Shown here piece by piece: positions 1-64,000 of a DNA stretch of 64,000 bases (position 1 is its first letter; every line of letters starts with the position of its first letter). Under the pieces are notes generated by a model that made no database searches, was not told the DNA's origin, and was given only the letters and a program-made list of their open reading frames with translations. Made by a program: the position numbers and the translations under genes. This stretch comes from Vitrella brassicaformis CCMP3155 (lineage: Eukaryota; Protista; Chromerida), in NCBI GenBank assembly GCA_001179505.1, contig CDMY01000592.1, positions 263,957 to 327,956 on the forward strand. The letters are read 5' to 3'.

Positions 1-113
1 CCGACAAACCACAGCTGCAACAGCCAACCGTAGACAAGAAAAAGGTCAGGACGGAAGGAGGAGCCCGACACAATGACAATTCCAGTCTCGTTGTATCTCT
101 TTGCAACCCTCCC

Positions 114-1543
114 ATGATGCAGCAGCCCGAGAAGCAGCCCGTGCAGCAGTCGGCCAAGGAGGCCAGTGGTGCGACGGCGGAGAGGGGCAAGATGGATAGG
201 ACCGACACCGACGACCGCATGGACGAGGTGGCCGAGCCGCTCGAGGGCTTCAGCGGCCCATCACTCAAGCTCCGCACAACCGTCATCCACAGCATCCAGC
301 AGTACAGCGAGATCATTTCCAAGACACGCAACCAACTCGACATACAGCTCATCATGTATGTGGCCGAAGGGAAGACATACGTGGGATGCACTGTATCCCT
401 CATCTGTTTTGCCCGCGCCTTGTTTAGGCCAATTCTGCGGACTTTGGAGGTCCAGTTGCGAGCCATCGAGGCGGGCGCTCAGGCACAGGACACCCATACT
501 GGCAAGCTGCACAGAAACACTCGCTAAATCGATGGCTCCATATGTTTTGTTGGGTCAGAATTCCGTCGTAAGGAGCACCACCGCCCTGCTGTTGGCATAG
601 AGGGCGCGGCCATGATCAGTGGGCGGCAGCTCAAAGCCTTGCAAGAGATTTTCCTCTTCTACTCCAGACAACAGGTACACTCACACACATACAGAGGGAG
701 AGAGACAAGGGTATCTATCCGTGGGTATGGCTGACTGCCATGTGCGTACATTGCAGGGTCACAAGGATGCAGTTGGTGCCAACTTCAGGGTGCAGGGCAC
801 CTTTGACGTCATAGCGCGCCAAACGACATCACTCAGCCTCTCGGAGTTCATCAAGCTGCTCAAGGTCAGACAGACACCGCAAGCCAGCCAGCCTTCCATA
901 CATGCACAACAGCATGTGTGTGTGGTGCATGTCAGGACTTCGCTTTGTATGAGACGGTGCTCAACAAAGAGGAGGCCACGGGGGCGTTCCACAGCGCATC
1001 CAAGGGCAACAAATACCTCGACTTCCAACAGTTCAAGGTAGGTGGATGCGTATCCATATCCGCCGTCGGCTCTCGGCCCTCACGCACACATGGCTGTTTT
1101 TGTCTCTTCTCTCGTACACAGGCGTGTCTGTTGAAGTGTGCGAGTGTCGGCTTCACCAGGCCCCCACACAACATCCCACCCAACGGTCGGTGACGAGACA
1201 TCAACCAAACACGCCAACACTACCTGCTCGCCATGTCATGCCTCAATCTCTCCGGTGTTCCTTCATGCAGATGAGGCCAAGGTACGCCTCCGCCTCTTCA
1301 AATGGATGGACGTGAATGACCCTGACTCCTACCGGTCGGTATGCACGTGGCTGGCTGGCTGGCTGCCAAGCTGGCTGCTCGCCTTCATCATCCGTATGTG
1401 TCTCCTTATCCGTCCGTCTGTCTGTGCAATGCAGTGCCAAGATGAGGCCATTCGGTCAGGCGTTCGGCGGCGTGGGCCCCAGCAGATCGCCGAAATACGC
1501 CCCAGCTGCGGGCTTCTCTCCTGGCAAAGCGCCTTTCGTGTAG
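114..1543 (+). CDS. Multi-exon conserved hypothetical protein with an EF-hand/p25-alpha-like helical region (3' end approximate)
   Basis: Exons join into LQEIFLFYSRQQ-GHKDAVGANF...TFDVI...SLSLSEFIKLLK-DFALYETVLNKEEATGAFHSASKGNKYLDFQQFK-ACLLKC. This resembles an alveolate family with a p25-alpha-like segment (recognised from memory, not searched). Confidence 0.55.
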
Positions 1544-2098
1544 GCCAACACCACACACACACATCTCCCTGTGTGTGTGTGTGTGCATGAGACGTATGTA
1601 TGTATGCAGCCATTCGAGTGCGTCAATGCCCGGCCCGCCTTCGTTTTTGTCGCGCGAGGCCAACAAAGCTCACAGCCAGAGCCCCACAGCAGGTAGCTAG
1701 CTCATGACAATGGGACATCCTGCCAACGAACCACGTGGCAAATTAATAGGTTTGTGACCCCTTCCTTTGTGTGTCGTGTGGTTCCTCCCTCCCTCCCTCC
1801 TTTCCGTTCCTCCGTTTCTTCCTTGCTGTTAGGTGGTCGTAAGTTGCTGCGTCCTTTGAGCCACAAGCTCTACGACAACAGCCCGCTCCAACTCGAACAC
1901 GACGACCCCATACGGTCAGTGGATGGCATGTGACGCTGAGCAAACACACACCGCATCCACATGACATGACACTCCCCTATTCCATTCCTCGTTTCATGCA
2001 TTCGTTCATGGATCAGTGGCACTCCGTTGACTGATGGTGGCGCCGGTGCCCCCCGCCGTGTGCTCAAGAAAAAGCAGCAGCAGCGCCCCCGGCAGGAC

Positions 2099-2575
2099 AT
2101 GAGCCTCCCCCCGGCTGCACGAGACCCAGCCGCGTATGCGCAGAACCGCCGGCAGTCAGATGAGTACGGCTATGGCGGCTCGGGCGAGGAGGGGGAGACC
2201 GGCCGACATGGACAGCAGCAGTACCACCACCATAACCATGACGAAATGGCGACCAATGAGGAGATTCAGTCGATGTTCAGCCCCCCGGCATCCACTGTGC
2301 AAGGTGACTCCTGAGACACCCACCACACGGAGCCAGCCAGCCAGCCATCCATGGATGCATCTATGTGTGTCGTTCCCGTATCCATACTGAATCCAGGCGG
2401 CCATCAGCACCCAGGCTACAGCCAGGAGGAACAACGCGTAAGAGACACACGTGACACGATATGATCTGTCTCTGACGGCTGGATTGTGTCTGTCTTTGTC
2501 CCTACGCAGGCTTTGCAGATGATGGATCGTCAGGCGGAAAGAAACGACGCCATTGCTGCCAAGTATAAGGCGTGA
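2099..2575 (+). CDS. Small hypothetical protein (3 exons)
   Basis: MSLPPAARDP...SPPASTVQ|AAISTQATARRNN|ALQMMDRQAERNDAIAAKYKA* with plausible splice junctions. Confidence 0.45.
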
Positions 2576-2639
2576 TCGAGACACGCATGCCTCCGTATTG
2601 TATTGTTGCCCCTATAATTGTATCCACCCACCCACACAC

Positions 2640-3600
2640 TCATACACACATTCCGGCCCGGCTGACTGATGCGACCTGTTGCAAGGGAGGGAGGGACGGA
2701 GAGGGAAAGGGGGCATCTGCATATTTTTGCTGTCCGCAATAGAAGGAAGGCTCATCTACGTCAGTCATCATTTTCTCGCTGTCTTGCTGTTGTTCTGGCA
2801 TGTATGTCATGGATGGCTGGCCCCTTATCCGTCTTGCTATTTCCGGCGTAAGTATGCTAATCAAACACAGCCCATAGATAGCCGTAATACCTACATAAGT
2901 GAGTACGTACGCCCCCGCGGCCCGTGCGACTTCCCGACTGACTTGCCTGGTGATGGACTTGGCGGGCGATGAATCGACACAACAAGGTGCGTGCGCGTGG
3001 CAGTGGGGCACACAAGGAGGGGGGAGGGAGGGCGACCTTCCATGATAGCCGTGGTATCCCCGATAGCCGACTGTCTGCTCGGGCAGAGAGCTTCCGCCCG
3101 AGGTGCCCTCCCCGGCCTCATCTTTGCCCCACAGTCCGGTCTGATAGATGGAGGCAAACTTGCTGCCGAGAGCCGATATGTCTTCGACTGTGCCGTCGTC
3201 CTCCGCAGAGCCACTGTCTCCGCCCTTGGGTGAGTCGCCAGCGGCGCCCCCCGCAGCTGTACCATGCTCATGAAAGCTGCTGTCAGTGCCGTTTCCTTGA
3301 CCATGACAAGTCTGACGGCCTGCACATCACATCAAGGCAAGGAAGACGAAGACAATCGGACCACCACCATTTATCCGTTTCCTCACCTGTCCGAGGGTGT
3401 CCGCCATTTCTGCGTGTTGCTTTCCTTCGCATTCTCTTCCACCCAGAGGGCCTCTCCAGTTTGCGGAGCATTGTCTCGGTGCTGTTTGCAGAGGAGGGGG
3501 CGAGGGAGCGATGTGGCGAGCAGCTCCCCCACACATGAGCGGCCAACAGGAGCCATAGAACTGAGCTCTGGGCTGTAAAGGGGGGCCACGTTAGCACCAT
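2640..3600 (-). CDS. Signal-peptide protein carrying the N-terminal motif of a class I SAM-dependent methyltransferase family; possibly truncated
   Basis: ATG at 3600 gives MVLTWPPFTAQSSVLWLLLAAHVWG (signal-like). After a phase-1 intron, the frame encodes FASIYQTGLWGKDEAGEGTSGGSSLPEQTVGYR (3158-3060), like the F-x-x-I-Y-x3-W-G...S-G-x-G-S...T-x-x-Y-R motif. No DxGCG motif follows. Confidence 0.35.
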
Positions 3601-3944
3601 CTCTGGGCGCAGCAGTTGGACGTGTGCAGCTGCGCAGTCAGTTGCGACAGTCGAGCCACAAGTTGATACAGTGCAGATGGCGGCGTGCTCCCAACGCTCC
3701 GCCCCACCTGGAAGCAAATTTCAGGAAGGTCGCGACCGGCGTGAGACGACCCCCACCGGCTCGTCTCCCCCCCCCCTGGACTCCGTGAGAATGATATGTA
3801 TGAATATGTGCCGCCATTCCAGGCAGGGTCGTATGTACACCTTTGGTCCGCATACACATACACACCAACACATGTCAACTTCATCCACAAACCACTCAAC
3901 AAACATATCTATCTACCCATCCACGGATCTCGTCATCGTCAGCA

Positions 3945-6509
3945 TCAAAATCTGGGGATCAGGTTGGGCAGGGGGCTGGGCGGCGGCCTCCCGAGCACTG
4001 TCGAGTAGGTGTTCCTCAAACCCTTCAGCACCCTCTTGCCAAGCTGCACCTGCACCTCGTCCTCCTCGGTGTCGAGAATCTACACACCACACACACGAGG
4101 GATGGCTGTGGGTCTCGAGTTTGTGTCACTCATTGCTTACGGTTGCCGTCTTGCCCTGGCCGAGTGCCGTGACGGCCAGGTTGGCGGCGGCGAGGCCACT
4201 CACGTAAGCGCGCTCTTGCGACAGACCCTGAGTAGGTGTCCATGTGTGTGTGTGCATCTCTCTGTGTGTGTGTGTACCTGTGCGCCGTGTTTGAGCCTGA
4301 CCCAGTCGCCCGCAAGGAAGAGGTTGTTGATGGAGGTCGTCTGTGTGGGCCTGTTGGCGTAGGTTCCTGGCGCAAACGCTGTCACTGCTTGGGGGAAGCG
4401 AAGGACAGCAGAGTCCACAACTTTCGCGGAAGACACCTCAGGCTTCACAGTGGACAGCATGGAGAAGATCTGGCAAAGCGAGCAACAAAGACACAGCAGG
4501 GGGATTCATTCACTCAATCGCACACACATTCACACACCTTTCCGACGATCTGCTCATCCGAAAGGGGCAGCAGCTCGGCGGCATGGTAGAAGTCACACGC
4601 CACCACGGAGCCCTCGGCATCCCGATACTCGTCCTGCAAATCGTTTAGGTGGAAGAACGTCCCGCCAACCGTCTCGTCAAAGCCTGCATGAAAAGGAGGG
4701 GTCGTGACAATCATACGTACACCGAGGGCTGCTGTGCATCCATGTTGGTCACCTGAGAAGACATTTGACGGATATTCGAAATCGATCTTTTTGTCCAGCC
4801 ACACCCGCGTCGAGATGACGTCGAGCGACTTCAGATTCATCACCTGCACAGACAGACGCGACGAAAACATGGCAACCATTACTTGCACCTTCTCTCTTGT
4901 CTGCGACCTACCTTTCTGAACTCTGGCCGCTTAAGCGACGGCGACTGAGTCACCAGCTGCAGCAAAGCACAGCATAGAACATCAGCTGACAGAGACGCCG
5001 TGTGTGAAAGCACATACACACCTTTTTCATGGCGTTTATCCCCACAGCCATGACGACGGCATCCGTTTCGAACACCCTTTCCTCGCCACTGGCGGCATCC
5101 TTCGCCATCACACGACGAACCGCACCACTGAAGAAAACAAAAAGAGAGGCGAAGCGAGCAAATCCGTTGAGATCGACGGCTTTCTTGCACGTGGCTGACG
5201 TTTGTTCGTCGACGTCGATGCTGGTGACGAACTGGCCGCCCTTGACAGTGCCCCCCGAGCTTTCAATGCGGGACACCAATGGCATGAAGATCCGCTCGCT
5301 GAGTGTGCCGCGGCACCACGCGACGTCAAAGTCATATTGGTGCCCCAACACATAAAAGTATAGCATCCCCAGCGTCACTGATGACCACACGTGGATGCCG
5401 AGAAGGTCGTTCCATGAATCCTGTCCGTGCGCCCCTACCTGCTGCTGACAGCTCTTCAGGCGGCGCAAACAGGCCGACAAGGAGGATGGGTCGCAGGAAC
5501 TCCTCGTATAACCTGCAGGCACACACAAATACGGAGAGGGGTTCGAACACTACATTTCCTAGACGCCACGAACAATTCACCTGTCAGAGACGCCGAATCG
5601 CCGGAAAAGCTCATGGGCGCTGAGCTTGTCGTATTCCCTGTAGGCGTCGTCGTCAATATCATGCTCTAGGACAGCAGTCAGCAGTGGGAGCATCGAGGCT
5701 CGGTCAGCCAAGGGGAGGTTCCGGAACCGATAATCGCCAAATGACGTATAGTACATGAGTCCGAGCGGCGAGGGAAACCGCTGTCTGTTCTGCATCACGG
5801 GGGCGACACATTGCAGGCCAGATGGGGACCAGAGGCCGCTCTGTAAATATTTCAAGGCACATACGCACAAGGCACATCAGAAGACCCGCTCTGCATCCAT
5901 TCGGTTCGGTGTCTGCAGCCCACCTCAGTGCATTCGGTGAGAGGCCAGGGTGTGATCTTGAGGTCGTCATGTATCAGGGAGAAGATATTTGGATACTGGT
6001 ACCTGGCAGACAGTCACATTTCCTTATTTCCTTTTCTTCCTTTCTCTCTCTCTCCCTCTTGGTCCATACCAGAATCCTTTGATGCCCGCTTCCACAGTCC
6101 GCCCCTCCTTGGTCCTCCAGCCACTCGACAGCCCCCCGGGATTTGGACTCGCGTCTAACAAAGTCACATCATATCCTTCTTCTGCCAGATGCTTCGCAGC
6201 ACCGAACCCTGCCCACCCGCCGCCAACCACGACAACTCGCTTCCTCTTATCTGTCGGGCTTTCCATCGGTGGCCTTGGCCCCTCTGTTTCCGGCACTTGC
6301 GTTGATGCGTCATCAGCAGCAGCTGAAAGCCGCCTCAGTGCATGACGGGATGTGCGCTGGAGGGAGGGAAGGGGAGCAATGAAGGCAGCGGGCGCACGCT
6401 GGTCACAGGCGAGAATGGATTGGGTGACCTGAACGACGAGAGAGATGAGAATGGCTGGCAGGGCTGTCCATCTGCATTGCAGTTGGCACGAGATCTGACA
6501 CGTCAGCAT
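3945..6509 (-). CDS. Plastid-targeted FAD-dependent oxidoreductase, phytoene/zeta-carotene desaturase-like (amine oxidase family, cyanobacterial/plant type)
   Basis: Rossmann motif VVVVGGGWAGFGAAKHL...DASPNPGGLSSGW...EAGIKGFWYQYPNIF, and C-terminal NLFLAGDWV...SQERAYVSGLAAAN. The leader is a signal peptide, then AAF, then a transit-like peptide. Confidence 0.85.
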
Positions 6510-6618
6510 CGTCCAATGGCCTTTGCCGAACAGAAGTGCTCAGGGAGGGCCTTCTTCTGCGAGCTAATGTGTAGGGCATTCATGAAACCGCCAATGCGGA
6601 AGGCAACAAAAGCGACAG

Positions 6619-7607
6619 AGATGGCACTAGCAGTCGAGACCCCTATCGTCCCTCCTGATCACTTCTTTGTGAGCGCATATTCGCCCTACAGTCCTCAGCC
6701 AGACTCAGACTCGGCCAAGTTTCTCTCCTTCAGTGCTGGCGACCTCATCAAGGTGACACACACACACATACACAACACCGCACGCAACACAGACGTGCCA
6801 ACAAGGTCAATCCTTCGTCCCTCCTTGTTTTGTGTTGTGTTGTGTTGCGTTGTGTTTGTTGCTTCATTCAGGTGACATGGTGGAACAAGACTGGGTGGTG
6901 GTGGGGCGAGTGCAAGGACCGCAAGGGCTGGTTCCCGTCCAACTACACGCAGCCGGCGCCCGCGGGTGCATCATCGTACTCTCAGGCGGCTGTCGCGGCA
7001 GGTGGTCAACCTGTGCAGCCTCCGGCGGCCAAGACGGAGCAGCGGATAGTCAAGAGCAAGGCTAAGGCCAAGGCGAAAGGTGCGGCGGGTGCAGCGGTGG
7101 GCGGCAAGCGGAAGTTTTGGAACGACGCACCCGCCATCGAGGAGCAACCTGCCGTCCCCGAGCAACAGGTGAGAAATGGTCGCACGGATGCATCTGATGG
7201 CACTCTTGTGTATGAGGGGTGTGTGTGTGTGTGTGTGTGTGTGTGTAGGGTCCTGGCTCCGAGTATGCACAGGCGGCATTCTTCAACATCTACTCGGGGA
7301 GGGCATCGAACGTCAGCCAATGCGCAGACACACACACAGACTTCTCAAACATACTCATCATTCATCTGAGTTGCTCTCCCCGCGCGTGTGTGTGTGTGCA
7401 GAAGCCGGCACTGGGCCAGAGCATGGCGGACAGGGTACGTGAGCCACACACACAAGGGCGGGACTCGGTGATGCATGCATGCATGTGTTTCTGTGTGTCA
7501 TGTGTGAGCAGGCGTGCCGTCAGATGGGTGCGTATTTCGACTATGACAAGTGGAACGAGGAGAGGAACAGACAGGCACGCGCCAAGGAGGCCGCCAAAAG
7601 ACGATGA
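6619..7607 (+). CDS. SH3-domain protein with C-terminal DRAVRQMGAYFDYDKW motif
   Basis: AYSPYSPQPDSDSAKFLSFSAGDLIK|VTWWNKTGWWWGECKDRKGWFPSNY is a canonical SH3 domain split by an intron. The last exon ends with TGA at 7605-7607. Confidence 0.8.
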
Positions 7608-7930
7608 ATGAATGAGATGCATGGCCACCAGGGGCGTATGCATGTATCGACGCACGGCACGGCGGGCCATTTCTTTTCTCCCGCCGTCTGTCTGTGTCTT
7701 TTGGCCATGAGTGACGCTTTGGCCAGCCGATGGATGGATGTGTGGTACCTACCGTAGCGATTCGTGTGTGTACAGAGAGAGGAAAGACAACGAACTCACC
7801 ACATGGATGCATGCGTGATCTGAACCAACCATTCCACCCACCCACCCACCCCGTATATGCGATGCGACTGACCCCTCAGGTGATGGGGAGTACAGACTTC
7901 ATTCGTTCGTCCACTTCTTTCTTTCTTGGT

Positions 7931-8734
7931 CTACTGTTTGACCTGCCTCTTGACAAGCATCTCTGGCAGCAGTATGAGTGACAGCGGCATTCGCGGGATG
8001 TCCATGACCTCAATCAACTGAAGCTTCTTCTTGCCCTTCTTGCCCTTCTTGCCACCCTTACCACCTGACACACAGGCACCACACACACACACTACAGGGC
8101 TGCGCGCACTGTGCTGCCAATCAGGTCTCCCACCTTTGATTTTCTTCTGGGACGCGTCTCTGCCGACCTCCCAAACCTTGCGATCGTCACTTATTGATGC
8201 CTGCTTTAGCCTGAGACATAGAGGGCTGATGGATGGCTGGATGGGCCCTGTCTTTCCCTATACTTGTAATCTTCACTGTCGAAGTCGATGGGTGGCAGCA
8301 GTGGGGCCTCTTCAGGTCCCTCCTCCTCGCCCTCCTCCCTCTCCTCCAACTCATCCTCGTCGCCCTCGCGCTCCTCGTCGTCACCTGCACCAAAGGGCGA
8401 CCAACAACACACACACACAGGCACACCTACGTGTCATGTCATGTGTCTGTCTGTGGTTGTGTGAATGTGTGTGGTCTGCTTGCCCCTTTGGCGCATGGTG
8501 GATATCGACTCGAGCCTCGACTCGGCCAGCGCCCCACCGCCCTGCAGCCATATGCGACGCGCGACATTCACACGGACGACACCGCGAGACAAAACACGAG
8601 ACAGCGACAAAGGCAATGGTGGTGCGTGGCTGCTGTACGTATCCGTGGCTCACGGGTGTGGTGGGTGACTTGTCGAAGTCCGAGAGGGCGTCCTCATCGT
8701 CGGCCCCCGATGTGTCTATCGTCAGGTTTGCCAT
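7931..8734 (-). CDS. Hypothetical protein with acidic tract and GKK repeats
   Basis: Exons MANLTIDTSGADDEDALSDF..., GDDEEREGDEDELEEREEGEEEGPEEAPLLPPIDFDSEDYKY, ASISDDRKVWEVGRDASQKKIK and GGKGGKKGKKGKKKLQLIEVMDIPRMPL. The exact model is uncertain. Confidence 0.5.
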
Positions 8735-9166
8735 CTGTCTGTGGATGCACAGCACGGCTCGGCTCAACCAACACCTTACCTGAATCAACAGAGAGAGAGA
8801 GCAGTGCAAATCAAAGCGGCATAACTAACGGGAAGCCACCTGCCTGACCCACCTCCACGCACAAAGGTCGCCTCAACTCACCGTGGGGGAAAGGGAATCT
8901 GCGGCCAAATTCTGCCGATTTGGGATTCCTGCTTATCTGCCACACCAGGCCCCTCCTCACAATCGTCCGGAATCAGGAGAAATAAGGAATGCAGCTAGGC
9001 TGACCGATCCTCTTAGAGTAGGGTTTCTTGGGTTCAGGGTTTCTTGGATTCTAAGCTCGCATTTCCACGTGTGAACCAAGTGAGTCATCTGCGCCAACAA
9101 GTGGACGAGTACATACAGTACCGTGCAGCAACTGCATTGGCACGTGTTGGGCGTCCGTCTCGCGTC

Positions 9167-11445
9167 ATGAGGCAAGTGCTGTTCTTGGCCTTGTGCGGCG
9201 TGTTATGGAGGCGGAGCAGCGGGCAGGCCAAGGAGTTCATCGACACCATGGAACACGACATACAGCCCGTCACGGGACAAACATTCGACGGCGTGAGCTG
9301 ACAGCACACAGAGAAAGACCGAATCTGGCCACTGCTCCGCCTGCCTGCCTTTGTGCAAAGATGAGGGAGGGTAGCGACGCTTGAGAAGCACTCTTTCATG
9401 TGCTTTCGCTTTGTGTGCGTGTGTGTGTCAGGCGATTCGGAAGTTTCGTGACAGGAAGGTGTCGGCCGTGCTTTTCTACACCAAGAACAACGAGTGCAAG
9501 AAATTCATCGACGGGCCTTACAATGAGCTGGCCAAAGAGCTGAAAGGTCAGCACATGCACCTACCTCACCTGCGCACACACGCAAACATGGCAGGCAGAT
9601 CAGATGGATCATCCTGTCTGTCTGTGTGCTCATCATTGTAGGGATGATCAAGATAGCAGCGGTTGACTGCGACGACTGGCCGGTGCTGTGCAAGGACAGC
9701 AATGTGGACAAGCACCCCACAGTGGTCGTCTACCCGCCAAACCCCATACCAGCATACCCCTACACGGTCAGTCAGTCAGATGGATGCACACACAACACAA
9801 CAAACACCACACACCAAGACAGCGGATGGACACTTTGTGTGCGTGTTGGTGTGTGAACGATATATCGGTCCATCAGGGCTCGTTGACCAAGAAGGATTTG
9901 GCGGGGCACCTGACGCGTCACATCCCCAGTAATGTGGTGGTGATCGAGCCGGCCAAGATGGACGAGTTCCTCACCACCCACATTGCCGTCCCCAAGGTGC
10001 TCCTCTTCTCCAACAAACAGAAGCCGCCAGTGCTCTTCAACGCGCTGTCAAACGAATTCAAGGCAAGCATGAACATGAGCATGCGCCCGATTTGATTGAC
10101 ACACGGACACACTCGGACGTGCCGATCAGGACAAGTTGGACTTCGGGTTCATCAGTCAAGAGCACACGGAGCTGGTCAAGAAGTTCAAAGTGACGACCTT
10201 CCCCAAGCTGCTGGTCAAGCGTGTGGACAAGAAGGACGAGCACTACAAGGGCGACATGAAATTCACGCCCATGTTCGAGTGGCTCAACGTCTTCTCAGAG
10301 ACGTTCGTCAAGGGCGGCGGCTTCGCCGACCATGGGCCGGCCGGAGAGGCGGGCGCCGCGGGCGGAGCTGACGCCAAACCATGGTATGTATGTATGGATG
10401 CGTGAGTGGATGGACCGATGGATGTCGGGAGGGAAGCGTGTGGCTGGTGTGTGGTGGATGGGATGCAGGCTGGTTCAGAGCATCCCCGAGCTCACCAAGG
10501 CGTCGCAACACGATGTCTGCTTCAAGGTGAGGTCACGACAGTCACCGGAGGGATACAAAACAAACACCAACACGAAAACGAGTTGAAGTGCTTGTGGCTG
10601 TGCTGTGCTGTGCTGTGTGTGTCATGTATGTATTACATATGCATGCAGCAAAAGGGTCTGTGTGTGATATATCTGAAGAGGGGCGACACGTTGGCGGCCG
10701 ACGAGGAGAAGATGCTCGAAGACCTCAAGGCCAAATTCGTCTCACACTTGGCTGACAGGTGAGTGAGGTGAATGCCCTGCCCACTATAGATGACTTAGCC
10801 AATCCAATGAGCATCTATCTCCTGTCTGTCTGTCTGTGTGATGTGAAGGGGTGTGACGTTTTATTGGATGTGGATGAACATGGACGTCGAAAAAGAGTTC
10901 CACACGGTGAGCGCTTTTCCCTACCCCCAACACCCCACACCACACCCCACACACACCATCTCCTTCATGGATGGATGGCCTTTCTGGTCTGCCCCTCTCT
11001 CTGTGTGTGCGTGTGCAGTTGTTTGAGGTAGAGAAGTATCCTTCAGTGGTGGTCTTCAACAACAAGAAGGACCGGAAAAGGTTCACCAAAATGGGAGACG
11101 ACAAGGCAAGAAAAAACGACACTCACACACCTCTTTCTTCTCGATCCACGAGACGAGCAACGTCCATAGTGCGTGTCCGTCGTGGTGTGTGTTGCATTGC
11201 GTTGCATTGCAGGATGCGACATCGGATAACATCAAGGATCTGCTCGACAAGATCCTGGGCGGCGATGCACGCTTCAAGAACGTCCCGGACATGCCCAAAT
11301 GGGCCGGTACGCATGGATGCATACGTGTGCTGTGCGAGCGGCCAGCCAGCACCTGGAAAGGGGTGCGTACGATTGGCTATGCATGCATGTGTGTGTGTGT
11401 GTGTGTGCAGACCGAGCGCAGAAGAAGGAGAAGGACGAGCTGTGA
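9167..11445 (+). CDS. ER-resident thioredoxin-fold (PDI-like) protein, non-catalytic, with C-terminal KDEL
   Basis: Signal peptide MRQVLFLALCGVLW. Trx-like units ELAKELKGMIKIAAVDCDDWPVLCK...PTVVVYP and KFKVTTFPKLLV. Ends KKEKDEL* (TGA 11443-11445). No CxxC motif seen. Confidence 0.85.
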
Positions 11446-12313
11446 GCGAATCAGTCCATGCGATGCGCGTGTTGTGTTGTCCTCACCGTACGTACGTGCA
11501 GCCCCTGATCAGTCAGTCGAGTCACCGGACACAGGCCTGCCTGCCTGCCTCTCTATTTATCTATCTATAGCTAGCTGAGGCGATCGATCGAGCGGACCAC
11601 AGCGCAGCACCACCATCGAGTGGGTGAGTTGCAGTGTCAGCTCTTTCTTTCCCTGCCCGCCTGTCTGTCTGTCTGTCTTGTGGTGTGGGTGACGGACTAC
11701 TCCTTCCTTTCTTGCCTCTATCTGCGTGTGACCGCCCCACATGGGACGACAAATGAAGGAGGAAGGTGTCTGCTCAGTCACAGCTTCTTCCCTCTCTCTG
11801 TGTGTGTGGCCTTCCTCCCTCCCCTCTACTAATCTCTCTCTCTCTAGCTCTTTCTGCGTAATTAATCGTGGTCCAGTTTTCCCTCTCTCCCTCCCTCGTG
11901 TGTGTGTGTGTGTGTGAGGTGGGTGCGTGGGCAGAGGCTGCGTGCGTGATGGCACGCTGCTGTGGTGTGGTGTGGTTGGCTAGCTGGTGACTTACCGACC
12001 GTCGAGCAGGTGTCGTGTTGTCAGGTGTGCTGTTGTTTGAGGCGAGTACATCCAGTCTATGATTGATTACTCTGGAGTTCGATCTGTGTAGATAAGAAAG
12101 ATAGTGTGTGCGGCTCAAACAGACAGACAGACAGACAGACGGACAGATGGACAGACGGTCAGATGGACAGACTTGCTGCCTGGCCGATGGCGTAATGCAG
12201 ACAGACATCATGTGGTTATGTGATTACTGCATGATTGATCGCACCCCTTGTGGGCGGTTTGTGTGTGCCTGCACGGCACGGCACCAACTGCATATCTATA
12301 CCCCCCCCCCCCC

Positions 12314-12613
12314 NNNNNNNNNNNNNNNNNNNNNNNNNNNNNNNNNNNNNNNNNNNNNNNNNNNNNNNNNNNNNNNNNNNNNNNNNNNNNNNNNNNNNNN
12401 NNNNNNNNNNNNNNNNNNNNNNNNNNNNNNNNNNNNNNNNNNNNNNNNNNNNNNNNNNNNNNNNNNNNNNNNNNNNNNNNNNNNNNNNNNNNNNNNNNNN
12501 NNNNNNNNNNNNNNNNNNNNNNNNNNNNNNNNNNNNNNNNNNNNNNNNNNNNNNNNNNNNNNNNNNNNNNNNNNNNNNNNNNNNNNNNNNNNNNNNNNNN
12601 NNNNNNNNNNNNN
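12314..12613. other. Assembly gap (300 N)
   Basis: Both flanks carry the same TATCTATA followed by a 13-C run, so the contig ends probably overlap at a homopolymer. Confidence 0.95.
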
Positions 12614-12795
12614 TATCTATACCCCCCCCCCCCCAACACGCACACACACTCGCGCACTGATATCCGCACACACACGTGTTGAAGGTATGAAAGCATCGAG
12701 CAGCAACAGGGGCATGCAGGGCACCGCGAGCAGCAGCAAGGGAACAGCAAACAGCACACACAAACCGAGCAAGGCCGGCCCATCTGTTCTTTCAC

Positions 12796-15700
12796 TCATG
12801 GCGGTGAGTACTCATCGTCCATCGGGGGCGGCTGCACCATCCATGTGAATGGTTGTGCTTGTGTCTCCATGACGGCCTCCTCATCTGCCGACGGGCCGTC
12901 CATGGGGCGTGGGGGCATTGCAAGAGGCACCAGCTGCTGCATGGAGGCGGGCGGCAGAGGCACGGACAGACCGCCGAGATGACCTCTGACACAGAGGGAG
13001 ACATGGGATGAGGTAATAGCTAACGCTGTCCGTCCGCTAGGTAGTACGTACCTCTTGATGAGGAAGTCCAGTTCGCTCTGCATCGCACGCCGACGGGCCA
13101 TCTCTGACACCCACCAAACACAGACACATCCATCCCCTCGTCTGTCTCTAGCTGTGTGCCCAATCCACCCCACCCCACCCCACCCCACCTATCATGATGT
13201 CATTGGACTGGAATCTCGCCGAAGCTGACGCGAAGGAGTCCGGCGGGCTGGTGTCGGTGAACACGCCCTTGCTCCCGGGCAACAGCCGGCTCTGCTTCAG
13301 CGGGGGCAGCTTTCCCGGCGGCCGATGTGTCTCTCTCCCCATCCCATCTCCCCTGTTGATGTGTGTGGAGTATGCCGACCCAGTGGCCGCCAGCAGCGGG
13401 TGCAGCTCCACCAGATGCATTGGTGTGCGGGGCGGGGGCAGGTAGAGAGATGCCAGTGGGGGCGGCTCCTCCATCACCGATGCAGCCTGCAGGGGTGTGA
13501 GTAATCCTCTTCGCCCGCTGCTGCCGTCTTCTGCGCGTCGGGTGGTGAGCGGCTTGCTGACGTCATGGTGCAGGTGCTGGTGCACATACACGGGCTGCTG
13601 GGTGGACCTGCCTTCCAGCACGCTTGTGTAGCTCTCTGTCGCGTGCACCTGGTGGTCATTATCATAGCTGTAATCGTTTTCATCGCCGCCGAGCAGCCGA
13701 GGTGAGCGCAGCACATTCACTGCGTCGCCTCTCTTGATGGAGCCGACGAGAGGTGACTTGAGCAGCCGTGACTCGAGAGCATTGGGCGGCCCTCTCTTCG
13801 GCAGGCACAGCTGCCTCGGCGGTCTCGGCTTCTTTGGCTTCTTCGGCAGCTCCTCAACTGGCGGGGGGACGGGAATCGGCGGCGGCAGAGGGTGTGGGTG
13901 GGGCTGCCTCCGTCCGGTGTGGTAGACGTGGACGTGGTGCGACACCGTGTACTGGTCCAGCACACACAGCGTCTGTTGGTCCCCCTCCTCATCTCCTTTC
14001 TTGTCCCTGAGGTGGGCGGCTTTGGATGACTCCCCATGATGCTTGGGGCTCTTCTGTGGCCGCCCGCCGCTCTCTCGCGTTCGTTTCGGTGGCCGGGGGT
14101 GGCTGGGTGCCTTCTCCACGGGGGCCAGCCTTCCCTTCGGTCGCGCCTTTCCTCCAGTGACAGTCACGTCATCAGCTGCTGCTGCTGCTGCTGGTCTGTA
14201 GGCGGCATTGGACGGGACAGGGAAGACGTCCTTGACGGCCTCTCTGATGCGCCGGGCGGTCTCGAGCTCCTGCCGAGTCTTCTTGCCTTTCCATGCTGCC
14301 TGAATCTTCACTGCAGCATCGTCGGCCTGCCTCTGTCTCAGCTCGTCTGCGGCATGATCTTCCTCTTGAAGCGGCTCGCCTTTGTCAGTGTCCGCAGCCT
14401 CTGGAACGGCGGCTTCTTCTGGTGCCTTTTGTTCTGGCTGTTGATCCGCCTTGCGCCTCGTGTCGTCAAGTGTGTCCACCTCGGCCTCAAGAAACAGTGT
14501 GTCTGCCTGGTGGATCGGTCCTACCGCATAGTATGTGTCTCGCCCTTGTTCTGCCGTGTGCATGGCTGAGACGGTTGACAGGCTCTTGGTGAGGTCGCTG
14601 ACATAGGCGCGTGCAGCCGCACCAGGAGCCACGCTGTCGCCAGCGGTCTTGTGCGCGGCTTCTTGTGGCTGTCTTGCAGACATGTCTCGCCGGCATTGTC
14701 TCCCCCTCCACACCTTCTGGATGGTCACGGCAGCTGAGGCCTCACGCCCATCGGCAGCCGGCCTCGCCGTCTCATCAGCAGCATCCACCTGTGGCGGGGC
14801 TGCCTCATGGACCTGGCTCTCCTCTGGAGGCTGGTCATCCACCAGGGCTTCTCTCAGCAGCTCTGTGGCCTCCTCTGCTTGTGGTGGTGCTGGTGCAGTG
14901 AGAGTGGCGTCAAGAGGTGGAGAGGTAGAGGAAAGGGGCCGGGGGGAGAGGACCTTGCGGACCTCGTAGCCCCTGAATGTTCGCTGAATGTCCTTGGCCG
15001 CCTGCTGCTGCCGCGGCTGCAGTTCCCTCAATGTCTGTTCGGGCGCTGTGGGGTCGATCAGCTCGGTAGTCAGCAGAGGCAGACTCTTCGCGAACATCTC
15101 TTTCTGCCCCCTCAGTCTGGCCACCCGCTGCCGGCCCTTGAAGCCCCTGTAGCTGCGCTGAATCGTGACGGCGCTTTCCTGCCGCCTTTGCTCCTCCAAC
15201 CGAGGCAGGCTCACGCTGAGGCTGAGGTTGGACGGTCCTCTCAGCGGGGCCCAGTCGATGTCGATCTGCGGCTCGTCCCGCTCCTCGTCCTCAACACTCG
15301 AAACGACGTCGAGGCCGTCCTCCTCGCCACCATCATGTGAGCGGGGCCTTGGCTCGGCTCGCCGGGCCTTCTCGGTGACGCGTGAGCATGACGATGGCGT
15401 GTCTCGCGCCAGGCAGGTGCGCACCCGCTCCAACGTGGGGATGTCGACCGTGATGCCGAGAGAGCAGTAGAGACCTACACATAACAAAACAGAGGGAGGG
15501 GGGGAGGGAGGAATATGCAGTGGGTTGGTTAATCGAGCATGGTCTGCCTGTGTTCTGCTCTCTGACCGACCAGTGCCGTCATCTTTCTGCATGGCGCAGT
15601 ATTCGATGACCGTGGGCAGCCGCAGCAAAGCCATGGCCTCAACGTCGTCACTCGGCAGCGGCCACACCCTCCCCACATTTCGCCTCGTGGCCTCAAAGCG

Positions 15701-18700
15701 CGGCCGGAACGAGAACAGCAGCCTCGCCCTTGCCTCCTCCTGTTGTCCTTGGTAAGCTTCCCTCGCCGTGTCTCGCGCCGCCACCGTGCGTGGCGATGCT
15801 CGCTGAAATCCCACATCCAGCGTGCTGACCACCATGGGCTGTGCGGACTCCCTGTCTCTTGACGAGGCCGGCACTGACGTGGGCGACTCCATAGTGGTCC
15901 TGACGACCGTCCGTCTGGCCCGCGACGGCGATGTAGGCGATCGCGGCTTGGCTTCGGCGACTCTCGGCCTCTCAGGCGATGTGCGCGGTGGCGAGACTGT
16001 CCGGTCGCTGTCGCGAGGGGAGGTGGAGCTGTCCCGACCCTGCCGCTCACGCACCCGTCGGTGCCGCTCCGCCCGCCGCAGGAGGTTTTCTTTGTCGCGG
16101 AGGTGTTTCTCGAGCTGCCGGATGATCTGTGACTGCAGGGGGAGGTCGAGGGGTGGCAGGGAGGGGGGCAGGTACTTGAGAATGCGCGGCGACCGAAGAG
16201 ACTCTGTATGCATGACATGCATGAGGCGACAACACACATGACGGATGAACATCACCAGTCAGCCAGTGATGGTCGTGTATCGTCTGACTGACCAAGGACC
16301 AATCCCTCCTCGCTTGTTGGCTGCTGGCCCTGTTGGCTGGCTGGTGCATGCTGTACGCCATCGGGGGCAGCCGATGTCGCCGTGTGGCCCTTGCCGTCGG
16401 CTTCGTCATCATCTGGCAACATGGATGGCGGCGGGGCTCCTACGATAGGCTCGGTCACCTTAGTGCGATTGTTGGAGGAAGCCAATTTGCTGTCCAACGT
16501 CTGAGTATGACAGACACATAGGTGAAGGCTGGATGGATGTGGGTCGTCTGTAGGTCCATCCATACCAGCGCGACGTCAGGAGCCAGCTGTGGTGGTGTAG
16601 GGGGTGGCCTTTCCACCACACCCATAGAGGGGATCTGCAGCTGACGACTTGCAGGAACTGACAGACAGACACATACGAGAGAACGGAGGGAGGGAGGGAC
16701 ACAGGGCGATGGTCCGTGCCATACAGACAGGGCGGCTCCAGCAAGCTTAGCGTACCATCATGGTGTGTCGATGTGGTGCGCTGCATGCCCGGCACGACGA
16801 ATCGGGTACCCGTGGCGGCGTGCTGGGCAGGCAAGGACGACTGATGGCAAAACGGACGGACAGAAGAAAACGCATCAACCAAAATGTCGATATATGCGTG
16901 TTCTGGACGGTTGGCTTACGAGTATGTCCTGCAGGTCCTCTTCAGGCGGCGCGGGGCATTCCTCACCGAACACCTTCTCGCGCGTCTTGAAGTTGTACCT
17001 GCAGCCAGCCAGCCATCCACTCACCAACCCACCCACCCACCCATATGTGTATGTATGTCATTCATCGGAGAGAAAGGGAGTGGCAGCCAAAGACTCCACT
17101 TACTCACTCCCTGCCTCACCCACCAGTAGGGTACGAGTCCCCCCTCATAGAATTTGAGCCATGGGGAGAGGGGGTATGAGTGCTGGATGCTCTGGTGCCA
17201 CACCTTGAGCACCGTGTCGAGGTTCTTCGCAAACAACTTGGGCGTGTACAACGTCTGAATATGGGCAGACACACCGGCAAGGTCAAGGCATCGCAGGTGC
17301 CATGCCGCTGAGCTGAGCTGAGCTGAGCTGAGCTGAGCTGAGGTGAGCTGAGGGAGACACTACCCACCCCACCCACTCGCACACACCCTCCCGGCCCACC
17401 TTCTTGACTCCGTATTGTTTGTGGTTCTGCCGTGCGCCCTTCCGGTGGATCTGACGACTGCACAACACAACCAATAGTCACAATGTGTGCCTCCCGTGCC
17501 TCTCTCTTGTTGCTTTGTCTTTCTGATTGCCTGCCTGCAGGTCGGGCAGAGTGCGTCCCCGCAGTCCTCACAGATGTAGGCGGACTCCTTTTCGTCGCAT
17601 TGGAAACAATGCATCTTCTGAACACACACAACACAAACCACAACTCACTCGTCCCCCCACAAGAAGATATATGTCCCCTCAATGAGATGAGTGAATGCTA
17701 CTTACTGACCGATGCGAGTATGACGCCGTGCTGCTGCCTCTTGCCCTTCCTGTGGGTCTGCTCGAAACACGGCAGGCAAAACAGATCGGCGCAGTCTTCA
17801 CACCTGCACACACACCACACCAGACCAGACCAATCCAATCAACAGTCCAGCGACAGACAGACACCTTCCTGGTCCAATTCACCCACTCACCGGACGACGG
17901 CAGCGTTTCCCTGGCACTCTGAGCAGACGAACTGCTCCATGAACACTGCAGGATGGTCTCGCCGACGGCCTGCAGACAGACAGACAGACAGACCCAGGCA
18001 GATAGCGACACAGAGACACACAGGGGGAGTCAGTCTGTGTGTCTGTGTGCCTACCTACCTTGTAAGTGTGTGGCGAAGAAGCAGAAGTTGCAGAGTGTAT
18101 CGTGGCACACCGCACAGCTGAAGTCAGCCAGCGCAGACTCGCACTCCACACATATCAGCAGCCCTGTCGGCGATATCTAAAAGCCCCACAAACAAAACAC
18201 CACACGCCCATCCATCCATCCATCCATCCATCCATCCATTGCCTCTCTCTGTCCACTTTGCGAGTGACGTGCATACATACTTTCTTGAGGAATCCGATTC
18301 GGTCGAGCTCTAGGTGGACGAACAGCTTCTGCGGGTCCACACAGTTGTAGAGTGTCACCGTCTCGGGATCGTCCCTTTTCCGAAAGTATGCCTGTTCAAT
18401 GGCCGCCTTGACGCGCGGCAGCAGGTAGGGCTCATACAGCGGGCTCACATCCAGCAGCGGGAGCAGGCTCTCAATGGTGCGTGCCTGTGCAACCGCCCGA
18501 GCGCCGCCTCCCCCATAGGAAGTAGCCCGCTCGACGGCGTCGAATATGATCTCCTGCGCTCGGAACAGCCGGTTGGTCCGCCTGCGGTCCAGCTCGGCCT
18601 TCTCGATGGCAATGCGGTGGGCCAGCAGCCGGTATTCTTCCAGCGTAGGGAGCGTGCTGCAGTGCAATGAACGAACCGTGGTTTGGAGGAAAATGGGGAA

Positions 18701-19285
18701 TGAGTGCACTCCACGTGTGGGTCGATTGGTTTGTTTGTTTGTCGATATCTCACCTTTGTACGACGCCTGTGTGGTCGTTGACGAATACGGCGTCCCTCTC
18801 CTGCAGCCGCAGGAGCCAGCCCTCGTTCTGCAGGGCCAGCAGACAGTCCCGGATGATCCACAGCAACTCGGTCTCCATGGAAGGGTCAATCGACAACAGC
18901 CTGCACACACACACATAGGGGAGGCAGCCAGGCCAGACAAACACAAACACACATTCACCGCGCCCCTAGCTGCCCTCTCCCGCCAGCATTTTGCATTGAA
19001 CACACGGCACCCCCACCCATCAGACTGCCTGTGTGTGCCGTGGTGCTTCCCTCACTTGGACATGGCCTGGACCACTTCAATGGGGAACTGGGGCTCCTCC
19101 TTCTCGTCCAGCACCGGTGGCCGGTGATAGGATGAGTGCGGCCGCAGCGGCAGGGGGATGAGGTCAGGAACCTCAGGGTGCGAGTGGAACCGGGGACGGT
19201 GGCGCTCGTAATGCATGCCACCAGTGCCATCCTCTGCTTGCGGGCCTCCCTGCCGCCCTGTCAGCGGACCGTCGCTGCTCGTCAT
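12796..19285 (-). CDS. Large protein: CEP164-like/WW N-terminus, three tandem B-box zinc fingers, WW-like module, four IQ motifs
   Basis: LLSIDPSMETELLWIIRDCL. B-boxes CVECESALADFSCAVCHDTLCNFCFFATH, CSECQGNAAVVRC.DCADLFCLPCFEQTHRKGKRQQH and CFQCDEKESAYICEDCGDALCPTCRQAIHRKG. WW-like PWLKFYEGGLVPYWYNFKTRE. IQ motifs IQRSYRG, IQRTFRG, IQKVWRG and IQAAWKG. Confidence 0.8.
17308..17352. repeat. (CTGAG)n pentanucleotide microsatellite in an intron
   Basis: About 9 near-perfect units read directly. It is one of many intronic (GT)n, (GA)n, (GATG)n and (CTGT)n tracts in the window. Confidence 0.9.
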
Positions 19286-19389
19286 GCGAGGAAAATGAAG
19301 ACTGCGAGCTTGGCCCCCATGTGGCCCCCGTCTTTCTCCCTTTTCTCCCCTCCCCTCTCTGGTTTATTGAACGCTGCTAGACAGACAAG

Positions 19390-21223
19390 ATGGTGCAGCC
19401 GCTGTCACGTGCCGACAGGATGAGCTACCTTCACGCCTCACATCAGGTGGGCGGCCGTGCACAGACAGACGTGCAGACGGAGCAGTCAGGCTGAGTCTGC
19501 GGATGTTCTATGTATGTGCTATCAGTAAGTACAGTACATCATGCCTGTGTGTGTTTGGTGTGGTGATGTGCTCCAGCTCATCCTGCCCGCCTACCTCAAG
19601 GCGGTGGAAGAACAGGTACATCTGTGGCAGCACGTGTGGCAGCAGCAGCAGCAGCACAGGACATTTGATGTCATCCTGCGTGCGGGCGTTGGCGTTGCAT
19701 GATGATGGATTTGCACTGACATGGCCACAGATGGAGGTGTTGGATCTTCAGCTGCCGCCGTTCCCATGGCGAGTCGGCTCACCTGCAATGGACCGGTTCC
19801 CCGAGTACTTCAGGGCAGATCCCGCCGGACTCGCACAGAGCAAAGTCCTCACAGAGTCCACACTCGCGGCAGCCACCATCATCCCGGCAGACAAGGCCGC
19901 CCTCCCGCCACTCTTTCCCCCGCCCCTGTTCCTCGAGGCGCTGCGGCTGGAAACGACAGAGACGCTCACAAGCCAGGTGTTCCGCTTCCACCCCTCCCTG
20001 CTGAGAGCGAGGGACGTGTTGGTCTACAGATACAAGGCCCTGCACCCCCACCTGAGGAACCTGTTGTCCAAGCAGCGAGCTGCGTTGCCTCGTGCGGCAG
20101 TGGAGGCCTTCTACAATGCGTGGAAGGAGTTTGAGCAGAAGTTTCTCGAGGAGAAGGAGACACATGCTGTGGTCAGTCTGTCGGGCGGCAGCAAGCTTGT
20201 CGAAGCTTGTACTTTGACTGACGTACTCTCTCTCTGTCGCGATTTTCAGGAGGCGCTCATGCCGTTGGCGGACTGTCTTCTGCAGCTGGAGCCGCTTCTC
20301 GTGTCCAAGAAGAAAGAAGGTGCACGCGACTGACTCCAATGGGCTGGCTTATGGGTGACAGACAGTGGATGTGATGTCGGTGTCTCTTCGCGTGCAGCCA
20401 TTTTGCCATGGCCTCGGGTGCAGCACCAGCGCATCTCCACACTGAGATGTCAGCCACCATGGCAACACACACGGCACAGCTCAAAAGAGACAGACATGCT
20501 GTGATGTCTCAACCCTCCCATCCATCCATCAGGTCTGGAAGGCTTCTGCAAGACGGTGGAGGTGCTGGTGGTGTACATCCTCGGCACGTCCAAGGGGAAG
20601 CAGCCCACTGACCAGGACCCCAAACTCATCGTAAAGATGCACACACCACACCATAAGCAGGGATACCCACCTACTTTATCCTCGATCGTCAGGTCATGAC
20701 AGAGGCGATTGTTCAGCATGCGAAGCGAGTAGAGACAGAGGGCGCTGGACCGCACGGCAGTCCCTCTGCGGATGCCACATCCTCGTCTGATGCAGCCTCG
20801 TACGCGGACATCATTAAGATGCCCGCAGACAGGCTCAAAATGCTCGCGGAAAACCCCAAAGTGGACACGACACGAGACACACACCAACCAGTGAGAATTG
20901 AGATACACACATGTTGGTTTGTTTGGTTCATTCAGTCGTTGGCGTTGGCTGAGGAGATGGTTCGTGTGTTCAATCTGCTGATCAACCACTTCCTCGCCTG
21001 CAGAGACCAGCTGGAGAAAATGAACCCAAACCTGGTCGGTCTGTCTGTCTACTACATCAATTACCCTCTCACTCACGTCATGTGGCCACACACTCCTCGT
21101 GTGCTGGTGTTGGTGTGGGGTGTTCAGGAGCAGAACGAGGATTTGGTTCGTGTGTTGCGGCGGTACCACGTCACGTTTGCCAAGTGCCAGAGGTCATTCC
21201 TCGAGCCATTCAACCTTGTCTGA
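19390..21223 (+). CDS. Helical hypothetical protein (multi-exon)
   Basis: Long coding exon MEVLDLQLPPFPW...AFYNAWKEFEQKFLEEKE, further exons ending ...DQLEKMNPNL|EQNEDLVRVLRRYHVTFAKCQRSFLEPFNLV*. Confidence 0.65.
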
Positions 21224-21397
21224 GTCAGTGTGTGCACTCATTTTGACCATTCATTCGTTACACGTACGTACATACAAAATGTATGTCCTGTTGACGTCCC
21301 GTATGTATGCCTCACAAGCCGACCCTCACAGCACACAGACATACACGATCTATTGACTGACTGACAAATGCATGCTGCCCTGCCCCCACTCCGTCCG

Positions 21398-23227
21398 TCA
21401 TCCACTGCGGCTCGCTTCGTCCAGCTCGGCAACTTCATCCTCAGTCAGCGACCAGGACGAACACACAATGACCTGCACGATGGATGCACACAACACAACA
21501 GATCGTCCCACCATCGCGGCACCGGCATCTCCTAGGTACCTCCTTGGCTTGTTGTACATTCTTGACCCCCGGAATGGGAGCAGCCCCTTTGCTGCGGCAC
21601 CAGTTCAGCGCCACCTGGGTCGGCGTTACAATGCTCCCATCGTTTGCACCTCCCGCCCCCTCTCCCCGGCGCTCATCGGCTGTTGCGGTCTGGAAGGCCC
21701 CCACCAGCCAGTCGACGGGCGATGCCGCTGACGCTCCGCCGGCCGACGCTGACCTCTGCCGTTCCTCCACTACACGAGCGTTGATCTGAGGGGTCAGCCG
21801 TTGCAAGGCGGCCTGAATGCGGGATAGCCGTCCTCCGTCCTTGCCTCTGGGTGACGCATCCGCTGTACTGGCCTCAACGGCTCTGCAGACAGACAGGCAG
21901 GGCAGATGGGGAAAATTCCCAACCATGTCGGTGGCGGTGTTGCTGACCTGGTTGTGAGTTTGCCCTGCGCCAGAGGCGAGTGTGCGATGGGGGTGATGCC
22001 CCGCTCAAAGCAATACTCCAGCGAGCCATCGACAAGGTACCGCTGAACACGCACGACACACAACACACAACACACATTTCCGCAGACCACGACAGCCACA
22101 TGCCATGCAGCGGGAGTGCACTCAGCACACACCACCCTCCCTCTCCTTGCCTGATCGATGAGCGACAGCGGGATCTGGTTGGACACGGTCGGCGTATTCC
22201 ATTTGCTCAGCTCCCTCTCCATCTGCGGCAGCTCCTTGATGTCGAAATTAGACACACCAATGTGCTGACACTTGCCGTCCAGCCTGGCCTTCGCCAGCCC
22301 CTCGGCCAACGCAGGATAACCACCAATATAGGGGAATGGAAAATGCAGCTGGAAGAGCGCGATCGGCACTCCGTCGAGCCGAGCCAGCGAGTTGTCGATA
22401 GCTCGTGACACGGCCTCGCTGCCCCATCGAAAGCCGCCCCCGACACCGAGAGCGTTGGTCCTACGAAGACAATTGCGCCACACCCCACACACTGAGGCTG
22501 TCTCCCAGTCAAGAGAAAATGAGGGCATTCCGTGCCTTCGTCCCCTCAATACCAGAGAAGCGGGAAGAATTTGGTTGCCACACGCACAGATGGCCGTTTT
22601 TTGCCGAGTTTGCCTAGCAGCTGCTCCGACTGATAGCCGTTTGGGATGTTCTGGTAGCCGTAGACCTCTGCTGTGTCAAAGAAGGTGATGCCGGCATCCA
22701 CCAACATCGATCCTGACATCTGCAGACGAGAGAGAAAGAAAGAAAGGAAACAAACACACATGCGGTCCTAGTGGATGCAGCGATCGATGGCATCTATCTG
22801 TACCTCAACATCATCAGGTCCAAATGGCCTCGACTCACTGGATGGCTCCGCGCTCACTGCACCCTCAGCGACAAACCCCCTCTTGGGATCACCCCTGCAG
22901 CACACACACACAACCAAGCAGTCACACAGGTCATGCTGCAGACACACACACACAGAGAGAGAGAGATGCATTCATCGTCTGTCCTTCTCACCATGCGAGC
23001 GTGCCGACACCGATAGGGCCGATGTCATACGTCGATGTGACGTCGGCCGCCACTTCGGGGACCGTCCTCACTGCAAAGATCCCATCGCGCCTCGGTCGTG
23101 GGAGGGCAGATAGAGGGCGGGCAGTGAATGCGGCTGCTCTCGCGTCTGTCAGCGTGCCACAGTCGACGTAGTGAGCTGCCTGACAGGCCAGAAGGAAGAG
23201 GCAACGCGGCAAAATACTCCTCATCAT
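21398..23227 (-). CDS. Plastid-targeted aldo/keto reductase (pyridoxal-reductase-like subgroup)
   Basis: GPIGVGTLAWGD, GITFFDTAEVYG, ATKF, LFQLHFP, IGVSNF, NQIPLSL, AHSPLAQGKLT and TQVALNWCRSKGAAPIPGVKNVQQAKE. The leader is signal peptide plus AAAF. Confidence 0.88.
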
Positions 23228-23519
23228 CCGACTCGGAATGCAGATTTCATCAAATTGTCATTCCATCGCACCACCGTCGAACGAACGTCGCTCCGACAGT
23301 CGCGAAGCGCGCAATAAGCGATCGCGTTCGCCTCCAGAAAAATCTTAGCTTGGCGTCTTCTTCAGGCTGCCAGCAAGACTCCAGCACTTGGGCTCCAGCA
23401 AGGACGGGCCTCAGCATCGGCGCGGACCCTGCCGCCATGACCATCCTCAGCCGCATCACCGTGCTGTGCAGCTCGGGGCACCGCCCAAGTACACGTGGCA
23501 GCAGCTCGACGGTGGCGGC

Positions 23520-24622
23520 ATGGGCAGGGGATTTGTCACCGGCACGACCACGGTAAGGACACAATTCATGCATGCATGGGTGAAGATGGGATGGGTGCAC
23601 GTGTGAGAGGCCTGGGTGACGGGCGCGATGAGATCGGTGCACACTCTGTCTGTACTGCACACTCGGTGTTCTCATTTCTTTGGACGTGTCGTTATGTGTT
23701 GGTGCAGAGTGGCACGTTTGGGTACGAGGGATGTGACAACCGCACCCTGACGACCACAACTGGGTATGCGGCACTATCGTCAGTGGCGCTACATGTGTAA
23801 CGTGCATCTGTCTGTCAGGGATTCGTCGCCAACGTCGCCCACGAGCACATCGAACTCGGCGGCTTCGGCCAACAACGTAGGCACCCACACACAAACCCAC
23901 GGAAACACCGACCCGAGATGCATGGAGGGATGGAGGGATGGATTCATTGGTGTTGGTTATATTGATTGCAATGCAGGCCAAACCCACCGTGAATGAGCTC
24001 ATCTGCACCCACGACATGGCCCTCGTGAAGGACCAGGGCATCTACCGCTGCTTCACGTTCGCCGCCGACCTGTCGGCCAAGGGCACCAACCTCAGCGAGG
24101 GCACGCTGATACGGGGATATTATGCGTCCAAGGAGGACAGCACCATAGCAGGCATGGCACTGACCGGCCCGCATCAGGGGAAGTACGGCGTGTGGAGCGG
24201 CCACCACGGCGCCGTCAAGAGGGTGGCGCTGTACACCACCGTGACGGCCCAGGACAAGACGACGGCCAAGGGCACACTCACGGCCTACCTGGCTGTCGAG
24301 GCGGGTGTGTGTTCGGGGGCCGGGCCAACTGCCGGTGCTGTCAACCTCACGCCTGTGGATGTGGCGCCGGTGCCGCCGTCGGTGGCGCGCAAGTGGCGGC
24401 CCGCTCGCTCCACACACGTTCGGGGGGCGGGGCGGGGGAGGGGTGGGGCGCCGCGCCGTGGCCGTGTGCCGAGGCAGCCGCGTGATTGAGACCATCACGA
24501 TGACGACCCGCAGCATCCACGAGGAGATCGCCATGCTGCGTGACAGCATTGGCGACGAGTTCCTGACGTGGTTTCTCAAGGGCATCATGGCGGGCACTCA
24601 GAGGGTGGGCTATTATGAGTAG
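23520..24622 (+). CDS. Hypothetical protein (boundaries uncertain)
   Basis: Frame-consistent exons ...NNAKPTVNELICTHDMALVKDQGIYRCFTFAADL...GKYGVWSGHHGAVKRVALY with strong coding-like codon usage. No family recognised. Confidence 0.45.
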
Positions 24623-25421
24623 GGAGGGGCACAGCGCACAAGACACAGCAGTGCCTGTCGGTCGGATGCTTGCATTTGTCGACTGCCTGTTGGTCTGCCT
24701 GTCCGTCCGGTTTATGATGTCCTCACTGATCTTCTGTCCATTCGTCTGGCTGCTGTCCAAATGAATGGCCTCTCTCCTTAGTTTTTCCTTTTGTCGTCGT
24801 TTGGCGTAGGGGGTGAGGAGGGAGGGTAATTAAAGCAAAGCCATCGAACTAGCCTCTAATTAAGTACAGGCGTACAGGCGTTTCCCCACACGAACAGGTA
24901 GAGATAGACGTGTGGTGAGACGAACGCCGCTTCTTCCCTTCGGCCAGCGAAAGATGCTGGCTGGTGTTTTGTAATTGAGTGCATTTGTCGTGTGTGTAGT
25001 CCGCTGCTCTTTTCTTTTCAATGTTGGTGTGGTTCATTGGCCGATGGTCGACTGGGTGGGGAGCGGTGTGCACTTGGTGTGTGTTTGCGTTGCGTTGGTG
25101 CATTGATGCAGGGATGACTCGTGAGTGTGTGGAGACCTTACGTATGAATGAATGCTACCTGCCAAACCAAGGTCAGGGGCGATGTCCTTACCCTGTTCCG
25201 CACAGAAAACGCCGACGCTCAATTTCGGAGATTTGATCATAATTTTCTTCCGGATTGTCTCGTGGAACCGAGGGCGGCAGGGGAGATGCCGCTGACCCTG
25301 TATGGGCCTTGACCGCCTCCGCCTCCGCTCGCTAACCTCTGCCTCCTCTCGACTTTTCTGCCAGAGCGCCGCAGCGGCCCGTCTGCTGCCCGCCGACCAT
25401 CATCTGCCTTTGATTGCAGCC

Positions 25422-26392
25422 ATGGGTGACCAGGAGATGCCCGTAGGCAAGCACACGGGCAAGAAGTTCTCGGAGATCCTCGTACAAGACCCGTCATTCT
25501 GCGACTTCGCCCTCTCTCTGCCGGGTCAGTTATTGTAGTCGACACCGACAGCACCATGACACTCGTGTCATGCCTCATGGCATTCGGCTGGCTCGTGCAC
25601 CCGTCCGTGTGTTTGTGTCCATCCATCCATCGTGTGTGCTGTGCTTTCTGTTCTGTCTGTGTGATGTGATGCGTTCCCTCAGGACCGAAGGGTGCGCTGT
25701 TGGCGTTCAAGCAGTACGTGCAGAACGCTCGTGGCCTCTCACAGGACGCACCAGGAGCGGCGGCAACAGCCTCTCAGCCCAGCCCTCCCCCTCCCCCTCC
25801 CCCCTGCCCACCCGTCCCCCGGCCGCCACGGTTCTCCCCATCTGCTCAGAGACTCTCGCCACCCCACCACCAAAACCAGCAGCAAGGCAACCACCACTAC
25901 AGCCCTCCAAATGATGACTTTCAGCGGTTTGCGTACAATGGCAGCGGTGCTGGTGCTGCTGCTGCTGGTAGTGGTGCGAGCACGGGGGTGGGTGGCGCTA
26001 GTGGTTCGGGTGCGGGAGTGGGAGTGGGTGTGGGTATGGGTGTGGGTATGGGGAATCGCACGCAGGCGTCGCAGGCGTCTCAGTGGAGTGCGCCTGCTGT
26101 CAAGGAGAAGATTGACCCCATAGCGTTGGAGCTCTACCAACATGACTATTTCAGGGTGAGGTGGGGTCGCTGGTGTGTCCGCACGCCGTGTGCGTGTGCC
26201 TGTGTTGACATTATATATCCTATCCGTGTTGTTTGTGTTGTTTGTGTTGTGTGTGTGCGTGCAGATAGCCCAGGTGCGTCAGAGTGGCCGTGCCGAGTCG
26301 TTCATCGACCGTTCCCTCTGGACCAGACTCAGAGTGGGTCATACCCTCCACCCACTCACAACCACGAGGACGACATCCCTCACTCATTCCCT

Positions 26393-26432
<40 letters not shown>

Positions 26433-29400
26433 GTGTGTTCAGAGTTTGGGCCCCGACAGCAGCACGCGTGACGCCGGTCCCGGGTTTCGTAGCGGGGGTG
26501 AGGTGATGCTGTTCCACTGCTCGAGGTACAACGACATCAAGGAGGCCATCCGGGAGGCCTTCGACACCAAGTTCGAGGACATACCGCGGTTCGTCATGTG
26601 GCAGAGCCAACAGCTACTCACCTTCGCACCCAAAGCTGCGGTATGTCATGTCAAACAGACAGACAGAGAGCCGGGGAATGGGCACATTGCTCGTGTGTGA
26701 CGGCGTCAGTTTCCGAAGTTCGTAGCTCGCTGTCTGCTGCCGATTGACAACGAGAAGGAGCGGCAGCACTGCGAGAAGGTCGAGCAATTCCTCGCGGAGC
26801 TGGACACGCTCATCCCCAACATACGACCCTTCCAGGTGCACTGCAGGAGGGAGGGAGGCAATACACAACACAGCGCAGGACAGCAGCATGTGTGTCACCC
26901 ACCGGTGTGTGGTGTCTGTCTGTGATGTGTGTGTGCAGCGTGATGGCATAGCGTTTGCGTTGAGGAAAGGCGGCCGTGCGCTCATCGGGGACGAAATGGT
27001 CCGTACTCACATCGCATCCATGGCCGGCTGCATGGCATGGCATGATGATACATACGCCGACTTATTTCTTCCTGTCGTGTGTGGTTCGTGTCTGTGTGTC
27101 TGTGTGTCTGTCTGTCTGTCGGATGTGATTGATGCCGTCTGACAGGGCTTGGGCAAGACCCTGCAGGCGTTGGCTGTCGCGGCGTTCTACTCCAATCAGT
27201 GGCCGCTGCTCGTCATCTGCCCGTCATCCATGTATGTCAGCAAACCACCCACCCCCTACCACACCCACCATTTCTGTCTGTCTGTCTGTCTTATGTGTAT
27301 GTGGTTGGTGTTTGTTATTGTCCTTCCTGCCTGCCTGCCTGCCTGCCTGCAGTCGTTTCCAGTGGCGCGACCAGGCCTCCCAGTGGCTCAAACACTTAGT
27401 CAGAGAATGCGACGTACGTACGTCAGTCAATCAGCACCTCATTAAACACATATATTGCGGAAAAGAACACACTAGCTCAGCTCAGCTGCTTTGTGTGTGG
27501 CCCCCACCACTCCTCCCCCCCTCCCTCCCTGTCTGTCTGTCTGTCTGCGTGTGTGTCTGTCAGGTATGTTTGGTGAAGAATAGCAAGACGGTTGTGCCGG
27601 ACGATGCCAAGATCGTCGTCATCTCGTACGACCTCATCTCGCGCGACAACAACGACCCCCTCAGGACCAGACCCAACGGCGAGAAATACAAGGTGTGTGC
27701 AGTGCAGTGCAGTGCAGCGAGGGGGACCCCGAGCCACACACGCCATCCATGCAGCATGACAGCTGACTGACCTGTGTGAACATCAGGTGGTGATAGCTGA
27801 CGAGTGTCACTACCTGAAGGACCGCAACTCCAAGCGCAGCAGAGTGGTGCGCAGCGCACGGCAAACACTCATTCATACGAAGCCGTGCCGTGGATGGAAT
27901 GCAATACATCGTTGCTCTCTCTCTCCCTTTCTCTGTATGTGTGTGGTGTGTGTCAGGTGGTGGAGATCTGCCAGAATGCCCGTCACGCGCTGCTGCTGTC
28001 GGGGACGCCGGCACTCAACAAACCTATAGAACTCTTCCCGCAGCTGTCCGCACTCGTAAGTCGGCAAGCCACATCACCCATCACACATCACACATCACAT
28101 CACATGCCCCACCCACTCACCATGACATGAATGACCACATCCCATCTGTCCGTCCACACATCCATCTCATCTGTCTGTCTGTCTGTGTGTGTGTGTGTGT
28201 GTGTGTGCAGCTTCCGAATTTCTCGACCTACAACGAGTTTGGCGACCGGTACTGCATGAAGGAGCAGAACAGGTGGTCCCGCCGCATCGAGTACACCAGG
28301 TCCAAACACACCACAGAACTCAACCTCTTCCTCACTAACACGGTAGGTCAGCCAGCCAGCCAGACACACACACACCCGCACACAAAGTGACCACCAGAAG
28401 CGATGAGAATGGATGGACACGTGTGTGTGTGTGTGGTTGTGCAGGTGATGATTCGCCGCCTCAAGAAGGACGTGCAGAAGGAGCTGCCGGACAAACTCAG
28501 AACCAAAGTGCCCTGCGAGGTGTGGAGGACAATCTGCCAAAGAATCACAGATAAACAGACACGCAGGCATCCACCTGTGTCTGTGTGTGTCGTCAGATTG
28601 ACGCCAAGTCGCTGCGGAACATCCAGATGGCCATGAGGGAGGCCAACATAGAGGACGAGCTGCGCGCCGCCGGAGACTTAGACGACCCTGAAATGTCCAA
28701 CAAGGTCAGTGTGCAGGCCACCCAGCCACACCACACCACACCACACCATGGCCAGCAACCTCCCTCCTCTATGTGTGTGCAGATGGGCAATCCGGCGATG
28801 GCTGAGATGTATCGCATGACGGGCGAGGCCAAGATCAAGGCCGCGGAGGACTACATCGACATGCTGCTCGAGGGCGAGTGCGAGAAGCTCATTGTCTTCG
28901 GACACCACCACGCTGTCCTCGACGGCATAGAGAAGAAATGCATCAAAACTCTCAAAATGGTCTGCACACACCCACACACATGGCACGTACACACACGCAC
29001 TGAGTGTGTGGCGTGTCGTGTGTAGGAGGGGTACATTCGTGTGGACGGGACGGTGTCGAGCAAGGCGCGAGAGGACCGCATCAAGAAGTTCAGGACAGAC
29101 AGCAAGTGCAAGGTAGGTACCTCGTCAACACAACACATCCCTCTCCTCCCGCCCCTCAATCAACACACTCACCCCATCCATCCATCCATCCATGTGTGTG
29201 TGTGTTGGTGCAGGTGGCGCTGCTGTCGATGACGGCGTGTGGCACCGGCCTCAACTTGACTGAGGCGGGCACGGTGGTGTTTGCGGAGCTGTACTGGGTG
29301 CCGGGGACCATCCTGCAGGCCGAGGACAGGTCACACAGGATGGGCTCCGAACACACCACCATCTCCGTCTACTACCTCATCGCTGAGGTAGGTACCTACC

Positions 29401-29967
29401 TGCACATCACATGAATGTGGAGGGATAGGGACAGACAGGGCGGAAGAGAAAGATATGGATTGGATTGGATGTGATGTGTGTGTTTGGTCGCTGATGGATG
29501 GATCAATCAGCACACGATGGACGAGGCCATTTGGGAGGTGCTGCAGAAGAAGTGGCAAACCGTCACCTCAACACTCGATGGAAGGGTACGCGACAGACAG
29601 ACCAGAAGGAAGGACACACCACACCACACCACACCCGCCTGTTGTGTTGATGAATCCAATCGATGCGCACACACAGGCCGAGACCATCGAGGCCCGTGTG
29701 GGTGAGACAGTCAAGGCCAGGCAACCGTCCCGCGGACCAGCTGCCGCTGCTGCTGGTGGTGGTGCTGCTGGTGGTGGTGATGGCGGTGACCAGATCATGC
29801 AAGACCCCTACGATGACGACGCGAATGACGCGGACATGGGGTTCTCGAGCAACTCGCAGCCGGCCAAGTCGCCCCCTGCCAAGAAGGCGGGTGGCAAGAG
29901 GTCGGAGCCGCCCAAGAACGTGCCCGACATCCGGTCGTTCTTCACCAAGAAGGCCAGGAACGAGTGA
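25422..29967 (+). CDS. SMARCAL1: SMARCAL1/HARP-like SNF2 annealing helicase
   Basis: [105 protein letters not shown] and [20 protein letters not shown]. Confidence 0.9.
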
Positions 29968-30453
29968 CTGACTACTTACAGCCGTAGACACACCTTTGGG
30001 GGGCAGGAGGGACAAGTGGATGGATGGCATGCGTGTGTTGGTAGCAGCCAGCTGTTAGTAGAGAAAGGTATGATGCATTGCGTTGAAACGTGCAATGCGT
30101 CCGGGTGTGTGTGTGTGTGTGTGTGAATGGGTGTGCACGATACATAATGGTGTGGTGTGGTGTGGATGCACCTGGCTGGCAGTTTGGACAATGGCGACTC
30201 GCTGATTCAATGCCTGGCAACATCAGTTTCCAAGTGATAGCCATGACACACGTCTTGAGATCTGGCGTCGGGACGCCTTTTTGGCTGGAGCCGTCCTGTC
30301 GCCCTCCAGGAAGTTCTAGGGCAAGATCTCCCCCGCCCTAGAGAAAAGCTAAGCTCGCAGACTCGAGGAGCAAGTGGTACCCACACGTGACCTTTGTCTG
30401 TTGGTGCTTTCCTCTCTCTCGTGTGGCGATGAGTTGATTTCAAGGACGAATCG

Positions 30454-32101
30454 ATGCAGCGGGCACGGTGGTATTACATCTACCCGCCTTTTAGGCGCTT
30501 CATCGTCGCTCACAGCATACCCAGGCCATCGACGGCGGCGTCGTCAGCATGCGGCTCTCCTGACATCGAGTCAACAGCCCGTCGGCCGTCTTGCCGCGGC
30601 TTCTCATCAACCACAGCAGCAGCAGCTTCACAATCACAGCCGGCACACCCCGAGTCGCTCATCGCGCAGACTCTCGAGGAGATGGCTGAAAACAAGGAGT
30701 ATCAGGCAACGCTTGACGACCTCAAGAAGTTTGGTCAGAAGCGGCTGTCGCTCGAGGAGAAGAAGAAGCGGCGGCGGGCGCTGCACCACCTGGGGCTGCC
30801 GGGGTTCGATGACTTCCTCCGGCAGAGGAACATCCCTCTGCTCAAGCGCGACACCGTCACCACCCTGCAGGTACTTACCTGCACGCAAGAACGGACAGGA
30901 CACATCACTATACTCTCTACTCTGCTGTGCCCATCAATTCCGTTTTCTCTTCGTGTGTGTCATGCCATTCAGGTGAACATCGGTCTGTACTGCAACCAGG
31001 CCTGCACTCACTGCCACGTGGAGGCGTCCCCCCTCCGCAAGGCCGACATGATGACGCCAGACATCGCGGCGCGGCTCATCGAGGTGCTCGACAACACCCC
31101 CACCGTCACCACACTCGACATCACCGGCGGCGCGCCGGAGATGAACCCCGTCTTTCGCACACTCGTCAAGGAGGGCCGCGCGCGCAACCTCGACGTCATC
31201 GACCGGTGCAACCTGACGGTGCTGCTCGAGCCCGGCCAGGAGGACCTCAGTGCCTTCCTGGCTGCCCACCAGGTGCACGTCATCGCCTCGCTGCCCTGCT
31301 ACAGCCAGAAGAATGTCGATTCGCAGAGGGGGCGGAAGGTGTTCGAGCGGTCCATCCAGGCGCTGCAGGAGCTCAACGGCAAGGGGTACGGCCGGCCGGG
31401 GACGTCCCTGGTGCTGGACCTGGTGTACAACCCTGGAGGGGCGTTCTTGCCACCCGACCAGGCGACGCTCGAGGCCAGGTACCGAGAGGAGCTTGAGCGC
31501 GACTACGGGATCGTATTCAACCGCCTGTACTGCATGACCAACATGCCGATAAAGCGGTTCGCCGACTTCCTGTACAAGCAGGGGAAGCTGGGCGAGTACA
31601 TGGAGCTGCTGGTCAACAACTTCAACCCCACCACGGTCGACACCGTCATGTGCAAGTCGCTCGTCAGCGTCAGATGGGACGGACGGTGAGTGAGCTGATG
31701 GGATGGGACCTGAGAAACCAACACGCACTTTGTGTGAATGTGTGTGTGTATGCAGCCTTCACGATTGTGACTTCAATCTGGCGCTAGACATGGACCTGCT
31801 CCCAGCAGACGGCGCCCCCTCCCAGAGTGACGAGGCGGACCGACCCCTCCCCCGGTCGGTGCTGTCATCTCCACCCCCCTCCTCCACCACACTGTGGGAC
31901 ATATCATCGCTCAATGACCTCGTCAACAGGTCAGCACGGGCGCCAAGGACACGGCAAGGCGGCAGATGGAGTGTGGATGTCTGTGTATTTCTGTGTGTGT
32001 GTGTCTTCAATCCAATCAGGCGTATAGCGAGTGACACGCACTGCTTCGGCTGCACGGCTGGTGCCGGGAGCTCTTGACAGGGGGAGACCGTGAAGAGCTA
32101 G
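30454..32101 (+). CDS. arsS: Radical SAM ArsS-family enzyme (arsenosugar biosynthesis, DUF3641 C-terminus); candidate selenoprotein with in-frame TGA at 32075-32077
   Basis: LQVNIGLYCNQACTHCHVEASP (CxxxCxxC), LDITGGAPEMNP, DRCNLTVL, ASLPCY, LVYNPGGAFLPP, MCKSLVSVRWDGRLHDCDFN, and HCFGCTAGAGSS-TGA-QGETVKS-TAG. Introns at about 30871-30971, 31685-31754 and 31930-32019. Confidence 0.9.
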
Positions 32102-33768
32102 ACACACACGGTGCGGCCCTTCACGGTGGGGTGCTTGGGAATCTCGTGGATCCACACATGCCTAGAGAGGGGAGGGGAGAGGGGAGGTCTGCACCATCCA
32201 TCATGACGTGGTGGCGTGGTCTGCGTGTGTGTCATTGTTTCGTGCCCGCGAGTGAGTCTGCCCCTCATCACCCCAGGCAGCTGGGATGGGGGCGGGTGAT
32301 AGCAGGGAGGCGACGGACACACACTCACGCCACGGCCACGTACACAACCAGATGGATCCATCGCATCATTGCGGCGGACAGGAAGGCAGGGAATGGGCGA
32401 GCGGTTTTGCGAGGGGGTCATCACTGGTTCACTGGTGTGACAGACAGTCATTTTGGCATCTTGCATGGTCATCCGTGCGTTGACATCGCATTCGTCATGA
32501 AGATTCTGTATCTTACCTGGTTCACATCTCGGCCGGCCATATCAACCGCCACAGGCGAAGGGCGCCATGTCCGTTGGACAACCAACTGGTGCCACGGTGC
32601 CCTTCCAGAGTGGTGATGTTTGTGGCCGGCCGGGGAAACCGGGCTTTCACTGGATGGATGGATGGATGCTTGTTGCGTCAGCTTTTGAGTTTGTTGGGCT
32701 GGCTGGCTGTACACACGAATTGAATGAGTGCGTTCGTATCATACATACGGATCACGATATCACTGTACGCGTGTGTGTCGACGAATGGACTGTCCCAAAA
32801 GAGAGAGTGTGTCCTTGTGTGCGTGACGTTATCAGCCGTTCAAGACTGCAAGGCATCTCTTTTTCATTTTATTTTTCACGACTGCATGGTGCGGGTGAGG
32901 GTTTAAATTGTGTGTGTGAATCTATAAGTATGGCTCGAGAGGGGTCATCCGGGGAGACACTACTGCAATCTGTCTATCTGTCTGTCAGTACAAGGGGGGA
33001 GGGAGCTCACAGACAGCACGTGCGTGTCCTAGCGTGTCGCTTGTACACAGACCCCATCCATGCCGGGATGAAGAGACGAACTGACTATGAGGTAGTGTCC
33101 AAAGTGACGAATTTCCGTGAAATGTGTTGGATTCGAAACCTCTGTTCTACCTGTTCTGCCTCGCGCCGCGCCATGTGTGGGAAGTACTTCCCCCGGTAGG
33201 TCTGCCCTGCCAGTGGCAGCTGAAGATCTTTCCTGTTGGCTGTTGACAGCGACGCGCTCGACGACACCGATGCCCTCCCGGCATCAGCAACAGCTCCACC
33301 ATGAAGACCTGTCACCGATCTGCTGGACTGCCTGACGCACCACCACCAACGCCAATGGCACCACCTTCAACCACCAATGACGGCCGCTTCGCTGTTTCCG
33401 ACCACCCGCCGCCGCCTGTTGGCGACCAGGGCCCCAGCCCAAGCGCCTCTGCCTGTGTGCACGATGATGGTGATATGGATGCGGATGAGGAGGTCGGCAG
33501 ACGGCTCCCTGGCAAGCACCTGGTGATGGATCTTGCGGCCGTGGTGTGAGGGAAGCGGCGCCAGATGAGGCTCTATCTCCCGGGCGTGGTCAAGATGCGC
33601 TTCTGTTGGGCCCTCCTGTGTAGGAGAGACAAGAAAAAGCAAACAAGGAGGGAGGGAGGGAGGGAGTGCATCATTGCCAACCAAATGGTTTGTTTGTTGT
33701 GTTTAGGTTCCTCTCTTCGAAACTTGCGGCATTTTCCGGCTGTGATGCGAGATCCAGGGCACTTGCAC

Positions 33769-36635
33769 ATGCCGACGATGACGCCCCGCTTGGTGCTCCT
33801 GCTGGCTGCATGTTTAGTGGCATGCACGTGCGTGTCGGGTCAGAAGGTGAGCGTGACGGAAGTGTCGGTGGACAGCGCTGTGGAGGACATCAAGTGGGGC
33901 GGTGCGGATCACAGCGTGGTGCTTCTCAAGACGATCAAGGGACGGCTGTACCGCAGCACCGACTCGGGCAAGCAATGGTACGACATTACCAACAGCCTCG
34001 TCCTGTCCGAGACAGAGCCTGGTGCGCCAGCCACGGCCATCACCGTCGACAGCATGCTAATCAACCCCGTCGACAAGAACATTGTGCTCGTCGTCGGCAC
34101 CAAACACAGCCACTTCATCTCCAACGACGCGGGACGCACCTGGAGGAGACTCAAGCAGCGGGTGCCGATCCACTCGTGGCAGTTCCACCCCACCCAGCCG
34201 CACTGGGCGCTGCTGAGCGCGTGGAGTGACCAGTGCCACACGGCGAGCGAGCCGGCCAAGACGGCTGCCGGAGGTGCGGTGACGGACAAGGCGTGCAACC
34301 ACATGCTGTATGTGACCAAGGATCTGGGTGTGTACTTCCACCTCGTGTCGAGCTACGTGGTTCAGTTCTCGTAGGGCGACGTCAAGCACAACCAGCAGAA
34401 CTGGATCTACTTCACCCACCACCGCACCAAGGAGGGCGGTCAGCCCAAGTACGGCGGCTAGACGAAGAACGTCGACTTCGCCGTCACCGAGGACTTCGGC
34501 CGCTCCCACCGGGTCCTCATCCACCATACCAACAAGTTCCTCATCTCTAATGGGTACACCTTTGTGACCAAGTCGGAGGACGAGGCCAAGCAGACGGTCG
34601 CTCTGATGGTCTCAACCGACGGCGGCAAGACCTTCGAGAAGGCCAAGCTGCCCTTCGAGCTGTCCGAGAAGTCCTACACGGTCCTGGACACATCTGAGGG
34701 GGCCGTGATGCTGCACGTCAACCACGGCGACGAGGGCCGCTCGGGCAGCGGCGACGTGTACATCTCTGACCACAAGGGCCTCAGGTACTCCCTCTCTCTC
34801 CCCAGCAACGTCCGCACCACCACAGGCGAGACCGAATTCGACCGCGTTCTCTCACTCGAGGGCGTGTATCTGGCCAATTTCAAGGACGACCCAGAGGCCG
34901 AGGGCGCGCTGTTTACTGCGGCGGTCGAGAAGAAGACCGAGGACAAGGCGGCCGAGCATCAGGAGGAGGAGGTCAGCCAGACGGCGGTCTACTAGCGGCA
35001 CAAACCCAAGCGGCGGTCGAACGCCGAGGATGTCGTCAAAACGGTCATCTCGTTCGAGAAGGGGGCCGTGTGGTCGTACCTGAGGGCGCCCAAAATCGAT
35101 TCCATCGGCAAGAGGATCGAGTGCCCCCCCCCACAGATGCTGGCTGCACCTACATGGTGTGGCGAATTTCCACAACTACGCGCCCTTCTACTCGGTGGAG
35201 AACGCCGTGGGCATCATCATGGGCACGGGCAACGTGGGCCCCCACCTGCGATACGAGGCCGACGAAGTCAACACCTACCTCTCGCGCGACGGCGGGCTCT
35301 CGTGGGTGGAAGCCCACAAGGGCGCCTTCATCTACGAGTTCGGCGACCACGGGGGGCTGATCGTCATGGCCGACGACCTGCACAAGACCAACCAGGTGGT
35401 CTTCTCGTGGAACGAGGGCCAGTCCTGGTACGACTTCGAGCTGGGCACCTACCCTGTGGAGGTCGACAATGTGGTCATCGAGCCCAACTCGTCGAGCGTC
35501 GAGTTCCTCCTCTACGGCACCAGGGGGGACAACGGCGTGGTCTACCACCTGGACTTCAACGCGCTGGGGCAGCCTGCGTGTCAGGGGGTATATGCCGCCG
35601 ACTCTGTGTCCTCCGACTATGAGACCTGGACGCCCTCTGACGGGCGGTCGACGGAAACGTGCATACTCGGTCAGTGAGTGAATGAGGCAGATAGACAACA
35701 CACACAACAGAGGGCATGTTCTCTCTCTCTCTCTCTCTGTGCGTGTGTGCCTGAGTGCAGGTCGTCAGCTGACGTACACGCGCCGCAAGCAGACGTCCGA
35801 GTGCTTCAACGGCCGGGATTTCTCCCGCCCCCTGGCGCGCAAGAACTGTGTCTGCACCGAGGAGGACTACGAGTGCGAGTTTGGCTTCACGCGCAAGATC
35901 GGCTCACTCGAGTGCCAGCCGGAGGACCCCAAGCTCACCGCCCCTCACTGCACCTCCGGCAACTTCTTCTACATGGACGCCTACCGACGAGTGCCCGGGG
36001 ACACGTGCGAGGGCGGCTGGGCGCCCCAGAAGGTGGCGGTGCCGTGCCCACACAACTCGCCCTTCAGCCGCGGGGCATACAGCGTCCTCTTGGTGCTCTT
36101 CCTCTTGTGTGTCCTGCTGGGCGGCATCACCTTCCTCTCCAAGACCGATCGGCTCAAGGGCCTCCCAGCGATCTCCTTCCTCAGCCAGGCGGGCTTCGAC
36201 ACCTTCGGGGGCGTCAAGTACGCTCGGCTGGGCAAGGGCAGCCACCGGGACGACGACCACCACGACATGGGCTTCATCGACAACGAACACGACGCATACG
36301 AGGAGGACGCCCCCAGCCTCATGACATACACCACAACCGAGTCGCGGCATCGGCTCAATGTCAACCACCACGCACACGACGAAGACGAGCACGAGACGAC
36401 CACACACATGAATGCGAAGCGGGAGGGGGAGGGGCTGGCCGATGACGACACCAACCGGCAGCAGCAGCAGGAGTCGTTGATGGATCTGGAGGGCGGGGGC
36501 GGGGCGGGGGGTGCGACAGAGGGTGAGAGGCGGGTGGCCAAGAGGGCGGCGCTCGAGGCGGCCACCGAGGAGGTACCCAAGTTAGCTCCACCAGCCAATA
36601 GCAAAGGCGGCGCCACAGGCAGCGAACTCATATGA
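33769..36635 (+). pseudogene. SORTLR: Sortilin/VPS10 receptor (TgSORTLR-like) with disrupted reading frame: pseudogene or recoded gene
   Basis: Signal peptide, BNR repeats (YRSTDSGKQW, STDGGKTF, LSRDGGLSW), 10CC module, TM helix and a tail ending ELI. In-frame TAGs at 34372-34374, 34459-34461 and 34993-34995, and a +1 frameshift in the C9 run at 35124-35132. Confidence 0.85.
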
Positions 36636-37490
36636 CGATGTTGCCAACGAGATTTGTCAAGGGATGGGTGTGGTGTGGGTGTCGATATGGATGGATCGGT
36701 GGATGGATGGGTGGCTACGTACCTAGCTAGGCGTTTCAAACATCGTGATATCATCACGTCACGTCTATAGAGTGAGTGTACTTGTGTACGGCACGGCACG
36801 CCTGTGTGAGATGCGACAGATAGAGATGAGACAGACGGGAGAGATGGGACATCCAGGCAGGCAGGCAGGGAATGATCAGAATGATCCCTAGATGTCGAAG
36901 ATTTGCGACGGCAAGAAACCTCTAGATGTCATGTGTGATGTGACGTCCTTTCTTTGATGTTTTGTGCGTACGCGTGAGTTGGCTGGAGGGCGGGTGGCCA
37001 TTCCTCCCTCCCTCTGCCTGCCTGCAAACAACACTCATTGCATTTTTTCGGGGTCGTTCGGTCCATTCGCTGTGATGTGATTGATGTGCGTGTCCATAAA
37101 TCTGCATAAGCAAGCTCTCTCTGCGACCGTCTCCTTTCGCCTTGGCGTGTGCGTGTGGCCGGCCATGTCATGATGTGACTTGTGTGTGCATGCCATGCCT
37201 GACTCCCTCGCTCATGCTCATGCACTACACTGATGATGATTTCATGGTGTGGTTCCCATCATCTCGTTCGACCTCACAGCATTACAAAAAGAACAAAGGA
37301 GCAGAGCAGAAAAGTCCTTATGTGCACACGCACACACAACCATCACTCAGAATCCACACGCACCAAAGCGCACACAACACCGATGACACCGAACCGAACT
37401 ATCCACAAAACGACACACCACCACATACACCAAGAACTATGTCTCTACCCCCCTCCCCCGTTGTGTCCTGTCGCACTCATCATCAGTTAG

Positions 37491-39436
37491 TTAGTCCTTC
37501 TGGTCCCTCACAATGAACACGATGAAGAGCGCAATCATAAAGGCGAAGGCCGCGAGCAGCAGCACAATCGACACCTGCACACACACCTGCCCCCCTACCT
37601 CGTGGTCAGCCTCGCTGTCCGTCCAGTGAAACACCAGCCGACCCAACGCCGTGTAGAATGCACGCCATGGCGGCTTGTCCACAGCCGCGGTCGGGGTCGT
37701 CTGCTGCTGCGCCGCAGACTTCGTGGTGGCCCCCGGCTCATCCTCTTCACGTGGGGTGGCGGTGGGCTTCACTTTCTCGGCTGGTCTGCTCCCGTTTGAC
37801 CGATCGTCGGTGCGCACCCTGATGACCACCTGGTGCTCCCTCTCGATGTGGCGGTGGTCAGCAATGGCAATGGGGTGGTCGTCGATATCCTGGTCTTGCT
37901 GCTCGAGCACGTCCACGTGTGTGCCATACATGGCCTGATCCGACAGCCCCGAGATCGGGCTCACGCCGTCCGACCGAGCAGCGGCAGCCCTTCCCCTGTC
38001 CGTCCACTGCGCGGCTTTGCGCCCGAGATGGTGGTGGTAGGACACGTAGTTGGGACTGCCTTGGGCGTCGTCGTGACGGCGGTGGTAGTGCGGCACGTGT
38101 GAGGGCGATGGTGAGTGCTGGCGGGACTGGGGTGTGGGGGAGTGGGAAGAGCCGGACAGGGGGTAGGCGCCGGAGACGGGGTAGGGCAGTTCTCGGGGGG
38201 ACGGGTCGTAGAGGGCACTGATCACCTTGGCGGCGTTGTGGACGCCCGCACGCTCCATCAACCTGCACGCATCGCATACATGCATCGACGGCTTCTGTGT
38301 CTCGACGTGCACAGCGCCTTCCTCCGCACCTGAGTTTCATGGTCGACAGCCGCGGCTTCTCAAGGTCCCTCCTATCCCTATGCGGCTCATCCCTCTCCCG
38401 CACCGCAGGCAGCCTCTCCTTGCCCCTGCCGACGTGACTCAGGCCCTCCATCTGTCGGCCGATCGGACCTGTCGACGCTCTCGTGGTCGGCGTGGCCCGG
38501 CTGCTCACCTTGCTCACATAGCTCACGTGTGAGGGACCGCTGACGCGTTCGCCCATCATCTGCCTCCGCTCGCCATACACGACGGGCGCGGGGGAGGGGG
38601 AGGGGGAGGGGGGAGAGGGGGGTCGCTGGGGCGGGGGGCGGGGTCGTCTTGTGGCCGGGATTCTGTACGGCTGCGGCGACCGATCCTGCGCCGGCGACTC
38701 GACGTCCGAACGGTCGTAGTGACTCGAGTGTGGGGAGGGCGAGTTGAGGTCGTCTTGGTCATCCCCACCCATCACCCGGCGCATCTGTGTGCCGGTTGGT
38801 GGCGGCGCCTTGGGGCCCTTCTTTGCGGACTGCTGGCTGACACGACTGACGTGAGACGACTGGTAGGTCGACGCCAGCTGCTGCCCGCCACCAAAGGCCT
38901 CGAAGGACTCGTCCAGTGGCGGCCCCCGAGCAGGCGAGTGGCTGCGCCGCTCCTCCCTCACTTCCCGGCCCTCATGTCTACGAGGAGGATGGTACCGCCT
39001 CGAGTGCGAGGTGTATCGAGAGTCAGGAGGCGCCCGCACAGGGTCGCGTTCCTCAGAGTAGGCGTGGTCGCTGCCGTGCCACGGCCTGTCGTCCCTCGCC
39101 TCCCTCCTGCTTGGGTAATCCCTCGGTCGGCTGAAGTCCGAGTGATTCCGCCGGGGCACATGTGGCACGTGTGGCGCCTGTGCGTAAGGGGACACCGGCC
39201 GGGGCGGTGGCGACACGCTGGAGACTTGTGAGCGCTGGGCGGCCCGCTCCGCCAGCTGCACCTGCATCCGCCGGACCCGCTCCTTCAGCCTGCACGTTCA
39301 CACACAGCACAGACGCGATGTGAACTTGCGAAGGTTTGTGTGCAGTAGCATTCTCCTTGTCGTGTTGAGTGTTACTCGAGGAGCTGCTCGGATGTGGACG
39401 GAGCGCCGCGATGGCCGCCGAGGCCTCGGGAGGCAT
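37491..39436 (-). CDS. Low-complexity Pro/Arg/Ser-rich protein with C-terminal transmembrane helix (tail-anchored-like)
   Basis: Long ORFs 37858-39267 and 37491-38312. The C-terminus reads VSIVLLLAAFAFMIALFIVFIVRDQKD*. Confidence 0.65.
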
Positions 39437-39658
39437 GAGTACCGTCGAAGTGGGCGCACATGACGGACGAGGACCAAAAGAAAAAAGAGTCACCGAATCG
39501 ATGGCCTGGGCATCTCACAGCTTTGGCGGACCGCCCAAGCCCTTCTACGGGGCGCAATTCCGACAAATGGCTTTCTAACGGTTTGTGTACGTGGGGGCGA
39601 GACTGTGGGCCAAGCTCGCAGTCTTCCGCTTGTGAAACCGCTTGCTTTTTGCTTCACC

Positions 39659-42600
39659 ATGAGTGCAAGAGGCAGCCACGGCGGCGGTAAAGAGCAAGGG
39701 GACGAGCGCCGCCCGGCGCAAGAAGCGGGCGAGGCCACCATGAAGACAACAGACCACGATGAGCAACTGTCCGCCGCACAAAAGAGCAGCAAGATAGAGA
39801 CCGAAAACTTCAGGGCGGCAGAAATCCGCTTCCTGCAGGAGCAAAACAAGCAGGTGAGGGCTGCTTTTAAAGGAAAAACCACGGGACAGAGAAGCCCCAC
39901 GTGTGTGTGCGGTGTGTGTGTGTCAGGTGTTGTCCGCCTTGGAGCGGGCCGAGGAGGAGCGTGAGGATGCCCTTGTGACGGTCAAGGAGTGGGAGGGGCG
40001 GGCGCTGGAGATGCAGAGCGACATGGAGGCACTGCAGAAGAAAATGGAGGTAGGGAGAGACGTGCGTGTGGGTGCATATGGATGGATGGATGGATGTGTT
40101 GCTTGTGTTTGAAGGCGATTGAGCGCCAGTCGAATCAGAGCATCACAGATGTGGCGACCAAGGAGGAGCACATCAAAGTCCTCTCTGAGCAGGCATGCAG
40201 TGCAGCAGTGAAGAGACAGACAGACAGACCAGATGGGATCATGCCGCATCCCTTCTCTCCTTTGGTTGTGTCAGAATCGTCAGCTCCTGCAGCTGCTAGA
40301 GCAAGAGGAGGGCAGGCACCGAGAGAAGGCTGTCATGGCCGAAAAGCTCACGGTCGGTCTGTGGGCCAACCAGTGTTGGCTCACCAAACTGATCTCTTTT
40401 CATATCTTTCGCTTTCTGTTGTCTGTCAGATCGACAACGAGCGGATGACAGTGCAGCTGCAGGAGCTGCAGAAGCGACAGGAGTCAGGCGATGAGGCACT
40501 GGGCAAATGGTGAGGCACATGCACACATAGACAGCCCCACTTAGGCGTCTGTGTTGGGTGCAGGCAGGAGGAAGTGGATCGTCTGTCGACGGGCATGAGG
40601 ACCGCTCAGGCAGAGGCGGACCACCTGCGGGCCGCACTCACAGCCCTCGAGGCACAAAGCAAAGTCGACCTGGAAGGTCGGGGTCAGGGAGTCAGGGAGT
40701 GAGTGGGCCACACGACACACACATCCATCTATCTTTGGTACTGTTGGTTGGCTGCAGCGATGGAGCAGGCCCTGTCAGTGGCCAAGAAGAAGAACGTGCA
40801 GTACCTGCAGCAGGTCCAGTCACACGAGGTGGCACAACGACGACTCCAAACAGACCTAAACCGACTGCTCGTAAGCCAACATTCCTCCCAACGGCACACC
40901 CTCTACACACAACACGATGCAACTGCAGGAGGAGAAGCTGCGGATCGAGCGTGAGAAGAAGGAGCTCTTCGACCAGCTGCAGGCGGCCACTGCCGGCAGA
41001 GAGCAGGATGGCAGGCGCGCCACCAGCCGAGGGGGCAAGAGCGGCGAGGGCGATGGCGGCGCCCGTCTTCAGCAGCAGGTGGACATGCTCAAGAAGGCAC
41101 TGCACAACGTTGAGAGGGCCAACGAGAAGCTGCAGGAGGAAAACAAATCGGCGGCAGAGAAACACCGCGAAATGACCGATAAGGTGAGATGAGAGGCATC
41201 CACATCCTCGTGTGTGTGTGCATGTCTCGTCATTGGCCTTGGTGTGTGCAGGTGTATTCGTTGATGGACAGCCTGCGGCTGAATCAGCTGGAGCACAAGA
41301 AAGTGGAAGCCGACAACAACAACAAGACCAAAAAGGTCCTTTAAGCTCGCCGTGTATGCATCAATGACATAATGTCTCTCTCTCCCGCTGCCTCCCTCCC
41401 TCCCAGGTGCTGTCAGTCGAGAAGCAGCTGCAGGGCGTGCAAAGCCGACTCAACGCCGAAATCGATGCGAAACAAGTCAGCAGGGCAGCCATCGATAGGC
41501 CACACCTGTGTCTCTGTGTCTGTCCTTTCTGTCAGGCTGCCGAGCAGTCAGCCCGAGAAGCCATCCAGGAGAAGAACCTCACGGACAAGCGGATGAAGCA
41601 GATCGAAGAGGTACCACCTGACGTCTCACGTGTAGATGTTCGTGTGCATATGTCGCTCTTCTTGCCGGGCAGGAGAGTGCAGCGTGCCGTAAGGAGCTGC
41701 AGGGTGTCGAGCAGAAGCTGCAAGAGCTGATCGAGCGCAACAGGGCGCTCGACTCACAGGTAGGTGTGCGGTGGGTGAATGGGGCAGACATCGGTGTGAC
41801 CCACGGTCGGTTCGTGCAGGTCCATTATTTGTCGGCTCGTGTCGAGGGTCAGGAAGAGGACAAAGCGCAGCTCAGAGTCGAGAGCCGAAAGTACACACAC
41901 ACACGCACACCCAGGACAGCAGTTTACTGGCATGTCTTGGCTGGTTTAGACTGGAGGCCTCGATGAAGGAGATGGGGAAGGAGCGCACGTCATACCAGGA
42001 CCGGATCGGTGTCCTGGAAGAGAGGCTGCACCAGACCGCTGTCGAGAAGGTGAGCTCCAGACGCAGCGACTCGCTCGACAGAGACACAGATGCATGGGTG
42101 CATTTGTTCTGTGTCTGTGTGTCAGGACCAGCTTCGCTCTGAGCTGGACTACATCAAGCGGGAGGACTTCCTCGACGAAACAGGTCCGTCGACGGGATTT
42201 CTGAGCGCCTCTGTCGATTCATGTGTGTGTGTGTGTGTGTGTTTGTCTGTCTGTCTGTCTGCAGGTCGCACGCGGCCTCTGTTGATTCACAGCACGGAGT
42301 CCACACTCGTCGACAGACTCAAGCTCAACGAATTCCTCTACAGAGTGGGCAGGGCAGGCACGTCACACACACAAGGTGCAGTGCAGTGGATGCCGTGTCT
42401 CTCACAGGCCCAGCAAGGTCCCAATCCAGTGCCCGTGTTGGTCGAGAAGATCGCCCAGCTGCTGGAGATGCTCCACGTCGCACAGACACAGGCCGACCAG
42501 TATCTGACGGACCTGGCCCGCGCCAACCAGACGGCGGCTGCGATGCGTCAGAAGAACCTGGTGCTGTATGAGAAGTACCAGTGGCTGGAGGACTTCCGCA

Positions 42601-44258
42601 CCAAGGTGGTCTCGCAGGTCATCGCCAACATACTCGACTCGACCGACGGATCGCACGTCAACCTCGCCGGGCTGCAGCTCGATGAAAAGATGCTCGGTGA
42701 GGCGACCGATCGGCGTGTGTGGATTATGGGGCGTTGTGTGGATCTGTGTGTGTGTGTGTGTGGTCGTGACAGAGACGTTGCTTGAGTTGTCTGACCGAGA
42801 GAGGGTGAGCGAGGTTGCCGACCGGCTGCAGAAGCTGAACCTCTCACGGAACGGACTCCTGGACCAACACATACCCCCCATCATCCAGGTAGGTGGACAC
42901 CCGCTAATGCAATGCACCTATGCCACACCCTTTTCCCTCCACGGCTTTGTCGCGGTGCAGCTGTTGATGCGTTTCCCGTACCTCCGCCGGCTGGACCTTA
43001 GCGGCAACTGCCTGTCGTACGAGGGCATCAAGCGCCTCGAGGATGCTGTGGGGGCCATCAGCGGAATCACCCTCACACAACGAATCGCCAACCCCCTGGT
43101 GCGGACAGACGAATCGGCAAGACACAGAAGGACGCAATGAGACGCTCGTGTGCATGCGCGTATGATCGTGCAGCGCATCGAGGCTCACAGCGGCCACCAG
43201 TTGCGGCTGTGTATCCTCACCGAAGGGCAGGAGGCGCCCCCTCCCCAATCGCAAATCCCTCTCGACGACGTGGTCAGCCCCCACTACTGACCTCTCCTTC
43301 ACTCACATGTGCAGCACCCATCCGTGTCTCTGTTTGCCCTCGCTAGACATCCCCTGACGGTGTGCCCATGGCCTCTCCTGCCGTCGAGGACAAGGATATG
43401 GGCCCTGAGCTCAGCAGCTCCTCCATCATGTTGCCCAGCACAGACGACCCCACCACTGGCAAACCTCGCCCGCCCCACCACACCACCGTCAAGCTCGCTC
43501 GCAGCCAGACACGGCGAATTACACAGGCAGGAGCCGACAAGGCGCCCTTTCAGCGCTCATCGACGTACCACCACCAGGCCGGCGCCGCACCCCAGGCGGC
43601 AGCACCAGCGAGAGGCTCTGCGGTGTCTCTGCCAAAAGTGACGTCTCTCAAGCCACATGGCCCGCTGAGACACGGGAAATCTATCGATATGGGCAAGCAG
43701 AGGAGTGGAGACGACGTTGGCCCCACCACCAAGGGCGACAAAGGTGACCATGCGTTGCCGAAGCTGATGAGCGCCTCCGGTGGTGGTGGTGGTGGTGGTG
43801 GTGGCGGCACGCTGATGCAGTCGAGCGGGTGGGGTGGGGGACCCCCGCCGCCTTCGAGGAGTAAGGTGAACCGGCCCGTGCCACTCGCACAGGCGGTCAA
43901 GGGTAGGTCATTCGACATGTCTGCGGGGCCTGCCCCGTCCACACCCGGTAAGAGAGTCACTTGAAGAAGACAAGATTGAGCCATGGATGTGATGTCTCCC
44001 TACCTGTCTGCTTGCGCTCGCATCCATCGCTCTCATGCAGATGTTGGCAGTGTGGCACGAACGAAGTCGTTTGCTCACCCGAAGGACGAGACGGCGTCCT
44101 CTCATTCTCAGGTGGGGAGAAAGAGCCCCTACATCACGTCGCAGATGTCATCCATCGGTGCGGCGGCCAAGAAGTCCTCATCGCACAAGAAGCGGGAGGC
44201 AGCCAAGCCGCCGACTCCCCCGCCCTCCCACGCTCCCCCGCCGAGGCCACACCCATAG
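39659..44258 (+). CDS. Long coiled-coil protein with C-terminal leucine-rich repeats and Pro/Ser-rich tail
   Basis: Many heptad-rich exons. LRRs LQKLNLSRNGLLDQH and YLRRLDLSGNCLSYEGIKRL. First stop is TAG 44256-44258, with a coding-like frame continuing to 44381. Confidence 0.8.
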
Positions 44259-44644
44259 ACACACCCACAGCCACACCCACCGTCGCCCGGAGCGCTGGAG
44301 GAGGATCTCATGTCTCCCTCTTCGTCTATGCCCCAGCTGCCCTCCAAGACTGTCATGATCCCCATCGACAGCCCAACTTAGTGCGTGAGGGTTGCTATCT
44401 GTCTATCTATCGCATATCTGTTGCTGGCTTCTTGCTGCTGCTCTTGCCGCTGCTGGCGTTTTGTGAAGGGGTGTCTGTGGTCCGTGAGTGAGTGGGTGAG
44501 TACACGAGAGCGTCACCGTTTTGTGCGTCAGACAATGTCGCTGTGCACGCAATGATATAACGAACGTCTTGAAGAGATCAACACATGACGAACACAGTCA
44601 CGACTTCCACCGACTTGGCACACCCACCGTCCAACACAACACCA

Positions 44645-44864
44645 TCAAATCGTCTTGGTTCTGTAGACCGGCCTACGTGTGATGTGCGCCCGTATGGGAC
44701 GCGACCAGTCGCACCAAAACACTAAGCCCGCCAGGGGAATGAACAATGCGCCGATAGTTTCGAAGGCCAGGTCGTATCGGAAGTGCGCTATTTGGATGAG
44801 CGATGCCGCAATGGCCGGGCCAAACAATAGCCCCAAATTGAAGAACTGACCCATCTGCACACAG

Positions 44865-44902
<38 letters not shown>

Positions 44903-46516
44903 CATACACACTGTCTGCGTCAGATGTGTTATGATTGGCTCACAATAGCGAAGGCCTTTCCCTCTCCGCGGACCACCACTTGTTCGTCCATCCACTGACC
45001 TGAACGAGCACACCACACGGACGTGACACATCCCCCTCTGCCCCTCCCTGTCTCTCTGTTGGTTCCCTGCCTGCGGCAGCTGTCGTGATTGTGTCGAGTG
45101 CGCCGAAGGGGACGCCGTAGATGGAGAGGGCGGCCACCTGGGAGGCCGGCAGGGCAGCCGCCCCGAGTGTGCTGCCCAGCCACACTAAAGTGCCCGCACA
45201 CCACAGCACCATCATGCCTATCAGCAGCAGCGGGCGGACGCCACAACGATCGACCAAATATCCCGCAGAAGGCCCCGAGACCGCCTTGAGGACTAGCATC
45301 GGGACAAACAGCTCGCCCATCCTGCTGGCAGAGAGCTGGTATTTCTTGCTCCACAGCAAAGGCAGCAGGGCGGTGCATGCGGACGCGCCCATCCAGCCAG
45401 AGGCGAGACTGAGTAAGATGGTGAGGAACGAGGGGTAGGTCAGGAGGTAGTAGCCTTCTCCAGCTTGGCTGGCGTCGCCGTCGGGGGGTGATTCTTCCTG
45501 CTGATCAACGCTAGCCGGCAAAGGCAGATCGACACTCTGCCTGCGTGGCAGACACACACAGATGGTTTAAAATCAGGACAGGACATGCCCACTCACGAGA
45601 AGCATGCCCACCCTCTCGGCCTTCCGGCCTCGTCTCTGGCCGGTCGTGGTGTGGGGGGCGGGAGGCCGCAATACCCCAACACCGCCACGACCAGCACGGA
45701 GATGACAGATGCGATCAGACATACGGACCACGCCAATTTCGACCCGCCGTAGTCATAAAGGACGCCCCCTATTGCCGGCCCAGCGAGACCACCAGCCTCT
45801 GCACAGAACAGAAAGGAGGAAGAGGCAAAGCAGGAAGATTGCTGTGTGTGTCGTGGCTGTGTGTACCTAACCTACCCCCTAGAAATGCGAGGCCGACAGC
45901 TCGTGCTCTGGTGAAGTCGTCGTGTGTTTTCACCAGCCCTCCGACGCTCGCTGGAAAGAACAAAGACGATGCGAAGCCCTGAAGGAATGGATGAATGACA
46001 CAAATAAATGGCCACAAAGATCTCACGATTCCTGATGAATGGCGGCCGCCGCCGCCGCCATGTTGCACATTTGGATACCTCGACCAGTCTGGATGAGAGG
46101 TAGAGGGAAGCGAATCCTGCATGGACGGGGCGAATCAAGGCAAGGCACCCCAACCAACCAACCAGCCATTGCAAATGGACCAGACAGGCTATTCCGCCCC
46201 TGTCTGTGTGTGTCCCTCCACCCAATGGCATGTGATGTGTGCTGACTTGGATGATTACGAGGGTGCAGGAGACCACATAGCAGCCGCTAGCAATCACCAT
46301 CCCAAACCACCAAGACGTTTTGTCCACCAGTATCCCGGCCACAGGGCACAGGACAAGTGCCACGATGGGCCTCGCCACCAGGACCGAAGAGTGCGTGACG
46401 GGGCTGAGGTGCGCAAGGGTCTTGGGCAGCAATATCACCATGACGGACTGCAAGAGAATGTCCACCAGGCATAGCAGTGCCACAGAGAAGACCAATCCCA
46501 GATGCAGCACCGCCAT
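44645..46516 (-). CDS. MFS transporter (SLC18/DHA1-like), paralog A
   Basis: Multiple TM segments. LVDILLQSVMVILLP, GILVDKTSW, GPAIGGVLYDYGG, GYLVDRCGVRPLLLIG and GQFFNLGLLFGP. Confidence 0.85.
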
Positions 46517-47022
46517 CGCCTGTCGCCTGCGAGAGCAGAAAATCACAAACCGATTCATCAAATATCATTGCAAATGGGTGCAGTATGTGTCGTCGCATAT
46601 GGTGCACTAGATCTCAAGGTCTTTACCTTTCCTCCCCGTCGTGCGATCTTTCGTCGCACAGCTCGCAGGTGCAGATCTGCACCTGTACCTCAAAGCCGGG
46701 CGGGGCTTTCTTGCCAGGCACTCGTCGTGTGCTTCCCTCAGGTACGTCAGTGGCTCGCGCAATTCGCTGAAAGAAAGGCAGTCAGGATGTGATGTACAGA
46801 AAACACCGTGCGCCGCTGTGTATGTGCCTTGGTTTGTGCCGCATAAAGGAACCCCAGAAGCTGCAAGAACGACGACCTCCCGTCCTAGACCCGTAGCTAG
46901 ATCTTTGGTCACCTTGTGATCTGTTTGGGGTTCGGCGCGTGTAGTGGCTTTATCGGCTGGTGCCCTTGGACGCAGAGGCTTGGCTTCCCGGAGGTAGCTG
47001 GCGCATGGTATTGTAGCATTGG

Positions 47023-47724
47023 ATGGTAAGCCACAGAGTCTGACGCATATCGGAATCACTCTAGCTTCGTCATTGTCCTTTTCGTTGCTGGCTTTGCTTG
47101 CAGGGTCTTCGTCCCGGGCTGATAACTGCGGTGGCTCTGATGTGCCTTATGGATGTGTTTTCCTACAGCATCATGGTGGTCATCCTGCCCAAGACGCTGC
47201 CCACACTCAGCCCCATCACACACTCGTCCTGCCTCACCATCCGGCAGCTGGTGGCGCTTCTGGCTTGCCCCCTAGGGGGCATCCTGGTGGACAATACGAG
47301 CTTCTGGTTTGGGATGGTCGTCAGCTCGCTGTGCTATGTCGTGGCATGCTCACTGCTGCTTGTCGAGGTCGGTGGGTGGGGGAAGACCTCTGTGTTTGTG
47401 TTTGTGCTCGTGTGTGGATATATGTGTGTGTGGTGCGTTGCTGGTGTGTGTGCAGGACTCCCTTAATATCTACTTCGCGTCAAGAGTCATACAGGTAGGT
47501 AGATCGATGGATGGGCTGGGGGGGCTAGTGCGGGCTGGTGGGAACACATGGCACACGTGATCGTTCCCCGTGGTTACTCCTCTGCTTGTTCCCCCTCTCT
47601 CAGGGGTTTGCGTCGTCTTTGTTCTACCCCGCTGCTCTCAACGGCATCGTCAGCACCCATGACGACTCGTCCAGAGGCAGAGCTATCGGACTCGCATTCC
47701 TGGGAGGTACTCCACACCCAGCCA

Positions 47725-47764
<40 letters not shown>

Positions 47765-49261
47765 CAGACGGTTGGTACTCATTGTCTGTGTGTGTCTATG
47801 CGGTGCGTGTGTGCAGAGGTTGGGGGCCTTGCCGGACTAGCAGTGGGGGGCTTTCTCTACGACTATGGCGGCTCCAAGCTGGCCTGGTTCTTCAACCTCA
47901 TCATATCCCTCTACGCCTTTCTCGTAGTCGTCGGCCTGGGGTGGCTGGGCCTGCCGGGCCCCAACCCATCTCACTTTATCGTTCAACGCACGGCGGGCGC
48001 CGCTTCTGCGGCTGCGCAGGGCAGCCTGGGTCGGCCGCTGACGTCCAGTGAAGAACCGTCGACCGACGCGCACGGTGGGGCGGCCCCTTATAAGGTGGGG
48101 GGGTTATTGCTGCTGGGGCATCCTGTGTTCTTCACCATCCTTCTCAGTCTCGCCTTTGCGTGGATGGGCGGATCGGCCATTTGTGTGAGTGGGCGGAGGG
48201 AGGGGAGAGAGAGAGAGAGATGAATGCACCCTTCCCTTGTTGCGTTGGTTTTCCAGGCGTTGCTGCCCTTGCTGTGGAGCGATACTTACCACATGTCCGC
48301 CAGCCGTATTGGGGGGCTCTTCTTGCCGCTGCTGATACTGAAAGCGATTTCAGGGCCGCTGGCAGGGCTGCTGATCGACCGCTGTGGGGTTCGCCCGCTG
48401 CTGTTGATAGGCGTGATGGTGCTGTGGTGTGCGGGCACTTTAGTGTGGCTGGGCAGCACACTCGGGGCGGCCGCCCTCTCCGTCTATGGCGTCCCCTTCG
48501 GCGCACTCGACACAATCACGACAGCTGCCGCAGGCAGGGAACCAACGGAGAGAGGGGNNNNNNNNNNNNNNNNNNNNNNNNNNNNNNNNNNNNNNNNNNN
48601 NNNNNNNNNNNNNNNNNNNNNNNNNNNNNNNNNNNNNNNNNNNNNNNNNNNNNNNNNNNNNNNNNNNNNNNNNNNNNNNNNNNNNNNNNNNNNNNNNNNN
48701 NNNNNNNNNNNNNNNNNNNNNNNNNNNNNNNNNNNNNNNNNNNNNNNNNNNNNNNNNNNNNNNNNNNNNNNNNNNNNNNNNNNNNNNNNNNNNNNNNNNN
48801 NNNNNNNNNNNNNNNNNNNNNNNNNNNNNNNNNNNNNNNNNNNNNNNNNNNNNNNNNGGGGGGGGGGGGGGGGGGGGGGAGAGGGGATGTGTCACTTCGG
48901 TGTGGTGTGTGTTCGTTCAGGTCAGTGGATGGACGAGCAAGTGGTGGTCCGCGGAGAGGGAAAGGCTTTCGCTATTGTGAGCCAATCATAACACATCTGA
49001 CGCAGACAGTGTGTTATGTCTCTCCGTGTGTGCTGTGTGCAGATGGGTCAGTTCTTCAATTTGGGACTTCTTGTTGGCCCGGCCATGGCGGCATCGCTCA
49101 TTCAAGAAGCGCACTTCAGCTATAGCCTGGCCTTCCAGACTGTCGGCATTCTCTTCGTTCCCCTGGCCGTGGCGGCCTTCGTCTGCCACTGGGGGACTGC
49201 CAAGCCGTGTAGTAACCGGGTCATCGCTTCAGCCCATGACCGACACATTTTGCCATCGTGA
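47023..49261 (+). CDS. MFS transporter (SLC18/DHA1-like), paralog B, inverted relative to A
   Basis: Same motifs and intron positions as paralog A. The first exon contributes only ATG (47023-47025), followed by intron 47026-47103. Gap 48558-48857 lies in an intron. Confidence 0.85.
48558..48857. other. Assembly gap (300 N) at an intronic poly-G
   Basis: G runs on both sides. The equivalent intron in paralog A is continuous and short. Confidence 0.95.
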
Positions 49262-50194
49262 GCCAGCGATGGGTATGCGCTGCGCGAGTGTGACTGTCTG
49301 TGTGTGTGGATATTTGCACAGAGAGGGGGGGGGGCAGTGGTGTGAGGGTGAGTAGCTCTTATCTATAGGTGTTGTGTCTGTGTCTGAGTAAGGACCTCCC
49401 TTACCTGTATGACCTCTCTCTGCGTTTGTGTGTGTCTGTCTGTCTGTCTGTCGTATTACATATTTGTGCCTGAGATGATAAGGGATGCGATGCGACGCGA
49501 CGCGACACACGTGTGTGGTTGTGGGTGTGCATGCGGTGTGCATATTTCTGCATTCTTCCTGCCTGCCGTGTACTTCCTGGCGGTTTTGACTGATGCATGG
49601 TATTCAGATATCAAAAATCAAAAGGTCTTATCTAAGACATCCATCTCACAGTGAATGACGCCACGAACGACACACGCACCAGCAAAAAGAGGTAGGTTAT
49701 CGGTCTCTCCACAGCCAGTCACCCAGACACACCCACAGAGAGGAAGCGATACACACGGCACGCGACACATCTTGGCTTATGCAGCCAATGCGACCACACA
49801 CACACACACACACACACACAACTGAGACGCAGAATTGCCCTGCGGCCATGTGGGGGCGGGGCGGCGGAGTGCCGTGCCCGAAAAAAAGACGGACACGCAC
49901 ACTGCCGCCCACCCTTGCCTGCCTTCCGGACACCTTAGTGTCTGAATGAGCGCACAATGATATGAAATGGCCCAGACTGCACACCACACACGACAAAAGG
50001 AACGAACCAACGAACCAACGAACGGCTTAAGCCCTCACCATCCACTCACTCCACACACACGGGACACGCACACGGGACATGCACGGCACTCCTCCCTATC
50101 CATCCGTCAGCTGACACAAACAAACTACACTGTGATGTGGCCCAAGAGCAGCCACTCACACCCCCTCTCCCCTCCCCTCTCTCTGTTGCCTTGT

Positions 50195-52406
50195 CTACCA
50201 ATCGCTCTTGGCGCCATCGCCACACCCGCAGCTACCCCCGTCCGCCCCAAATGTCTCCACCAGCTGTGCCGTTGCCCTGTGGGTGCCGTTCAGCATGCCC
50301 ATGCCTGTCGGCTCTTTCTTGTCCTCCCAATACTGCAAAGGGCCGCCCGTGGTGGGCTCCAGAGCCACCTCCCTGCCCTTGGCACCGCCAGGCCTGTGTG
50401 CGTTGACAGAGACGTTCTTGCCGACGGCCCACTTCTCGGTGGCGAGCTCCTCGTCGATCACGGTGGGCGGGGGCAGGTTTAGCAGCACCTTGTCGCCCTG
50501 CACACATGGATGGATGGATGGATGAAAGGGGAGCCGGTGCGTGTGTTGTGTGGTCACCTACCTGTATTTTGACGTCGAATACTGCGATCTTGTAGGGGTC
50601 CCCCGAGAGTGACTCGCCGGTTTGCAGGGAGAAGGTCTTCTTGTGCAGGGGACACGCCACCTTGGGCTCGTCGCCAGCCTCACCTACCACACAAACACAC
50701 ACACACACACACACACACATGGAGGGGTGTTCCCTGGCCCCCCCTCCCCCCCCCTCTCTCTATCTCCGTGTGTGTGTGCGTCTCACCGACGAGGCCCCTG
50801 GACAGCACGAATGCCCTCTTGTGCGGGCACATGTTTTGTGTGGCGAACCACTCGCCGCGCGAGGTGAAGTTGAAGACGGCCAGCTGCGAGTTGCCGTACT
50901 TGACGGCGGCCCCGCCGTCAGAGGGGAACTCCGAGACCTTGCCCACCTCAACCCACTGCCACGACGAATCCGCTGACTCCTTCGTCACCTGCACGCCGAG
51001 AGATGAGATTGGGGCATTTGGTGTGTGTTGTGGGTGGATCGACATACCTTTGCTTCGAAGGGTCCTGTTTCTTTGGGCCATGGTGAGGGAATGGCCTGGC
51101 CGCGCATTGGCCGCTCGCCCATGGCTGAATGGGAGCAGATGGATGGATGGATGGATGGGGCACTCGCTCTATCTCTATCTCTCTCTGTATGTGAGTGATC
51201 GATGTGTTTGGTTTGTTTACTTACTTTTCTGTCTGTCTTGTGTGTTAGCGAACTGGACGAACTTCTTGCGGAGCGCCGGGTCCTCGACGACCTTCCTCCA
51301 CTCACACTCGTACGTCTCAACCACATACTGACACACACACACACACACACACGGAGAGGATGTCTGTGTGCACGTGTGTGTGCGTGTGTGTGTGCCGACC
51401 TGCATGCGATCCTCCAGCTCCTGAGCGATGCCCAGTTTGTCGTGCACCACCACCTGCTTGAGGTACTCGATGCCGCCCTCCAAGTTCTCCAGCCACGGGG
51501 CAGTCCTGCAGCAACACCACACACACACACAAGCACACACATAGAGAGAGGTGTTACAAAGCCATTCCTTGTGCGTCTACTCTCTCTCTCTCTCTGTCTC
51601 TCTCTGTCTCTTTATCGGTCACACTGACCTCTGCAGCGGATCGGCCGTGTAGATGTAATACATCAGAAAGCGGTCCAGATACCTGCACACAGACAGACAG
51701 ACAGACAGACAGAGAGAATGAACGAACGCCTTCCCTCCAAATGCCTCCCCTCCCCATCCCACCCACTTGATGGCGGTCTCTTCGTCGGCATCAGCGGCGA
51801 GCAGCTTGGCGTGTGCCGGCCGCGCCCCCCCGTTGCCGCAGACGTAGACGTTGTAGCCCTTCTCAGTGGCCACCAGACCGAAGTCCTTACCCTGCGCCTC
51901 GGCACACTCGCGGACGCACCCCGACACGCCACTCTTGAGCTTGTGGGGCGAACGCAGGCCTTTGTAGCGATTCTGATCGACACACGCAGACAGGGGCCGG
52001 TGAAGACCGTCATGTGTGTGTGGGCGTGGGTGGAAGGGGTGAGAAGGGGAGAGGGGAAGTACCTCGAGCCTGACGGCGGTCGAGACGGAGTCCTGCACTC
52101 CGTAGCGGCACCAGGTGTTGCCCACACAGCTCTTGACCGTGCGCAGCGCCTGAATGGTCACACACACACACATCCACACACATGGGACACACTTCTTTGT
52201 GTGTGTCCGCCTGCAACACAGCGCAGCGCAGCGCACCTTTGCGTAAGCGTGTCCGCTTTCGAATCCGGCCTCAACGAGTTTCTGCCATATGTCAGGGAGG
52301 TCGGGGATCTGCGCGCCGAACATGTCGATGCGCTGGCCGCCGGTGATCTTGGTGTACAGCCCGTACTCCTTGGCAACCGCAGCTGTGTCAACGGATGGAT
52401 GGAACA

Positions 52407-52444
<38 letters not shown>

Positions 52445-52847
52445 AGGAGGGCATGAGCATGGCAGGGCAGGGGGGGGGTACGGGCCGTCTGCCGTGGTGT
52501 GTTGGTTGTGCTGCTTTCCTTACCGATGGCTGCAAGTCCGTCAGGGGTGACCTCGCCGCCTGGAAACAAAGAGACAGAGAGAAGGAGAGAGAGGAAACAC
52601 CACACCAACAGAATCATGCTGTCCTGGCATCCATCCATCCTTCGATCCCCAGCCCACTCACTCAGGTACCCACCCACCCACCGGGTATTCTGGGAATGAC
52701 GCTGTAGGTGCCGTTGCGCTGCACGTTGGCGAGGAACCGGTCGTTGGTGTCCTGCAGAGTGTTGCGGCCCTCGGCCAACACGTGGCTGTTCCACAACGAC
52801 GCCAATATCGAGGCTATCGCTGGCTTGCAGAGCTGACATGCCACCAC

Positions 52848-52902
<55 letters not shown>

Positions 52903-55332
52903 ATTCCGGGTGTGTGCGAGGGAGGGAGGGGGAAGTGGCGGAAATGCTTCTTCTCACCTCACAGCCGTCCTTGCCCGTGCCAGCGACGGCAAGAACGTCA
53001 TGGAACGAGGTGAGCGCCTTGATCTTGATGATGTCGAAGAGCTCCTTCCTGCTGAAGGGGAAGTGCTTGCAGATGCTCTTGGTGGCGGAAAGGCCGAGCT
53101 TCTTCATCTCCTTGGCCATGATGCCCTTGACGGGCCCGATGGCCACGCACCCGCCGCAGCCCGTGCCCGTCTTGTTGCACTTCTTCATGGCCTCGAGCGT
53201 GTGGTGGCCCTCGCGCACCGCTAAACGGATCATCCCCGCCGTCACGCCGTTGCACGTGCAGACAAGATCGTCGTCCTCTATGCTGCACCAACCAACGAAC
53301 GAACGACATGAAGGGTGTATTGGTGTGGGCGGCTGTGAGTGTCTTTGTTGTGATGATGTCTTACTCGTCTTCGCCGGCCCCGGCTTTCTTGGCAGCCGCA
53401 CCGCCGATCAGCTCTGAGGGCTTCTTGTCGCCCAGTGTGCCTGACCATGGTCGGGGGGGACCCCCAGTATCCATGAGAGAGGGGGGGGTGGGGGACACTC
53501 TGGCCGATGCTCACCTTTCATGGCGAGTGAGAGGAGCTTGCCGTAGTCGGCCGCATCGCCCACCAGGATGGCACCCATCAGCTTGGTTCCTGACCCATCC
53601 ATCCATCCATCCATCCACACGCACACACACATACACACACACAGGTCAGCCAGCGCATCTTCCGCCAGCCCCCACCCACCGGCCTTGTCGACGACAATCT
53701 TCTTGTACACGCCGTTGACCTCATCCAGGTGGGTGAGTTTCTTCATGCTGGGCGCGTACCAATGCCGCTGGAACCAGAAGTCTGCCGACGCGCCGAGCGA
53801 GGCCACGTCCACCCCCAGCAGCTTGAGCTTGGTCGACAGGTCGGAACCCTCGTAGGCCTTCTCGTCCGCAGCCGACTCCGCCAACAGGTTGTGCACCAGC
53901 ACGTCCGCCTGCTGCACCCCCGGCGCCCACAGCCCGTAGCACATCTTGCCGCGGTGAGAGGCCACCTGCGGCAAAGAGATGAGAGGTGAGCGTGTGTGTA
54001 AGTGTGTGTGTGTGTGTGTGTGAGGGTGTCTTGTGTGACTGACCTCTCCGATGGCGTAGATGTCGGGGTTTGAGGTCTGGCATTTGTCGTCGATCTTGAC
54101 GCCGCCGCGGCCGCCGATCTCCAGCCCGCAGTCACGACCCAACTCATCACGGGGGCTGATCGATTTACACACAAGCACACACACACACAGCGGGGAACTT
54201 GCAGGGTCATGCGTGTGTGTGGAAGGGCGGTTTGTTGTGTGTGCATACCGACCGGATGCCGCACGAGACGACGATCATGTCCATGGGGATGGTGAGCTCC
54301 TCGTCGCTGTCGCCCTCTGCCATGCGGACGCCGCAGAACCTGCCAGCCTCGTTGGTCAGAATCTCCTTGATCTTGGCCTTCAGATGCACTGAGATACCCA
54401 TTCCTGCGACCATACACACACACATCCCCCCACACCTACGCACTGTCACGCGGCTCTGTGTGCGTCGGTCGGTCATTGACTGACCGACCTTCGATTATGT
54501 TGGTGAGAATGAGCCCTCCCTGCTGGTCCAGCTGTGTGGGCATCAGGTAAGGCGCCACCTCGAGGATGTGCGTCTCCACGTTGAGGTCGTACACCGCCTT
54601 GGCCGCCTCCAGACCCAGCAGCCCTCCGCCGATGACCGCCGTGCGCTTGGCCGTCTTGCTGTACTCGATGATCTCCTGCATGTCCTCTATCGTCCGGTAC
54701 ACAAACACACCAGGCACAGTCGTCTTCAAACCAGGGGCTGAGAACAGACAGACCCAGACCCAGACACAGACACAGACACAGACACAGACACCCACACACC
54801 AACAGACCAGACCACTCAGTGAAGTGCACTCTCCGTGTGTTTGTTGTGTGGTGTGGGTGTGCTTACAAGGCGGGACGAAGGGGAACGACCCCGTGGCTAG
54901 AACGAGGACGTCATAGGGCACCTTGTCGTTGACGAGCTTGTTTGCCGGGTCGATCTTGACGGCCTTCTCGCCCAGCAGCAGCTCGATGCCGTTGTCGGTG
55001 AAGAACGACTTGTCGCAGAGGGACAGCTTGTCGGGGTCACGGTGCTCGAAAAATGACGTCATCTTGACGCGGTCGTAGGCGTGCCGCGCCTCCTCGCAGA
55101 AAGCCGTCAGCTGGTACCTCTTGCCCTGGTCCTTCTCCACCATTTGCTCTGTGCAGACGGAACGGACAGGGCGCACACACACAGCGAGAGAGATCCATCT
55201 TGAGGCAATGAGTGCACCAGTGCACTGCAGGTGCTCATCCCCCTCACCGAGGAAGTGCTGTCCGATGGGCCCGTTGCCCACCACCACGATGCGCTTCTGC
55301 CGCCCGTTCATCCCTGATGGCTCGGGACTCAT
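50195..55332 (-). CDS. nirB: NAD(P)H-dependent assimilatory nitrite reductase, NirB fused to Rieske NirD (fungal NiiA-type architecture)
   Basis: IVVVGNGPIG, YDVLVLATGS, VIGGGLLGLEAA, BFD CTCNGV...GTGCGGC, QRNGTYSVIPRIPGGEVT, siroheme/4Fe-4S KSCVGNTWCRYG and GVSGCVRECAEA, and Rieske QNMCPHKRAFVLSRG...VACPLHKKTFSL. Confidence 0.95.
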
Positions 55333-55745
55333 GGTCGAAAGTCAACGAGGGATGAGTCAAGGAGTCTTGCTCGGTGAAGATCACCACCAACGCAGTGCGC
55401 CCTGGTCACAAATTGAGGCGGCGGCAGCTCAAAAGCGTCGAAAAGTATTCGGCTTATTTGCCTCGCGTGCGAGCTCAAGCGCGCAAGGGGAAGAAGAGGA
55501 AATAGGGCAGAAGGGGAGGTTACAGGGTGGCGCCCCAGCCCCACTGGACCTTCCTTGACCAAGTTCTTGACCGGCATGATCCATTCCATTCCCACCCGTC
55601 GTTGGGGTCCCATCATTGAGTATCATCGCGCTGACGGTGAACGGACAGGTACTTCCTGTACGTGCGGGGCAGATCAGCTCTATGGTTTGCGTGCATTTGT
55701 CTGTCTGTGTCGGTGCCTCCATGCAGGTGGGTGTGACTCGGCCTG

Positions 55746-57457
55746 ATGGCCCGGCCATCGTCTGCCGCATCCCAAGCACCACCTGCTATGCCGCCCGGGT
55801 GCTTGGGGCTCGATGACGTCGACATCGTCCCCGGTAGGGGCGTCACTGGTGTGACTCAGCAGCTGATGGAGGGCTGCATTCGGCGCACCTTCACATTCGG
55901 CGCCCAAGTCACATCGCTGATCCGTGAGAGAGCTTTCCCGGGAGCCAGCGGCAGCCTTCGAGTCCGCGGCACCAGAGGCACTCACAGCATGTACAGCTGC
56001 CTGTGTTTCGCCATCGACAGCCCAACGAACCGCCCATTCCTCTACGCGAGCGGCGCTCGTAAGCAAAAGGTGCCGGTGGTGCTGCCGCAGTGGTCCTCCC
56101 GTCAGCTGCAGCGTGACGTCATCAATGCACTCATCGACGGCGGGGCGGACATCAATGCGGCCGGAGGGGAAGAGCGGCTCCTCAAGATGGGCATTGCGGC
56201 GGGCAATCTGACGGCTGTGGAGGTCCTCCTGGAGCGGCAGGCCAACGTGCGGGGATTTGGGCCACTAGTGATGGAGCTTCCAGACATGCTCGATGCTGCC
56301 CCTTCCGTCACTCGTGAGTACGAGGCCGCCCTCATTTCGGTGTACCGCCGCCTCATCCGACACGACAGCACACTGCCAGCCGAATGGTCCGTTTATGGAA
56401 ACAGTCTGGTGCATCTGGCGGCCACGGCCCCCTCCATCTTCTCCCAGCAAGTCATCGACCAGTATCTGGACCTCATAACCAGCCACGGTGTCGACACGAC
56501 GGCAGCAAACCACGCGGGCTTCACGCCACTGCACATCGCATCGCGCGGCTCCCCCTGTGTGGCCGAGTGGTTGTGCCGGCAGCTCACAGCCGACGACGTC
56601 AACAGAGGAATGCCGAACCAGCCTCATCGGACACCCCTCGCCATCGCTGCCGATGATCTCATCCAAGAGCAGCAGCAGCGGCAGCTGGGAGAGGGGCGGG
56701 CAAGATACATCCGCAACTACAAGACCACCATCGGTGTGCTGCTGAGGGGCGGGGCAGCCCCATCCATCGCCCGCATGCCCACCGCCACTGACATGCAGCG
56801 CCGTCGTCGCCAGCTGGTCCTGGCCGAGTACGCCACAGTGCTGAGTGAGCTGTCCGAGGCCGTCATGTCGGCCATCAACGGCGCCCTCGCCCCCCAGCGC
56901 GACCACTCGATGCTTCTCGCCCGTCTGCTGCCCCTCGCCCCCCACCACGACGGCGCCCACCCAACCCCTCCCCATCCAACATGGCATTCGGCCCACACGA
57001 GGCTGAGGCCATCGGCTGGAAGATCGGCGCCTTCCTCCACGAGCCCCCCGCTGCTGTGGCCGCCATCGACCAGTACCTCGTCGGCGAGTCGGTGCTGAGG
57101 CGGCGGGTGCGTGCGGCCGTCGGCCACTTCGTCAAGTCGGCGGCCACCCAGACGAGCAGCAACAGGGAGGTCGTGGGCGGGACGCGATACCAGCAGCAGG
57201 GCGACAAGCGCGTCAAGGTGACCGTGCCGCTTCTGCAGTGCTTCGCCGTGGGGGGTCAGCAGGGTGGGCAGCATCGGCTGCTGGGTGTCCGTGAGGTGGT
57301 GCACCGGGCCCGGCTGGACGAGGCAGCCACCCATGGGATGCGGCTGGTCAAGGGCTTCAACGAGCATCTGGGCGATCAGGACTGCCAGTTCGAGTGGGGC
57401 CAGCTGGGCCGCATCGACAAGGGGACCGGTATGTTTGTGTCGCTGGGCATCGACTGA
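55746..57457 (+). pseudogene. Intronless ankyrin-repeat gene of a lineage-expanded family, with a -1 frameshift near 56964
   Basis: ALIDGGADINA, GNLTAVEVLLERQANV, GFTPLHIASRG and RTPLAIA. ORF 55746-57098 and ORF 56981-57457 join if one base is restored in cacccaacccctccccatccaacatg (HP-H-PSPSNM). Confidence 0.7.
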
Positions 57458-57487
57458 CTGAGAGGGAGAAGGAGGGAGACAGAGGGA

Positions 57488-57712
57488 GGGGGGATGAGTG
57501 GGTGAGTGATGGTGGACGGGGGAAGCGGCAGGTTTGTGTGTGGCTCGTGCAGCTCTCTCATTTTTTGTGGCATGTCGTGAGAGACTCTGATGATCGGCTC
57601 ATCTCAACGTCGATTGTGTTTCGTCACACGTGCATTCCATTCATGCGTCAGGACACCGAGGGGATGCCAAGAGAGGGAGGGAGAGGGATGGCCAGCAAGG
57701 CCTGAGATGGCT
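57488..57712 (+). repeat. About 225-bp dispersed repeat, copy 1 (3' flank of the ankyrin gene)
   Basis: Aligns by eye to the reverse complement of 63776-64000 with scattered substitutions. Confidence 0.9.
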
Positions 57713-58258
57713 TCAGCAGCGGTGCATTTCTGCTAGCTGCATTCCGGACAGTTCCGGGGCTCATGTGGCATGGGTGCGGCATACAGCGTCGACTTAGCAC
57801 AGTCAATGATGCACTCGCTTTCGATCCACAGCAAGTCACGTCTTTCGTTGGCGAGGCAGGCAACGGCGATAAAGAAGCACTGACACCAACACACAATGAC
57901 GGATGCACACATTCGCCAACGACACAGAGCGAGAATTCCCACAACACATCGATGGGTACATGAATGCATGCAGGGGCAGCCCGCGTCGATTTGGAACGCC
58001 CAAGGCCGCCCGTCACGCCCAATGACAGACACGCACCCAACCCCACTACGTCAAAAGCCACACACATCCACTCACACCCACTGGCAGGGAAATAGGCAGG
58101 CAGGCAGGCAGGCAGACCCCCCTCCCCCGTACTCGTACCACACACACGAAATGAATCGCTCGCTCTCTCTGTCGGCTGTGAGCGTACCATCCCAGCCACA
58201 CCAAGACAGACACCAGAACCGATCTCACATCTCATGAACCATGAATGCCTTGCTTGAG

Positions 58259-59329
58259 TCAGTGTGGCTTGGTGGCGACAAAAAGGCCCCATGTCTGCAC
58301 GCCAGCCGCCACTCTGTCGAGCTTCTTCTGCCACCCCTCCCGCAGGTCATCGTAGTCGGCCTGCGAGAAGCCCTCCGCAAAGAAGGCCTCCCGCTTCCCC
58401 TCCAGCAAGGCCAGCTCTCTTGTCAGCACACTCGTGAAGTCGGCCGACATGTCGCGGCTCGTCTCGACCGTCAGGCCGGCCTGCTGCAGCACTCGCGCAT
58501 ACTCATCGACAGTGAGCAGAAAGTACTGTCTGTCGGCGATGTAGCTGCGGAATTCCTCTGTCCATGTGTGGGGCGGCCCCCCGCAGCAGTAGTCGGTGAT
58601 AACGACCCTGCCGCCCGGCTTGAGCCACTCGCAGAACCGCCTGAAGAGCGCCAGCTTGGGCTCGATGTGCAGGATGGCGTCGCGGCTGTAGATGACGTCC
58701 ACACTGCTGGCCGGCAGTTCGAGCGTCATGACGTCGGCCTTGCGGAACTCCAGCTGCCCACTTGGGGTGCCTTTGTAGCGCTCCTGTGCGATGTCGATAC
58801 ACGTGGATGTGAGGTCGATGCCCAGGACGTCGGCGCCGTAGGTCTCGTGGATGAAGCTGTCACCGCCCCCAATCCCGCAACCGACGTCTGAGTGGACGGA
58901 CAGACATATGGATGAATGGATGCGCAGACATTCACCGGCGTGATGTTCCGCCTGACAGCTTACTTACCGAGGACACGTTGTCCGGGTTTGAGCTGCATGT
59001 GCTTGGTGATCTCCCTGGTCGTCTCGAGACCGCCTGTCGAGATGAAACCACTGCATGGTACAAACACAGATGTCATGACCATTATACCGTGAGGCTTCTC
59101 CCTCCCATATATCGTCCCTCAGCTGCTCACCTGCCAAAAATGGCCTCATACTTCAACACGCCTGCAGCGAGCTCCAGACCACACACAGGAACGCGACCAT
59201 CCAGCTGTGTCTGTCTGTTTCTCCCCTCTCCCGCTCCTCACCTCTTCTTGAGTACTGCTTCTCCTGCAGATACCTCTCGTACTCGTCTGCCGACGCGGCC
59301 GATGCACCACCGACGTCGATGCTGCCCAT
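58259..59329 (-). CDS. PMT: Phosphoethanolamine N-methyltransferase, single-domain (Plasmodium PMT-like)
   Basis: QYSR..., YEAIFG, DVGCGIGGG, VLGIDL, DVIYSRDAILHI, WLKPGGRVVITDYC, and GWQKKLDRVAAGVQTWGLFVATK. Confidence 0.88.
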
Positions 59330-59673
59330 GACTGGAGGACAGATCTGGACAGATCTAGCAGCCCCTCAGCCCCTGGTGTGGTGCCTCTTTCTTGTCTTGG
59401 CGCTGTTTTTAGCTCGCCCCTGAACCCTAGACCCCAAACCCTGAAGGGAAGGTGTGTGTGTGTGTTTGGGTTGTTCGCTCACCCGCGTCGGCCTGAGGGG
59501 AGAGCCCTGGGATACCAGCGTCCAATAGAAGCCTTGGCCGAGAAACAGACCATCTTGTACGATTCTGCGCGGCAGATCTCGCTGGTAGTCAAAGAGAACA
59601 AGACACGAGAGCAAATACACGAGAGCACAGGACGCCTCTGTGCTCTTCTCGTCAGCCGTGTTTGAGCGTAGCC

Positions 59674-62600
59674 ATGGGAGCGGCAGCTTCGTCGTCATCT
59701 GCCTCTCGCCCTACGCCAGAGGTGAGTCAAGCCACGATTCCGTAGACTGCCATTGCAAAGGATGTGTGTGTTTGTTCGTTTCGTCAGGCGACGCCATGCT
59801 GCGCGAGTAGTCGTTGTCAGGAGGGCACTCGTGTGTTGCTGATGTCGAGCAGCAAGAGGGCTCCCACTGAGGACTACGTGTGGGTCAAGGCCGAGGTGGT
59901 CAGCATCGTCCCACAGGTCTTCTACATGAGGGAGGGCACTCTGCAGGAGGGGATGGAACTCCACATGAGGGAGGTGGGCGGAAGGGGGGAGCTGTTTGAG
60001 CAAGTGGTGCCTTACCAGACCAACACGACCACAAACTCGAACACAGCGACGCCCGTGGTAGGCAAAATGCAGCTCACAGAACAAAAACTCAGCTCTCTGG
60101 ACGGACCCACTGGTTGATGTCTGTCTCTTGTGGTCGGGTGTTTGCTGTGTGTGTGTGTGTTGTTTGTCTGCAGGTGTGGGATTGCAACAAGAAGGTACCG
60201 CACACAGGCACACACAACACACGAACGACGCCACCCATTCTCCGTGGGTCGTTTCTCTGCTTCCTTCAGGCCCCTGTTGGTTTTGGCGAGGACCTTCTGG
60301 CGTCGGTGTTCGGCTTTTTGTCCCCTCGCGAGCTGTCGGCCCTCTTCCCGCCCCCTTGCAGCACCGGCCCTGAACCTATCACCCTCCTCAGCAAGAAGTC
60401 CCGCAGACACAAGCAGACACGCAGGAAATCTGGCTGGTAAGTCAGCAGATGGACGCCAAGGACAGCTTTGGATGCCAAGAGCGATGGATGCATCTCTCCC
60501 TCCCTCTGTGGTGCTCTCTTCAGCCATGTTCGAGCCATTGGCGGCGACGGCACCAGCGACTCACCCCTCTCGTCCATCACACCGTCTTCCGCCCTGCCGT
60601 CGACTATCGGCGGTGGGCTGTTTGCGGGCGCCACATCGGGATCGACCAATGCGATAGCAGAGCCCACCGACTGGGAGACCACGGAGGTATTCGAGGAGAG
60701 AGGTCCCGCCATCGGCCGCCGTGGTCGGCCAGGCCGCGGTCGGCGGGGTGTGCCATCGGCAGCATCAACGGGAGAGGGGGACCTGGCGACTGCTGCCGCG
60801 CCACCAGGCGGCGGCACATCGTCGGTCTTCACATTCGGCGCAACGACCCCCGCATCTCAATCACGGACCACCCGCGTCTTTAACAAGCCCGTCAGCACCG
60901 CCCCTGCGCCCACTTCGAGCGCCAGCCTCACCACCACCACGACCACCACAGCCCCAATCGACCTCTTCGGCGGCAGCATCCAGACCAAGAGTGGCAGCCT
61001 ATTCGCGCCTGCGAAAGCGCCCACCGCATCACGGCCGACAACCACACCCGCCAGCAACCCATTCGAGCTCGATAAGGCGTCCACAAAGGGACGATGTGGC
61101 GGCCTGTTTGGTGCTGAGGCAGCGTTGGGTGTTGAGTCTCTGTTGGGTGGAGTCGGCCCGACGGGCAGCATCTTTGGCGGCACTGGTGAGTGACGCACAT
61201 GGACGGATGGCTGGATGAATCAATCCCATGCTGGCTGCATGTGTGTGTGGATGGATCAGGTATGGCGGCGTCATCTCTCTCCAGCGGCAGTGGGGCGTCA
61301 TTGTCCACCGGCGGCAGTACGTTTGGCGAAGCGGCCTTCGCGCAGCGATCAACCGGTGGACGAGGTGTCATGGAGAGCAGCGACTCCCCCGTGTACATGG
61401 CAGCCCTTCATCAGCAGACACATGTCGCTATCGACCCTCTCACCGATGAAGACCGCCTATTCTGGGAGACCATGACGCCTGACGAGGCGTTTGGGCTCGG
61501 CAGAGGGCTTGTCAACCTGACAGCCCTCAGCCTCGTGCAGCCATCGGACAATCCGTTGTGGTGCATGGACAGCATGATAGCCATCGTAGAGGGCCAGGCG
61601 GCTGGGCGTCACGAGGTGTGTCAGAAGGAGGGGCAGCAGCACATGGCAGAGGGATCCCTCGAGACCATCCAATTCACCACCACCAACACCACCATCGCGA
61701 CGACCCCCAGCAACCGTCCCCCCATCCCTCCTTCATTCACCACTTCGCCCCCGACCCTCCATGCCCTCAAGGCCGTCACTGGAGCCCTCCCACGGCACGA
61801 TGTGCTGGTCAACACGGGCTGGAAGATACCCGCGCTTGAGTGTGTGGAGCAGGTGGGCTGGGGCGCCCGCACGCTGGGCCGCTTCATCAGCTCGTCGCAG
61901 TCGCTCAAGGCCGTCAGTGGGAGTCAATTCTCCTGGTGGGACTGGGCGGCTGTGTTTGGGCGCATACCTGAGGCCCCTGCCGGGCAGCCAGGGCCGCTCA
62001 GACAGCTGGAGCGCATCGGAGAGATCAGGCTTGATACGGAAGGAGTCAGACAACTCCAGGTGGGCAATTGCCGCGCCACACAGCAAAGGCATCGTCAGTG
62101 CGTGTGCTCATGCATATGACGTCCTTCCTACCTTCTTGTGCTGTTCTTAGGATGTGCTCACATCGCGTGGCTGCCAGAAGTCGCTGACGAGGCTCGACGT
62201 GCACATTCGACCGTCGGTGCAAGCCAGCACCCTCCCCGATCTGCTCGCCATCGATGACCTGATCAACATGTGCTGTGTGTCGCCCGACGCCGCCCACCCG
62301 ATATGTGAGGGCCTGGGCTTCTTCGACCTGGCCGTCTTCTACGCCGACGCATTCCTTCATCGCCCATCCCCCTTCATCAAGGCTGCCCTGCAGGAGGCGG
62401 CACGGCGGGCAACCAAAGTGTACTACATCCTCAGCAATCATGACATCACCCACCCCATCGACAATCCCACCCAGGCCGCCATCGACATCGCATCGAGCCT
62501 GTCATTCGAGAGGGCGGAGCGCGTGGTAGTCGAGAAGGCCGCTGGCTTCACGATCCCTCCCGGCACGCCCTCACCCGCCCCCGCCATCATCAGCCACCTG

Positions 62601-63145
62601 CAGCCATTCCCAAATGCCACAGACCTGCATACTCGCGCTCTGGGCGGTGCTGCGGGCCGCCTGTTGGCGCAGAAGATGCCCATGCGAATGAGGAAGGTGG
62701 TATTTTGGGGAGGCGTGAGCAGGGAGGAGAGGAGCGACGTGCTGGACGGATTGGGGAGTGAGAGGGAGGTGGCTGCTGTCGCTGCTGGGGACAGTCTTCT
62801 CACGCAGGACCCCTTTGGCGGGTGGGGGTCGGCGGGATCGCCATCGATTCACAACATACGGCTAGAAGTGGAAGGTATTCAATGAAAGGAAGTGCAGTCA
62901 GTGAGTGCAGTGCAGTGTCACTGATTGTCCGTCAGTATTATGCGCGTGTGTATGCGTTGATGTCTTGCGTCTCTCGTCATTCAGTGCCCGACTCCTCTGA
63001 TGCTGCCCAACTCGTCCGCGACGGCCTGTCGACACTGCTCAACGCTGGCGTGCCAGGCCTGACGGGAGTGCAGTTTCGCTGCCATGGCATGACGGCAACT
63101 TTGGCACCGCCATTCGGCAGGTGCTCCCGAACGGCACGCAAATAG
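59674..63145 (+). CDS. Chimeric hypothetical protein: MG start, F-box-like segment, FG-rich low-complexity tract, lineage-specific C-terminal domain
   Basis: Frame-consistent exons MGAAASSSS...|EGTRVLL...WVKAEVVSIVP|...|DLLASVFGFLSPRELSAL|GGGLFAG..TFGA..DLFGG..GGLFGA..SIFGG|...AALHQQTHVAID...FWETMTPDEAFGLGRGLVNLT...*. Confidence 0.7.
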
Positions 63146-63775
63146 GCGGCTTTGACGTCACCACATCGGACGGCCTCGACGTGTTCGACGACCCTTCGTC
63201 CACGATTCAGCTGGAGGCAACTCGTCGCTCTTGAAGCGTGTGAGTGAGTGAGTGAGTGACATGGAGACGGGCAAGGGCTCACGGTGTGTGTGTGCGTGTG
63301 TGTGTGTGTGTGTGTGTCTGGAAAGACTGCAGTCTGTCGGGCTTCCCAAGACAAGACAGCACCGTAGCCCTAGTTGCCGAATGGCCGAGGCCACCTGTAG
63401 ATACGGCTGTGCAGCCGCTTTCTTGACGGATAGATACATGTAGATAGGTAGATAGACGGATGGATGGATGGATGTGGACTAACTCATTCATGTGTGCGAG
63501 TGGCCCGCCAAACGCCGTGCGTGTGGGCACTGCTCTGTGCAGCCGTTAATTCTCAAGCAGGCACTGACTGACTGATTGATGTTTCCATGGACGCACTCGA
63601 GAGCCTTCACCGTCGTGCTACTAGGGCCACGTCTCATCCATCCCGCCCGCATCTTTGCAGTCACCCCCCTGTCTGCCTGACTGGGTGTTTCGGCAACAAG
63701 TCGTCAAGGAAATCTGCATTGCATAGTCTACAGCTCCTCTCCCTTCCAGTATTCGTGAGTGTCTGAGAGTCTCAC

Positions 63776-64000
63776 AGCCATCTCAGGCCTTCCTGGCTAT
63801 CCCTCTCCCTCCCTCTCTTGGCATCCCCTCGATGTCCTGACGCATGAATGGAACGCACGTGTGACGAAACACAATCGACGTTGAGATACACCGATCATCA
63901 GAGTCTCTCACAACACGCCACATAAAACTGAAAGAGCTGCACGACACACACACACACACACACTTCCACCGTCCACAATCACTCACCCACTCATCCCCCC
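63776..64000 (-). repeat. About 225-bp dispersed repeat, copy 2 (inverted, runs off the window end)
   Basis: Reverse-complement match to 57488-57712. Confidence 0.9.

What the first reader, a model, noticed from the sequence alone, without database searches (positions are those of the whole stretch)
32020..32101. In-frame UGA at the Cys/Sec site of a eukaryotic ArsS radical SAM enzyme: candidate selenoprotein
Seen: the last exon reads HCFGCTAGAGSS-TGA-CAG-GGG-GAG-ACC-GTG-AAG-AGC-TAG. Known: the ArsS (radical SAM/Cys-rich, DUF3641) family ends in HCxGCTAGxGSS-C/U-GG, and some bacterial members carry selenocysteine there. Inference: TGA 32075-32077 encodes Sec and the protein ends ...GSSUQGETVKS. 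Automated models would truncate it at GSS, so a Sec-dependent arsenic-adenosylating enzyme in a photosynthetic relative of apicomplexans could be overlooked.
Basis: partly seen in the sequence, partly recalled or inferred. Interest (0 to 1): 0.9.

Follow-up and report, generated by a model that had tools for sequence, protein, structure and literature searches.

The report
Hidden selenocysteine in Vitrella arsenosugar enzyme
The TGA near the end of this Vitrella brassicaformis gene for the arsenic-adenosylating radical SAM enzyme ArsS almost certainly encodes selenocysteine, so the public protein model is eight residues short and lacks its conserved C-terminal Cys/Sec residue; this is a new eukaryotic member of a family already known to include selenoproteins.

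Summary

- **Gene:** a four-exon ArsS gene (NCBIfam TIGR04167, 346 bits against a cut-off of 300).
- **TGA is real:** TGA 32075-77 is present in genomic contigs and in spliced mRNA contigs, with no splice that bypasses it.
- **Public model is truncated:** CEM25174.1 / A0A0G4G9C3 (453 aa) stops at ...GSS.
- **Position matches Cys in homologs:** Cys-type homologs read GSS-C-[QGS]-G-A-[TL]-x-stop.
- **Other TGA copies:** 14 other eukaryote-like loci carry TGA there, followed by Q-G-x-T/V-A/V-stop with synonymous codon variation. Vitrella reads U-QGETVKS-stop.
- **Truncation is widespread:** 44 of the 108 nearest database homologs end exactly at GSS.
- **SECIS:** the 1-kb unspliced 3' UTR holds one SECIS-like hairpin (32252-32300). 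It has a perfect UGA/GA quartet and the same type II architecture as the homologs' SECIS elements. No dinucleotide shuffle (0 of 400) matched it.
- **SECIS is non-canonical:** it has a GUGA core and CAC where AA is expected.

The Sec machinery of the genome could not be tested here, and selenium incorporation is unproven. Bacterial ArsS selenoproteins are already known, so this is a new member of a known kind. The same stretch was also noted in an overlapping window of this genome (s1-218453), not on other DNA.

The parts
30364..30453 (+). 5' UTR (transcript contig starts at 30364 or earlier); contains a 2-codon uORF ATG AGT TGA at 30429-30437
   Evidence: L001 maps to 30364-30872 at 100% identity; sequence read
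30454..30870 (+). Coding exon 1. It begins at the ATG used by the public model and encodes a 76-aa N-terminal extension that looks like an organelle presequence, followed by the conserved SLIxxTLEEM region.
   Evidence: P0121 (CEM25174.1) starts MQRARW...; exon 1/2 junction shown by the RNA contig joint 30870/30973
30871..30972 (+). Intron 1 (102 nt, GT..AG, in frame)
30973..31685 (+). Coding exon 2: radical SAM core and the first part of DUF3641
   Evidence: TIGR04167 346.2 bits (cut-off 300); PF04055 and PF12345
30991..31014 (+). CX3CX2C radical SAM cluster motif (CNQACTHC)
   Evidence: Sequence; C70, C74 and C77 are invariant in alignment A1
31686..31755 (+). Intron 2 (70 nt, GT..AG)
   Evidence: Joint seen in RNA runs X1 and X2
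31756..31929 (+). Coding exon 3 (DCDFN motif and a low-complexity linker)
31930..32019 (+). Intron 3 (90 nt, GT..AG)
   Evidence: X1 record 2 joins about 31929 to 32020
32020..32074 (+). Start of the last exon, encoding RIASDTHCFGCTAGAGSS (the conserved HCxGCTAGxGSS motif lies at 32039-32074)
32075..32077 (+). In-frame TGA, the proposed selenocysteine codon (residue 454 of a 461-aa protein)
   Evidence: Aligned with Cys in 66 loci and with TGA in 14 other loci; present in both DNA and RNA contigs
32078..32098 (+). Seven codons after the TGA: QGETVKS
   Evidence: Matches the tails of homologs: Q 13/14 and G 14/14 in Sec forms; Cys-form P0096 ends ...CQGATVKT
32099..32101 (+). TAG, the true stop codon
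32102..33144 (+). Unspliced 3' UTR (at least 1043 nt)
   Evidence: L001 maps collinearly to 32013-33144; X1 record 3 covers 32161-33117
32245..32306 (+). SECIS-like element. 5' core GUGA at 32252-55 and 3' core UGAU at 32297-32300. Helix II at 32257-68 / 32286-96 (11 pairs, one bulged U). Unpaired CAC at 32269-71. Five-bp mini-stem at 32272-76 / 32281-85 with a GCAG loop. Helix I continues outward to 32225-32324.
   Evidence: MFE fold with z = -3.5 and 0 of 200 shuffles as stable. It is the only candidate in the UTR. 0 of 400 shuffled UTRs gave one as good. It has the same architecture as the SECIS elements of Sec-type homologs.

Best explanation
This is the Vitrella brassicaformis ortholog of ArsS. 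ArsS is the radical SAM enzyme that transfers a 5'-deoxyadenosyl group from SAM to dimethylarsenite, the first committed step of arsenosugar synthesis. UGA 32075-77 is decoded as selenocysteine by the eukaryotic recoding route: a SECIS hairpin in the 3' UTR, 177 nt downstream, recruits the Sec-specific factors. Translation then continues for seven more codons to UAG and gives a 461-aa protein ending ...HCFGCTAGAGSS-U-QGETVKS.

Shown here:
- gene identity and exon structure;
- the UGA in DNA and in mRNA;
- Cys/UGA equivalence across homologs;
- coding conservation after the UGA;
- a SECIS-shaped hairpin.

Inferred:
- that the hairpin functions although it has GUGA and CAC in place of AUGA and AA;
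- that Vitrella has the Sec machinery;
- that the Sec residue, like the Cys it replaces, acts in the C-terminal Cys-rich domain. It could bind the trivalent arsenic substrate, or work at or beside an auxiliary Fe-S cluster of a twitch/SPASM-like domain.
For: - **Family:** TIGR04167 scores 346.2 bits on exon 2 alone (cut-off 300). The last exon matches profile positions 280-298 of 303. PF04055 and PF12345 both hit.
- **UGA is real:** spliced mRNA contigs and DNA contigs carry it, and no joint bypasses it.
- **Cys/Sec equivalence:** of 81 loci with the motif, 66 have TGC/TGT and 15 have TGA at this codon.
- **Coding after the UGA:** all 14 non-Vitrella TGA loci continue Q/T-G-x-T/V-A/V and then stop after 5-7 codons. 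Codon use varies synonymously (CAG/CAA, GGA/GGC/GGG/GGT, ACC/ACA/ACG, GCC/GCA/GCG/GCT).
- **Database truncation:** 44 of 108 nearest database homologs end exactly at GSS, including named haptophyte and diatom proteins.
- **Phylogeny:** the Sec/Cys state is phylogenetically clustered, with 6 changes against 34 in shuffles.
- **SECIS:** there is one candidate in the UTR, with quartet U.U, G.A, A.G, G.U, an 11-layer helix II and a mini-stem. 0 of 400 dinucleotide shuffles were as good and 25 of 400 gave any candidate. Only two compact [A/G]UGA candidates occur in 128 kb of window sequence counting both strands. Homologs' SECIS elements have the same layout.
- **Literature:** TIGR04167 is listed as a prokaryotic selenoprotein with a GxxU motif (PMC13188914). 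ArsS makes DDMAA from DMAs(III) (PMC13598754).
Against: - The SECIS candidate lacks the conserved unpaired AA (it has CAC) and has G, not A, before UGA.
- No Rfam SECIS model hit it, although that search also missed the canonical SECIS elements of homologs.
- A model built from one homolog's SECIS did not find it either.
- tRNA-Sec, SPS2, PSTK, SepSecS, eEFSec and SBP2 were not examined. The window has no tRNA gene, and earlier notes on this genome mention none.
- There are no protein-level data.
- A recent TGC/TGT-to-TGA nonsense change would also leave the downstream codons looking conserved.
Confidence: 0.85

Rival explanations
1. The TGA is a genuine stop. The protein ends at ...GSS, either as a recent nonsense mutation of a Cys codon (an enzyme crippled or altered at its C-terminus) or as a tolerated truncation.
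For: One base separates TGC/TGT from TGA. A recent change would leave downstream codons intact. The SECIS candidate is non-canonical. The public annotation uses this stop. A premature stop in the last exon would not trigger mRNA decay, so expression does not argue against it.
Against: The same TGA with the same conserved tail occurs in 14 other independent loci and is implied in 44 of 108 nearest homologs, so Sec is a normal state of this family. A SECIS-shaped hairpin that no shuffle of 400 equals lies in the UTR. The Cys/Sec position is filled by Cys or TGA in all 81 loci that carry the motif.
Confidence: 0.09
2. The UGA is read through by a near-cognate tRNA (Cys, Trp or Arg) without selenium. 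The extended protein is made but is not a selenoprotein.
For: It would also explain conservation of the tail. Nothing here measures which residue is inserted.
Against: It does not explain the SECIS-like hairpin, nor why homologs pair this TGA with canonical AUGA/AA SECIS elements. Programmed read-through at this efficiency is not known for such a context (background knowledge).
Confidence: 0.04
3. The TGA is a sequencing, assembly or gene-model artefact, for example a missed intron that joins GSS to a Cys-encoding exon.
For: None found.
Against: Two DNA runs and two RNA assemblies agree base for base. RNA contigs run unspliced from 32017 to 33117-33144.
Confidence: 0.01

Closest known systems
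Bacterial ArsS / 'radical SAM domain protein' selenoprotein (NCBIfam TIGR04167 rSAM_SeCys; example AAR34688.1 listed in PMC13188914)
   Same: Same family by profile score. Same radical SAM plus DUF3641 architecture. Sec sits at the same C-terminal GxxU position.
   Different: Bacterial Sec insertion uses a SECIS immediately downstream of the UGA inside the coding region, together with SelB. Here the UGA is seven codons from the stop, and the candidate SECIS is a eukaryotic kink-turn hairpin 177 nt downstream in the 3' UTR. The gene has three introns and an N-terminal presequence.
Cys-type ArsS, biochemically characterised (adenosylation of DMAs(III) to 5'-deoxy-5'-dimethylarsinoyladenosine; PMC13598754, bioRxiv 10.1101/2024.02.01.577332)
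   Same: Orthologous family. All conserved Cys positions are present, so the same reaction is expected.
   Different: Cys instead of Sec at the C-terminal position. The activity of the Vitrella enzyme is untested.
Sec-type ArsS of marine protists (haptophyte and diatom transcripts such as P0037 Haptolina, P0116/P0137 Scyphosphaera, P0088 Pseudo-nitzschia; metatranscriptome loci L002-L008 and others)
   Same: TGA at the same codon, a U-Q-G-x-T-x tail, and a type II SECIS 80-180 nt after the TGA.
   Different: Those SECIS elements are canonical (AUGA core; AAAU/ACAA/GCAA/UCAA unpaired). Vitrella has GUGA and CAC. Vitrella branches on its own, outside the large all-Sec clade.
'Fe-S oxidoreductase' (FeSoxR) selenoprotein listed for Aureococcus and in the algal selenoproteome survey (PMC5917014, PMC7539508)
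   Same: It may be this very family. UniRef names the Klebsormidium ArsS homolog 'Fe-S oxidoreductase'.
   Different: I could not verify that they are the same family: neither the text nor the held supplement gives a sequence or motif. Chromerids are not in that survey.
Twitch/SPASM-type radical SAM enzymes with solved structures (SkfB 6efn, BlsE 7vob, SuiB 5v1q, MoaA 1tv7, anSME 4k36)
   Same: These are the best structural matches of the AlphaFold model (Foldseek E 5e-9 to 1e-6): a radical SAM barrel followed by a Cys-rich C-terminal domain.
   Different: Only 13-18% identity and TM about 0.4-0.46. No ArsS structure exists. The role of the C-terminal Cys/Sec is unknown.

Membership tests
ArsS (NCBIfam TIGR04167, arsenosugar biosynthesis radical SAM (seleno)protein) | Score above the curated equivalog cut-off (300 bits) | tested here: met
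   346.2 bits, E 1.5e-103, on exon 2 alone (profile 8-247). The last exon adds profile positions 280-298.
ArsS (NCBIfam TIGR04167, arsenosugar biosynthesis radical SAM (seleno)protein) | CX3CX2C radical SAM cluster motif | tested here: met
   CNQACTHC at 30991-31014. These Cys are invariant in A1. PF04055 E 3e-10.
ArsS (NCBIfam TIGR04167, arsenosugar biosynthesis radical SAM (seleno)protein) | C-terminal Cys-rich DUF3641 domain ending HCxGCTAGxGSS-[C/U]-x-G | tested here: met
   PF12345 E 3.6e-30 and 3.7e-06 on the two pieces. The motif and tail were compared with 120 proteins and 80 loci.
ArsS (NCBIfam TIGR04167, arsenosugar biosynthesis radical SAM (seleno)protein) | Catalyses 5'-deoxyadenosylation of dimethylarsenite | not testable with these tools
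   Known for characterised ArsS (PMC13598754). Inferred here by orthology only.
Eukaryotic selenoprotein (SECIS-dependent UGA recoding) | In-frame UGA aligned with Cys (or Sec) of homologs | tested here: met
   66 loci have TGC/TGT and 15 have TGA at the same codon.
Eukaryotic selenoprotein (SECIS-dependent UGA recoding) | Coding conservation downstream of the UGA | tested here: met
   U-QGETVKS-stop against consensus U-Q-G-[TAV]-[TV]-[AV]-stop, with synonymous codon variation among 14 loci.
Eukaryotic selenoprotein (SECIS-dependent UGA recoding) | SECIS in the 3' UTR: UGA/GA non-Watson-Crick quartet, helix II of about 11-12 layers, apical loop or mini-stem | tested here: met
   32252-32300: U.U, G.A, A.G, G.U quartet, 11 layers, 5-bp mini-stem. 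It is unique in the UTR and 0 of 400 shuffles were as good.
Eukaryotic selenoprotein (SECIS-dependent UGA recoding) | Canonical AUGA core and unpaired AA(R) before the apical stem or loop | tested here: not met
   GUGA and CAC. Homologs have AUGA plus AAAU/ACAA/GCAA/UCAA. Variants of both positions are known in accepted SECIS elements (background knowledge; for example CC in SelM/SelO). This lowers certainty but does not exclude function.
Eukaryotic selenoprotein (SECIS-dependent UGA recoding) | Genome encodes tRNA-Sec, SPS2, PSTK, SepSecS, eEFSec and SBP2 | not tested
   Only this 64-kb window is readable and it has no tRNA gene. Earlier unchecked notes list many other candidate selenoprotein genes in this genome, but none on the machinery.
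Eukaryotic selenoprotein (SECIS-dependent UGA recoding) | Selenium found in the protein | not testable with these tools
   Needs 75Se labelling or mass spectrometry.

The most novel reading that the evidence does not exclude
Sec-type ArsS may be a widespread eukaryotic selenoprotein family that has never been explicitly described. It occurs in haptophytes, diatoms, chromerids and many uncultured marine protists, is truncated at GSS throughout the public databases, and makes arsenic detoxification or arsenosugar synthesis in marine phytoplankton depend on selenium supply. In chromerids it would be served by a divergent SECIS class (GUGA core, no apical AA), which implies a relaxed or altered SBP2 specificity.
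Probability: 0.35. Interest if true: 0.6.

Novelty: new member of a known kind. Interest (0 to 1): 0.42.

Why it matters
- **Annotation:** the public Vitrella protein (and, by the same error, roughly 40% of its nearest database relatives) lacks the conserved C-terminal Cys/Sec residue and tail. Any structural or functional inference from those entries is therefore made on a truncated enzyme.
- **Biology:** a selenium-containing residue in an enzyme that handles trivalent arsenic links two trace-element cycles in marine algae. It predicts that arsenosugar production depends on selenium availability.
- **Chromerids:** I found no published selenoproteome for them, so this is one concrete, testable selenoprotein.
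- **SECIS:** its unusual SECIS is a useful test case for SECIS-finding tools, which are tuned on animal sequences.

Tried and rejected
- **Rfam cmscan, E up to 10, on 31900-34000:** no SECIS hit. The same search on homolog transcripts with canonical AUGA/AAA SECIS elements also found nothing. The negative result is therefore uninformative.
- **Covariance model from one homolog SECIS (R1):**
  - With default filters it found nothing relevant.
  - With filters off it recovered only two of the homologs' SECIS elements (L005 E 0.012, L006 E 2.5) and not Vitrella's. The model is too sequence-specific to be used as evidence either way.
- **MAFFT alignments of SECIS elements (A2, A5):** the 3' arms were misaligned, so no multi-sequence model could be built.
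- **Other UTR hairpins:**
  - The ATGA at 32203 and the ATGA at 32725 do not form a helix II (by-eye reading; neither appears as a valid candidate).
  - The GTGA at 32613 reached only 7 helix II layers, and only as a long multi-branched fold to a GA 108 nt away.
- **'Fe-S oxidoreductase' identity:** I tried to establish whether the algal 'Fe-S oxidoreductase' selenoprotein is this family and could not. The prokaryotic 'Fe-S oxidoreductase' selenoprotein is GlpC, a different family.
- **Sec machinery:** searches of earlier notes for it found nothing. Literature searches for chromerid selenoproteins found nothing relevant.
- **Bacterial promoter/terminator scan:** irrelevant to a eukaryotic 3' end.

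Full report
**What is there.**
- The stretch is the last exon of a four-exon gene.
- A 2519-nt transcript contig from a public transcriptome (L001) aligns at 99.9-100% identity to 30364-30872, 30970-31685, 31755-31930 and 32013-33144.
- With GT..AG boundaries the coding exons are 30454-30870, 30973-31685, 31756-31929 and 32020-32101.
- Logan contigs of an RNA run (X1) show the same three joints and run unspliced across the TGA (32017-32186) and through the UTR (32161-33117).
- Contigs of two other runs that carry the introns (X3, X5) cover 30300-33373 without a single difference.
- The TGA is therefore real in both DNA and RNA, and no splice bypasses it.

**Organism and public annotation.** The exact protein up to the TGA is in the databases as CEM25174.1 / UniRef100_A0A0G4G9C3, 'Radical SAM core domain-containing protein', Vitrella brassicaformis CCMP3155, 453 aa, ending ...HCFGCTAGAGSS.

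**Gene identity.**
- Exon 2 alone scores 346.2 bits (E 1.5e-103) against NCBIfam TIGR04167, 'arsenosugar biosynthesis radical SAM (seleno)protein ArsS'. The curated cut-off is 300.
- The last exon matches profile positions 280-298 of 303.
- Pfam finds Radical_SAM and DUF3641.
- The CX3CX2C motif (CNQACTHC) and six further Cys are invariant among 20 aligned homologs.
- ArsS adenosylates dimethylarsenite to 5'-deoxy-5'-dimethylarsinoyladenosine by a radical mechanism (PMC13598754; bioRxiv 10.1101/2024.02.01.577332).
- No ArsS structure exists.
- An AlphaFold model (pLDDT 77.8) is nearest to radical SAM enzymes with C-terminal twitch/SPASM auxiliary-cluster domains, namely SkfB, ChlB, BlsE, SuiB, MoaA and anSME, at TM about 0.4-0.46.

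**Comparative test of the TGA.**
- Among the 120 best database homologs, Cys forms end GSS-C-Q-G-A-T-x or GSS-C-[GS]-G-A-[LT]-x, while a large group ends abruptly at GSS. After removing duplicates and fragments this is 44 'Sec-type' against 64 Cys-type of 108.
- DNA for 84 loci was fetched. Of the 81 that carry the motif, 52 have TGC, 14 TGT and 15 TGA at this codon.
- All 14 non-Vitrella TGA loci continue in frame with Q (13/14), G (14/14), T/A/V, T/V, A/V and then stop after 5-7 codons. This is the tail length and composition of the Cys forms.
- The codons differ synonymously between loci (CAG/CAA; GGA/GGC/GGG/GGT; ACC/ACA/ACG; GCC/GCA/GCG/GCT). That pattern is the signature of translated sequence under purifying selection.
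- Vitrella reads U-Q-G-E-T-V-K-S-stop. The Cys-type P0096 ends C-Q-G-A-T-V-K-T.
- On a tree built without the tail, the Sec/Cys state is strongly clustered: 6 changes against a shuffled mean of 34. There is a large all-Sec clade that includes named haptophytes, and a diatom Sec clade. Vitrella sits on its own branch.

**SECIS.**
- Rfam finds no SECIS in 31900-34000 at E up to 10. The same search also misses the plainly canonical elements of homolog transcripts, so that negative carries no weight.
- I wrote a pattern-plus-folding scanner. It requires NUGA, then GA 30-105 nt on, a forced first helix II pair, 8 or more helix layers, and a helix I energy.
- On homologs it returns one element each, with AUGA cores and unpaired AAAU, ACAA, GCAA or UCAA before a mini-stem, 80-180 nt after the TGA.
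- On the Vitrella UTR it returns exactly one element: 5' GUGA 32252-55 and 3' UGAU 32297-32300.
  - This gives the quartet U.U, G.A, A.G, G.U.
  - Helix II has 8+3 pairs with one bulged U.
  - CAC is unpaired.
  - A 5-bp mini-stem carries a GCAG loop.
  - A long helix I reaches out to 32225-32324.
- The unconstrained MFE fold gives the same shape, with z = -3.5 and 0 of 200 shuffles as stable.
- Of 400 dinucleotide shuffles of the UTR, 25 gave any candidate passing the filters and none gave one as stable.
- Scanning all 128 kb of the window (both strands) gives only two compact [A/G]UGA candidates. One is this element; the other lies antisense within the ArsS coding exon.
- The element lies 177 nt after the UGA, which is adequate spacing by general knowledge of eukaryotic SECIS function.
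- Its weaknesses are the G before UGA and the lack of the AA motif. Only one A remains, in CAC, where homologs have CAA or AAA.
- Earlier unchecked notes on this genome report several GUGA-core SECIS candidates, one of them with CC instead of AA. I could not test those.

**What could not be tested.**
- Selenium in the protein.
- Enzyme activity.
- I found no paper on chromerid selenoproteins in the held library.

**Comparison with what is known.**
- TIGR04167 is already catalogued as a prokaryotic selenoprotein family ('Radical SAM domain protein', GxxU; PMC13188914; also listed in PMC1976440).
- For eukaryotes, algal selenoproteome surveys list an 'FeS oxidoreductase' family (PMC7539508; Aureococcus, PMC5917014). 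It may be this family, but I could not confirm that.
- The prokaryotic family of that name is GlpC and is different.
- Chromerids are absent from the algal survey.
- I therefore file this as a new (eukaryotic, chromerid) member of a known kind, with a non-canonical SECIS as its one unusual trait.

**Verdict.** The main rival is a recent nonsense allele or a tolerated truncation (about 0.09). Interest is moderate. It is a clean annotation correction that extends to many marine protist entries, and it suggests a selenium-arsenic link, but it is not a new kind of system.

Noticed in passing
Proteins P0002-P0117; loci L002-L008, L012, L013, L018, L020, L022, L038, L058: About 40% (44 of 108) of the nearest database homologs of this ArsS are truncated exactly at ...CTAGxGSS. 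They include named haptophyte (Haptolina, Scyphosphaera) and diatom (Pseudo-nitzschia) entries. All 14 such loci whose DNA was fetched have TGA followed by a conserved QG-x-T-A tail.
   Followed up: yes
L021:1151-1190: An ArsS homolog from an organism that reads TAA/TAG as Gln. It has seven in-frame TAA/TAG codons at positions conserved as Q or similar, including C-TAG-GATA where relatives have CQGATA, and TGA is its real stop.
   Followed up: partly
window 30454-30681: The public model's 76-aa N-terminal extension (MQRARWYYIYPPFRRF..., rich in R/S/A) precedes the conserved SLIxxTLEEM block. Homologs carry similar variable presequences, so eukaryotic ArsS may be targeted to an organelle.
   Followed up: no
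window 30429-30437: A two-codon upstream ORF (ATG AGT TGA) lies in the 5' UTR, 17 nt before the main ATG.
   Followed up: no
window 32651-32668, 31731-31755 and 32969-32986: Short (GGAT)n, (TG)n and (CTGT)n-like microsatellites show many-fold excess contig depth and many loose ends in the DNA runs, so they are dispersed simple repeats of this genome. One of them lies inside the ArsS 3' UTR.
   Followed up: no
window 33381, 33392, 33431, 33468, 33477: Single-base differences between runs, some seen only in run X2 (labelled as a different organism code). They point to strain-level polymorphism in the intergenic region or the start of the next gene.
   Followed up: no
window 33619-33707: An 87-nt GT..AG intron joint seen in RNA run X1 belongs to the downstream + strand gene (ORF from 33565; another reader noted a sortilin-like gene at 34372-35124).
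   Followed up: no
L002:1672-1722, L004:1447-1496, L005:1609-1655 (controls): Rfam release 15 cmscan at E up to 10 failed to report the canonical AUGA/AA SECIS elements in the two protist ArsS transcripts submitted to it (L002, L004). A negative Rfam result should therefore not be read as absence of a SECIS in protist UTRs.
   Followed up: yes
P0034 versus P0040: A closely related Cys/Sec pair (branch lengths 0.013 and 0.15) shows that Sec and Cys interconvert over short evolutionary distances in this family.
   Followed up: no
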